DNA of 37,282 nucleotides from Candidatus Hodarchaeaceae archaeon (GTDB lineage: Archaea > Hadarchaeota > Hadarchaeia > Hadarchaeales > Hadarchaeaceae), in assembly GCA_030018135.1 (NCBI GenBank), contig JASEGJ010000010.1:1-37282 (forward strand). The letters run 5' to 3'. Within the stretch, counting starts at the first letter, position 1; the number at the start of each line of letters is the position of its first letter. The position numbers and the translations under genes are program-made. Positions 1 through 37,282 of this stretch are shown piece after piece. The notes under the pieces were generated by a model. That model saw only the letters and a list, made by a program, of their open reading frames with translations. It did no database searches and was not told the DNA's origin.

Positions 1-664
1 TCCCAATTTCCTACGTCCCTCCCAAGGAAACGAGGGAACTCAGGGAGCTCGTGAGGCTTCGGACCTATTTGGTGCGAGAGCGGGCTAAGTTCAAGAATAA
101 GATACGGGCTGAGTTGACGAAAAGGAAAATTCGGTTCCTAAGCAACCCGTTCGCCAAGAAGCGTAGGTCTTTGCTGAGGAAGCTTGGGATCAGACAGGTA
201 AGCGAATGCCTTGCAGTCATGAAAACGCTCGACGAGCGAATCAAGCGGATCTCGAAGAAAATCGAAAAGAAATCGGAAGAGAGCGAAGAAGCCAAATTGC
301 TCATGAGCATACCAGGGGGTGAGCTACTTTTCGGCGCTTGCCATTCTATCGGAGATCGGCGATATCTCGAGATTCTCAGACGAGGAAAAGCTCTGTAGCT
401 ACGCCGGATTGGTTCCATCCGTGTACTAATCAGGGATCCATCCGAAGATACGGAGCATTAACGAAACAAGGGAGCAAGATGCTTCGATGGATCGTCCAAG
501 AATGTCTTTGGACCCATCTGCGATACGACACACACGTCTCGAGATTCTTCTTCAGACTAGCGCGGAGAAAAGGGAAGAAAGTAGCCGCCGTCGCGGCGGC
601 GAGGAAATTGCTCGTGGCCATCTACTGGATGTTGAGGAACCGAGAAGAGTTTCGCGCTCATTAA
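1..664 (+). pseudogene. IS110-family transposase (DEDD recombinase), C-terminal part, frameshifted; 5' part outside window
   Basis: Pieces in different frames read ...RELVRLRTYLVRER...LLMSIPG / VSYFSALAILSEIGDISRF...SYAGLVPS / GALTKQGSKMLRWI...AAVAAARKLL, the typical IS110 Tnp-domain motifs; at least two frameshifts. Confidence 0.9.
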
Positions 665-666
665 GT

Positions 667-790
667 GGGGCAGGGGCACCTCGGTTATTCGACTGCGGCT
701 TTGACCGCGTGGGTTTGATTGAGGGCCCCAAGCGAAACACCATACTGCGGCCGAGACCGCGAATAGATGTCTGCAGTTATGCCCCAAATT
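667..790 (+). ncRNA. Putative IS110 bridge/seek RNA in the non-coding right end
   Basis: Two tandem modules of guide-GCGG..CCGC hairpin-guide. TTATTCGAC (685-693) is the reverse complement of the junction/flank GTCGAATAA (853-861); ATAGATGTC (763-771) is identical to the element end (847-855). Confidence 0.75.
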
Positions 791-854
791 TAAAGGGTGA
801 TGCGAAATAAAAAAGTGAAGCGCGGAACGAAAGCGAGGAACTTAACATAGATGT

Positions 855-1040
855 CGAATAAATCCATAGAATGGATAAAATTCTCATTTCATTTCCTCCG
901 TCGCGCAGTGCGCGCTAAGGTCCGCAGGTTGTGAGCTAAATGCCATGACCAGGATGCTACGGTTTTCGTTCGGATCCTTTTTACACTTTGTGTGTGAGCC
1001 ATAGCGGTTCGCCAAGCCGACGATCGAGGAAATTTTTGGC
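855..1040 (-). pseudogene. C-terminal remnant of a DDE (IS5/IS4-like) transposase and probable IS end
   Basis: Minus-strand frames read GLANRYGSHTKCKK...SILVMA / LAHNLRTLAR..., resembling the (H/Y)NL C-terminal motif of DDE transposases; stop at 889. Confidence 0.45.
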
Positions 1041-1071
1041 ACATGAAACGGAGTCCTGAGGAGGATCCGAA

Positions 1072-1518
1072 ATGCGTCTGGTCCCTTGGAGCAGGATCGC
1101 TTATTGGTTCTGCATCAAATGCGGTGAATGTTGTCGGAGATACAACCCCCCCCAGCCTAACATGGATCGAGGCTTTCCGGCTCACGGCCCGGTTCGGGCG
1201 GGAATCATCAAGAACGAGATAGCCCCGACATTCAGGTTTGGGGAGCAGGGATGTCCTACTTTAGCCGGAAAAATGTGCACCCTACAATTCGGATACGTGC
1301 AAAGGCTTGGTGCCGGGCAATCCGTTCGGTACCTTCATCGCCCGAGTTATCCCCGAATTCATAGGACTTGGATTGGGTTCGTGCAAATCCCAGCATTGGT
1401 CAAACTCGCTCCTACCGAACCCCCGAGAAACTTTTTTGCGATTGGGCCAGCATATCCATCGGCCGGCCATGAGAACGGACCCCAGATCGATCCGAAAAAA
1501 CGTGGCCAATTCGTTTAA
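1072..1518 (+). pseudogene. YkgJ/UPF0153 Cys-cluster protein, degraded
   Basis: MRLVPWSRIAYWFCIKCGECCRRY...GCPTL...MCTLQ matches CxxCGxCC...CP-L...C; similarity is lost downstream. Confidence 0.6.
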
Positions 1519-1643
1519 TCGATTCTCTTCGTCTGCCCGCAAAAACGGTGCAAAGGGGGAAAACCTGAGCTAATTCCTCCGAACATCCGGCGAACTCCAA
1601 TCTCGCGTTAACGAGTGAGACTCAAATCGACCTGAACCCGAAC

Positions 1644-2384
1644 TCACCCAATATCCAAGTCTCTTCTTCTTTGCGTTGCTCGGTCCGCCGTCTGCGCTCG
1701 AACTCCCGCCGGAGCCGTCTGAACATTTCCTCGACTTCGCGCGCGCCGTTCGAGGGCGTCATATCGAACCTGATCCCTAAGATTCGGCGAGCACCTCGAG
1801 CACGTCTGAGTCGAGCGCGGATCGATGAGCGTCCCGTGGATCCGGCCTAGCAAGCATACGCCCCGCATGCCCACAATCGTCCGAGCGCGAGCATCAAACC
1901 CGAAGCGCCCACGATGGGTCCAACCTCAGTTCCCTGAACATCCCCGAAACCCCGCACTCGCGCAGAACTCCGGATCGCTGGCCGAAACGACCACCCGGGG
2001 TTTCGCTGATGGGTATTCGCCCGCGGCAAAACAGTGAAAAGCCGCTTCACCCCGAACCGTTCAGCCACGTCGAGGGTTTGGTTAATCACCTCGTAGTGCC
2101 CTTGAGGCGTGGTGACTTAGACATCGCCGGTCACGATAACGAATTCCTTTTCACCCGAACGTGCCGAATAAAATCCATCACAGAGTAAACGCGCAGAACA
2201 GTCGCGCTCCACAACCACTGGTGGGGGAAGTGAGGCGAGTGAAGCTCGAGAATCGTTCGGCCGAAAGCTCGGCGATCAGATGTTGGCCGCCAGCTTGCCG
2301 ATATAGCCGATACCTATGCATCCTTTCGATAAACGTGGGATGCTTCAGCTTTGGTGTAGACAAAAACTTTACCTCAGATCGCAT
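1644..2384 (-). pseudogene. PAC2-family proteasome assembly chaperone, multiply frameshifted
   Basis: Fragments in several frames: MRSEVKFLSTPKLKHPTFIE..HLIAELSAERF; INQTLDVAERFGVKRLFT; GPIVGASGLMLALGRL; GMRGVCLLG..HGTLIDPRS. Confidence 0.75.
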
Positions 2385-2389
2385 TCGCT

Positions 2390-2547
2390 CTATTCGCTTT
2401 TGGTTTGCTTCTTTAATAATCTCCTGTAGCGTCCATACGAATCGGCCGGGGAAAACTTCGGCGGATGTGGGAAACCGTTTTCCCCACAGCTAGGACATCA
2501 CTCTTTGAGGTAAATACCCCGCAATCCGCACATCGCTTCAACCTCAT
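2390..2547 (-). pseudogene. nop10: Nop10 (H/ACA RNP protein), frameshifted
   Basis: MRLKRCADCGVFT... then in another frame PHPPKFSPADSYGRYRRLL*, the Nop10 signature; sits between eIF2alpha and PAC2 as in the conserved archaeal operon. Confidence 0.75.
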
Positions 2548-2880
2548 CTGCCCGCCCTTTGAATAAGTGAAATTCCCCGAACTCCCGGATCCCTTCACCG
2601 CATCCATCGCCCGCTCCGCCACCCGCTGCGCCGCGGCCTCAGCCTGCTTATAGGAACGAGCCATCTTGATCCTATATCCGGGCGACCCAACGTAGTACAT
2701 CTCGACCGCAACTCCCGTGCTCTTGACTGAATCGCGGCATCGATCATCGCTTGCTTCAGCTTCTCAACCTCATCGGGCTCGGGGCAATCAAATCCAGGTC
2801 TCCAACCACCCTAAAGCTCGGGGATACCACGATCGAAGCAGAATTTTTTTGAATCCAATAGGATCCGAAATTACCTTACT
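2548..2880 (-). pseudogene. Translation initiation factor 2 alpha, C-terminal domain remnant
   Basis: CPEPDEVEKLKQAM.../VEMYYVGSPGYRIK..SYKQAE...AMDAVKGSGSSGNF resembles aIF2alpha domain III (YVGAPRYRI...DYK.AE); N-terminus missing. Confidence 0.65.
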
Positions 2881-2886
2881 GCATTT

Positions 2887-5001
2887 TTACTCAATGGCCT
2901 CCTTAACGGCGTAAATTCTCGCGTGCAATTTGCCTTCAAGTTTGTACAGTTTGGCGGCGGCCTTGAACCTGCTTCCCTTCTTGATCAGTTGCCTAGGTCC
3001 ATCGTACTCGTTCGGCATCAACACTAAGTGCCATTTGTCGTCAACAGATAAAATAGCCTTCCCAGGCAGGATCCTTTCGACTTCAAAAGTGTGGATCTCT
3101 CGGGGTCTATGCCTGGCAACTTCTACTTCCGCCGGATAAATCCTCTCGCCCACCCTCCTGACTTGATCCTCGTCGTGGAGCCTATCCAACGCTGCCCCTA
3201 CCGCACCCGGGCTGATGCCCTCGGCCTCTAGCTCTGCGCTCAGCTCCGCGACGGGAACACCTTCACGTCCAGCTCTGAGTGTCCGCATCAGGATGAGCTT
3301 GGCCACCTCTTTCACCTCCCTATTGAACCACTTCAACCGCTCCTTCTCCAAGGATTCCAGTTCCAGTTCGATTGAAACCTCGGGTGCTCGACCTTCAATT
3401 GGCGCGTACTCCTCGGCTTCAGAAATCACCTCCATCGACATGGGGCTTTCCTTCGGGGCAGGGCCAAATCGTGCGATAGGCTCGAGCTCAAAATTCAAGC
3501 TCTTCACTAAGGACTTCATCCGCTCCGCCATTTTCGTGCTCGCCCTGAGGTAGCTCACGTCAAGCGTCCCCTCGGTAGCTAGGATCACAACCCTACCGAA
3601 CCTCCTCCTTCCGGTCCTTCCCTTCCTCTGGATGTATCTGATCTCACTCGGGACTGGCTCGTAAAAGACGACCAAGTCTACGCTCGGGACATCGAGCCCT
3701 TCCTCGCCTATGCTCGTCGCCACAAGCACCTTTAACTCTCCTTTCCTGAATTTTTCGAGCAGGAAAGCTTGCCGCTCTTGGCTCATCCCGGTGTCCCCAG
3801 CCCTATCAGCCTGCCCGATGAATCTGGCGGAACTTATCCCGACCTCGGAAAGCCTCGAAACCAAGTGAGAGGATGTATCCCTATATTGGGTGAAGACGAT
3901 TATATTCGAGGACGGCTTTCCCGAAAGTTGCCCCAGCAAGATGCGCTCTAGGGCATTTACCTTCGGATGCTCTTCCAAAGAATCTAGGATTTCGTAAACC
4001 CTTCTAAAAGTCAGACCGGAGGCAATTGCTCTGTGGCTAAGCTTTTCGCTTTGCTTAACACGCTCCAGGAAACATTTGAGCGCGTATGCGCCCTGGCTTT
4101 CCAATAGCTCTAGTGCATGAAAGAGCGTAAGCGCAGTGGATTGCAGGGCGACGATGCTATAGAGCCGCCTTCGCTCTTCTTCCAGTGGTGTTTCTTCTAT
4201 TCTATATCTCAGCTCGTCTCCGAGTTTGAGCAGATCGGTTCTGAATACGTACTTCGGATCCTTTTTGATGACGCCAATCGAAGACAATTTCTGAAGTCTT
4301 TCTTCCAGCATTCCCCTCAAGATTTCCCTCGGTTTCCGGTAGGATTCCGGCAACCGCACGAGCTTCCAATCCATCGCAATTGGACTTATATAGGGCCTGA
4401 CATCTGGATCCTCTTCGGTCCTAGTCTCCACGTGTTCGATGTGAAGAGCCTTGCATAACTCCACGATCTTCTTCCGATCTGCCCTTGGGCTAGCAGTCAG
4501 ACCCAAGATTATCGGGTAAGGCGCCTCGTTCAAGTAGGCCTCCGCCACTCGGGTGTAAGCATAATTCTTCCTTGCCCTATGGCACTCGTCGAAAACGAGC
4601 AGGCTAAAGTTTCTCAATTTAAGCCCGAGCCTGCAATCGTTCTGGACGACCTGGGGAGTCGCGAAGTAAATACGGGCCGAGCCTTTCCAAGCGTGAAGCC
4701 TATAGCTAGGTGCGTATTTCCCAGTTAAAACTTGCACATCTTGGGGGCGGAGCTTGAGGAACCTCATGAAAGTATCCCTGTGCTGCAGGACGAGAGGCCT
4801 AGTTGGAGCCATGACCAAGACTTTCATGTTGCTGTAATTGTAGAGAAAGTGAGATGCGACTAAGGACGCTATGACAGTCTTTCCGAGCGCGGTAGGTAGT
4901 ACGACCAGCGTATTCCTCTTTATAGCCTCCCCAGCAACCGCAAGCTGATAGACCCTTTGCTCAAAGGCTCTTTCCCTCACCAGCGGATTTATCGGTAGCA
5001 T
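2887..5001 (-). CDS. Hef/FANCM(Mph1)-type DExH helicase without an ERCC4 nuclease domain; C-terminal wHTH- and OB-like segments
   Basis: PTALGKT, PTRPLVLQH, ATPQ, DECH, TASP, RFIGQA, ATSIGEEGLD, YEPVPSEIRYIQRKGRTGR. Confidence 0.9.
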   Translation of the reverse strand: MLPINPLVRERAFEQRVYQLAVAGEAIKRNTLVVLPTALGKTVIASLVASHFLYNYSNMKVLVMAPTRPLVLQHRDTFMRFLKLRPQDVQVLTGKYAPSYRLHAWKGSARIYFATPQVVQNDCRLGLKLRNFSLLVFDECHRARKNYAYTRVAEAYLNEAPYPIILGLTASPRADRKKIVELCKALHIEHVETRTEEDPDVRPYISPIAMDWKLVRLPESYRKPREILRGMLEERLQKLSSIGVIKKDPKYVFRTDLLKLGDELRYRIEETPLEEERRRLYSIVALQSTALTLFHALELLESQGAYALKCFLERVKQSEKLSHRAIASGLTFRRVYEILDSLEEHPKVNALERILLGQLSGKPSSNIIVFTQYRDTSSHLVSRLSEVGISSARFIGQADRAGDTGMSQERQAFLLEKFRKGELKVLVATSIGEEGLDVPSVDLVVFYEPVPSEIRYIQRKGRTGRRRFGRVVILATEGTLDVSYLRASTKMAERMKSLVKSLNFELEPIARFGPAPKESPMSMEVISEAEEYAPIEGRAPEVSIELELESLEKERLKWFNREVKEVAKLILMRTLRAGREGVPVAELSAELEAEGISPGAVGAALDRLHDEDQVRRVGERIYPAEVEVARHRPREIHTFEVERILPGKAILSVDDKWHLVLMPNEYDGPRQLIKKGSRFKAAAKLYKLEGKLHARIYAVKEAIE

Positions 5002-5085
5002 AGAGACGTTCCAATCTCGCTTCCGATCGATCGCCTTAAACTACTATCCCACAGAGGTGACCGAAAGTAATGCCCTTCAGGTAGC

Positions 5086-5424
5086 TTAGATCTCTATGAC
5101 TTCTGCTTTCTTTTTTAGCTTCGGTTTTTCTGCAGTTGGCGGATTGATCTCATCTATACTACTCATGAGTTTTTCGAGCCTTTCCTCAGCCAACAAATTC
5201 TTGAACTCCTTGAGTTCCAAGAGGTTTCTGACAACCAAACCTCTCTTTTTTGTCGGGTTGCCGGACGCGTCTACTGGGTTTATCTCAACACAGAGCCTTT
5301 GTGGGTATCTTTTGTAAGTGGGAAGCTTGAGAATAAACATACCGGGGACGCTCGTCGGTCTCCTCTCCCATTCCTTTCCCTTTTCCAAAAACAGCTTCAG
5401 GGATTCCGCGAGTTTTTCACCCAT
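5086..5424 (-). CDS. Hypothetical basic protein (112 aa)
   Basis: Clean ORF with protein-like composition, co-oriented upstream of the helicase. Confidence 0.75.
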   Translation of the reverse strand: MGEKLAESLKLFLEKGKEWERRPTSVPGMFILKLPTYKRYPQRLCVEINPVDASGNPTKKRGLVVRNLLELKEFKNLLAEERLEKLMSSIDEINPPTAEKPKLKKKAEVIEI

Positions 5425-5773
5425 TTTTCCGGCTCCGTGATGTCGTAAAACTCAGCACCTATTAAATTTTTCTAGGTTGATTAGCAGGAAACCGTTCTAA
5501 AGAAAGAGTGCCCAGTCGATGTGAAACATTCATCGACGGCTAGCTCGCTAGGCTCTCATACTCGTTGCTAACGTACATTTACTCGAAGGCTAGACCCATG
5601 CCCCAGAGGTTCCAGAAAAGGAATTCAAAATACTTGTTGAATTTTTCATGGTCATACCCTAATCGAAGGGCCGGCACACCAAAACTGCTTTTTCTCTATG
5701 AAACCCCTTCACCTAGGCACTCCTCGCGGTGCCCGTTCAAGCCATACCTTTTGAACACCTCTTTCCACCACGT

Positions 5774-6400
5774 TTAATAGTGGCGAACTTGCATGCTAGA
5801 TAGTTCCTCTCTTCGGTTTGTGCCAAGAACCATTTGGTCGCCTTTATTCCCGTAGCAGAGCCGGTTCGTGAAATTCATAGCCAGATTGATCTTATTCACA
5901 ATACCATTGTCATTGTTGAAGCTACTGTTTGTCGCTATGAGGTTGTTATCAGTATGGCGCACCGTCCAAGACGTTTCCTTGGTAGGTGCAGGCCGAGATT
6001 GTGTTGTTGCTTGTGCGGAACAAGCAAATGCCGTCATGACTCAGATTCTTCATCCAGCAACCGACGATTTTCGAGTTCTCCACGCCGTGAAGTGAATCCC
6101 GTGCACGCTACCGGTATGGTTTATGCCTTGTTCCCGTCGATGCGCACATCCCCGATCAGCAGGTTGACCTGTTCGAAGCGTAATCACGCTTATATCGGCG
6201 TTTTTGTTGTCCACCATCCTGAGCACCGTCGCAGCGACAGCGTCTCGATTGCAATGTAGGAATATGAAGAAACAGTGGCGATGGCCGATGTTATTACCCA
6301 GTTCGTGGCCACATTAGGCGGAAAGAGAGCATCGCGAGCGCTCGGAGGTGAGAGAAGGGTGTCAATCACATCTTTCTTTTCAGAGCGAGATCCTCATACT
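5774..6400 (-). pseudogene. Degraded right-handed parallel beta-helix (NosD/pectin-lyase-like) protein
   Basis: Fragments across frames: LLIGDVRIDGNKA, VHGIHF, GVENSKIVGCWMKNLSHDGICLFRTSNNTISAC, DNNLIATN; boundaries approximate. Confidence 0.45.
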
Positions 6401-6733
6401 CCGCGTGATCTTCGACGAGTTCAGCTAGAGGTTCTAATTCTCCATGGTGCTGAAGATGCTAGAGAAAGCCGTTCTGATAGTGAAAGCGGCGAGCAAGTCG
6501 TCGTGAAACCTTGGCCCAAATCATCAGGTTTTCCCAGGTAATCACGCCCAACTTGCTCAGTTGCGCCTGAACGGAAAACGAAAACCATCCAATTTTCATC
6601 TACTTGCGGAACTACTGCAATGGCACAGTAGCTTAAAAACATTTTGGACGAACTCTATAACTTTCTCAATACTAGACACTTTGGCGGCGATGACGTCAAC
6701 GGTTTCATGAAGTTTTACTAGGGCAGTAATCAT

Positions 6734-7631
6734 CTATCGGTAATAAGAATAGGTTGGGTAAATCAGATAATGGGGGTAAATAGGATAGTTTGTTGGCCGC
6801 TTGGGCCCGTAGATAATTAAGCGAAGGAACTCCTTTCCGCGCTCGCGGAAATTTCTCAAAAATATGTCCCACAATTCTCTTCTATCGCTCTTTCCCTTTG
6901 CTCCTTTGAAAATCTGATTTGACCATCGGACAACTGCCTCTGCATGGAGCTTCGCATACTCCTTATTTTCGAAAGCGAATGCCTCCAGCACCCGCCTCGG
7001 CGCGTATTTTCCTGCGATTTCATTTATGAGGGCTTGGTTCTCTCGGATGCGCTGCATCCCTTCTCGTCTGGCTCGCTCCTCAGCCTCCTCTTGCCTTTTC
7101 AAGCGCCAACTCCTATATCCTCCTAGGATCCCATTCCCCTCCCCGATAATTCTTTAAGAATTCCTCTGAGTTCTTCGAGATCCTTCTGGCTTGAGAGCGA
7201 ATCGCACTTCGAGGAAATGAAATCCAGCCCCTCGGTCAGCCTCTTAACTCGCTCCATTTGCTATCTGCCCCCGCCCCAGACACTTCATCTAAAGCCTGCT
7301 CCAGGGCCGCCTTCAGCTCTTCAGCACCCTCGTGGATTTCCTGTCTCAACTTAAATTGCTCGAATTCTTCTCGGATGCTCGGCTTCTCCTCCCCTAGCGG
7401 TGCCTCCCTTGTCCCCAGTGCGACCCTACCTGCTGAAAACGTTGGCGCGTTTCTTCTGTTATCGGAACACCAGCCGCCTCGCACGCCTCGGAGAGACCTA
7501 GGAATTGGCCATAGAGTTGCCTCCGGGGGAACCCCTCCCCCTCCCGCTCCCGTATGGAGGGGGCCTACCATTTTTCTCGTAAAAATCTCGGATTTTATGG
7601 ATTATTTTATTCCGCTGCTCTGACCAAACAT
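6734..7631 (-). pseudogene. Fragmented hypothetical coiled-coil-rich protein
   Basis: Charged helical ORF pieces at 6734-7102 and 7236-7571; GGAGG RBS before an ATG at ~7631. Confidence 0.35.
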
Positions 7632-7772
7632 GCCTCCTGTAGGTCATGATAACGTTGATAATGACCGTTAAGAGCGAAAACGTAGATAACGTGCGCAGAA
7701 TTTCAATGAACTTCTATTTCCAAAGCTCATCCCGTTCCTTAACTCACTCTATCCGTTATTCTTAGTCAACAT

Positions 7773-7914
7773 ATGATGATCTACCTCTGTATGAACTGCC
7801 TCAATGAGATAAGACCGTACAAGGAGCCGGGAAGAGGAAGGTTCAATGTCCAAAGTGTGGCAGGAGGGTGACTGTGAGACACGAGACCCTTAGGGGTGCC
7901 GCTAAAAATGTTTA
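7773..7914 (+). pseudogene. Small CxxC...CxxC zinc-ribbon protein, frameshifted
   Basis: MMIYLCMNCLNEI... and, in a shifted frame, KVQCPKCGRRVTVRH. Confidence 0.35.
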
Positions 7915-7989
7915 GCAAACTCCCTCCTCCGTTTGGAAGGTGGGCGATTTTCCGGATCCGCTAAATCCTACCGAACCGCTTCCGATACT

Positions 7990-8750
7990 CACATTTCACC
8001 TCGAGTGTAACGGAAGAATAGGGGATCCGCTGTTGTATCTCGTAACTGGGGTCGAGAAGATACACAACGAATGGCGAAAGTTGAGCCCAGTTCTTGACGA
8101 CGATTCATTTGAGAGAACACTCTCGCGAGCCTTCCACCGGGACACCAGTTGATGTGGGACAAGTAGCCTCGATCAGAGCCCACTTGATCCACTGCCTCTT
8201 CCCTTCCTCGTGTGCTCAGCCGTTTGCTTCACCCTTGGGACGAGCCCGCGTAGTGGGCGAGCTTGTCAGGGCTCGGGAACCTCTTCACATCGCATATCTC
8301 GGCGTAAAGGGTCAAAGCCGTCAGGAAACCTTTCCCGGTATGCTCTGCACGACCCTGACTGCTTTCACCCCCTATCTCTTCTGGAGTTCGTGCTCTATTT
8401 GCTTCATCTGCCCTTCTACGAGAGCTAGGATTTTTACGTTCTGTGAGATATCGCAGATCCCCAAGTCCAAAGCCTCTTTTCTTCCTTTGATAGTTCCCGG
8501 GTGCCTCGAGCTCGATGCTCGATGCTCCTCTTCCTTAGCTCCGACCAAGTTCGGTTCCTCGGTGCCGTGGAGATCTTTCGTCTGAGAGCCCTATGTCTAA
8601 GCAGGTCCCTTAGCCAACGCATTTCCTTGTCGGGGACGTAGCAGGTGGGGAGCCAATCCATTCGCGTCAAATGGGCTAGCAGCTCGCTCTCGATCTTATC
8701 GGTTTTGGCATCCTAGCCCTCATCTTCACCTTGATGGGGTTAGCCAGAAG
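7990..8750 (-). pseudogene. Second IS110-family transposase remnant
   Basis: ANPIKVK..KTDKIESELLAHLTRMDWLPTCYVPDKEMRWLRDLLRHR and, downstream, WIKWALIEA; many frameshifts. Confidence 0.8.
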
Positions 8751-8917
8751 GTGTGTGGCCAAGCTCTTTTCCCCTCAGCTTTCGAATCCGCGATACCCCC
8801 GAGGGATTAAATAAGTATTATCACATCGAAGTCGGAAAAAATTTTAAGTGATGAGCGCTTGTTAATATTGGGAAAAGATGAAGATCAAAAATTTTAAAAA
8901 TTTTTCAAAATTGAAGC

Positions 8918-9929
8918 ATGAAAATTTCATGGTTTCCGCCCGGTACGCTGAGCGCACCCCTCCGGGCCCGCCACATCTATTGGTACGATTCTGGAGATCC
9001 GCAATATGGCGTCGCGCGAGGGGAAACCGCGATAGGCAGGAAGGTGACCGGGTACGGCTACATAGCTCAGACCGGCGTTTCGATCGAGGTTTCGCCCCTC
9101 AGACAAGGCGACATACGGGATCCGCGCTGCAGTACGGTGTCGTAGTGAAGAACCTCGGCAACGCAAATGACAGCTTTAGCTTAGCCGTTTCCGACGACAA
9201 GGGTTGGAGCGTGAGCATCTCGCCCGCGCTGATCGAGAAACTGCCCCCGAACGAGAACGCTACCGCCACGCTCACGGTGAACATCCCGGCTGAGGCGTCG
9301 GCCGGACAGAGCGACGTAGTTACGGTGACCGCCACCTCACAGGGTGATAACACGGTAAATGCCGGCAAAAGGTCCCCGCGTTGGTCGCCTATGTCACGCA
9401 GCTCTCTCCGAACAATGACGCTGCGGTGTTTCAGGATCTGCCGAACTCGAACTACGGCGGCGAGAATTGGCTGGAGGTGGCGAGCAAGATCGATAGCAAC
9501 AGGAGGTCCTATCTGAAGTTCGACCTATCGCAGCTTTCAGAGAACGCGTTGCCGCTGGATGCCGACCTCAACCTATACTTCTACTGGGGTTCCGGATTTA
9601 CGACGCTGCGGGATGCGGGCGTGCTCATCGAGGCTCGCGCGATCCTCGACGATAGCTGGAGTGAATCTACGGTGATGTGGAACAACGCCCCAGCTCTGGG
9701 TGATCTGCTCAATGCCGTGGAAATCGGTTCCTACGGGTGGAAGGTGTGGAGCGTGGGCGACTTCGTCGCACAACAGTCCCAGAACGACAAGCTAGCGAGC
9801 TTTGCCATCAAGTTCAGCGTGGAGAGCTACGATTCGACACTGCGGAGGATACGATTCTACTCGGAGGAATACGCGGACAACCTAGACCAAAGGTCGTATC
9901 TGAAAGTAGAATACTTCCCATCGGGCTAG
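8918..9929 (+). pseudogene. Cell-surface protein with NEW3/CARDB-like Ig domain plus DNRLRE-type domain, frameshifted
   Basis: VKNLGNANDSFSLAVS...ATLTVNIPAEA...VTVTATSQGD (ORF 8878-9516); DAAVFQDLPNSNYG..RRSYLKFDLS..WSESTVMWNNAP (ORF 9381-9929). Confidence 0.65.
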
Positions 9930-9935
9930 AGTTCA

Positions 9936-9964
9936 GGGCGGCTAGCGCCGCCCGCTTTCTTTTT
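9936..9964 (+). terminator. GC hairpin plus T-run
   Basis: GGGCGGC-TAGC-GCCGCCC followed by GCTTTCTTTT, right after the stop at 9929. Confidence 0.5.
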
Positions 9965-10016
9965 AATTGGAAAGGCAAGATGAGGGAGGAGAATCCCCTG
10001 AACAAGAAGTTTTAAT

Positions 10017-11090
10017 ATGCAGATGGGTAGTCAACTTGGGTATGGCGTGAGCGGGAGAACTGGAATTTTTGCATTCGCCCTCACACTTTGCATCGTCCTT
10101 GGAGCTTTGGGGAGCATCATCGTAGTTCAGGCGGAAGGCCCGAGGCAGGTCGAGCACGTCATCCTCATCGTGATCGACGGTGTGCGCTCGGATATCCTCC
10201 TCGAGGCAAACACGCCGACGTTCGACATGCTCGCGGGCGAGGGCTCCTACACCTGGAACGCATGGACGGTCTTCCCGTCCGAAACGGGGTATGCCATACC
10301 CTCCTTATTGGCCGGGTCGACCCCAGACGTTCACAACGCGGCCGGCTTCCGATATTGGAGCGATGTAGAATCCATATTCGAGGTGTTCGAGAGGTCCGGC
10401 CTGCCGACGGCCGTGATAGGGGGCAGCACGATGACCTACAGCGGGGTCGAGCCGACCTACTCGACGGGGTACTACTACCGCGGTGATCAGGACGCGCACT
10501 CGGCGGACTTGGCTATAGAATGGCTCGTCGAACATAAACCGTTCTTCATCTACGTTTACAACCCCGTGCCGGACCGAATGGGCCACGCGCGCGGCCACGA
10601 CAGCGCGGAGTATCGAGGGGCAATAGAGAACGCCGACTACCACGTAGGCAGGCTGATCCAAGCGCTCAAGGATCAGGGGGTGTACGACCGCACGCTGATA
10701 GTGATCACCACCGACCACGGCATGACCGGCACCTCCCACAGCTATGGTCACGAGACCGACATGCGAACCTTCTCCATCTGGCATGGCCCGGGCGTCAAGC
10801 GGGGGTACGAGATGGTCGACAACTTGTACATAGCCGCCAGCGTCACCCACGGCGAGACCCATGTGGCGCACCGCATCATCGACATCGCGCCCACGATAGT
10901 TACGCTGGCCGGGCTATCGCCCCCCGAGCGCTGGAACGGGGAGGTAATCTGGCAGATCCTCGCGGAGTCCGCTGAAATCCCCGGTGGAGTATCTTGGGGC
11001 CCGATCGCAGCGCTGATCGTCGTCGTGGTCATCGCCATCGCGGCGCTCCGGCATAAACGCTTTAAGGGACGCGCGAAAGTGAGGAGGTAA
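10017..11090 (+). CDS. Alkaline phosphatase/NPP-superfamily phosphodiesterase, secreted and membrane-anchored
   Basis: Signal-like N-terminus; IVIDGVR, FPSET nucleophile, PDRMGH, TTDHG; C-terminal TM plus basic tail. Confidence 0.88.
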   Translation: MQMGSQLGYGVSGRTGIFAFALTLCIVLGALGSIIVVQAEGPRQVEHVILIVIDGVRSDILLEANTPTFDMLAGEGSYTWNAWTVFPSETGYAIPSLLAGSTPDVHNAAGFRYWSDVESIFEVFERSGLPTAVIGGSTMTYSGVEPTYSTGYYYRGDQDAHSADLAIEWLVEHKPFFIYVYNPVPDRMGHARGHDSAEYRGAIENADYHVGRLIQALKDQGVYDRTLIVITTDHGMTGTSHSYGHETDMRTFSIWHGPGVKRGYEMVDNLYIAASVTHGETHVAHRIIDIAPTIVTLAGLSPPERWNGEVIWQILAESAEIPGGVSWGPIAALIVVVVIAIAALRHKRFKGRAKVRR

Positions 11091-11094
11091 GAAC

Positions 11095-12480
11095 ATGGGG
11101 GACCGCCGGCTTTCAATGGTTCTCATGGGTTTGTTGGTTTTCACCCACGCTTGTGCTATCCCCTCAGCGGAAGCCGAAGCCCCCGATCCTCCGGCATATG
11201 TTTATTTAACTTGGGCGCGCGACGACACCGCCCGCAGCATCAACATCAGCTGGCGGACGATGAAGGAAGGATATCTGGGCGAGGTGCTTTACGACACCGA
11301 GCCTCGCGGTGGCGACCCAGAACTTTACCGCTTTCGCGCGGTCGGCGACCCCGATGTCACACCTGTGACATATGAGGGATTGGAGGGCTACGTGCACCAT
11401 GTCGAGCTCACCGGCTTGGAGCCTGGTACCGTCTACTACTTCATCGCCGGGCATTCCAGCTACGGATGGAGCGAGGAGCGGGCCTTCCGCACCGCCCCGG
11501 CGAGCAGGACGAGCTTCAGGTTCGTCGCGGCGGGGGACTCTCACTCCGGCGCCGATGTCCGGCCCTACCCGGAGTGGCCGGAGTCGCGGGATAACAACAC
11601 GAAGCTCATGGCGCAGCAAAGCCCGTCGTTCCTCTTGGGCTTGGGCGACTACGCCTTCTACTACAACGACCAGTGGGAGTGGGACAACTGGTTCAGGGCT
11701 CTAGATAATTACCTAGTCACGCCCGAGGGGCTGATGGTGCCCATCGTCCCGACTGTAGGGAATCACGAGGTCGTCTACCCGCAGCCACTCGATTACGACC
11801 CCGAGACCGAGGCCACGAACTACTACGCGCAGTTCAACCTCCCGGGCAACGAGCGTTGGTACGCGCTGAGCTGGGGGCCCGACCTGCGGGTAGTCGTGCT
11901 CGACAGCGAGGTGCTAAACATCAGATCCGAGACTTGGCAGGAGCAGCTCGAGTGGCTCGATGCGGAGCTGGAGGCGTCCAAGGACTACCTCTGGAGGGTG
12001 GTGATCTTCCACAGGCGCATGGTGATAGGTGGTACCCTCGAACCGAGGCAGGAGGAATGGGCGTTCCTCTTCGACAGGCACCGCGTCGACTTGGTGCTCT
12101 CAGGGCACACCCACAGCTACGAGCGCTCGCACCCGCTCGACTGGACTAGGGCGCCCGGCGAGGTCATGCAGCCCGGTGATGGGGTTATCTACATAATTGC
12201 TGGCGGGTGGGGAGGCCCAATGACCGGGCGCCCACCCGCGTGGAGCACCGCCGCCGGGCCAGAGGCCAGGTTCCATCACCTAGTCATCGATGTTTTTGAG
12301 AACGGCACGCTGCGCCTTCGCGCGATCGATAGCGAGGGCAATGCATTGGACGAGTTCACACTGCATAAGGATCTGCCAGCCGAGAGCCCAGCCGGATCAC
12401 CGATGATCGCGATATTTACGGTCATCATCGCAGTCGTGGCTGCTGGCGCCATATACTTTCTCAAGAGAGAGAAAAGGTAA
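11095..12480 (+). CDS. Purple-acid-phosphatase-like metallophosphoesterase with N-terminal FN3-like domain, membrane-anchored
   Basis: HHVELTGLEPGTVYY; GDSH, GDYA, GNHE, SGHTHSYER; signal peptide and C-terminal TM. Confidence 0.9.
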   Translation: MGDRRLSMVLMGLLVFTHACAIPSAEAEAPDPPAYVYLTWARDDTARSINISWRTMKEGYLGEVLYDTEPRGGDPELYRFRAVGDPDVTPVTYEGLEGYVHHVELTGLEPGTVYYFIAGHSSYGWSEERAFRTAPASRTSFRFVAAGDSHSGADVRPYPEWPESRDNNTKLMAQQSPSFLLGLGDYAFYYNDQWEWDNWFRALDNYLVTPEGLMVPIVPTVGNHEVVYPQPLDYDPETEATNYYAQFNLPGNERWYALSWGPDLRVVVLDSEVLNIRSETWQEQLEWLDAELEASKDYLWRVVIFHRRMVIGGTLEPRQEEWAFLFDRHRVDLVLSGHTHSYERSHPLDWTRAPGEVMQPGDGVIYIIAGGWGGPMTGRPPAWSTAAGPEARFHHLVIDVFENGTLRLRAIDSEGNALDEFTLHKDLPAESPAGSPMIAIFTVIIAVVAAGAIYFLKREKR

Positions 12481-12753
12481 GAAAAGCGCGGTTATCCACA
12501 CACCGCTCTCCGCCCTGCAGGATCGACTCCAGCTGAAGTTTTTTCTATTTACCCCGCTCGTGCCACCCATGTAACTGCAGCACTCGTATCGTAGACGACT
12601 CCCGCGATAGAGACCGAGGCGAAAAAAGCACGAGCTGAAGCGGAGCCGGAATTGCACCGCGCTTAAATCCCATCCTCGCCTAAATTGAGGGGGGTCGATT
12701 ATCTGACCATCCTCCCAAGGAGGAGAAGGAGGAGGCGAGTCGCCGGCGATGTG

Positions 12754-13185
12754 ATGAGGGGCCTGGCGCTCTTCGTGGTATTTCTGGGGCTATCCATAGT
12801 AGTCCACGAGACCTCCCACTTGGTCGTCGCCAGGGCGCTGGGCTACGAGGCCGACGTCCACTACGGGATCCAGCTCCCCTACATCTACGGTGTCGTCAGC
12901 ATCGACCCTCCCTCGAGGGGCTTGATCGACACGCTTCTCATATTCTCGATCGGCGGGCTTGGGGCGGGTGCGGTTTTTTACATCCTTTGGTACGCGATCG
13001 ATGATATCATCGCCAAGCTCATCCTCTCCTTCTTCACCTCGATGCAGGTCGTCTACGGCGTAATGGAGCCGATGGTCGCGTTCAGGCTGGTGGAGAGGGC
13101 TTGGCTCGGCACCGTGCCCATGGCGGCCGGCTTGATCGCGCTGATCGCCTTCAGGATAATCTACTGGAGACTGGGCTGGTGGTAA
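12754..13185 (+). CDS. Membrane protein with HExxH (M50 peptidase-like)
   Basis: VVHETSHLVVA inside hydrophobic helices; start placed at ATG 12754. Confidence 0.6.
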   Translation: MRGLALFVVFLGLSIVVHETSHLVVARALGYEADVHYGIQLPYIYGVVSIDPPSRGLIDTLLIFSIGGLGAGAVFYILWYAIDDIIAKLILSFFTSMQVVYGVMEPMVAFRLVERAWLGTVPMAAGLIALIAFRIIYWRLGWW

Positions 13186-13487
13186 AGTAAATAGGGAGGA
13201 AAATATCTAGGGACAGCGGCGATAGGGCGGTCGCATGTAGGTAGGTCCTCCCACAGCCTCTACTGAGCTCCAAATCATCGGAGCAAGGTGGGATTTTTGC
13301 GGCCGCCCCGTCATAGACCGAAGAAAGGTCGTTTTGATGGACACGGGAATCCATCCGCGCTTCATCGCACCGAGCGTTGAGCCTTTTGATCCGGCTGAGG
13401 AGGATTTACAAGCCGATAGCTCGCTTGCGGACCTCGGGATGAACCTCACGCCTTAAGATATCGAAGGGCGATGTTACATCGAGTAAA

Positions 13488-14534
13488 ATGACTTGGGAAG
13501 CCTTGTTGGATCGGTATACGGCCCTCATCGACCGCAAGCTGGAGGGGCACTTCAGGTCGTTGAAAGAGGTGGCGAGTAAATACCACCATTTCATGCTCGA
13601 GACCTATGAAAACCTCGAGGAATATGTGCTCAGAAGGGGGAAAAGGTTGGCTTCGTGTAGCACCCTCCTCGCTTACAAGGGTTATGCCGGCGATGTGGAC
13701 GAAAAAATCCTCAATGTTGGCGTCGGCATAGAACTCTATAGGCATTCTATCCTAGTCCACGACGACTTGGTCGACGAGGATGAAGCCAGAAGGGGCGGAA
13801 AATCGTTTCACGAGCTCTCCTCCGGAGTTCGCGGCCCAAAGTTTGGAGGGGGAGTTGCCATTTTCTTGGGCGATGCGGCATATGCCCTCTCGCTGGAGGC
13901 GATATTGAACTCTGGCTTCAGCGGGGAAGCGCTGCTTCGAGTGGTCCGGCTGTTGGCTGGGGGTTACCGTGAGGTGAACGAGAGCCAGGTCCTCGATTTG
14001 CTTTTCGAGCACAAGGAGCCGGATGTCGAGGAGTGGTACGCAATGGCATCCAAAAGGGCGGCGTCCCTCTTCAAAGCCACGATATTAACCGGCGCCATCC
14101 TCGGCGGCGCGCCGGAGGAGGACCTGCGGACCCTGGGGGAAGCGGCGGTGAACATAGGCTACGCGTTCGACATCCAGGACGACATCATAGATACCTTCGC
14201 CACCGAGCAGCAGTACGGCAGGCCGCCTGGCGGGGACGTAGCCCGGGGTAAAAAGCCCCTCCACGTAGTGTACGCGCTTAAGTTGGCCGGGCCGGACGAG
14301 CTGGAGGTGTTTAAGGGCATCATAGGCAAGGGCAGGCTCACCTCGGAAGACCTCGAAACGGTGCGCGAGATCCTGAGGAGGACGGGCGCCCTAAGGGCCG
14401 CGAAGGCCAAATCGGTGGAACACGCTGAGGAAGCGAAGGAGCTGATCGGAAGGACGCGAATGGACGGGGGAAGCAAGGAGTTCTTCAGCGCTTTCACCGA
14501 TTACATCGCCCGAAGTCTGGACTGGTACAAGTAA
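13488..14534 (+). CDS. Trans-isoprenyl diphosphate synthase (polyprenyl synthetase)
   Basis: GKRL, HDDLVD..RRG (FARM), GDA, QVLD, AFDIQDDIID (SARM), GKK. Confidence 0.93.
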   Translation: MTWEALLDRYTALIDRKLEGHFRSLKEVASKYHHFMLETYENLEEYVLRRGKRLASCSTLLAYKGYAGDVDEKILNVGVGIELYRHSILVHDDLVDEDEARRGGKSFHELSSGVRGPKFGGGVAIFLGDAAYALSLEAILNSGFSGEALLRVVRLLAGGYREVNESQVLDLLFEHKEPDVEEWYAMASKRAASLFKATILTGAILGGAPEEDLRTLGEAAVNIGYAFDIQDDIIDTFATEQQYGRPPGGDVARGKKPLHVVYALKLAGPDELEVFKGIIGKGRLTSEDLETVREILRRTGALRAAKAKSVEHAEEAKELIGRTRMDGGSKEFFSAFTDYIARSLDWYK

Positions 14535-14594
14535 CATTGGATCGGCCCAAGTGCTATTTAGCCGGCCCGCCGCTGGAGCCGATTCGCGTCACGC

Positions 14595-16400
14595 TCACGC
14601 GTACTTGCTCAACCCGAGTTCCTTAAGCTTCTCCGGCGTCGGCCTCCCGTCCTTCCATCCTCGCAATTTGTAGTACTCGTCGAGCATCGCGTCGAGCTTT
14701 ACCACATGTCCCTTTGCCGGACCTTCGGGCATTGGCTCCTTCAGGAGCCTTGAGGGTAGCGTGTCGTGTTCGCGCCCGAAGCCCTCGCGGTTTATGAAGA
14801 GCCGCTCGAGGTTGTAGATCCGCTCGCCCGCCTTCAGCAGGTCGTCGGCCGACCAATTCCAGCCAGCGATGGCGTTGAGGAGTTCGGCGATCTCCGGTGC
14901 ACCGAACGCGAAGGTCAGGAACTTGCAAACGACTGCCGAGTCGCAAACCGCGAAGAGATCTTGGAAGGTCTTCACCCACCGCGCCTTGCCATCGGTCGCG
15001 AACCCATCGAGGCGCTCGGGGATGCCCAAGATTTCCGGCGCGATCATGTAGGCCCGCAAGTGACAGCCGCCCCGGTTGCTGGTCGCATAGCCAAGCCCAT
15101 GGCCTTGTACCCCGCGGGGGTCGTAAGCAGGCAACTCCAGTCCCTTGACATGCATCGCGAGCTCGGGCACGCCATATTTCTCCGCCAGCCTCTTAGCGCC
15201 CAGCGCGATATCGTCTCCGAAGCCGACGCGATAGGCGGTTCTCCAGGCGAGTTCGACAATCACCTGGGGGTTGCCGAACCTGAGTTCAAGCCCTCCAAGC
15301 CTCTCCTTTGAGATCTTGCCCCTCTCGTACAGCTCCATCGCGCAGCCCACGGTATTGCCGTAGGAGATCGGGTCGATGCCCAGCTCATCGCACAGGTTAT
15401 GCGCTTTGGTTATGGCATTGAGGTCGTCGATGCCGCAGTTTGCGCCCAACGACCAATCCGTCTCGTACTCCGGCCCCTCGCCCTCGACTTGGTACGGCGG
15501 TTGGGTCACCCGAGTAACCCTACCACAGGCTATCGGACAGCCCCAACAAGCCTTGTTTTTGACGAGGATCGTCTTGGCGATGGTCTCGCCGCTCGTCTTG
15601 TCCGCGGTCGGAAAAGTGCCCGTCTGGAAGTTGCGCGTCGGGTAGATGCCGTGCTCGTTGATGATGTTCACAAGCACGGCGGTGCCGTAGGTGGGCAACG
15701 CTTGACCGGTTACGCCGCTATCCTTGATCATCTTCAGCACCTTCGCCACGGCTTCCCTGAGCTTTCCCTCATCAGCGATAGGAGGCTTTTTGGTCCCCCG
15801 CACCGCGACCGCCTTCAGGCGCTTGGAGCCCATCACCGCGCCAGCTGCGGTTCTGCCGGCCGCGCGGTGCTTGTCGTTGATGATCGCGGCGCACATCGCG
15901 AGGTTCTCGCCGGCGGGTCCAATCGATGCGACCTTGATTTGAGAGTCGCCGAGTTCCCTCCTGATGTCGTCCTCGGTGTCCCAGGTGCCCTTGCCCCAAT
16001 AGCGCTTCGCAGGCTTGAGTTCCGCCTCGCCATTATGGAGCCACAGGTAAACTGGCTCGCTTGCCCTGCCCTCCAGTATTATGCCCTCGTAGCCCGCGAA
16101 TCTCAGCTCGGGGCCGAAATCCCCGCCGCAGTTGGTGTCGCCTATACCGCCGGTCAGGGGCGACTTGGTGATCACGTGAAACCTGCCGCTCGCGGGAAAT
16201 GCCGTTCCCGTGGCCGGACCGACCATGAAAAGCAGCTTGTTTTCTGGCCCCAGGGGGTCTACGCCCGGTTTGAACTCGTCCATGAGTAACTTCACGCCCA
16301 AGCCGCGCCCACCCATGAATTTCTCGACATCCTCGTCATCGACCATTTCGTCCCTCATGGAGCCCGACGAAAGGTCGACTCGGAGCAATTTCAATTTCAT
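14595..16400 (-). CDS. aor: Tungsten aldehyde:ferredoxin oxidoreductase
   Basis: KSPLTG, IGPAGEN, AAGR..GAVMGSKRLKA, CWGCPIACGR, GPEYET, DELGID, NRGGCH, YYKLRGW. Confidence 0.95.
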   Translation of the reverse strand: MKLKLLRVDLSSGSMRDEMVDDEDVEKFMGGRGLGVKLLMDEFKPGVDPLGPENKLLFMVGPATGTAFPASGRFHVITKSPLTGGIGDTNCGGDFGPELRFAGYEGIILEGRASEPVYLWLHNGEAELKPAKRYWGKGTWDTEDDIRRELGDSQIKVASIGPAGENLAMCAAIINDKHRAAGRTAAGAVMGSKRLKAVAVRGTKKPPIADEGKLREAVAKVLKMIKDSGVTGQALPTYGTAVLVNIINEHGIYPTRNFQTGTFPTADKTSGETIAKTILVKNKACWGCPIACGRVTRVTQPPYQVEGEGPEYETDWSLGANCGIDDLNAITKAHNLCDELGIDPISYGNTVGCAMELYERGKISKERLGGLELRFGNPQVIVELAWRTAYRVGFGDDIALGAKRLAEKYGVPELAMHVKGLELPAYDPRGVQGHGLGYATSNRGGCHLRAYMIAPEILGIPERLDGFATDGKARWVKTFQDLFAVCDSAVVCKFLTFAFGAPEIAELLNAIAGWNWSADDLLKAGERIYNLERLFINREGFGREHDTLPSRLLKEPMPEGPAKGHVVKLDAMLDEYYKLRGWKDGRPTPEKLKELGLSKYA

Positions 16401-16572
16401 CTCCAGTCCTCCAACGGTTCAATAACGCTTACTGGTTTAAGTAAGTTTTGAAGTTAGGGCAGTCAGTTATAAACAATTCAGCAACCAAAATCATTTGGAA
16501 ATGTAGAGTAAAGTTCGGATGACCTTAGCACTAGCGAGCTATTTAATCGTGGGGAATCAAAACTTAAAGGGT

Positions 16573-16707
16573 AGCCCCGTGGGGTAGACCAGTAAAGCTG
16601 GGCCTAATGGTCAGGGTTCAAAGCCCCCATAAAAGCCTTCGGGCCTTTGGAGCCCGTGACCCCGGTTCGAAATCGGCCAGCCGACGAAGTTCCGGGCGGG
16701 GCTACCA
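16573..16707 (+). tRNA. tRNA-Gln(UUG) with three non-canonical introns: 16588-16607 (15/16), 16613-16632 (D-loop ~20a/20b), 16672-16690 (58/59); CCA encoded
   Basis: Removing the three BHB-bounded segments gives a 76-nt cloverleaf: AGCCCCG/CGGGGCT acceptor, CGGGC-CT-TTG-GA-GCCCG anticodon arm, CCCGG-TTCGAAT-CCGGG T arm. Confidence 0.92.
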
Positions 16708-16903
16708 TTTTTGTTAAGTAGTCTTGAGAAGTCGGATCGCCGAAGGACGTGGGGCAATTATCGCTTTTTAGCCGCTTTATTGCCTCCTTAAGGGCGTTTT
16801 CCGCGACCCGTGAAATGTTCAGGCCCGCATCCTTCGCTTCCTTCAAGATAGCAGGATCAAGGGTGATTGCGGTTATCTGGCGCTTTCGGTTTGGTCCCTT
16901 CAT
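16604..16903 (-). CDS. int(N): CcdA/ribbon-helix-helix-like N-terminal integrase fragment reading antisense into the tRNA
   Basis: TAITLDPAILKEAKDAGLNISRVAENALKEAI is CcdA-like; continues MVAPPG...RTGVTGSKG, in register with RTGVAGSKG of int(C). Confidence 0.8.
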   Translation of the reverse strand: MKGPNRKRQITAITLDPAILKEAKDAGLNISRVAENALKEAIKRLKSDNCPTSFGDPTSQDYLTKMVAPPGTSSAGRFRTGVTGSKGPKAFMGALNPDH

Positions 16904-17197
16904 GTATATACACTCCTATGCACTCTCAGCCTCTTCAAGCACTTCTTTCAATCTCCTAGATATAATCCCCTTGATGTTTTCCATACTCTGCTCCTCCGCG
17001 AGGCGGCAAAGTTGTTCTATTCGCTCAGGAGACAACTTGCGGCCCCGCCCTCGCCTGCTCGATGCTGCACACTATTAAAAACCACTTTGCCAACCGAGAC
17101 AGTGCATCGCCCATATTAAACCACGCGACATAAAAACTCGGCGCGATCTTTTTTTAGATTTTTAAGGAAATAAAAAAAGAGAGTTTGGGGCCCTAGG

Positions 17198-17674
17198 ATG
17201 GACTGGAGAGAATTTCTTCCTGTACATGAGTATAAAGCGTGGGTCGAAGACGCTCGAGATAAATTGGAGGAAGCGAAGAAGGATCTAGATGACTTTCCTT
17301 TTAGTGCCTTTCAACGGGCCCATGAATCTGCCGAATTTTTATTAAAAGCCGTTTTGGTCCGTGCGGGCAAATTCGGTAGAAAAAATCGAATCCACCAATT
17401 ACCACCGCTTCTGGATAAGATAGATCGCGAAAAATGCCTTCCACCCGGAGCGATTACTAAAGCACGAGAAATTGTGCCAGAACTCGAGATTATAAATGTG
17501 GGCGGCCCGCGACCAGCCCCTACGCATGTCGACTCCATTACATACACAGCCGAGGTTGAATATCCGAAGGCAGGAATGTCTTCTACCGATCGAATATCAA
17601 AGGAAATGGCTGAGGAAAAAATATGTTTGTCACAACAACTGCTTGAATTATTACTTCCTTATTTGGACTGTTAA
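17198..17674 (+). CDS. HEPN-domain protein (cargo)
   Basis: W..ARDKLEEAK...SAFQRAHESAEFLLKAVL...IHQLPPLL HEPN pattern; lower GC than the flanks. Confidence 0.75.
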   Translation: MDWREFLPVHEYKAWVEDARDKLEEAKKDLDDFPFSAFQRAHESAEFLLKAVLVRAGKFGRKNRIHQLPPLLDKIDREKCLPPGAITKAREIVPELEIINVGGPRPAPTHVDSITYTAEVEYPKAGMSSTDRISKEMAEEKICLSQQLLELLLPYLDC

Positions 17675-17684
17675 ATTGGCGCTG

Positions 17685-17969
17685 TTAACTTTTCTTTTTC
17701 CTCAACAATCTTCTTATTTGCTCTTCCTGTCTATTGTACCATTTATCAAAGAGCAGATACCCAAAGGGTAAATGAATGCCAAAGATTCCGAGTCCTCAGA
17801 AAATTAGGGGCCAGTGAAACCATATCTTTTCCGGCACAACTACGAGGTTGTAAACTGGAAAAATAACTGCGTTGAAAACCAAGTATATCACGAGATGGCA
17901 AAGGAAACCTTTTTTTGCTTCTCTCTTTTCCACAACTCTTCTCGCTTCTCTGTAATCCTTCACACTCAT
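17685..17969 (-). pseudogene. 2TM-domain small membrane protein with in-frame TGA at 17796-17798
   Basis: MSVKDYREARRVVEKRSKKGFLCHLVIYLVFN...WFHWPLIF*GLGIFGIHL...; the stop falls at the expected W of WPxxxWG. Confidence 0.7.
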
Positions 17970-18029
17970 TTTTTCACATCCATCGGTGTGATATTGCTTC
18001 CTTAAAAGGTTGATGGAGGTATTAAGTTA

Positions 18030-18213
18030 ACACCTATGTGAATCGCGAGGTTTTTTATTCATTTCGGTTTTCTCACTATCACCTCATCGGTTTTGGGCAT
18101 GATTGCATACACCTATCCGCGGTCTTTCGCCGCAATATAGTTTTTCGCTCGGGGCCCTCAATCAAACCCACGCGGTCAAAGCCGCAATTGAATTCCCGAG
18201 GTGCCCCTGCCCC
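18030..18213 (-). mobile_element. Transposase-less IS110 derivative (MITE-like) carrying a bridge-RNA copy
   Basis: Reverse complement aligns with 667-854; stems conserved, changes mostly in loops; terminus ATAGGTGT (18030-18037) matches its internal guide (18109-18116). Confidence 0.8.
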
Positions 18214-18255
18214 TTTTGTTTCTCCCTTTGATGGTTGTGGGAGCATGATATTCAC

Positions 18256-18285
18256 CCGCCTCTCATCGAATAGTTTGAGAGGCGG
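18256..18285. terminator. Perfect 10-bp hairpin downstream of int(C)
   Basis: CCGCCTCTCA-TCGAATAGTT-TGAGAGGCGG. Confidence 0.45.
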
Positions 18286-18331
18286 ATCCCTTAAAGCCGA
18301 GCGATTCATCATCCTATCAGCACCGTTAAAT

Positions 18332-19159
18332 TTACGAGAGAACTTTTAACCCCGCGCCATCGTATATCCTCTTTAACCGTTCGGGAGAGAAGTCCGTGTA
18401 ATGCCTCGCCAGCACGCTCCTCGGAACCCGCCCACAGAAGGCATCGACGTATCTGTCTGCAACGCCCAACTCGCCCATCTCGGAGCAGAACCAGTCGCGC
18501 AAAATCTGGGGCGTGATCTTAACGCCCGATGCCTCGCTCGCCCGCTTGAACCACCTATCAATTCGACTACTCCGCCACGGAAAGAGCCTTTGGTCGGCGC
18601 TCACGTCCCGCCCGTTGAGGTATTCTCTCAGCGCTTGCTCCGCTTCTCGGTTGAAAAATGACGCCCATCTTTTCTTTGTTATTGTGCTTGTTACGTTTGG
18701 CAGCACCATTCTCTTGTCAAGGTCGATGTCGCCTATCTTGAGCGATGCGACCTCATCTCGCCTAAGCCCCGATGTGGCGAGCATCAGGAACACCGCACGT
18801 TCAAATGGCCTTTTGAGCGCTTCGTAAAATCGCTTCAACTCTTCCTTGGTCGGCACCCTTTTCGGCTTGAACTCTTGGCGCGGTAATTTGAACGTCGCCA
18901 CTATTTCGCCTCTGCCCAAGAAGTCGCGGAAAAATCTTCTAAATGCTTTAAGAATGTTGGCGCGAGTCGAGGCGCTTGAATCCTTAAAGCCCGCGAGATA
19001 ATCTCTAATAACATCGGTCGAAACTTCAGCGCCGTTTAACCATCTCAAGAATCGTTTAATTTCACGACAATGATCTTGGGCGGTGGCCTCGGACAGCGAT
19101 AGGTCGATCGTGCAAAATTTCTTGAACTTCTCCAAAACATCAGGATCGAACGTTATGCC
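18332..19159 (-). CDS. int(C): SSV-type tyrosine recombinase, catalytic fragment
   Basis: TSGLRRDE, ITPQILRDWF, FCGRVPRSVLARHYTD; the reading frame runs out of attR. Confidence 0.92.
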   Translation of the reverse strand, partial: GITFDPDVLEKFKKFCTIDLSLSEATAQDHCREIKRFLRWLNGAEVSTDVIRDYLAGFKDSSASTRANILKAFRRFFRDFLGRGEIVATFKLPRQEFKPKRVPTKEELKRFYEALKRPFERAVFLMLATSGLRRDEVASLKIGDIDLDKRMVLPNVTSTITKKRWASFFNREAEQALREYLNGRDVSADQRLFPWRSSRIDRWFKRASEASGVKITPQILRDWFCSEMGELGVADRYVDAFCGRVPRSVLARHYTDFSPERLKRIYDGAGLKVLS

Positions 19160-19200
19160 TTTGGAGCCCGCGACGCCGGTTCGAATCCGGCCGGGGCTAC
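19157..19200 (+). repeat. attR: intron-less 3' half of tRNA-Gln(UUG)
   Basis: GCCTTTGGAGCCCGCGACGCCGGTTCGAATCCGGCCGGGGCTAC. Confidence 0.92.
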
Positions 19201-19267
19201 TAAATTTTAGGAAAAGTCGCATTTTTTTCGCCGCACGTAAGCTTAATATCGGCGATGCGCAAGTAAA

Positions 19268-19492
19268 ATGAGGCGAGGGCTCATGGCCGTGGTTGAAAGG
19301 GGGTTAAGGAAGGTAGGGATAACGGTTTCCAAGCCGGTCTTGGCCACGACGTGCATCATCTTCGGGCTGCTGGTCATAATTTTTTCAGAACTCCTCCAGT
19401 GGATAGTCGGATTGTTCCTGATAACCCAGGGAATGCTCATATTGGCCGACTACATGAAACTCAAGAGGCACCAAGCACGCCTAACAGGCTGA
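19268..19492 (+). CDS. Small two-TM membrane protein (DUF3096-like)
   Basis: IIFGLLVIIFSELLQWIVGLFLITQG. Confidence 0.65.
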   Translation: MRRGLMAVVERGLRKVGITVSKPVLATTCIIFGLLVIIFSELLQWIVGLFLITQGMLILADYMKLKRHQARLTG

Positions 19493-19561
19493 ACTCGAAA
19501 CGGGTAGGCGACATGATTGTGGGGCGTTATGAAGCGCCACGCCCCAGCTGCCAGAATTTCG

Positions 19562-20248
19562 CTATACCAACATCAATTCGACCAATTCGTGGAGGTTTTT
19601 AGCCCGCCTTACCTCAATGCCGGGCGCCCTTGGCACGCCGGTTTGATTGGAGGCCACGATGAAAACTTTAAAGCCGGCCTCCTCGGCGACGCGCAGTTTC
19701 ACGTCGATCTCCCCGACAGGTCCGAGCCTGCCGTACCCGTCCAAGGTCGCGCTGACGATCGCATCTCGGCGCACTTCCCTATTTTCGATCGCGGCGACCA
19801 ACACGACCCCCATCGCGCCGCCAGCTGATGGGCCGGCGATGACCTCGACATCCGCCTCGATGGAGAAGACGACATCCGCTGAGGAGAGGTCAAAACCCGT
19901 CTCCCGCTCGGCGGCCAGTTTGGCGTTCCTAGCGGACTTCTGGGTGTCCTCGTTCTCGTAGGGCGGCACGCTGATGAGCACCCGTCCCTTGCCCAAGCCA
20001 AGCTCGACGGTAAGCGTTGCCAGCCTCCCCTCCCCCCGCCCCTGCTTGACGACGCCCACGATCGCCGTGGAGCGCGCGCTGACCCCGCCCTCCGCAAGCT
20101 CCAAGGGAGGTCTCGTGGCGTACCAGCTGGAGGCGAGCGTGCCGCCGAGGCAAAGGCCTATCAAGAAGGCGGCGACTAAAAGGCCCTTCAAACTCGACCC
20201 TTTTGCCCGGTGCAGCTCAAGCTGGTCCATGAGGCTCATGCGGGTCAC
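19562..20248 (-). CDS. Lon-C/S16-family serine protease, membrane-anchored
   Basis: GPSAG serine motif and GPVGEIDVK lysine; N-terminal TM. Confidence 0.85.
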   Translation of the reverse strand: MTRMSLMDQLELHRAKGSSLKGLLVAAFLIGLCLGGTLASSWYATRPPLELAEGGVSARSTAIVGVVKQGRGEGRLATLTVELGLGKGRVLISVPPYENEDTQKSARNAKLAAERETGFDLSSADVVFSIEADVEVIAGPSAGGAMGVVLVAAIENREVRRDAIVSATLDGYGRLGPVGEIDVKLRVAEEAGFKVFIVASNQTGVPRAPGIEVRRAKNLHELVELMLV

Positions 20249-20288
20249 ATAACCGCCAACCTAATTTAATAGTTGTCCAATCTTAAAT

Positions 20289-20741
20289 TTGGATTCCATG
20301 ATAAGATACACGGGACTAAAATTCCAAGTGGCGGTGGATGTGGCGTTCGTGTTCATTCTGGCGCCACTGTACTTCATCTTACGTTCAAACTTGCCCCTGT
20401 TACAACATGAGATTAAAGTGCTCTTCAGCGCCAGCTACGTAATACTTGCGTTGAGCATCCTAGTCCTCTTTCTAATTTTCGGGATGAACCCAAAGCTTTC
20501 GCTTTTGATTCACGTCGCCCTCTTCCCCATGCTGGGTGCCTTCTACCTCTTTCTGAAGTGGATGCCGGACGCGATCAGGAAGGTCGGGGGTGTGCCGCCT
20601 TACGGCTCCGATCCGGGGATGTTCTCGGCGAACATGCTGGCTTACCTGATAGTACTTTTTGGATATTTTATTGGCCAGCTCGTCCTTTACCTGCACGAGC
20701 AGAAGCTGGTGCCGGTACCATATTATCGGCCCATCGAATAG
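20289..20741 (+). CDS. Hypothetical 4-TM membrane protein
   Basis: Hydrophobic ORF filling the gap before the tRNA. Confidence 0.65.
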   Translation: MDSMIRYTGLKFQVAVDVAFVFILAPLYFILRSNLPLLQHEIKVLFSASYVILALSILVLFLIFGMNPKLSLLIHVALFPMLGAFYLFLKWMPDAIRKVGGVPPYGSDPGMFSANMLAYLIVLFGYFIGQLVLYLHEQKLVPVPYYRPIE

Positions 20742-20804
20742 GTGCGCGCGGATCGCCACATTGAGAAGCAAGCTTATTAAAAATGGAGGATACTCCTAAT
20801 CGGT

Positions 20805-20935
20805 AGCCCCGTGGGGTAGACCAGTAAAGCTGGGCCCAATGGTCAATCCTGGCGGACGCTTCACAAGGCCGCAATCTGGATCCGTCGACCCCGGTTCGAA
20901 ATCGCCCCGCGACGAAGTTCCGGGCGGGGCTACCA
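20805..20935 (+). tRNA. tRNA-Gln(CUG) with three non-canonical introns: 20820-20839 (15/16), 20858-20874 (32/33), 20901-20918 (58/59); CCA encoded
   Basis: Spliced product is a 76-nt cloverleaf with anticodon arm GCGGA-CT-CTG-GA-TCCGT; each intron has a BHB-like junction. Confidence 0.92.
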
Positions 20936-20943
20936 TTTGATCC

Positions 20944-21177
20944 CTAGACCTCGACCACGATCGCCGTGTTCGTATCGACGACGCCCTTGATCTTGTGGAT
21001 GCCCTCGACAACCGTGTTCGTCAGCTTCGCCAGATCCTTCGCCTCGACGAAGACGACGATATCGTACGGCCCCGTCACGACGTGCACGGACTTAACTCCG
21101 GCCAGGCGCTCGAGTTCCTTCGCGACTTGCCTGACCCTGCCGATTGCCGCGGTCACCAAGATATAAGCCTGTATCAC
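20944..21177 (-). CDS. Stand-alone Lrp/AsnC ligand-binding (RAM) domain protein
   Basis: AYILV...GVKSVHVVTGPYDIVVFVEA...IHKIKGVVDTNTAIV; GTG start after GGGGTGA. Confidence 0.88.
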   Translation of the reverse strand: MIQAYILVTAAIGRVRQVAKELERLAGVKSVHVVTGPYDIVVFVEAKDLAKLTNTVVEGIHKIKGVVDTNTAIVVEV

Positions 21178-21286
21178 TTGCTCACCCCGCCAATTCTTTG
21201 GCATAATGCTATTTATAAGAACCGCCTCGAGAAGACCACCGTTTTCAAACGGAGGATGAATCGATGGATTACTTTCGACGACCGCG

Positions 21287-21490
21287 TCACGTCGATTCCT
21301 TGATGTCGAGCTTTCGCTTAAGGACGAGCTCCACCGAGCGAACAACGCAGCCGCCCGCGCCTATCGCCTTCGCAACCTGCTCCTTTGGAACGTAGACGAC
21401 GAGCTGTTCACCCTGCTCCTCAATCTTATCGATCTTGACGTTCAACATTCGCTTTATCAGTTCGATAGTTTTCTCTTCCAAGTGACGCAA
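21287..21490 (-). CDS. Small NusA-like single KH-domain protein
   Basis: VAKAIGAGGCVVRSVELVLKRKLDIKE (GxxG KH motif). Confidence 0.7.
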   Translation of the reverse strand: MRHLEEKTIELIKRMLNVKIDKIEEQGEQLVVYVPKEQVAKAIGAGGCVVRSVELVLKRKLDIKEST

Positions 21491-21567
21491 CTCCCTTGCG
21501 ATGTTCTAATTCGGATTTAAAAAAGCTTATGCCGTCGGGTGGACGTCAAAAGTCGTTTGTTAGCTTT

Positions 21568-22278
21568 CTAAGCCGCCACCGTATACCCCCATGAAACCGC
21601 ATGCCATCCTCTGCGTTCTCTCGTCAATCTCTGGCAGAGCCCCGGAACATGTCCAGCGCCGACGACGCATACGATCCTCCCACTGCTCAGGGCGAGGAGC
21701 TCGGCGATCCTCGCCGCCATATATTCATTGCGCTCCTCGATGAGTACCTCGTAGGCGGCTGGCGACGCGCGTTTCAGCGAGGACAGAAGGTGGGAGAGGA
21801 CCTCATCCTCGGTAAGCTTGTCCAATTTCACACGCGGGCCAAAGGGTAGGAACCCCAGCAAGATTTCGGCCAAAAACTTCATCTTTTCCATCATCCCCGT
21901 TCGCCCCATGAGCCTCTCCAACGTTATCCCGATGTCGCGATCTATGAGTTCGACCCTAGCGCCGACCCTTTTCGCGCACTCGATCGCAGCAAGCATTTCC
22001 TCGCCGGCCGGTGTGCCCGTCTGGCGGGCAAACCTGTTTTGGAGGAGGTAGAGCAAGTTGTTTAGCATGAATAGCCCAAACCTCCGGGCGCGCAGCACCT
22101 CGAGCACGCTTGGCCGCGGGAGATCATGCGCGAGCGCTTCATACCGCCCACGGCAGAGTTCGACGGCCACGACCTCCGGTCGCTCGCGCTCGATCGCCCT
22201 TTCGGCCTCGACCCTGCTCTCTGGCAGGATGTGGGCCACGCCTACCAGGATGAGGCGGTCGTTCAGCCTTCTAAGCAC
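21568..22278 (-). CDS. TraB/PrgY-family protein
   Basis: LVGVAH, VAVELC..R, GEEM, IDRDI..TL, LIEERNEYM, VVGAGHVPG. Confidence 0.88.
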   Translation of the reverse strand: MLRRLNDRLILVGVAHILPESRVEAERAIERERPEVVAVELCRGRYEALAHDLPRPSVLEVLRARRFGLFMLNNLLYLLQNRFARQTGTPAGEEMLAAIECAKRVGARVELIDRDIGITLERLMGRTGMMEKMKFLAEILLGFLPFGPRVKLDKLTEDEVLSHLLSSLKRASPAAYEVLIEERNEYMAARIAELLALSSGRIVCVVGAGHVPGLCQRLTRERRGWHAVSWGYTVAA

Positions 22279-22930
22279 CTCGCCACCCCTTGACGCGATA
22301 GGTCAGGAGGAGATCGGCCCCGACGCGCCCGACGTTTTTTAGCTCGATTTCAACGCCATCGGAGACCTTGGCGAACCCCTCGCCGCCGACGAGGGTTCTG
22401 GCCGCCTCGCCCCCGACGATTCGAGGGGCGACCGCGACCCGCACCTCGTCCACCAGCCCCTGCCTGAGCATCCCCCAGTTCAGGGTCGAGCCCCCCTCGA
22501 GCAAGAGCTTGCGCACGCCCAGCGCGTACAGCCTCTCGAGAAGCATCGGCAGGTCGACCTCCTTGTCGCCGCCAACTATCACCCGCGCGCCCATCGCTCG
22601 AAGCTTCTCCACATTCCTCCTCGGCGCCCTCCTGCTCACCGCGACGATGGTCTGCGCCGAGCCATCCAGGACCTTAGCGCCTCGAGGGGTCTTCGCCAAG
22701 CTGTCCACCACAACTCGCATCGGGTTCTTGCCCCGCGTGCGCCTCACGGTGAGCGAGGGATCGTCGGCGAGCACCGTGCCCACGCCCACCATGACCGCAT
22801 CGACGCTCGCGCGGAGTCTATGGACGCGGTCGAGGTCCTCCTCGCAGGAGATCCTGCTATCGCCGGCGACGGTGGCGATCTTGCCGTCGAGCGTCATCGC
22901 CGCGTTGAGGACGACGTAAGGGCGGGCCAT
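22271..22930 (-). CDS. 2,5-diamino-6-ribosylamino-4(3H)-pyrimidinone 5'-phosphate reductase (ArfC/Rib7, RibD C-domain)
   Basis: AMTLDGKIAT, HRLRA..DAVMVGVGTVLADDPSLTVR, LLLEGG. Confidence 0.92.
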   Translation of the reverse strand: MARPYVVLNAAMTLDGKIATVAGDSRISCEEDLDRVHRLRASVDAVMVGVGTVLADDPSLTVRRTRGKNPMRVVVDSLAKTPRGAKVLDGSAQTIVAVSRRAPRRNVEKLRAMGARVIVGGDKEVDLPMLLERLYALGVRKLLLEGGSTLNWGMLRQGLVDEVRVAVAPRIVGGEAARTLVGGEGFAKVSDGVEIELKNVGRVGADLLLTYRVKGWRGA

Positions 22931-23117
22931 TCGCGAACCCCAGGGTTCAATAACTCGCCCGGGGCTCTTAAGGCTGTTTAGCCGTTATGGGCTTCCCGGA
23001 CCATTCGCATCCGAAAAAATAATAAGCACCCCTCACAAGTAGCCATCGCACGGTTAGGCGGTGATTTGCCGAAAAATGGGTGATGATCTCTCATAAGCTC
23101 AGATAGGAGGTGGCTGG

Positions 23118-23363
23118 ATGAAAAAGGCGTCCGAATACTACGGCATGCGCATTTACAGCGATCGAGCGCGTTACATCGGCGCGGTCGAGGATGTAGTGAT
23201 CGACGATAAGGAGGGTGCGGTGGTGGGGCTGGCTTTTGGCCGGAGGGAGGGCAAAGTGGCCTCTGTGCCCTACAGCAGCATTATGGCGATTGGCGACATC
23301 GTTCTCGTTCGAACCAAAAAGCCGACTGAACCAGGAGGGGCCGGTGTTGCTGCAGGAGTTTGA
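23118..23363 (+). CDS. PRC-barrel domain protein
   Basis: YGMRIYSDRARYIGAVEDVVID...VPYSSIMAIGDIVLV. Confidence 0.88.
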   Translation: MKKASEYYGMRIYSDRARYIGAVEDVVIDDKEGAVVGLAFGRREGKVASVPYSSIMAIGDIVLVRTKKPTEPGGAGVAAGV

Positions 23364-23889
23364 CGGCAAGCGACCGCGCATCCACCCCACAGCATTTGTC
23401 CACCCCGCCGCAGTCGTCATCGGTGATGTCACCATAGGGGAATACTCCAGCGTCTGGCCTGGTGCGGTCGTCCGGGGGGATTTTGCAAGCGTTAAGGTGG
23501 GCCGCTACACCTGCGTGCAGGACAATACCGTCGTCCACGCAGCCGACATCTATGAGGGTAAAACGGAGAAGTACTTGCCGGTCAAGATCGGCGACTACGT
23601 CATCGTCGGTCATAACGCGCTACTGCACGGCTGTGCGATAGCGAATGACTGCATAGTTGGCGCTGGCTCGATTGTGTTCAACGGCGCCAGGGTCCGCGAG
23701 GGGGCGCTCGTAGGCATGGGGGCGGTTGTGCTGGCGGATGTTGAGGTGCCCCCGCGCACCATCGTCATCGGCATACCGGCAAGACCCCTTCGGAGGTTGA
23801 CCGATGAGGAGTTCGGCAGGATCCGCGCACAGGCAAAAAACTACGCCAAGCTGGCGAGGCTGTACAAATCGTCCGGCGTAGAAGGTTAG
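23344..23889 (+). CDS. Gamma-class carbonic anhydrase/hexapeptide-repeat protein
   Basis: PRIHPTAFVHP..VIGDVTIG..SVWPGAVVRGD, VQDNTVVH, VGHNALLHGC; GTG start. Confidence 0.9.
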   Translation: MLLQEFDGKRPRIHPTAFVHPAAVVIGDVTIGEYSSVWPGAVVRGDFASVKVGRYTCVQDNTVVHAADIYEGKTEKYLPVKIGDYVIVGHNALLHGCAIANDCIVGAGSIVFNGARVREGALVGMGAVVLADVEVPPRTIVIGIPARPLRRLTDEEFGRIRAQAKNYAKLARLYKSSGVEG

Positions 23890-23979
23890 GTTACAATGCT
23901 TCAGTTTTTACTGTCATCTCCTTTTAGCGACTACGCCCGTCGGTAGCCCATTGAACCCATCGATCGCGTTTTAAGCCCT

Positions 23980-25059
23980 TCAGAGCGGCACAAACGTGGT
24001 CTCCAGTCGATCATGGGTTGGATATTCCTCGACTATGGCAAACTTTAGATTTGGCTCGAGCTTGGCCAGCTCTTCCGCGATGTACCAGGCCGTCTCGAGC
24101 CTGCATTTTTTTCTATCGACTGCCATTAGCTCGGCGGGGATGTCATAGCGCCTGATCAATCGCCTTCTCGTGGCCCTCAGCTCTGCTGCCGGCAGGTCGT
24201 AGATGATGCCCTTTATCAGCAACCCATCCTCGTTGATGACATCGTAGGGCATCGCGACATTTTTCGCCCTCCGCTTGAGCCTGTTGCGCAACTGCACGCC
24301 GTCCTTGAGCGCGCTTGGGCAGTAGTGGATGTTTAAGCGGGTGTTACGGGCCGCCCATTCAAGCACCCTTCGCGCGATCTCCTCGCTGCCCTTTACCGCC
24401 ATCGATTCATCTGACTTGATCTTGAAACCTCTAGCCTTTAGCGCCGCGAGGTTCGTGTCGGAGAACTCCAGCTCGTTCAAATTGACGAAGGGGCAACCGA
24501 TGCGATCCAGTTCGCGAAGCAACGCGATGGTATGCCTAAATTTGCCCGGTACCGCGGGAATTTCGACGCCGGCGCGGAGCCCGGCCTCCAACGCCCTTTG
24601 AACGGGCTCGTGCGACCAAGTGTGGAATCTGAGCTCGTCGAGCCCCGCCAGACGCAACCTGTGCAATTGCTTCGAGGACAGCTCGCCCCCCACGTACATG
24701 TGGACGTGATGACGTTTGCCGAACCTCCGCTTGAGGAGCCGAAGGTAGCGAAGGGCTCGTCCTAGCCGCAGGGATGGGTCGCCCCCAGTTAGGCCGGTGC
24801 CAAGCGCATCGATGAGTTCGGCTTCCTCGACGATATCTCGCTGAGACCTGACCGGGCGCTCGTTGGCGTAGATGACATCCTTGCCGCGGCGCCTATCCGA
24901 TAGCGGGCAATAAAAGCAGCCACGGGTGCAGAGCCCGGTGACAAACAGCACCAGCTTAGCGCCGCGTATGCAAAGTCGGCAGCCCTTTGGCATTCTTCCA
25001 AGCAGGATCGAGTTCGCGGGGGTGCGGACGACTCGGCGGCGCTGGTCACTCGCCCTCAT
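23980..25059 (-). CDS. Uncharacterised archaeal radical SAM protein
   Basis: GCRLC..GAKLVLFVTGLCTRGCFYCP, TGGDP, GLDELRFH, NLNELE, HYC. Confidence 0.88.
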   Translation of the reverse strand: MRASDQRRRVVRTPANSILLGRMPKGCRLCIRGAKLVLFVTGLCTRGCFYCPLSDRRRGKDVIYANERPVRSQRDIVEEAELIDALGTGLTGGDPSLRLGRALRYLRLLKRRFGKRHHVHMYVGGELSSKQLHRLRLAGLDELRFHTWSHEPVQRALEAGLRAGVEIPAVPGKFRHTIALLRELDRIGCPFVNLNELEFSDTNLAALKARGFKIKSDESMAVKGSEEIARRVLEWAARNTRLNIHYCPSALKDGVQLRNRLKRRAKNVAMPYDVINEDGLLIKGIIYDLPAAELRATRRRLIRRYDIPAELMAVDRKKCRLETAWYIAEELAKLEPNLKFAIVEEYPTHDRLETTFVPL

Positions 25060-25486
25060 GAACCCAGTACTCCCCGCTTTCCGTGACTTCCTTCTTCCAT
25101 ATCGGCACCTCCGTTTTTATGCGGTTCATGATCTTTTGGAGCGCGGAGAATACGTCGGATCGGTGCCTGCCACCCACGATGACATAAATGGCGTCATCCC
25201 CGGGCGTCAGGTCATCGATGATGTGGTGGATCATCACCCTCGAAATTTTCGGGTCCTTTTCCACATCCCTGGCTATTTGTTCGAGCTTTTTCACGGCATC
25301 CTCAGAGCACTCGTAGTGGAGTCGCTTCACCTCCTCGCCATCCTTCGACACATGCCTGACCACGCCGATGAAACAACCTATCGCGCCAACGTTCCCCCTG
25401 AGATCTTGCCTGAACTCTTCCAACAGCTTGGGCAGGTCAAGTTCGCCTTTCCGGTGGATCCCAACGTCGGCCATTGTTAGCCCCAA
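25046..25486 (-). CDS. moaE: Molybdopterin synthase catalytic subunit
   Basis: GAIGCFIGVVR, LHYE, GRHR, KTEVPIWKKE. Confidence 0.92.
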   Translation of the reverse strand: MGLTMADVGIHRKGELDLPKLLEEFRQDLRGNVGAIGCFIGVVRHVSKDGEEVKRLHYECSEDAVKKLEQIARDVEKDPKISRVMIHHIIDDLTPGDDAIYVIVGGRHRSDVFSALQKIMNRIKTEVPIWKKEVTESGEYWVHEGE

Positions 25487-25542
25487 TGGAACTAGTTCGT
25501 CCAGTTAAAATTAGCCTCCGACCAAGTTTTAGAAGTATATCG

Positions 25543-26559
25543 CTAAATGCCTTTGCAAACGGGGCAGTTTGGATCCCGGCGAACTTCGATTACGTCGAAC
25601 GTCATGTCCTCCCCGTTAAAGAACAGCATTTGTCCGACGAGCGGTTTGCCTATGCCCACGATGAGCTTGATAGCCTCCATCGCCTGAAGGCAGCCGATCG
25701 CGCCCGGCGTCGGACCCAGTACTGGGAAGGCGGGTTTCATGGGCGGTTCCCTCGGAATGATGCATCTCAAACACGGCCCCTTGCCCGGCAGGACGGTCGC
25801 GAGCTGGCCGATGAGCCCCTCGACGGCGCCGTGCACGAATGGCACGCGGTTGCGCACGCAGGCTTCGTTCAACAGGTAGCGCGTTGGATAGTTGTCCATG
25901 CCATCGATGACGACATCGGCGTCCTTGATGAGGGCACCCACATTTTTGTTCGTTATGACGTCGAGCTTGCTGTCTATTTCCACGCTCGGGTTCATGGCAA
26001 ACAACTTTTCGATCGCAGACCCAGCTTTTGACCGACCCACGTCGAGATGCCAATGCAGTATCTGGCGGTTGAGATTGCTGAGTTCGACTCGTTCAGCGTC
26101 GAGGATTGTCAGGTGCCCAACGCCGGCAGCGACCAAGTATACCGAGGCGGGACTGCCGAGGCCCCCCAAGCCAGCCACGAGCACGTGCGCGGCCTTCAGC
26201 TTTCGCTGTCCCTCCTTGCCAAATCCGCGAATCATCATCTGCCGATTGTAGCGCTCGAGTTCCTCCGGCGTGAACGATGCTCCGCCCGATACCGGCGGAA
26301 AGATCGCCACGATGTCGCCATCTTTTAGCCCCGTCTTCAACCCGCTGAGCAGGTTTATGCCGCGGCCGTTCACCAGAATGTGGACGGTATCGCGCAGCTT
26401 TCCAGTCCTTGGCTCATAGAGTTGTTCAGCTAGCCTTTCCCCAAACTTACGGACGAGCTCCTCGAGCAGGGAAGCTACATCCTCTACGCCATCGATGTCC
26501 TCTTGTTCCTTCCCAACGGCCTCGCGGAAGTTCGCGAAGAACTTCACCTTGATAGCCAA
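25543..26559 (-). CDS. Fusion of ubiquitin-like MoaD/SAMP and MoeB/ThiF/UbaA E1-like enzyme
   Basis: KVKFFA...IFPPVSGG joined in frame to ERYNRQ..GLGGLG..SNLNRQ..DN..TR..CLRC..CPVC. Confidence 0.92.
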   Translation of the reverse strand: MAIKVKFFANFREAVGKEQEDIDGVEDVASLLEELVRKFGERLAEQLYEPRTGKLRDTVHILVNGRGINLLSGLKTGLKDGDIVAIFPPVSGGASFTPEELERYNRQMMIRGFGKEGQRKLKAAHVLVAGLGGLGSPASVYLVAAGVGHLTILDAERVELSNLNRQILHWHLDVGRSKAGSAIEKLFAMNPSVEIDSKLDVITNKNVGALIKDADVVIDGMDNYPTRYLLNEACVRNRVPFVHGAVEGLIGQLATVLPGKGPCLRCIIPREPPMKPAFPVLGPTPGAIGCLQAMEAIKLIVGIGKPLVGQMLFFNGEDMTFDVIEVRRDPNCPVCKGI

Positions 26560-26842
26560 TGTGCCACCAGCCCACGGTTGGGTTCGATCAATTATAAGTT
26601 TAGAGGGTAGGGTTTTCGGCAGTCATGTTAATGAAACAGTGGTCGGCGGGGGCTGGGGAATGCCTATATTTACCTATCGGTAAAGGGTTGTCCGAGGGGG
26701 AGCATAGATGTCGGCGCGAGGCTTCTCGGGCATAAAAATTTCAGCTTCGTGTGGAAGGTTCAAGCGGGATCGAGTAGCATCGCGCTTAAGACGAAGAGGC
26801 TATGGCCAAGAGATCCCCCGCGGGGCATAGGAGGGGTGGAAA

Positions 26843-27385
26843 ATGGCAGGGGTAAAAACACAAATTCAAAACATAGTGCTGTCCGTCACCTACGAGGGCA
26901 TAGAGTTCAACCTCGAGAAGCTGGCGAAGTCCCTGGACGGGGCGAGGTACGACCCGGAGGTCTTTCCGGGCATAGCGTATAAGTCGGAGGATCCTTCGGC
27001 GTCATTTCTCATCTTCTCATCGGGCAAGATGAACTGCGTCGGCGCAAGAAGCATGAACGACGCCAGGCAGGCGATAAAGAAGCTGACGAAGAAGCTCAGA
27101 AAGGCCAGCGTCAAGGTAAAATCCGAGCCGAAGGTCGAGGTTCAAAATATGGTCGCTTCCTTTGACTTCGGAAGGGAGTTCGACCTCGAGCGAATCGCAC
27201 GAAGTTTTGAGAACACCGAGTACGAGCCCGAGGTCTTTCCGGGGCTCGTCTTCAGGCTCGACGATCCTCCTGTCGTAGTGCTGCTATTCGTGTCGGGGAA
27301 GGGCGTCTGCGCTGGCGCTAAGAGCATGAGGGACGTAAAAAAGGCGGCACAAAAGATAACTAAATTACTTTCCCGCCGAGCATAG
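26843..27385 (+). CDS. tbp: TATA-box binding protein
   Basis: Two repeats: IQNIV..YDPEVFPG..LIFSSGKMNCVGA / VQNMVAS..YEPEVFPGL..LLFVSGKGVCAGA. Confidence 0.96.
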   Translation: MAGVKTQIQNIVLSVTYEGIEFNLEKLAKSLDGARYDPEVFPGIAYKSEDPSASFLIFSSGKMNCVGARSMNDARQAIKKLTKKLRKASVKVKSEPKVEVQNMVASFDFGREFDLERIARSFENTEYEPEVFPGLVFRLDDPPVVVLLFVSGKGVCAGAKSMRDVKKAAQKITKLLSRRA

Positions 27386-27419
27386 TGGCCCAGTTTGCCC
27401 CGCAGCTCCCACAGAATTT

Positions 27420-27474
27420 TATAACAACGTTATATTTATAAGGGGGGGGTTTATCGAAGTATAACGGTGTGATA
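27420..27474 (+). promoter_or_regulatory. TATA box flanked by two ATAAC-N3-GTTAT operators (27420-27434 perfect; 27460-27474 one mismatch)
   Basis: TATAACAACGTTATA, TTTATAA, TATAACGGTGTGATA. Confidence 0.65.
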
Positions 27475-27488
27475 GAGGAGGTAATCCA

Positions 27489-27518
27489 ATGAGGAATAGC
27501 CTTTGCGCCTGCTGCTGA
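27489..27518 (+). CDS. Putative Cys-rich micro-peptide MRNSLCACC
   Basis: GAGGAGGT RBS (27475-27482) 6 nt before the ATG; own TATA and operators; hairpin downstream. Confidence 0.5.
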   Translation: MRNSLCACC

Positions 27519-27578
27519 TGCGTCGGGAGATAGGCCTTTTTCCTCCCAATTACCATCAACCGAAAACGAATTGTGTTC

Positions 27579-28373
27579 CTAATCTGTTTCTACCATATAT
27601 CTCTTCAGTTTCTCAGCGAGTTCGGCGGGAAGTGGCATAGATTCCATGAGCGTCGTATCCGTACAAACGGAAACGGTCGAGCACTCGGCCACCACTTTAC
27701 CCGACGTGAGATTTTTGATGACATTTCTGAACTTTATGTGCTTCCGTCCAACCTCTTCCACCCAGACCGCGACCTCGATCATGTTGTCCAATCTGACTGG
27801 CCCAAGTATCCTGCCCGAGGTCTCCACGGTTGGGACAAACAGGCCAAACTTGTGGATTAACGCGGCATAGCTGAAACCGAGGCCCTCGAGAAGCTCCTGC
27901 TGCGCCCGCTCGCAGAACCTAAAGTAGTTCGTGTAGTGCATGACTTGTAGGTAGTCCGTGTCCGAGAGGGAGACCTTATAAGATCTCTTGAAAGCGTTGC
28001 TGGGTATGAAAATTTCCTTCTCAGCGACTGCCATGGGTTCCGCTACCTCCGGCTCGATACTTGCTATCGACCCACGGACCCCTAAAGAATTCAGCAATTT
28101 ATCCGTTTCATCCGTGGCCTTTTCTTTCGCCGCTTTTTCGTCGAGCCCAGCATCCAGCAGTTCCTGTGTGCGGATGTCCCGGTACAATGCCACATTTTCC
28201 ATGAAATCTTCTGGGCTGAGCTTACCTATTATCATGCCGGCGTGGATCATGACCAAGTCACCGGACGAGATCCCGCTCGCCGCCACGACGACCTCTTTCT
28301 TAACTCCGCCGAAATCCACGAGGGCTGTGGGACCATCGAGGCTAAGGATTTTTGCTGGAACGCCCCAACACAT
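27579..28373 (-). CDS. HypC/HupF hydrogenase chaperone fused to a YbgC/4HBT-like hotdog thioesterase
   Basis: MCWGVPAKI...VDFGGVKKEV...GDLVMIHAG; C-terminal DTDYLQVMHYTNYFRFCERA. Confidence 0.88.
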   Translation of the reverse strand: MCWGVPAKILSLDGPTALVDFGGVKKEVVVAASGISSGDLVMIHAGMIIGKLSPEDFMENVALYRDIRTQELLDAGLDEKAAKEKATDETDKLLNSLGVRGSIASIEPEVAEPMAVAEKEIFIPSNAFKRSYKVSLSDTDYLQVMHYTNYFRFCERAQQELLEGLGFSYAALIHKFGLFVPTVETSGRILGPVRLDNMIEVAVWVEEVGRKHIKFRNVIKNLTSGKVVAECSTVSVCTDTTLMESMPLPAELAEKLKRYMVETD

Positions 28374-28374
28374 G

Positions 28375-29622
28375 TTAGCCATCTCCCGATCGTGCCTCGG
28401 ATTTAACCGAACTCATCTCGCTGTACCTGGCCCAGATAGCGCATGCCCCCTCCGAGGATACCATACATGGCCCCCACGGGTTCAGCGGGGAGCAGCCCTT
28501 CATGAAGAGGGGGCAGTCCGCGGGCTTAGCTATGCCGACGATGACCTCGCCGCACCTACACCTTGGAGGGAGGTCGTGCTCCCATGGGACGCCGTGGTGC
28601 GCATGGGTGTAAATAAATTCCTTCGGGGTCAAATCCGGCACGTCGAAGTGTTTCAATGCATCATGCTTTTCGAAAAATTCCCCTTTGAGCTTGAGCCCGC
28701 TTCGGGGGATGAATCCGAGACCCCTCCAAGCCGCATATGCCCTTTCAAAGACCTCGTCAATCAATTTCTTCGCGTATTCGTTCCCTCCCCATTTCACGAG
28801 CCGCTTGTACTCTATCTTTACCGCGGGTCTGTTCTCCTTTATCATCAGGAGTATCTGGGCCACCGCCATCAGGACGTCGATCGGCTCAAACCCTGCGACC
28901 ACGGTGGGCAAACCGTGCACCCGCGGAAGGAACTCCCACTCCGCCGCGCCGATTATGGTTGAGACGTGGCCTGGCGCTATAACCCCCCTTATCGGCAACA
29001 ACCCGCGCTCTTGGTGGATCTTGACAGTGTACTTCATCGATGGCGGGGTCAACCTCATTACGTTAAGGAATTTTAGGTCCTCCGAAACCATTCCCCTCGT
29101 CAGCGTCAACGCGTAACTGGGGGCCGTCGTCTCGAACCCTATGCCGAAAAACACGCTCTCTTTTCCTTGCTCACGCGAGTCCCTTGCCGCATCGAGGAAG
29201 CTATAAACGACTTTGACATCGCCGCCATCCACCTTAACTTCTTGGAGGCTGGCAGGGCATCCGGCCTTTGCGCTGCGAAGTCTCAGCGAGTCGCCATAGG
29301 TGTAAATCCTGATGCCTTCCCGCGCGAGTTTTACTGCGACATCGACATAGTACGAGGGGACAACGCACACGGGGCAACCTGGTCCAGCCACCATGTCCAA
29401 GAAAGGAGGAAGGAGGTCCCTCAGGCCGTAGTAGGTTGTGGTCCATTCGTGGGTGCCGCAGAAGTTCATTATCTTGATCGCGTCGCATTTCTCCCTCTCC
29501 CTGATCGCGCTAGCGTACTTCCATATGGTGTCCCTAAGCTTCGACGCTAGCGGTAGGTTCTGCCTGAACACTTGTCTTATGAGTTCCCGGTCATCGAGCT
29601 GACTTTTCAAGTACCGCACCAT
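28375..29622 (-). CDS. hypD: Hydrogenase maturation protein HypD
   Basis: MNFCGTHE, GPGCPVC, GFETT, PGHVS, GFEP, CRCGEV, CPLF..C, GPCMVSSEGAC. Confidence 0.96.
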   Translation of the reverse strand: MVRYLKSQLDDRELIRQVFRQNLPLASKLRDTIWKYASAIREREKCDAIKIMNFCGTHEWTTTYYGLRDLLPPFLDMVAGPGCPVCVVPSYYVDVAVKLAREGIRIYTYGDSLRLRSAKAGCPASLQEVKVDGGDVKVVYSFLDAARDSREQGKESVFFGIGFETTAPSYALTLTRGMVSEDLKFLNVMRLTPPSMKYTVKIHQERGLLPIRGVIAPGHVSTIIGAAEWEFLPRVHGLPTVVAGFEPIDVLMAVAQILLMIKENRPAVKIEYKRLVKWGGNEYAKKLIDEVFERAYAAWRGLGFIPRSGLKLKGEFFEKHDALKHFDVPDLTPKEFIYTHAHHGVPWEHDLPPRCRCGEVIVGIAKPADCPLFMKGCSPLNPWGPCMVSSEGACAIWARYSEMSSVKSEARSGDG

Positions 29623-29703
29623 CCCGCTATCAAATCATGTCTTTAACTATTTAGGCAACGGAAAAAAATTCAGTTTTCCGCAATGCGGTGCCAATGCTGT
29701 TAT

Positions 29704-30110
29704 TCAAACCTTATCCGCTTCGAGCAATAGTCGGAGATCCTCATCCTTTAGGTCTGCCCTATGATATACTCTGACCAAGTAAGCTACCCGATCCGCAACC
29801 GATGACTCAACGCCTAGTTCACCCAAGATTTTTCGTGCAAGCTTTGAGCCTTTTCGGCAGTGGATTTCCATCTTTGAATTCTGGTCTTGAATGTTGCCCA
29901 CAAATCCCCCTCGGTATGGAAGGGAGTAACCAATATCATGGAGGTAAGCGGCTGCGATGAGCAACTGCTTGTTGAGCGTCGATGTTTTAAGGAGCCTTTT
30001 CACGTTCGCGACTACCTTCGCTGTATGCTCGTAGTACCTAGGCACGCTGTTCTCGAATATCTCCTTAACCCTTTGGTCCAGCTTCGTTTCAAGAGCCCGC
30101 AGCCATCTAG
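29704..30110 (-). CDS. HD-domain protein (5' end uncertain, possibly frameshifted)
   Basis: EHT..V, AAYLHDIG, H, EAD. Confidence 0.75.
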
Positions 30111-30506
30111 ATGCTCTGCCTGTCGAACTCGTGCTTCATAAATTTTCAAATTTGTCATTTGAGCTTGCTGAGGAAGAGGTCATCCTGAGCTTGTTCATTA
30201 GGTCCTCATACGTCATCCTGTCTACCAAGCTCCAGTTGAACTCCTCTGCCTCCCTGAACTCCAAACGCAGCGCGTTATATGGACATGCGGGGGACATGCG
30301 GCGTGCGATGTCCCCAAGCTTTCTAGCTCCCCTTTGACCTGACTGAAATTTTCAGCTGCATTGGCTTTTTCGACTACTTGGTCCAGTTCGCCCCAACTTC
30401 TGCAGTATTACCTCGTGTTCCTCCTTCAGTATCTGAATTGGGTGCATGGGATCTAGCGCCGAGGCCTTCCCAATAATCCGGTGAAAATTTTACTTGTCTA
30501 TAAGAG

Positions 30507-31133
30507 CTAATATTTTTTGCACAACCGAACGGCTTGCATAATATGGGCGGCATGAGCGTCAGCGCCCATCTCGTGCGCCAAGCTCTCCGAAGCGGCCGAT
30601 CCGCCGATGATAACCTTTACATTTTTTCTGAGCCCCCTCGCCTCCAACATCCCGACGGCCCGCCACGCCGCATAAATCGCCGTCGAAAGCCGCAGCGACA
30701 TTGCAGCGATGTCAGCTTTATGCCTCTCGACTGCTTTGACGAAGGTCTCCGGCGAAACGAAGACGCCCACATCCACCACCTCGAATCCCGCGGCCCTCAG
30801 CCACGTAGCCACCAAATTTTTCCCGATGTCGTGTACGTCGGGTCCGACCGTCCCGATCACAACCTTACCTAACTTTCCTCCTTCAGGTAACTTCGGTGCA
30901 AGCCTTTCCCGGGCCCTCTCAAACATCTCGGCGGCGATCAAGACCTCCGGCAGGAAAATTTCTTGTTTTTCATATGCTCCCCCGACGGCCATCATCCCCC
31001 GCGATAGGCCCCTCAAAATGGCTTGAGCTGGGATTTTCTGAAGTGTAGCCCTATCGATGTCCTCGAGGAGTCCCCTATAGTCGAGCCTACTTACATCTCG
31101 CTCAATTTCCCTCAAAATTTTAGCCATGGGCAT
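30507..31133 (-). CDS. Corrinoid (B12-binding) methyltransferase partner protein
   Basis: GL..GM..VG..YE..EIFLPEV, GTVGPDVHDIGKNLV, KVIIGG. Confidence 0.92.
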   Translation of the reverse strand: MPMAKILREIERDVSRLDYRGLLEDIDRATLQKIPAQAILRGLSRGMMAVGGAYEKQEIFLPEVLIAAEMFERARERLAPKLPEGGKLGKVVIGTVGPDVHDIGKNLVATWLRAAGFEVVDVGVFVSPETFVKAVERHKADIAAMSLRLSTAIYAAWRAVGMLEARGLRKNVKVIIGGSAASESLAHEMGADAHAAHIMQAVRLCKKY

Positions 31134-32175
31134 GGGCCTTCGCCACCTCCAACACGGCTTTAACCTTCGCCATGGCGCCGGCCTCGCCGAAGCTCCTGCC
31201 CGGGAATGGCCTATGCGTGTCTGTTAAAACCAGCCGCCTGCTGCCGTGGCGGCGCAGGAGTTTTTCCGCTACCCTGGCGACCTCCTGTGGTCCGACATCA
31301 TCCATGAACATGAGCTCTATCGGAATTCCCGTAAAGAAGACCATCTCGCTGACCGCCTTTCGGGCTTTCACGATTAAATCCACCCACTTGAGCGAATCGC
31401 CGACCGTAGCCTTGGGCGCGAAATCGAGCGGGTGGAGCGAGTCGTAACACCTCGCGAGCTCGACTAAAAGGTTTCGAACGAGAAGGTTACCATCCGCGTG
31501 CAACTTCGTGAATTTCCCCCGCTTCCTCACCTCGCCGGCCAGCTTCCTGTGCCAGCGAAGGTAGTCGCGTCGCATGAACCGGGCTGAGTAGTTTGGCCCC
31601 GCGTGGCCGCATGCGTCGTCGGCTATGCGCACCGCGTCGACGTAATTGAGTTCAGCTCCCACCTTCACCAGCTCGAGGATGTATGCGCCGCACCGGTCGT
31701 ACAGCTCGCGGCCCCTGCGTGGCCCCAACTCCGTCAGGATCGAAAAGTCGAAGTGATGCCTGGAGAGCGCCGGGTAAGTCGCGCGTTCAGGGTAGGCGAT
31801 GGGCGAGGGGGGCATGCAGAAGAATTCGCTCTGCTCGGTTGGCCCCAGGACCTCGAATACGACGAATCTATCATTCGTGAACCGCTCCATCTCTTCGACT
31901 TTGTTCATCGTCTCCTCGACGACCTCGTCGACGTCGGGCCAGTCGTACTCGTCCATGTCGAGCCCCTCCGACCACTCCCACAGGTCCCCCCCCTCGCGGC
32001 GCCTGAACGGACCTCCCTTCGAGAGAAAGGATCCCCACCTAGGCACCCATGCATGAATCACGACCGCATCGCCCAGCTCGTGCTCCAAGGTCTTTTGCTC
32101 GCTCTCGAACAGGAGTGGGATTCGAGGCGGCTCCTTGCCCTCAAAGACCGCGTGGACGAGTTCCCTCGAGTTCAC
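31120..32175 (-). CDS. UroD/MtaA-like methyltransferase-family protein
   Basis: MNSRELV..., YDWPD, IADDACG, KLHADGN; overlaps the corrinoid protein gene. Confidence 0.7.
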   Translation of the reverse strand: MNSRELVHAVFEGKEPPRIPLLFESEQKTLEHELGDAVVIHAWVPRWGSFLSKGGPFRRREGGDLWEWSEGLDMDEYDWPDVDEVVEETMNKVEEMERFTNDRFVVFEVLGPTEQSEFFCMPPSPIAYPERATYPALSRHHFDFSILTELGPRRGRELYDRCGAYILELVKVGAELNYVDAVRIADDACGHAGPNYSARFMRRDYLRWHRKLAGEVRKRGKFTKLHADGNLLVRNLLVELARCYDSLHPLDFAPKATVGDSLKWVDLIVKARKAVSEMVFFTGIPIELMFMDDVGPQEVARVAEKLLRRHGSRRLVLTDTHRPFPGRSFGEAGAMAKVKAVLEVAKAHAHG

Positions 32176-32259
32176 CGAGCACCCCTCCTTGAAAAATTTA
32201 ACGCGATGCGCGGGCGAGATGCCTCTTGTAGGAGTTGGCGCAGTGCACGCAGCAGAACA

Positions 32260-32487
32260 TCAACACCACATGAACGCGATGTCAGGCTGCGGTGAAGTTG
32301 CTGAGGTCCCCTTCCGCGACACATTCGATTTGCCCCCATAGGCTGCACTCCTCACAAATTCGCAGAAGCGCGCCGGCAATTTCGGCCTCTGCCCGGCAAT
32401 CACTTCCTTCGATATCTTTATCGCCACAGGGCTCGCCGAGAGCTGAAAGAATTTTCGAAATTTCTTTGATGTCCCCTCATACCTCAT
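32260..32487 (-). pseudogene. DUF169-like protein, N-terminal fragment
   Basis: LSASPVAIKI...RFCEFVRSA then abrupt loss of similarity. Confidence 0.55.
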
Positions 32488-32488
32488 T

Positions 32489-33709
32489 TCATTCAACCCC
32501 GATGTCGTATGACCTAGCTATTTCGTGAAATGCATCCGCGACCTTTTGAAGTTGATCTCGGTTCAGGCCGTAAGTGTTTAATTTTATCAGCTTGGTCATC
32601 CCTGGATGTATGCCGGATATCTTCCTCTTTTTAAGTTCCTCGTGGAGGAAGAACCCGCGCCGTTCATGTTTTTTGGCGACCCTGTGGAAGGATGGGGTTT
32701 CGAAGCTGACGAGGGTGTGCCGCCTCGGCCGTTCGCCAAGTTGGTGGAAGTCCTTGATGCGTTCTAATTCTTTTACCAACCACCTGATTTTCTCCACCTC
32801 CTCCTCCCAGCGCTTCACTCGCCCGACGACGTGCGGGAAGCTCGCCATTAGCGTCGCGATTGGCGCCCCGAACACTGGCGGACATCCGAAGAGGAAGACC
32901 TCTTTTTTAGCGAAGGCACGGCCGCTCCAAGGACCTTTGATCGTCGAAGTTCTGAAAACCTTATCTGCGAACTCATAGGTTGTTGCTAAAATTCCTATTG
33001 GCCCAGATGCAGCCCAAGATTTATGCCCGCTACCCACCAGAAAATCTGCCTGCAACTTTTTGCCGTCTACAGGCATAACGCCCGCCGTGTACGCGGCATT
33101 CAAGATGAAAGGTACACCGTAACTCTTAGCTATTTTTCCAACCGCAGCTGCTTCAGCGAGGTTCCCGTAGCGGTAGTCGGCATGCGTTAGAAGTACCGAC
33201 GCCGGGAGCTCACCCGTTTCTCGCTTGACCTCATCGATTTTTACCGCATAGTCGTCTGCCTTTATCTTGAACTCGGGATAACCGCTGTGCGGCACCTCGA
33301 CTATCTTGAGGCCGTTGAGCTCAGCTGCGATGTAAGTGGTGTAATGAGCAAGCGAGTCGATCACTACCATGTCACCAGGCTCAGTTATTGCCTTGAAAAT
33401 CGCATTTTTTGCGCCCCTTGCGCCTGGTGTGAAGTTGACCTCGTCCATGTTCAAAAACTTGGCCACATCGTCGGCGAAGTCGAATATGGGCGGTTTTTTC
33501 ACCAGGTCAACGCGACCCTCTAAACAATAATCGCAGACGCTGTAGCCGTCGGCGAATGAGAGCAGGGTCTCGCGGGTTTCCGGGGGCAGTATTCCTCCCC
33601 TTTGAATCGGGTGTAAATTGATCCAACTCTCGTCGACCTCTCGGCGGAGGTTTTTGTATATGTCGAGATTTATTTCTCTCACCCTATCGTCCCCAAGAAA
33701 CTGTCCCAC
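32489..33709 (-). CDS. pscS: O-phosphoseryl-tRNA:Cys-tRNA synthase (SepCysS); true start possibly GTG at 33682
   Basis: INLHPIQRGGILP, DGYSVCDYC, HYTT, YGNL, SGHKSWAASGPIG, LFGC. Confidence 0.95.
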   Translation of the reverse strand: MGQFLGDDRVREINLDIYKNLRREVDESWINLHPIQRGGILPPETRETLLSFADGYSVCDYCLEGRVDLVKKPPIFDFADDVAKFLNMDEVNFTPGARGAKNAIFKAITEPGDMVVIDSLAHYTTYIAAELNGLKIVEVPHSGYPEFKIKADDYAVKIDEVKRETGELPASVLLTHADYRYGNLAEAAAVGKIAKSYGVPFILNAAYTAGVMPVDGKKLQADFLVGSGHKSWAASGPIGILATTYEFADKVFRTSTIKGPWSGRAFAKKEVFLFGCPPVFGAPIATLMASFPHVVGRVKRWEEEVEKIRWLVKELERIKDFHQLGERPRRHTLVSFETPSFHRVAKKHERRGFFLHEELKKRKISGIHPGMTKLIKLNTYGLNRDQLQKVADAFHEIARSYDIGVE

Positions 33710-33716
33710 GAACTTA

Positions 33717-33729
33717 ATAACTGTGTTAT
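33717..33729. promoter_or_regulatory. ATAAC-N3-GTTAT operator upstream of pscS
   Basis: ATAACTGTGTTAT adjacent to a TATA-like TTAAATA. Confidence 0.6.
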
Positions 33730-33982
33730 GTTAAATATCCTTTATCGAAAGCAAGGGTCGGCTCGAAAAATCGATATCCGGGGCGATGTTTGCCCTTACA
33801 CATTCGTGAAGTCGAAGCTCGCGCTGGAGGACATGGAGGGCGGCTAGGTGCTCGAGATCATCGTCGACCACGCGCCTGCCGTCGAAAACGTCCCGAGGAG
33901 CTTGACCAACGAAGGGCATAAGGTGCTCGAGGTTAGACAGGTTGGGGAAAGCGAGTGGAAGATCGTCGTGAGGAAGGCTTAG
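33728..33982 (+). pseudogene. TusA/SirA sulfur carrier with in-frame TAG at 33845-33847
   Basis: IDIRGDVCPYTFVKSKLALEDMEGG*VLEIIVDHAPAVENVPRSL..GH...WKIVVRK; start uncertain. Confidence 0.85.
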
Positions 33983-34396
33983 CGAACCTTTATTTCAAGT
34001 TCCTCAATTCTACCACCCTTGCAAATGTAGGCCCTTCTTTCTCTGATTTTTTTCCTTCGTCGCGCCTACGATTAGCCACGCCACGTCGGGCCATAGAGCC
34101 AAGAACTCCGCGTCCCTGCCGCTCACGTGGGCGCTGGCATTTGGGTGGGAGTGATAGATGCCGATGAGCGCCAGCCCCCTTGACTCGGCTTCCACGATGG
34201 CATTGTAGACGAATTCCGCGTCTATTTCGAAGATTGTCGCCGATTCCTCGATATTTTCGGCCGAAATTACATCCTCGACATTTAGGTCCGCGTTCGCCCG
34301 CTCCCCCACCAATAGACCACAACATTCCACGGGGAAGCACTTCAGCGAATGCTCATCGATCGCGCGCAGGTCCTCTTTTTGGATCTTGAGCCTCAT
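33978..34396 (-). CDS. JAMM/MPN+ (M67) metalloprotease; apparent frameshift near the C-terminus in an A-run
   Basis: PVECCGLLVG, IYHSHP..SGRD; ORF ends at 34010, while an alternative frame continues ...RAYICKGGRIEELEIKVR. Confidence 0.88.
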
Positions 34397-34435
34397 CCGT
34401 CCACCACTTGACTAAACCCCCCCTTCCAAATTTAA

Positions 34436-34540
34436 AGAAAGAATTCCACCAGTCTTTGACTGGTGGTAACCCGTAGCTGAGTGACAGCATCCTGAAGTCG
34501 AGCATTTCATGCCGCCGGTCTTTGACCGGCGGTTCTTGAC
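34436..34540 (+). mobile_element. IS200/IS605-type non-autonomous element (PATE-like, 105 bp)
   Basis: Twin hairpins CCACCAGTC-TTT-GACTGGTGG (34446-34466) and CCGCCGGTC-TTT-GACCGGCGG (34512-34532); preceded by TTTAA; ends TTGAC. Confidence 0.7.
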
Positions 34541-34581
34541 AAACAAAAACAAATATGTCGCTAAAATCACGCTCGCTTTTA

Positions 34582-34594
34582 ATAACGTCGTTAT
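34582..34594. promoter_or_regulatory. ATAAC-N3-GTTAT operator upstream of the thiI-like gene
   Basis: ATAACGTCGTTAT overlapping TTTTAATA. Confidence 0.6.
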
Positions 34595-34617
34595 GCTAAA
34601 AATTCTTAGGGTTCGCC

Positions 34618-35283
34618 ATGAGGGAAAAGGTCGTGTGCTTGGTCTCAGGGGGCATAGATTCCCCGGTCGCCTGCGCCTTGGCCGCTAGTAGGTTCGAGGT
34701 TTTGCCGCTTCACTTCTGCCTTTACCCCTACACGTGCGAGGAGACATTCCTCGTGGCGATGGAGGTGCTGAAGGATCTCAGGAAAAAGGCCAAGTTCAAG
34801 AAGGTCATCGTCTACCCCTGGGCGAGGATTTTGGACGCCATCCTGAAGTATCGGGAAAAGAGGAGCTACGCTTGCCTCGCGTGCAGGAAGAGCATGTTTG
34901 AGGTCGCCGAATCCATCTGCGAGCGGGAGGGGGCGGCGGGAATAGTAACGGGGGAGTCGCTCGGGCAGAAGGCGACTCAGACGTTGACGAACCTTGGTGT
35001 GACCTCCCGGGGGATCAAATTTCCGATCTTCAGGCCCTTGCTCGGCTTGGACAAGGAGGAGATAGAGGGGATCTCCAAGCGGATGGGCATCTGGCACGAG
35101 GTACACGCCGGCTGTTGCTTCGCCACCCCGAGGTACCCGCGGACGAGGGCTGAGCTCGAGGTGCTCGACAAGTTCCTCGAGGACCTAAGGATTCGAGAGG
35201 CGATTCAGCGGGGTTTTGAGGGGATTTTGGAGGTCCGCACCTTCGAGGAGGACTTCAAGGGCTACCTCGAGGCACTCGCATAG
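34618..35283 (+). CDS. ThiI-like PP-loop sulfurtransferase, catalytic domain only
   Basis: SGGIDSPVA, CLACRK, TGESLGQKATQTL.N, RPLLGLDKEEI, GCC; no THUMP domain. Confidence 0.85.
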   Translation: MREKVVCLVSGGIDSPVACALAASRFEVLPLHFCLYPYTCEETFLVAMEVLKDLRKKAKFKKVIVYPWARILDAILKYREKRSYACLACRKSMFEVAESICEREGAAGIVTGESLGQKATQTLTNLGVTSRGIKFPIFRPLLGLDKEEIEGISKRMGIWHEVHAGCCFATPRYPRTRAELEVLDKFLEDLRIREAIQRGFEGILEVRTFEEDFKGYLEALA

Positions 35284-35341
35284 TTCTGGGCCCTGCGATG
35301 ACACTTTTGGTCGTCGACAGGGTGTTGACAAACCTTGGCGT

Positions 35342-36165
35342 TCACCTGAGCTTTTCCAAGATCGCGTGATGCCTCTCGCAGAATTCGTGTTCCTTCGGGC
35401 CGAGTTGGGCTAGGATGACCTCCTCCTGCCAATGGCCATTAAAGAGCCGACACTTCCTGTCGGGGCAAAACGGCTCGAGCATGAGGTGATGGAAGATAGC
35501 CTGCATCACATACCCCTTCATCACCTCCGTGAGCCTATCGTCGTCGTAATCGATGAACCTGCCCTTGAACCTCTCCTTCAACGCCTCTATGGGCACACCG
35601 CTCATCCCCAGCGCCGCGTATCGCTGCTTGAGTAGGTAGAACTCCTTGGGCTTGGCGGGCGCCTCGACGATACCAGTGGTGGAGATGATGGAAGGGAGGC
35701 CGTAGACGCTCACGCGCGCGTGGTATCTCCGGTCTCCCTCGTCGAAAGTGGCGAAGAAGCGGTTCGTGAAGATAATGTGAGCATGCTCGATGCTGAACTC
35801 GTCAGTTGGCAGAATTTCCCGGAGCAGCGCTTGGAGCTTGAATCCATCGTAGAGCACCCCAGTGAGCCTGAGGCTGGGGTCGCGAAGGAGCTTACGCTCG
35901 AACTCGATTTCACCGGGGAGTGGCTCAAAGTGCGTGTCTGGGTTCGACGGGTCGCGGATCTTCGTCTTGGCCAGCTTCAGAGCTAGGGCTTCGATTTTAT
36001 CCGGCGAAGTTGCTTAATGAAAGGTCCTCGCACCTCGACCGGGACCTTGCCAAATTTATCCTCCAGACAGCGGGCAATCTCAAACAGGTCGAGGGTCTTA
36101 GCTGAGAGGTCTTGGTACAAGTGGATGCTAGGCAAACGTTCGCTTATCACCGTTGAGTTGCTCAT
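35342..36165 (-). pseudogene. Conserved archaeal putative metallopeptidase (DUF6775-like), one frameshift at ~36005
   Basis: LYDG, HIIFTNR, YHAR, STTGIVEAPAKPKEFY, FC.D..CRLFN.HWQEE; N-terminal part in another frame. Confidence 0.7.
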
Positions 36166-36270
36166 GTAGAGCACCACGTCTATTTTCAAGCAGTTGTACT
36201 ACTTTAAGCGCTCCACCATACGCTCCGAAGGAAAGGATGAAAAGCGATGTGCAAATGGTAACTTGATCTT

Positions 36271-37065
36271 CTATAACTCCTGTAACTTCTGATACGCGAC
36301 TTCCGCTGCTCGCCGGCCGCTGATCAGCATCGAGCCGAAAGTTGGACCCATCCTCGGCAGGCCGTAGGCCGTCGTCACCGCCATCCCCGCAACGATGAGG
36401 CCTGGGTAGACCTCCCCCGTATGCTCGACAACGAGATCCTCGGAGCGCTCGACCCACATGGCCCCGTAGCCCGGCACCCTGATCAGGCCTCGCCGCTCGA
36501 GCAGGCGCACCACGGCCGCGTCGTGCCCCGTCGCATCGATCACGAGCTTGCTCTCCAGCCCGACCGGGTCAACGCATGTCAGCTCGCGGGGCAGCGTCGA
36601 CACGGGGGTCCAGTTGATAACAACGCCTCCCACGCGGTTCTTCTCCCGAAGCACGATGTCGTCGATCAGCGCCATGTTGAGTATCTTCGCGCCAGCGTCG
36701 CAGGCGGCGGCGATCAGCCTTGAGCAGGCGTGGGGACCATCGGCCACGTAAAGGCCCTTCGACGACTCTATGTAGGGGACCCTCAACTCATCGAGGATTT
36801 TTTGCGCTGGTGCTCGAATAGTAACCTTGTTGAGCAAAAACCCGCCGATCCAGAAACCCCCGCCTAGGTAGTTGTTCCGCTCGACGACGAGGGTGTTCAC
36901 GCCTCGCTCCGCCAGCCCCTTTGCGGCCATCAGACCGCTCGGGCCGCCTCCGACCACTATCACATCGCTCTCGGCGTATTTTTGAAAATCCTTCATGAAC
37001 TCGCCGACGATCGCCCTCGTTATTTCCTTTTCCCCCGCCGGTTCAAAGGCTACCATTTCCACCAC
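36271..37065 (-). CDS. thi4: Thi4 thiazole synthase (Cys-type, CVDP)
   Basis: [42 protein letters not shown]. Confidence 0.93.
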
Positions 37066-37164
37066 CGTCCACCGCTGCTATTTTCAAATCAGCCAAATCC
37101 TCGCCCTCTTGGGTATTAAGTTTTTGTTTTTCAAAGATCTCCTCGCTCCCGCATCGCCTTATTT

Positions 37165-37181
37165 ATATAACAGTGTTATAT
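37165..37181. promoter_or_regulatory. ATAAC-N3-GTTAT operator upstream of thi4
   Basis: ATATAAC-AGT-GTTATAT, perfect 7-bp arms overlapping TATA-like sequence. Confidence 0.65.
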
Positions 37182-37282
37182 TTATTTAAGTCATATCACC
37201 TAATTTTCGCCGTAAAATAGTTCTTGAGATACTTCCTCACAGCTTTTTCCAATCCCTGAAGGTCACCGTAAAACCAGTTGGC

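Follow-up and report, generated by a model that had tools for sequence, protein, structure and literature searches.

A truncated transposase gene and the RNA that follows it

The window analysed here covers the opening 37,282 bases of contig C1 in a genome of the archaeal phylum Hadarchaeota (1.1 Mb, 45 contigs, 93% complete). Its first feature, at 3–664 on the forward strand, is the C-terminal part (~218 codons) of an IS110-family (IS1111-type) DEDD transposase gene, recognized by blastx, Pfam and NCBIfam and now a pseudogene. The contig start cuts the gene, so that its 5' part is off the contig and roughly the C-terminal two thirds are left, distributed over frame 3 (3–317), frame 1 (316–435) and frame 2 (419–664). 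An in-frame TAA at 428–430 replaces the residue two codons ahead of the conserved SG (AGLVPSVY*SG in the window, AGLVPSVHQSG in a relative). Across the three frames, the pieces are 66–80% identical to residues 128–345 of the protein of relative L023 in a comparison with intact relatives (blastx). The Pfam profile Transposase_20 (PF02371) scores 44.4 bits on the window gene, above its cut-off and with one TAA inside the match; DEDD_Tnp_IS110 (PF01548) reaches 24–26 bits, under its cut-off because the N-terminus of the window transposase is missing; and NCBIfam NF033542 ('IS110 family RNA-guided transposase') matches both window pieces with 58 and 46 bits at consecutive profile positions. No other contig of the genome ends in the missing 5' half of the transposase, the 93%-complete assembly contains no full-length transposase gene, and all copies of the element found in it are broken, partial or cut by contig ends. 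A preliminary description of this DNA had called the transposase copy broken, which the three frames and the in-frame TAA bear out; with its transposase gene broken, the window copy is thus unable to move by itself.

A candidate bridge/seek RNA gene of roughly 125 nt occupies 664–791 (+), starting at the stop codon of the transposase gene and scoring 130.9 bits with the covariance model R1 described below. Its architecture is an outer stem around two modules, in each of which a stem leads through an internal loop to a UGCGG/CCGCG hairpin that caps it. In the window, module 1 consists of TTATTCGAC (685–693), the hairpin TGCGG/CCGCG (694–709) and TGGGTTTGA (710–718), and module 2 of ACACCATAC (737–745), the same hairpin (746–761) and AATAGATGTC (762–771); the junction ATAGATGTCGAATAA lies at 847–861. 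The two parallel modules and the junction read, letter for letter, as first described. The RNA stretch folds at −53.7 kcal/mol (z = −3.1), a value that none of 200 shuffles equalled, and an Rfam scan of window positions 1–1500 returned four matches, all far under their gathering scores and none over 664–791.

Within the window, ATAGATGTC is present four times, at 763, 847, 23545(-) and 26704, where 0.07 occurrences were expected. The last two of these sites were considered as further copies of the element and rejected, with no insertion-sequence end, RNA match or subterminal repeat nearby. TTATTCGAC occurs twice (685(+) and 853–861(-)) against 0.37 expected, and 6 of 100 shuffles also reached two occurrences. 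Taken from the window alone, the match of the junction to the complement of TTATTCGAC is suggestive; we regard this match of the module-1 guide as solid because the comparison across copies, given in the next section, backs it.

An RNA family whose strands follow its own ends and flanks

The preliminary description had proposed building a covariance model from other copies. Model R1, built from nine copies with a hand-checked structure, recovers a family whose guides and flanks covary across copies. It finds five matches in the host genome (two in the window and one each at C42:48808, C36:211 and C20:8596) and 36 matches in 16 of the 66 genomes of the phylum Hadarchaeota. C36 is a contig of 590 bases; intact copies may lie where the assembly broke off, as at C36 and at the start of C1. 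The family is also present at two loci in Methanomassiliicoccales. An exact pattern scan over one genome per prokaryote species gave five loci, four of them true: two from Candidatus Hadarchaeum/Hadarchaeota and two from Methanomassiliicoccales/Methanomassiliicoccus, with two of the records identical to loci from the 66 genomes of the phylum. The fifth, L014 from a GC-rich Myxococcota genome, was rejected as a chance match in which the second module is absent. Among 34 distinct copies, 84% of cells are paired, compared with 41–51% when partners are slid, and both partners vary in 22 of 30 pairs, values reached by none of 500 shuffles; these counts come from an alignment fitted to R1 in which copies within one genus are not independent. 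The transposase upstream of the RNA is an IS110-family protein in every copy with a readable upstream gene, and the RNA lies downstream of the gene in all relatives with a readable upstream transposase gene, haloarchaeal relatives excepted. In Methanomassiliicoccales, the RNA overlaps the end of the transposase reading frame. Several relatives are degenerate, with low R1 scores and a right end that was not found.

The architecture places the element more narrowly within the IS110 family. A right subterminal inverted repeat, GCGAGGAACTTAACAT, lies at 833–848 (+), and its reverse complement matches the left end ATGTTAAGTTTCTCGC of a remnant on host contig C40 at 15 of 16 positions. Subterminal repeats of the IS1111 group have 7–17 bp and lie a few bases in from each tip; in relatives, the repeat pairs agree at 12–16 of 18 positions (for example, ATGACGAATTCTTCG with CGAAGAATTCACAT), and a search for such repeats did not place the left end in L025, L026, L027, L038 or degenerate copies. 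At least nine relatives have open transposase frames of 311–340 aa, counted from the first M. One intact relative, L022 (328 aa), scores 265.5 bits with NF033542 (cut-off 140) and contains both Pfam domains, PF01548 and PF02371 (88.8 and 91.2 bits), and its alignment with IS621 (PDB 8wt6; E = 5.5e-14, HMMER) keeps D, E, D..D and SG in register (YVGLD, MEAS, KTDKTD, QSG). Within the RNA, the top-strand match lies 5' of the bottom-strand match. As set out in passages of Durrant 2024 (PMC11208160), the IS1111 group has its RNA in the right end and long subterminal repeats; passages of Siddiquee 2024 (PMC11187229) add a transposase of 330–350 aa with GL-P----S(t)G and a seekRNA with the match to the top strand placed 5' of that to the bottom strand. 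Because the RNA is 3' of the gene, the subterminal repeats are long, and protein size, motif and strand order agree, we assign the element by its architecture to the IS1111 group; the IS110-family membership proposed earlier, in keeping with the NF033542 and Pfam matches, is refined in this way. A preprint (10.1101/2024.06.21.599552) counts 662 IS110-family recombinases in 2,835 archaeal genomes, and a passage of PMC11187229 names ISHvo10 of Haloferax as a relative of IS1111 that has diverged. Full texts searched for 'Hadarchae' in combination with 'IS110' returned no paper, and supplementary tables may still list archaeal bridge RNA predictions.

From these comparisons, loop 1 is the putative target-binding loop and loop 2 the putative donor-binding loop. 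For each copy, the loop strands were read from their columns in the alignment and set against the surrounding DNA. The left donor guide is the 3' strand of loop 2, AATAGATGTC (762–771, +), in which ATAGATG (763–769, core TG at 768–769) is identical to the right tip of the element at 847–853 (+), that is, ATAGA followed by the core TG at 852–853. The 7-mer at this place in the 3' strand of loop 2 has an exact second occurrence at the right end of 22 of 30 copies, the exact cases comprising ten different 7-mers; four more show one mismatch, and in the remaining four of the 30 it was not found at the right end. Where present, the right-tip 7-mer sits 24–83 bases 3' of the RNA, directly after a conserved ...CAC/AAC. 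The claim that the left part of the junction equals a module-2 guide is thus upheld well beyond the window.

The two target guides covary with the flanks. The right target guide, the 5' strand of loop 1 (TTATTCGAC, 685–693, +), is complementary to the right flank G-TCGAATAA (853–861). Among 22 usable copies it fits the copy's own flank at 7 of 7 positions in eight and at 6 of 7 in two, and it reaches at least 6 of 7 against other copies' flanks in 3 of 452 pairings; the perfect cases comprise six unrelated target sequences. The complementarity between the right part of the junction and a module-1 guide, also noticed in the preliminary description, is therefore confirmed (10 of 22 copies at 6 of 7 or better, compared with the 3 of 452 cross pairings). 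The left target guide, the 3' strand of loop 1 (TGGGTTTGA, 710–718, +), contains TGGGTT, equal to the left target, followed by the core TG at 716–717. In nine full-length elements it agrees with the element's own left flank at 5, 4, 5, 6, 5, 6, 5, 4 and 3 of 6 informative positions (mean 4.8), and in cross pairings at a mean of 1.47 and a maximum of 4 of 6; for this count, the left ends of L025 and L038 were placed by guide match, and L026 and L027 were left out. Poor target-guide fits were seen in L021 (2/7), L028 (3/7), L039 (2/7) and L033 (2/7), and copies also vary by one base in where the right target guide stands with respect to the hairpin. Covariation of guides and flanks, whose absence had been named beforehand as a refuting result, is present across copies. 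Different copies carry different guide/target pairs, which points to repeated retargeting.

The right donor guide is short. It lies in the 5' strand of loop 2 (ACACCATAC, 737–745, +), of which CCAT (740–743) alone pairs with ATGG, the left tip of the element. In relatives, the left tip is ATGG(C/T/G)ATG, and compensatory changes are seen in window copy 2 (CTAT with left tip ATAG) and in L029 (CCAA with left tip TTGG). The longer left end suggested earlier, ATGGTGT, is absent in L012, L015 and L016, and in L013 the search gave only an unrelated intragenic TATGGCG; this failure led us to correct the right donor guide to its short form. A pairing of the ACAC of loop 2 with the left end through a 2-base bulge was also considered and rejected, as it fits C40 only and not L022, L023, L024, L028 or L038. 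A short right donor guide has a counterpart in IS621, for which a passage of Durrant et al. 2024 (PMC11208160) describes variation of 7 bp of the left donor and 2 bp of the right donor.

Core dinucleotide, junctions and target

Comparison of the two loops locates the crossover. In the 3' strands, position 7 alone is variable and yet common to loops 1 and 2, and position 8 is always G. The two loops have the same first core base in 27 of 29 copies (T/T 15, A/A 9, G/G 2, C/C 1), and the same NG dinucleotide stands at both junctions in all nine full-length relatives, as in L024 (CGGCTT-TG-ATGACATG ... ATAGG-TG-TTCTGAA). L022a looks one base short in the core. In the elements L022, L024 and L038, all four guides fit the junctions. 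On this comparison we read the core of the family as NG, and that of the window copy as the TG at 852–853, because that position is common to target and donor loops in 27 of 29 copies. The core GT of the preliminary description is not borne out; it has to be moved one base to the left.

This shift affects the predicted strings unequally. The predicted target, GGGTTTGTCGAATAA, is unchanged by it and was found intact in the host genome (G000:C18:5725), where the uninterrupted sequence CGGGTTTGTCGAATAA agrees at 15 of 16 bases. In the predicted donor, ATAGAT-GT-ATGGTGT, the ATGG part stands, and the GT core and the TGTT extension do not; the donor is read here as ATAGA-TG-ATGGCATG. The predicted left junction, GGGTTT-GT-ATGGTGTT, likewise keeps its left target half and ATGG and loses the same core and extension. 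Evidence for the left side comes from a remnant on C40 and from relatives, because the left junction of the window copy lies beyond the contig start. The remnant, a solo left end at C40:11442, reads ...CCAACCGGGTTTG|ATGGCATGTTAAGTTTCTCGC..., continues for ~45 transposase codons and then passes into unrelated DNA. Its left flank, in CGGGTTTG|ATGGCATGTTAAGTTTCTCGC, equals the left target guide of the window copy at eight of nine bases, and the left junction taken from it reads GGGTT-TG-ATGGCATGTT, that is, GGGTT-TG-ATGGCATG. A left junction unrelated to the two guides had been named as a further refuting result; in the C40 remnant and in the nine full-length relatives, the left junctions are related to them.

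The DNA to the right of the window copy belongs to another mobile element. The right target half, TCGAATAA (854–861), belongs with the DNA after it to the terminal inverted repeat and the decayed body of a DDE-type insertion sequence, together spanning 854–1190 (+) by flank comparison; the end at 1190 is approximate and is taken from an ORF at 889–1185(-) in this decayed DDE copy. From its first base, the flank beginning at 855 matches six other genomes of the family and contig C33 of the host genome itself. The uninterrupted tip in those genomes reads leftward GAGTTTGTCGAATAAAT, with unrelated DNA before it. In L057, L058 and L059 the tip motif forms an inverted pair 1019–1033 bp apart, and the DNA between the inverted tips codes for a Pfam DDE_Tnp_1 transposase (54 bits). 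Judged by these flank comparisons, the element has gone into the terminal inverted repeat of a DDE insertion sequence of ~1.03 kb, and since its programmed target is the DDE tip, it would land inside another mobile element. One published IS1111-type element reportedly has as its specific target the inverted-repeat tip of another transposable element. Going by the title of that report, the window element resembles it in target type; the target here is an archaeal 1.03-kb DDE insertion sequence.

Taken together, the four strands suggest how the element would be guided. The 3' strand of loop 1 (TGGGTT-TG) equals the top strand left of the crossover and would pair with the bottom strand, and the 5' strand of the same loop (TTATTCGA-C) would pair to the right of the crossover, with the top-strand sequence G-TCGAATAA, giving TGGGTT-TG-TCGAATAA as the predicted programmed target of the window copy. 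Loop 2 would read the donor, formed where the two ends of the element are joined in the excised circle: the right tip is repeated in the loop's 3' strand (ATAGA-TG), and ATGG at the left tip would pair with CCAT in the 5' strand. The core NG (TG here) is common to target and donor and then stands on both sides of the inserted element. The left junction of the window copy would read (T/C)GGGTT-TG-ATGGCATGTTAAG, related to TGGGTTTG, and would lie inside the other half of the DDE tip. By analogy with IS621, ISEc11 and others, the transposase would bind the RNA, the element would pass through a circular intermediate and strands would be exchanged at the core.

A copy without transposase, competing explanations and known relatives

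The second copy in the window lacks a transposase. This miniature copy (18031–18319, -) has 287 bases between two TG cores and runs from a left end ATAGGATGATGAATCGC... through the RNA to a right end ...CACATAGGTG. Its RNA (18088–18216, -) is 86% identical to 667–788 (blast) and scores 125.9 bits with R1; about 100 bases of its left end align with the C40 left end, and its right end, ...CACATAGG-TG, aligns with window copy 1. Among 31 copies it alone has a left end less than 300 bases from the RNA, and 13 bases separate its start from the preceding stop of a tyrosine integrase gene (Phage_integrase family, 18332–19222(-)). Its donor guides fit its own ends, and its target guides, which do not fit its site, agree with the right flank at 5 of 7 positions and with the left flank at 2 of 7. 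The target misfit may mean either that the copy was placed in trans by another RNA or that its guides drifted later. Such a trans-acting RNA would carry a loop 1 reading ...GGTGC-TG and TG-TTAACTTAA. With no transposase of its own, the miniature copy would have to be moved in trans. The same kind of target-guide misfit is seen in L021.

Positions 3–853 very probably represent the right-hand two thirds of an archaeal IS1111-type RNA-guided insertion sequence, whose RNA would encode both the element's own ends and its landing site. The main reading of the preliminary description, an RNA-guided archaeal recombinase element, accordingly holds after the four guide strands were checked across copies. 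An alternative interpretation is that the structure is only a terminator, attenuator or mRNA-stabilizing 3' element and that the junction matches are due to chance. The RNA does stand directly after the stop codon and overlaps the reading-frame end in Methanomassiliicoccales, and the 9-mer complement match in the window alone is weakly significant. However, the four strands covary with four DNA segments across copies that have different ends and different targets, and the RNA is kept in the gene-less miniature copy and lies upstream of the gene in haloarchaea; we consider this interpretation very improbable.

The RNA might also serve the tyrosine recombinase beside copy 2, which would make it part of a new RNA-guided integrase system. 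The spacing of 13 bases between the integrase stop and the start of copy 2 speaks for such a pairing, but copy 2 has left and right ends and subterminal repeats of its own, as full elements do, the arrangement occurs in 1 of 31 copies, and the readable upstream genes all encode IS110-family transposases, which leaves this explanation scarcely credible. A further objection is that the family is a relic, whose RNA and ends would owe their conservation to recent descent alone and whose members would all be inactive by now. All copies in the host genome are indeed broken or partial, and the degenerate relatives with low model scores and no detectable right end fit the same picture. On the other hand, at least nine relatives have open frames, one of them with intact catalytic positions, and the guides of open-frame copies match both flanks either perfectly or almost so; the differing guide/target pairs of the copies speak against a relic as well, and a wholly inactive family is very unlikely. 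An RNA-guided insertion sequence remains the reading that we favour.

IS110-family RNA-guided recombinases are under development as genome-writing tools, and to our knowledge all those that have been studied experimentally are bacterial. The logic of the archaeal element is that already known for its bacterial relatives, and the known mechanism is unchanged. What is new here is an archaeal RNA family with a covariance model, some 30 natural sets of guide, target and donor, and an NG core, along with an insertion sequence whose specific landing site is the tip of another such element, in small archaeal genomes. Intact transposases of ~330 aa from Hadarchaeota, Methanomassiliicoccales and culturable haloarchaea provide material for tests in archaea and at other temperatures and salt. 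The NG core, the insertion-sequence tip as target, the transposase-less RNA copy and the change of RNA position among relatives are the particulars most likely to be of use.

Characterized systems close to the element include the IS1111 elements ISEc11, ISPa11 and ISKpn4, which, in passages of PMC11187229, have a seekRNA downstream of the gene, long subterminal repeats and a transposase of about 325–345 aa with GL-P----SG, as does the element here. They differ in being bacterial, whereas the present element is archaeal (Hadarchaeota, Methanomassiliicoccales), has an RNA without an Rfam match and is known from sequence. The bridge RNAs of IS621 and the IS110 group, as presented in parts of PMC11208160, are alike in having target and donor loops in which the left guide goes with the bottom strand and the right guide with the top strand. 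IS621 (PMC11208160; PDB 8wt6) further resembles the archaeal element in a common core dinucleotide, a short right donor guide and, judged by the L022 alignment, a DEDD enzyme with conserved SG, but its RNA is in the left end upstream of the gene, its subterminal repeats are 2–3 bp and the protein similarity is low (E = 5.5e-14). ISPpu9 of Pseudomonas putida, with its RNA Ssr9, is described in passages of PMC12288879 as having the RNA gene downstream and extra RNA copies without a transposase, both of which are found here; it differs in being bacterial and in targeting REP sequences.

The haloarchaeal relatives have the RNA family, right tip and guide logic in common with the window element and differ in having the RNA upstream. 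They came to light as the best matches of the intact transposase in a plasmid collection, haloarchaeal proteins annotated 'IS110 family transposase' with 40–44% identity over 98% of the protein, carried by plasmid elements of Halanaeroarchaeum, Halorubrum and Natrinema. In all three loci examined, R1 places the RNA upstream of the gene (39.8, 20.6 and 13.7 bits), a long RNA-free non-coding stretch follows the gene, the right tip ATAGGTG is found ~180–200 bases after the gene, and the guides fit both junctions. With the RNA upstream in haloarchaea and downstream in Hadarchaeota and Methanomassiliicoccales, and with guide logic, right tip (ATAG..G) and subterminal repeats alike in other respects, the RNA gene appears to have changed sides among related elements. 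Tentatively, and with somewhat less than even confidence, we suggest that IS1111- and IS110-type layouts may be interconvertible states and not deep lineages, the crossover point shifting across the RNA gene on the circle, and that transposase-less mini-elements moved in trans could equip resident transposases with new target specificities. An IS5-family transposase gene lies 15 bases from the end of the Halanaeroarchaeum element.

Right-tip strings and insertion-sequence remnants in the window

The element's right-tip string, ATAGATGTC, recurs exactly at two further sites in the window, 23545-23553 (-) and 26704-26712 (+), where it forms part of a longer shared string, CATAGATGTCGGC, with an identity of 13 bases. 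Neither insertion-sequence ends nor a match to the guide RNA was found around either site, and we consider both occurrences to be probably due to chance, although this leaves the 13-base identity unaccounted for. A degenerate IS110-family transposase fragment, interrupted by TGA stops, lies at 8140-8712 (-) (PF01548, 19 bits; PF02371, 26.4 bits), and no RNA matching R1, the covariance model of the guide RNA, was found downstream of it. Decayed insertion-sequence fragments seem to be heaped up in the first 2-3 kb of the window; at ~2150-2185 (+), CCGAATAAAATCCATCAC resembles the DDE insertion sequence's tip, TCGAATAAATCCA.

A tyrosine recombinase gene beside the mini insertion sequence

Only 13 bases separate the transposase-less mini insertion sequence (18031-18319 (-)) from the stop codon of a tyrosine recombinase gene at 18332-19222 (-), which matched Phage_integrase and also the archaeal Phage_integr_3. 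Since the 5' end of this gene overlaps a tRNA-like 3' half (T-arm and acceptor-like sequence) on the opposite strand at ~19150-19200, the sequence points to a possible integrated element, one of those whose integrase gene is split upon integration.

Element arrangements and a possible junction loss in relatives

In one relative (L012/L022; G027:C20), two full-length elements follow each other head to tail with a tandem duplication, GGACACCGAAAGA GGACACCGAAAGA, between them; the right target guide of the first element and the left target guide of the second both read into this repeat. At another locus (L026, 371-464; G042:C3), a partial R1 match of 19.8 bits, covering only module 1, the target-binding half, lies within the left region of a full element, ~1.1 kb upstream of that element's RNA, and may represent a nested or tandem insertion. 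In two Methanomassiliicoccales loci (L013 and L015), the tail of the transposase reading frame runs into the RNA, and its stop codon sits within the loop of the first hairpin. The RNA copy at L037 (G039:C42) scores high (96 bits) and lacks the right tip, and only 29 bases past the RNA lies ATAAATCCAGATTAAAACA, similar to the inner part of the DDE element's tip; together, these features suggest a deletion across the junction.

Follow-up and report, generated by a model that had tools for sequence, protein, structure and literature searches.

The window analysed here, a stretch of 37,282 nucleotides from an archaeal metagenome-assembled genome (MAG), probably of Hadesarchaea, in all likelihood contains a cryptic 2.5-kb element that integrated into the tRNA-Gln(UUG) gene by means of an SSV-style type I ('suicidal') tyrosine integrase, and whose attachment site (attP) bore a tRNA intron.

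The integrated element and its borders

The element is bracketed by an exact 14-bp direct repeat (16643-16656 and 19157-19170, spacing 2514), which was found by sequence comparison; by our own estimate, about 0.05 exact repeats of 14 bp would be expected by chance in 5 kb. The copy at 16643-16656, the attL core, covers tRNA positions 30-43, i.e., the anticodon loop and the 3' strand of the anticodon stem. The same 14 bp are also the 3' part of a tRNA. Beyond this core the likeness between attL and attR extends to 36 nt at 89% and, after a gap of 19 nt, over a further 22 nt at 82%. The body of the element (16657-19156, minus strand) comprises 2,500 bp, or 2,514 bp when one core is counted. Its GC content is 41-48%, as opposed to 55-65% in the flanks, and it is missing from the syntenic locus of two related genomes (G013 and G003). 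At the other border, attR (19157-19200, plus strand) consists of the core and the displaced native 3' half of tRNA-Gln(UUG), which is intron-less and has the T stem GCCGG/CCGGC. The attB site rebuilt in silico folds as a tRNA-Gln. An alternative crossover in the acceptor stem, where 9 bp are identical, was rejected, as it resulted in a stop after the join.

In addition to the integrase halves, the element encodes a HEPN-domain protein of 158 aa (17198-17674, plus strand; Pfam PF05168, 32 bits) and a small 2TM membrane protein of 57 aa (17796-17969, minus strand; Pfam PF13239, 26.9 bits). Immediately upstream of the N-terminal integrase half lies a small ORF (16916-17035, minus strand; 39 codons from TTG, 52 stop to stop) to which no family was assigned. 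The att repeats found in 12 of 13 related split loci are 33-72 bp long, compared with an attL/attR identity of only 14 bp here. Integration was into a non-cognate allele, which is unusual, and the short identity counts against the explanation preferred here.

The hybrid tRNA-Gln(UUG) gene and the source of its third intron

The tRNA-Gln(UUG) gene at attL (16573-16707, plus strand) is a hybrid, with positions 1-43 derived from the host and the remainder, to the encoded CCA, derived from the element. Sequence comparison, a scan for bulge-helix-bulge (BHB) motifs and ARAGORN after intron removal together delineated three introns. Two are host introns in the D loop, each of 20 nt with a relaxed BHB and an inner helix of 5 bp. 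The position of the first (16588-16607, plus strand; central helix GGGT/GCCT) is common to relatives and to a tRNA-Gln(CUG) paralog, and the second (16613-16632, plus strand; central helix ATGG/CCAT) is also present in the UUG genes of three related genomes (G005, G014 and G052). The third, at tRNA position 59/60 in the T loop, is 19 nt long (16672-16690, plus strand), has a strict hBHBh' motif and was the top candidate of the BHB scan in this gene. It comprises an outer helix of 5 bp (the T stem), a central helix of 4 bp (TTCG/CGAA), 3-nt bulges (AAA and GTT) and the inner helix TCGG/CCGA; on the minus strand it forms six codons and one base of the integrase linker.

Cleavage of BHB motifs occurs after the second base of the bulge, and in silico removal of the three introns by this rule produced a canonical cloverleaf, which ARAGORN called as tRNA-Gln(ttg) with the T loop TTCGAAT (the first base supplied in this test was a padding A, identical to the genomic A16573). 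The unspliced gene was called neither by ARAGORN, with or without its intron option and at lowered thresholds, nor by Rfam (E<=1); a 'tRNA-Arg' call made by ARAGORN at low threshold was discarded as spurious. Inserts of 15-20 nt at position 59/60 are present in nine distinct related tRNA-Gln T arms. The central helix is kept in all nine, and the inner helices differ yet pair in most, through compensatory changes. The 19 nt thus look like a genuine tRNA intron, which would be removed by splicing, and one PF01974 splicing-endonuclease homologue is encoded in the same genome (G000:C33). No second tRNA-Gln(UUG) was found by blastn in this 93%-complete genome.

The origin of the intron-bearing half was sought in relatives with an empty site. 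In G013 and G003 the gene order is AOR, tRNA-Gln(UUG), p74, p228 and tRNA-Gln(CUG), with the element missing. The 3' half of their intact tRNA-Gln(UUG) is identical to the displaced fragment at 44 of 44 positions, and the 59/60 intron is missing from the displaced half and from both genomes. Because the empty-site relatives match the intron-less fragment in this way, the intron-bearing half is, by sequence comparison, element-borne and foreign to this host, and the intron was presumably transferred from the element to the host gene. The opposite assignment, in which the intron-bearing half would be native and the intron-less half the element's, was considered in view of the neighbouring CUG gene, with its matching 3' exons and intron, and was ruled out by the same relatives. 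This CUG paralog (20805-20935, plus strand), located by blastn and sequence, has its own 18-nt T-loop intron at 59/60, and its 3' half shares 94% identity with the element-borne half in a blastn alignment of 50 columns that contains one gap. Both the paralog, with its intron of the same kind, and the foreign origin of the intron-bearing half had been overlooked in the initial annotation.

A further match to the element's arm is found in G002, next to the syntenic flank and on a contig that begins inside the tRNA: its tRNA 3' half is identical at 49 of 50 positions, the anticodon lies outside the contig, and the assignment to UUG comes from synteny and the stem/variable-loop junction. Neither the 5' half of this tRNA nor the element turned up on any G002 contig. 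The 26-nt intron pattern occurs only in the genome studied (G000) and in G002 among 65 genomes of the class, and a weak search of viral contigs returned neither an exact match to this pattern nor a relative of the N-terminal integrase half.

The split integrase and its relatives

The two integrase halves lie on one strand at opposite borders of the element, attP lies inside the integrase ORF, and insertion was into the 3' portion of a tRNA gene, which was rebuilt from element sequence; this is the arrangement of type I integrases. The N-terminal half, int(N) (16604-16903, minus strand), consists of an RHH (CcdA-like) domain and a linker, and scores 30.9 bits against Pfam CcdA PF07362 (cut-off 22.4). 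In the integrated state it is an ORF of 99 codons that extends into the host 5' half of the tRNA, 87 of them preceding the core. The C-terminal half, int(C) (18332-19222, minus strand), contains a core-binding (SAM-like) domain and a catalytic domain, matches Pfam PF00589 (48.8 bits), PF16795 (36.9 bits, cut-off 27) and PF13495 as well as PHROG integrase families, and has 1061 homologues. It begins with an ATG in host DNA and reads across the displaced tRNA half, so that 274 of its 296 codons follow the core. Recombination of the cores in silico gave an open frame of 361 codons, and deletion of 16672-16690 from this joined ORF caused a frameshift with a stop just beyond the junction. The repeat, its spacing of 2514, the 87 and 274 codons, the open join and the effect of the deletion had all been reported in the initial annotation, and each was reproduced here.

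The joined protein aligns over its full length with an unsplit homologue, P0048 (361 aa), with 49% identity across 41 aa of the RHH domain; other unsplit homologues are P0111, P0113 and ORFs in the loci L071, L125, L106 and L072. A scan of 121 related loci revealed RHH ORFs in 20, on the integrase strand every time. In silico joining across the att repeat gave an open frame of 355-439 aa in 11 of the 12 related split loci with a repeat. Because of these open joins, and because unsplit homologues exist, the integrase is classed as an SSV-style split integrase, with the CcdA-like ORF as its N-terminal part. The initial annotation had proposed both points, splitting by insertion into a tRNA gene included, and both are supported; an RHH ORF and integrase routinely out of frame across attP, which it had named as the observation that would speak against this, was not seen.

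Homologues of int(N) are mostly ORFs of 48-150 aa; of 22 that were fetched, 17 terminate in peptides read antisense to a tRNA. In another int(N), P0124, the tail agrees in 36 of 37 aligned residues (the exception being V/I) with an antisense reading of the T arm, two introns included, of the G014 tRNA-Gln(UUG); past these residues there is a stop in the G014 frame, and P0124 goes on. P0124 would be a second case of introns inside int(N), and hints that there may be room for as many as two T-arm introns in that part of an element. Weak searches with int(N) detected no fused protein of greater length at E<=0.01 among 567 candidates and a single near relative (59% identity), with no other int(N) possessing this linker; an unsplit copy of this particular integrase was likewise not found by weak searches. 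RHH-fused 'suicidal' integrases constitute a large, apparently undescribed family outside the cultured hyperthermophiles from which enzymes of this type were characterised.

The catalytic signature of int(C) is R...QxxR...Y, which does not match the SSV1-type consensus R...KxxR...Y as given in a section of PMC8371274. The nearest solved structure by sequence is XerA, not the SSV1 integrase. In the alignment to XerA (4a8e) the R, R and Y are present, and Q stands in place of the XerA H (PQILRDW in the query, PHQLRHS in XerA); Q occupies the same catalytic place in the homologues fetched. When int(N) was modelled as a homodimer, it scored 0.50, compared with 0.00 for the best of three controls, with contact agreement between runs of at least 89% and partner pLDDT of at least 69. 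In calibration, 20 of 30 proteins whose solved structure pairs two copies of one chain attained this mark, as did 1 of 23 with a single-chain structure. RHH domains of the CcdA/MetJ-Arc type dimerise through the N-terminal strand. Such dimers have been solved many times over, and the result for int(N) may reflect mere likeness to those structures. The RHH domain is probably a dimerisation or DNA-binding module. As int(C) has both the core-binding and the catalytic domain, and host DNA provides it with an ATG in frame, it might be active even when the RHH domain is missing.

Alternative explanations, known systems and implications

In the course of events proposed here, the integrase of the free circle would be one gene of 361 codons, encoding the RHH domain, the linker and then the core-binding and catalytic domains, and the last ~22 codons of the linker would be the antisense of the tRNA-Gln(UUG) 3' part that serves as attP. 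The template of this arm, with its strict BHB intron at 59/60, would be a tRNA-Gln allele that has an intron, of the kind seen in G002. Strand exchange within the 14-bp identity would have separated int(N) from int(C) and, by the same event, rebuilt the tRNA gene from a host 5' part and an element 3' part; the gene, intron-less in its native 3' half, would thereby have received a third intron. The sole detected tRNA-Gln(UUG) of the cell would now need its 59/60 intron spliced. The 19 nt would count in the length of the linker and be needed for its frame, as a by-product of an attP inside an ORF rather than as a regulatory device.

It is improbable that attP was originally intron-less and that, once the element had integrated, the attL tRNA received its intron by gene conversion, with the CUG paralog 4 kb off or another intron-bearing tRNA-Gln allele as donor, in which case the in-frame join would be a 1-in-3 coincidence and the two halves a lucky pseudogene pair. 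The paralog has the same 3'-half exons with an intron at the same position, and the highly variable intron content of tRNA-Gln genes in the family makes exchange between copies plausible. However, the attL arm is nearer to the G002 allele than to the cell's own paralog, which has another inner helix and an intron of a different length; all 361 codons of the joined ORF are intact, and a second int(N), P0124, also reads through intron-bearing tRNA-Gln sequence. It is decidedly improbable that the CcdA-like ORF is a small gene in its own right, for an antitoxin or a regulator, beside an unsplit integrase, pNOB8-type or XerA-like, translated from the ATG at 19222 or an internal start. Such an arrangement would suit the two standard recombinase domains of int(C), its best solved relative, the mostly small and stand-alone RHH homologues in databases and, weakly, the lack of a fused protein in the int(N) search for longer relatives. 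It does not suit an RHH ORF that has no stop before the core and runs on through the tRNA antisense, as most of the fetched homologues do, nor the unsplit RHH-integrase ORFs and the open joins of related loci; moreover, the ATG at 19222 is in host DNA, outside the element.

The initial annotation had viewed the intron as a frame-setting device, whose gain or loss would switch the full-length integrase on or off. Its proposal that the same 19 nt are a tRNA intron on one strand and integrase linker codons on the other is supported by the BHB motif and the open frame, and the frameshift caused by their deletion is in keeping with a switch. The closest relative element (L034) uses the same antisense register with a cassette of 48 nt, and with the 63 nt found here (44 + 19) the intron is arithmetically needed. 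A switch is nevertheless more improbable still. The sole identical stretch in which strands could have been exchanged, tRNA positions 30-43, is upstream of the intron, so the intron state of the host never enters the ORF and the element always keeps its own intron-bearing arm; the host allele here had no T-loop intron, and the ORF is still restorable. We know of no reversible mechanism for adding an intron to element DNA or removing it. A special role for the 19 nt is not supported: their loss from the element would amount to an ordinary frameshift mutation, and among relatives all three registers of the tRNA antisense are in use. Att sites with alternate frames, and with border indels, have already been described in parts of PMC7253208. 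Finally, reads of strains with different tRNA-Gln alleles could have been joined into an apparent hybrid, given that the genome is a MAG of 45 contigs, that assemblies are often interrupted or wrongly joined at tRNA and att repeats, and that the G002 contig starts inside the same tRNA. The probability of this is negligible: a chimera would not yield the exact layout of site-specific integration, in which the two halves, encoded on the same strand, occupy the two ends, a direct repeat is present and the join is open.

An integrated element with a split integrase is therefore the preferred reading, and it has well-known counterparts. The 'suicidal' (type I) integrases of SSV1, pTN3 and pT26-2, from Sulfolobales and Thermococcales, likewise have attP in the ORF, target a tRNA 3' part and are split at the element borders, and their att-encoded protein segment is regarded as a tolerant linker (sections of PMC8371274 and PMC7253208). 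They and the element here both match PF16795 (Phage_integr_3), which is named in part of PMC8371274 as a mark of the suicidal families. The present element differs from them in its RHH N-terminal module, in having QxxR rather than KxxR, in the intron within attP and in the hosts of its family, which are uncultured Hadesarchaea, Bathyarchaeia and relatives. The tiny thaumarchaeal elements NitUzo-E2 and NitEve-E3 (2.6 kb, SSV1-like split integrase) similarly comprise an integrase and few genes, with short att sites and no recognisable replication protein (Krupovic et al. 2019, PMC6563490, in part); their integrase family and host phylum are different, and the relevant portion of that paper mentions neither an RHH fusion nor an att-site intron.

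Introns are nowhere mentioned in the text of Badel et al. 2020, the supplements of which (figs S5-S6, att frames) may hold more cases of att frame change, and in the sections of the 2021 review concerned, the sole integrase-related intron passage is a citation of Sugahara 2012. Recombination of an intron-bearing attP with an intron-free attB was proposed there from one case, the tRNA-Thr(GGU) of Caldiarchaeum subterraneum (Sugahara et al. 2012, PMC3293823, in part). Common to both cases are the gain of an intron by the rebuilt tRNA and the tRNA fragment left at the other border. In Caldiarchaeum subterraneum, however, the recombinase does not overlap the tRNA (pNOB8-type inferred), the intron occupies 24/25, in the 5' part, and the case was made from population heterogeneity, whereas here the intron is at 59/60, inside the integrase ORF (dual coding), and alleles of recipient type (G013/G003) and donor type (G002) can be identified. 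The idea of Randau and Soll that tRNA introns shield genes from integrating elements, as cited in a passage of PMC3293823, contrasts with the present locus, where it is the element that has the intron, and integration was not prevented. A search of the literature on Hadesarchaea/Hadarchaeota with integrase or tRNA intron yielded nothing relevant among the matches listed.

The arithmetic of frame dependence is right, although as a regulatory switch it is unsupported and of no weight; the import of an intron by attP is of greater interest. The route by which non-canonical introns enter archaeal tRNA genes is a long-standing question, and this locus is a clean second case of attP-borne import, for which recipient-type allele, donor-type allele and vector are all in hand; the import model is therefore testable. 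It also indicates that a tRNA intron can occupy a protein-coding frame on the opposite strand. The chances are about even that split-integrase elements in this archaeal class copy host tRNA-Gln introns into attP and the integrase ORF and deliver them to intron-free alleles of other lineages. Such elements would be vectors by which BHB introns pass from one tRNA gene or species to another; an intron in the T arm would not be protective, and the 19 nt would be under double selection, for RNA structure and for an open reading frame.

A ribbon-helix-helix integrase split by integration

The 2.5-kb element (16657-19156) is flanked by a 14-bp exact direct repeat (16643-16656 and 19157-19170), and sequence comparison bore out the initial annotation on both the repeat and its spacing of 2514 bp. 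Likeness between the two copies extends over 36 nt at 89% and, past 19 nt that are absent from the right-hand copy, continues over a further 22 nt at 82%; the DNA between the repeats has a GC content of 41-48%, that of the flanks 55-65%. The att identity left is 14 bp only, which is short for this integrase family, and short or mismatched att sites are described elsewhere (PMC6563490; PMC7253208 section 11). Two minus-strand ORFs hold the integrase gene parts: int(N) (16604-16903, 99 codons) has a Pfam CcdA match, and int(C) (18332-19222, 296 codons) encodes a core-binding domain of SAM-like type and a tyrosine-recombinase catalytic domain, with PF16795 among the matches. Joining the cores in silico reproduced the 361-codon open frame that had been claimed.

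The joined protein aligns end to end with the 361-aa homologue P0048. There were 1061 int(C) homologues, and some of the longer ones fetched (P0048, P0111 and P0113) carry an N-terminal ribbon-helix-helix (RHH) domain in the same ORF. A scan of 121 related loci found RHH-profile ORFs at 20 of them, in every case on the strand of the integrase, and four of those loci have unsplit RHH-integrase ORFs of 344-365 aa. Of 13 split loci, 12 showed an att repeat that is exact over 33-72 bp (none was found at L138), and the in-silico join was open in 11 of these 12, giving 355-439 aa; L093 and L095 within this count represent a single element present on two contigs. At L128 the junction is otherwise in frame, but a stop lies upstream of it. 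Of the 141 int(N) homologues 22 were fetched, and 17 of them end in peptides recognised by inspection as tRNA T-arm/acceptor-stem antisense. The evidence, drawn from sequence, says that the integrase is split; routine frame mismatch across att among homologues, which the initial annotation had given as a refutation, was looked for and not seen. The closest contig matches bear the names Hadesarchaea/Hadarchaeota, 'Methanobacteriota' and Bathyarchaeia.

By its organisation the integrase is of type I ('suicidal'). It resembles SSV1-type integrases in organisation and in the presence of PF16795, yet its catalytic motif is QxxR, not the KxxR of that type, the SSV1 catalytic domain matches weakly (E 0.0096), and among solved structures XerA comes closest in sequence. 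It was therefore classed as SSV-type by its way of working and as a distinct family by its sequence. Modelling of the RHH domain as a homodimer scored 0.50 (best of three controls, 0.00), a mark attained by 20 of 30 proteins whose solved structures are pairs of one chain and by 1 of 23 whose solved structures are single chains; contacts agreed between runs at 89% or more, with partner pLDDT of 69 or higher. Because RHH dimers are well established, the result is one of likeness only. The modelled dimer fits the role in multimerisation given for the N-terminal part of SSV integrase (PMC8371274 section 30).

The element's cargo comprises small ORFs besides the genes for a HEPN and a 2TM protein, and no replication gene was recognisable in it; in both respects it is like the cryptic integrated elements of 2.6 kb described in Thaumarchaeota (PMC6563490). 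A repeat of ~125 nt, 86% identical between its copies, lies downstream of int(C) (18091-18215, plus strand) and at 667-788 (minus strand). Its predicted fold is strong (about -41 kcal/mol), covariation being impossible with two copies, and the element copy has no Rfam match. The contig-start copy stands beside a fragmented ORF that by its look we take to be transposase-like. A small minus-strand ORF upstream of int(N) (16916-17140; 52 codons stop to stop, 39 from its sole start, TTG) is possibly degraded; it has no family match, and its N-terminal stretch presumably resembles the start of a helix-turn-helix protein.

Related arrangements were also observed elsewhere. Two integrase C-terminal fragments near contig ends of the same genome (G000:C34:2-151 and G000:C29:540-620), which match the end of int(C) at 74% and 96% identity, suggest that related elements have further copies or remnants there. 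The nearest relative of int(N), at 68% identity, lies at one end of an element of >6 kb (L031, G043:C23:1-6545), in which the contig start truncates int(C) and the cargo includes an HNH-like ORF of 233 aa and another ORF of 237 aa. On the metagenome contig L106, the linker DNA of an unsplit 353-aa RHH-integrase ORF (2637-3696) recurs within a tRNA-Glu(CUC) gene (7553-7607) at a distance of 4.8 kb, so that an intact 'suicidal' integrase lies beside its own target, an arrangement that is possibly tandem or freshly restored.

Introns of the tRNA-Gln(UUG) gene and the origin of its halves

Neither ARAGORN nor Rfam called the unspliced tRNA gene (16573-16707). A bulge-helix-bulge motif scan gave three good candidate introns: two in the D loop with relaxed motifs (16588-16607 and 16613-16632), and one in the T loop with a strict hBHBh' motif (16672-16690), whose outer helix is the T stem, with a central 4-bp helix TTCG/CGAA, bulges AAA and GTT, and an inner helix TCGG/CCGA. 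The cut site within each bulge was placed, and position 59/60 numbered, by the usual rules. Deleting all three in silico yielded a canonical tRNA-Gln(UUG) call with T loop TTCGAAT, as did joining the same 5' part to 19171-19200 (ARAGORN; base 1 was supplied by A padding, identical to A16573). The genome has one splicing-endonuclease homologue, and blastn found no second tRNA-Gln(UUG) gene in this 93%-complete MAG.

A multi-intron tRNA-Gln(CUG) gene, also not called by ARAGORN (20805-20935, plus strand), shares a nearly identical first D-loop intron with the UUG gene, has an insert of ~17 nt adjoining the anticodon loop, and carries an 18-nt intron at 59/60, the same T-loop position. As its 3'-half exons match those at 16657-16707, the intron-bearing half might perhaps be native. 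This was ruled out by two genomes of the same family (G013 and G003), which share the gene order AOR (88% aa identity), tRNA-Gln(UUG), p74, p228 and tRNA-Gln(CUG) without the element. In both, tRNA-Gln(UUG) lacks a T-loop intron, and the displaced fragment (19157-19200) agrees with its 3' half at 44/44 positions; the fragment is therefore the native half, the intron-bearing half being element-borne. That origin is what the geometry of site-specific integration requires. The element's arm is 49/50 identical to a 3' half in G002 that has one 19-nt intron and adjoins a p228 homologue at the contig start; its anticodon is off the contig, so it was called UUG on synteny. Among 65 genomes of the class, a 26-nt intron pattern (up to three mismatches) occurs only in G002 and the genome of the window. 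Gene conversion from the CUG paralog, which would draw the attL intron from that gene's own T-loop intron, is a source we think improbable.

Readable tRNA-Gln(UUG) genes lack a T-arm intron in 11 genomes (G003, G005, G011, G012, G013, G020, G021, G028, G052, G059 and G061) and have two in four genomes (G006, G014, G044 and G053) and on metagenome contig L041. Four-intron genes, with two D-loop and two T-arm introns (20 and 21 nt), were seen at L005/L154 (G014:C4), L022, L024, L029 and L041; within one family the intron count runs from 0 (G021, G061) to 4.

The intron in the integrase reading frame

The initial annotation proposed that the intron sets the integrase frame and that its gain or loss would switch the full-length enzyme on or off. 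The first part stood: deleting 16672-16690 in silico shifts the frame and brings a stop just after the junction, as claimed. The nearest related element, L034, whose int(C) is 80% identical, targets tRNA-Arg(GCG) and enters the tRNA antisense at the CCA end in the same register. The shared Met and Ile codons are separated by 48 nt there and by 63 nt in the window, where 44 nt of antisense exon and 19 nt of intron make up the distance; the frame therefore needs the 19 nt.

The second part found no support. The only stretch open to strand exchange is the 14-bp identity (tRNA positions 30-43); because the intron lies downstream of this crossover, the host's intron status never enters the ORF. The host allele used here is intron-free, and we know of no way in which the 19 nt could be reversibly added to or removed from the element. 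An intron-gain/loss switch is thus very improbable. Relatives read the tRNA antisense in all three registers, and alternate frames and border indels at att sites are already described by Badel et al. (PMC7253208 section 16). With the upstream crossover, these observations make the frame dependence bookkeeping, not mechanism.

Proposed import of an intron by attP

The element's attP was evidently modelled, to judge from the matching arms, on an intron-bearing allele, and its integration would have placed a third intron in the host's sole detected tRNA-Gln(UUG) gene. The int(N) tail of homologue P0124 matches a two-intron T arm of the G014 type in antisense, with a single mismatch among 37 aligned residues, so RHH-integrase elements can carry host-type introns in int(N). 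The concept is not new, since Sugahara et al. (2012) had already put forward intron import by attP for a Caldiarchaeum element of pNOB8 type (PMC3293823), a proposal repeated in section 34 of a 2021 review (PMC8371274). No description of an RHH-fused integrase family was found in the archaeal-integrase papers searched (PMC7253208 and PMC8371274, from both of which the terms 'Ribbon-helix-helix', 'Bathyarchaeota' and 'Hadesarchaea' are absent) or among the papers listed in a search of the Hadesarchaea/Hadarchaeota literature. Three things are new here: an SSV-style setting that makes the intron coding sequence as well, donor-type and recipient-type alleles that can be identified, and the RHH-fused integrase family itself.

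Follow-up and report, generated by a model that had tools for sequence, protein, structure and literature searches.

An integrative element has probably delivered an intron-bearing 3′ half to the tRNA-Gln(UUG) gene of a Hadarchaeota archaeon

In the 37,282-nt stretch of Hadarchaeota DNA analysed here (the window), an element of ~2.5 kb has probably swapped an intron-bearing 3′ half into the tRNA-Gln(UUG) gene of its host. According to the course of events we favour, a 2,514-bp integrative element, or a remnant of one, would have recombined with tRNA-Gln(UUG) through an attP located inside the element's own SSV-type tyrosine integrase gene, the crossover falling within a 14-bp block over the anticodon loop. 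As is general for integrations that target tRNA genes, the part of the live gene 3′ of the crossover would then derive from the element, and the original 3′ half would have been displaced to the far end, where it now forms attR. The element's copy would have differed from the resident half by one T-stem pair and by a 19-nt bulge-helix-bulge (BHB) intron, the opposite strand of which would encode the integrase linker between the ribbon-helix-helix (RHH) and core-binding domains. By this exchange, the number of introns in the host's sole tRNA-Gln(UUG) gene would have risen to three.

The idea that a mobile element delivers a tRNA intron is already in print. Sugahara et al. (2012) described tRNA intron gain by mobile-element integration in tRNA-Thr(GGU) of Caldiarchaeum subterraneum and proposed recombination between an attP that contained the intron and an attB that was free of it (PMC3293823, in the sections drawn on here). 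The present locus is a further documented case.

Results and Discussion

The live gene, attR and the T-loop intron

The features of the locus are listed in Table 1. The start-to-start distance between attL and attR is 2514 bp, with the element lying in between. A search of the whole genome returned three matches only, namely the gene itself, attR (E 5.5e-7) and tRNA-Gln(CUG), which argues that attR is not a chance match. In this search no second tRNA-Gln(UUG) gene was detected in the assembly, and the gene at attL is the sole UUG isoacceptor found.

Table 1. Features of the tRNA-Gln(UUG) locus and the integrated element, with positions in the window
Feature	Position	Strand	Basis
tRNA-Gln(UUG) with encoded CCA	16573..16707	+	sequence reading; ARAGORN after scripted intron removal
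Candidate intron 1, D loop, 20 nt	16588..16607	+	comparison with intron-less relatives; ends approximate
Candidate intron 2, ~21/22, 21 nt	16614..16634	+	relatives and ARAGORN; ends approximate
attL	16643-16707	+	repeat finder
attL core, 14 bp, equal to 19157-19170; anticodon loop and 3′ strand of the anticodon stem	16643..16656	+	presumed crossover region
tRNA 3′ part (P′ arm), probably element-derived: T44, C49-G65 T stem, T-loop intron, acceptor 3′ strand, CCA	16657..16707	+	geometry and frame test; differs from sister-genus allele
T-loop intron, 19 nt, 59/60 (58/59 if cleaved one base earlier)	16672..16690	+	hBHBh′ layout
Int(N), integrase N-terminal piece, RHH and linker	16604..16903	-	Pfam, homologues
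39-aa ORF within the element	16916..17035	-	ORF
HEPN-domain protein, element cargo	17198..17674	+	Pfam PF05168, E 1.5e-7
2TM-domain membrane protein, 57 aa, element cargo	17796..17969	-	Pfam PF13239, E 5.1e-6
Int(C), core-binding (SAM-like) and catalytic domains of tyrosine integrase	18332..19222	-	Pfam
attR, core and displaced intron-less tRNA-Gln(UUG) 3′ half (G49-C65)	19157..19200	+	repeat finder; orthologous flank
tRNA-Gln(CUG), three introns (D loop, anticodon loop, T loop)	20805..20935	+	paralogue resembling the element-borne T arm

The two att copies are exactly identical over the 14 bp of the core, which include the anticodon loop CTTTGGA, and directly to its right T16657 in attL stands against C19171 in attR. 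Further differences are a compensatory exchange of the T-stem pair 49-65 (C16661/G16696 in attL versus G19175/C19191 in attR) and a 19-nt insertion present in attL only, at 16672-16690 or, if cleavage is set in the other register, at 16671-16689. The 44-nt attR lacks exactly this 19-nt intron of the live gene and ends in CTA where CCA would be expected. Both the precise absence of the intron from attR and the compensatory T-stem pair had been pointed out in a preliminary description of this DNA, and both were borne out by the sequence and the repeat finder.

The outer parts of the T-loop intron structure are the T stem CCCGG/CCGGG and a 4-bp helix TTCG/CGAA, accompanied by bulges of 3 nt each (AAA and GTT) and an inner hairpin TCGGC/GCCGA. 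It thus possesses the two 3-nt bulges, the 4-bp helix and the flanking helices of an archaeal bulge-helix-bulge. The same hBHBh′ layout is common to 16 distinct T-loop intron sequences of relatives, in which the inner stems covary. An unconstrained MFE fold of the T arm contained the outer and inner helices and only 1 bp of the 4-bp central helix. The host is presumably able to splice the intron, since an intron of the same type is found at the same place in tRNA-Gln(CUG) and an EndA-domain gene is present, one in the genome, at G000:C33:17452-17709.

On the raw window, ARAGORN and Rfam each reported zero tRNAs and thereby missed both glutamine tRNAs, which is due to the multiple introns and not to missing genes; standard annotation is blind to events of this kind. 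When the three candidate introns were deleted by script, ARAGORN called a 75-nt tRNA-Gln(ttg) and the canonical cloverleaf was restored. Obtaining this call requires that candidate intron 1 be taken out as well, and candidate intron 2 is missing in the sister genus g4. A scan for promoters and terminators gave no signal above shuffles.

Empty sites in related genomes

Two genomes of genus g4 (G003 and G013) carry the locus with the site of the element empty. We refer to g4 as the sister genus on the basis of EF-2 and AFOR identity only, which amounts to 88-89% and 89-90%, respectively, relative to the source genome; the helicase (2887-5001) is a poor marker of relatedness, as it is absent from genera g7 and g3, and EF-2 was used instead. 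Gene order is kept in both genomes (AFOR, tRNA-Gln(UUG), a 74-aa ORF, a Lon-like gene, a 150-aa membrane ORF, tRNA-Gln(CUG)), and the 3′ half of their UUG gene is intron-less with G49-C65. The attR sequence equals this functional 3′ half at 44 of 44 nt in G003 as well as in G013. Its flank is likewise orthologous to the flank of the sister-genus tRNA, with the 74-aa ORF (71-72% identical) following directly after the tRNA, and the 360 bp from attR to the Lon-like gene are host DNA common to the sister genus. From attR together with a sister genus, we infer that the state before integration would have been intron-less.

The situation differs in two other, more distant genera. G054 (genus g7) has an empty site, with both the T-loop intron and C49-G65 already present in its UUG gene. 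In G002 (genus g3) the contig begins inside a 3′ half that is 96% identical to attL, including the intron, and that adjoins the host Lon-like gene. The intron-bearing C49-G65 allele consequently occurs in host DNA as well, at sites from which the element is absent. A UUG T-loop intron combined with a different T stem was observed in about ten more genomes of the family (including G014, G006, G044, G046, G047, G048, G053 and G057). The earlier expectation that relatives with an empty site possess an intron-less G49-C65 gene therefore held for G003 and G013 and failed for G054, probably also for G002; the observation named beforehand as speaking against delivery is thus made in the more distant genera.

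The split integrase and its reading frame

Int(N) contains a ribbon-helix-helix domain (CcdA-like match, Pfam PF07362, E 3.4e-7), and its linker runs antisense through the tRNA 3′ half in such a way that the T-loop intron is translated in frame; the portion of this ORF to the left of 16643 is host DNA that is read through by accident. A homologue (P0121) shows 58% identity (E 3e-33), and Int(N) also matches P0048, an unsplit integrase of 361 aa, at its N-terminus (E 1e-11). The Int(C) ORF matches PF00589 (E 9.2e-13) and PF16795 (E 4.5e-9) as well as PF13495 and PF02899, and 1060 homologues were obtained at E<=1e-5. The integrase alignment contains conserved R, K, H and Y columns, which we take to be the catalytic positions of a tyrosine recombinase. 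The first 22 codons of the Int(C) ORF are read-through of attR and host flank, the true coding start lying at ~19170. Since neither integrase piece contains a stop and attR is still the same as the sister-genus allele, we read the integration as apparently recent.

The two ORFs (16604..16903 and 18332..19222) share one frame where they read across the repeat. When they were fused in silico at the 14-bp core, one open frame of 361 aa resulted, whereas fusion 3′ of the intron, in the acceptor strand, introduced a stop at residue 81. For the 361-aa frame to be restored, the crossover has to lie to the left of the intron, so the intron would belong to the attP and the integrase gene of the element; it is this reading-frame argument that supports a free element whose attP would contain the intron. 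Unsplit relatives of matching architecture and size are available (P0048, 361 aa, with an RHH N-terminus; P0113, 381 aa; P0076, 382 aa), and in P0076 the frame runs through a Gln(UUG)-type att that lacks the intron. The target is the tRNA 3′ part, antiparallel to int. We infer the exact position of the crossover from the 14-bp identity and the frame test; the integrase would have been active at the time of integration. Delivery of the intron by the element, as suggested in the preliminary description, is thus supported from two independent sides, the empty site of the sister genus and the frame test.

It appears unlikely that the intron was native to the host gene and that the crossover took place at the tRNA 3′ end, in the 9-bp block CGGGGCTAC that is identical in both copies. 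The intron-less stretch at attR would then be the element's, and the RHH protein and the integrase would be separate genes. Several observations are compatible with such an arrangement: intron-bearing UUG genes are host DNA in other genomes of the family, a stand-alone RHH protein of 66 aa (P0123) exists, and the Int(C) ORF has an in-frame TTG at codon 30. Moreover, some homologues begin with a Met right after att (P0008), so the integrase of some relatives may start just past att and the fused frame is perhaps dispensable. Nevertheless, the 3′-end junction would create the stop at residue 81 and leave an integrase without its N-terminal domain, whereas the unsplit relatives are continuous across att. 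In SSV1, the overlap region and strand exchange map to the anticodon loop (review PMC8371274, in the sections drawn on here). In addition, attR and its flank are orthologous to the sister-genus tRNA and flank, and an element supplying the intron-less stretch would need a coincidental 30-nt identity to a sister-genus host allele.

More doubtful still is that the element brought an intron-less half and that later gene conversion from tRNA-Gln(CUG), 4 kb away, added the intron and C49-G65, the alternative put forward in the preliminary description. The near-identity of the tRNA-Gln(CUG) 3′ end on which it was built is real, as the UUG and CUG exons are identical from position 45 on and their introns occupy the same place. 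Furthermore, the UUG and CUG genes of G054 are identical outside the anticodon arm, so conversion of this kind does occur in the family. However, the UUG intron and the window's own CUG intron differ in hairpin and in length (19 vs 18 nt), and the UUG intron is closer to the UUG intron of G002, with which it agrees at 18 of 19 positions. An intron-less attP would also have left the integrase frame broken before the conversion, and we therefore disfavour this explanation.

Very improbable is an ancestral intron that was removed by an earlier element with an intron-less att, whose half would now be attR, and restored by the present one: tandem integrations are found in the family (three att copies in a row at L086) and other genera possess the intron-bearing allele, but the genome holds no third copy, with no decayed tRNA half as a sign of serial integration seen beside the Lon-like gene, the DNA between attR and that gene is also found in the sister genus, where the site is intron-less.

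Comparison with known systems

Until now, the proposal of introns carried in attachment sites had its basis in one population study in the literature searched (PMC3293823). As in that case, a tRNA fragment free of the intron lies by the element, the rebuilt gene has one extra intron and a recombinase is encoded. The Caldiarchaeum element, as presented in the sections of that paper drawn on here, is of the pNOB8 type with an intact recombinase that does not overlap the tRNA, and a 5′ fragment was displaced, with the intron at 24/25; here the integrase is split and of the SSV type, replacement concerns the 3′ half, and it is the T loop that holds the intron. Unlike there, the intron of the present element forms part of the integrase ORF, where it is read in frame. 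The comparison made by Sugahara et al. was within one population (PMC3293823), whereas our empty site is that of a sister genus, not of the same species. With the displaced half unchanged and the sister site empty and intron-less, we consider the present locus a second and anatomically cleaner case.

Similar to the integrases of SSV1 and pT26-2 (PMC8371274, PMC7253208), attP is located within the int ORF with the tRNA 3′ half antiparallel to int, and int is split into N and C pieces at the ends of the element. The match of Int(C) to PF16795, 'Archaeal phage integrase', is a further likeness to SSV-type integrases. In contrast to SSV1 and pT26-2, the present system has an RHH N-terminal domain, a Hadarchaeota host and a BHB intron in att. 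The sections of PMC8371274 and PMC7253208 drawn on here mention no intron inside att, the word 'intron' occurring only in the review's citation of Sugahara et al. and in a target count. In Thaumarchaeota, 10 of 39 insertions were found in intron-containing tRNA genes (Krupovic et al. 2019, PMC6563490); there, as here, elements target intron-bearing archaeal tRNA genes, but the relevant sections of that study count targets and report neither an attL/attR asymmetry nor an attP intron. The earlier statement that the intron would be lost again upon excision is correct in form, but with its integrase gene split the element is unable to excise on its own.

Randau and Soll, who are cited in PMC3293823, have reportedly hypothesized that tRNA introns protect genes against integration. 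Their hypothesis also ties tRNA introns to integrating elements, whereas in our case the intron would lie 3′ of the crossover, travel with the element and present no block.

Survey of other integrase loci

To assess how common such an arrangement is, 80 genome-contig loci of the integrase family were surveyed for att pairs. Thirty-one had no repeat in the DNA covered, 2 were too near a contig end and 18 had repeat rows, one of which (L094) was a spurious single 12-mer and was dropped. None of the remaining 17 att pairs showed an intron-sized gap in the repeated tRNA part. A second survey comprised 80 metagenomic RHH Int(N) loci, 12 of them too near a contig end, and a BHB T-loop intron was found in none of the 68 assessable loci. 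An intron-less tRNA T arm is located downstream on the opposite strand in 53 of these 68, with none recognised in the other 15, which indicates that read-through from RHH to tRNA is the normal design of the integrase family.

With Int(C) as the query, integrases were detected in 17 of 65 genomes of the order, the closest being no more than 78% identical, and none of the 16 integrase fragments examined from this search adjoins an intron-bearing tRNA fragment. An exact 24-nt scan of metagenome contigs covering T loop and intron gave 0 matches. Neither a free circular form nor a second copy of the element was found in searches of genomes of the order and of metagenome contigs, and a query for public sequencing runs covering 16400-19400 returned none. 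The view of such elements as vehicles of intron spread, also part of the preliminary description, is therefore backed by the one case presented here and by no other att pair or N-terminal locus of the two surveys.

Implications for tRNA intron gain

The locus bears on the origin of introns at non-canonical positions of archaeal tRNA genes and on why close relatives differ so much in this respect. In one and the same DNA stretch, one strand holds tRNA exon and intron and the other encodes the integrase linker, and the reading frame of the split integrase provides an internal check on the origin of the intron from the element.

We further offer, as a speculation that we ourselves regard as rather doubtful, that the intron is not a passive passenger. 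Small elements of the RHH-SSV type might routinely overwrite tRNA 3′ halves in Hadarchaeota, and the intron might alter the target of rival integrases and so confer a kind of target-site immunity on the resident element. A change of target for rival integrases is conceivable because the intron is both integrase coding sequence and part of the rebuilt tRNA. If this were true, routine overwriting would explain the patchwork of T-arm introns among close relatives as well as how a T arm of the CUG type, together with its intron, moved into the tRNA-Gln(UUG) gene of at least three genera, and the rivals affected would be integrases of the P0076/P0207 type, which target tRNA-Gln and would rely on a T arm free of introns.

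The interrupted tRNA gene and the split integrase

Two tRNA-Gln genes of the window, which lies in an archaeal assembly of 1.1 Mb in 45 contigs, are each interrupted three times (see the table). ARAGORN and Rfam, at its gathering threshold, detected zero tRNAs in the raw window and missed both genes, whereas after deletion of the three insertions of the UUG gene by script ARAGORN called a tRNA-Gln(ttg) of 75 nt. Both multi-intron Gln tRNAs will be absent from standard annotation of such genomes.

Features of the window and of two groups of comparison loci
Feature	Position	Strand	Remarks
tRNA-Gln(UUG)	16573-16707	+	interrupted by three short insertions
insertion, D loop			about 20 nt
insertion at about 21/22	16614-16634		21 nt
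insertion, T loop			19 nt
RHH-domain ORF	16604..16903	-	99 aa; between/through repeat
39-aa ORF	16916-17035		element interior
HEPN-domain protein	17198-17674		element interior
2TM protein			element interior
Tyrosine recombinase ORF	18332..19222	-	296 aa; SAM-like and catalytic domains, incl. Pfam 'Archaeal phage integrase'
tRNA-Gln(CUG)	20805-20935		three introns, one at the same T-loop position as in the UUG gene
Apparent four-intron UUG gene	1504-1659 of L007 (G014:C4)		also L064, L066, L068-L070, L084
tRNA 3'-half copies, L086	about 3531, 5009-5108, 6670		two integrase genes between copies

Both terminal ORFs of the element cross the tRNA-derived repeat antisense and share one frame over the core. 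In SSV-type integrases attP lies within the integrase gene, which is therefore split upon integration; a terminal ORF pair of this kind is the signature of that type. The SSV-type design was confirmed by the homologues. Many predicted proteins of the family have N-terminal peptides that correspond to tRNA 3' halves translated from the reverse strand, and unsplit homologues of 361-382 aa exist, among them P0048, whose RHH (ribbon-helix-helix) N-terminus is homologous to the RHH piece of the window. Another unsplit form, P0076, reads in frame through a Gln(UUG)-type att that has no intron, and a related RHH piece reaches a tRNA T arm on the opposite strand in 53 of the 68 assessable metagenomic loci.

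The element is tiny, lacks replication genes and has a split integrase; it is probably stuck in place. The expectation of the preliminary description that excision would remove the intron again holds if another copy assists, but not for the element itself because of its split integrase. The searches made revealed neither a second copy or free form of the element nor a sequencing run. Adjoining the HEPN gene, no recognisable nucleotidyltransferase partner was seen, only the 39-aa and 2TM ORFs being nearby.

The T-loop insertion and its absence from attR

The two copies of the tRNA 3' half, attL starting at 16643 and attR at 19157-19200, are spaced by 2514 bp and share an identical 14-bp block that covers the anticodon loop. 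To the right of this block, position 44 is T in attL versus C in attR, the compensatory 49-65 pair is C-G in the live UUG gene versus G-C in attR, and the 19-nt T-loop insertion is precisely missing from attR. Repeat and sequence comparison thus bore out, in all details that could be checked, the earlier observation of an intron confined to the functional 3' half together with a swapped T-stem pair.

Read directly, the T arm of the UUG gene comprises an outer helix (CCCGG/CCGGG), a 4-bp helix (TTCG/CGAA), two bulges of 3 nt each on opposite strands (AAA and GTT) and an inner hairpin (TCGGC/GCCGA). A total of 16 distinct T-loop introns of relatives conform to this bulge-helix-bulge (BHB) layout, with covarying inner stems (e.g., TCGAC/GTCGA, TCGC/GCGA and TTGGC/GCCGA). 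An unconstrained energy fold recovered the outer and inner helices, with the weak central helix reduced to one pair. Depending on where the bulges are cut, the spliced T loop would read TTCGAAT (59/60) or TTCGATT (58/59), and an EndA-type endonuclease is encoded in the genome. The insertion is predicted to be a proper intron.

Origin of the intron

Joining the two integrase pieces in silico at the 14-bp core yielded a single ORF of 361 aa, the length of P0048, whereas with the junction placed right of the intron, at a 9-bp acceptor block, a stop arose at residue 81. An attP lacking the 19 nt, a length not divisible by three, would put the RHH domain out of frame with the remainder of the integrase. 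The insertion would thus form an in-frame stretch of the element's own integrase gene. SSV1 integrase is described as exchanging strands at the anticodon loop (PMC8371274), which would assign the half of the live gene 3' of the crossover to the element.

The second line of evidence comes from the nearest relatives, the two genomes of sister genus g4, with EF-2 identities of 89% and 88% compared to at most 83% for every other genome. In both, the gene order is AFOR, tRNA-Gln(UUG), a 74-aa ORF, Lon-like, a 150-aa membrane ORF and tRNA-Gln(CUG), and neither carries an insertion after the UUG gene. Its 3' half is intron-less with G49-C65 and identical to attR (44/44 nt), and the flanking DNA can likewise be aligned; attR is therefore the undisturbed original half of the window's lineage. 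Such an intron-less G49-C65 allele at an empty site is exactly what the preliminary description had named as support for delivery by the element. The two independent lines, frame and relatives, make it likely that the intron belonged to the element and was delivered by it, as had been proposed.

Intron-bearing alleles in other genomes

Genomes other than the window's also carry a T-loop intron in tRNA-Gln(UUG). Empty-site relatives with the intron, which the preliminary description named as refuting delivery, do exist, but among distant genomes and not among the nearest ones. The relevant state is that of the lineage just before integration, as recorded by attR. In G054 (genus g7; AFOR 81% identical), the empty syntenic site carries a UUG gene with intron and C49-G65. 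Outside the anticodon arm this gene and the neighbouring CUG gene do not differ, so that paralogue conversion can explain the intron; the identity points to conversion or duplication between paralogues. It includes the D-loop and T-loop introns (L169, G054:C15, 1717-1846 and 3175-3287).

In G002 (genus g3), a contig begins within a 3' half 96% identical to attL, its intron matching at 18/19 positions, and this half directly abuts the Lon-like host gene at its stop codon; the bin lacks a tRNA-Gln(UUG) 5' half. The UUG introns of the window's genome and G002 are near-identical although the genera differ, whereas their CUG introns are clearly more diverged, which would fit horizontal movement of the intron-bearing half. 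The Lon-like stop codon overlaps the tRNA CCA end on the opposite strand (L170, G002:C28, 1-60). The contig begins ~54 nt before the tRNA end, which would fit an assembly break caused by a repeat of that half.

Several g7 genomes and one of g11 combine the T-loop intron with a second intron in the T arm, and their T stem differs. These UUG genes of 153-156 nt seemingly contain four introns, two in the D region and two in the T arm, of which one follows the T-stem 5' strand and the other lies within the T loop. In about 25 genomes of the order, the UUG gene is free of a T-loop intron.

The 21-nt intron at about 21/22 is absent from both g4 genomes (G003, G013) and present in the more distant G005, G037, G052 and G014. 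The 5' half of the UUG gene is thus also mosaic, for which the element cannot account.

Relation to known cases and generality

Recombination of an intron-containing attP with an intron-free attB was proposed for a Caldiarchaeum tRNA-Thr by Sugahara et al. 2012 (PMC3293823), and the proposal is taken up again in a 2021 review on archaeal tyrosine recombinases (PMC8371274). The mechanism itself is therefore already published. In contrast to the case as described there, the arrangement here is SSV-type, the 3' half is replaced, the intron lies in the T loop and it is read in frame within the integrase ORF. A full-text search on BHB tRNA introns in integrase attachment sites gave no other relevant paper; the supplementary tables of Krupovic 2019 and Badel 2020 might hold similar cases. 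As a natural example the locus is clean and testable, but it introduces no new principle.

The att-pair survey covered 80 genome-contig loci, of which 31 lacked any repeat within reach, 2 lay too near a contig end and 1 gave a spurious repeat row. In this integrase family, none of 17 further att pairs contained an intron-sized gap, and none of the 68 assessable metagenomic RHH loci a BHB T-loop intron. For the suggestion that such elements are vehicles of intron spread, this locus is the only case found.

In five att pairs (L091, L137, L110, L087 and L124), the direct repeat extends 10-50 nt past the tRNA 3' end. In locus L086 (Methanobacteriota archaeon, G058:C97), the 3' half of a single tRNA, one that has a long variable arm and an anticodon loop CTTGAGA that we read as Ser(UGA), occurs three times in a row; the triple copy looks like tandem, serial integration.
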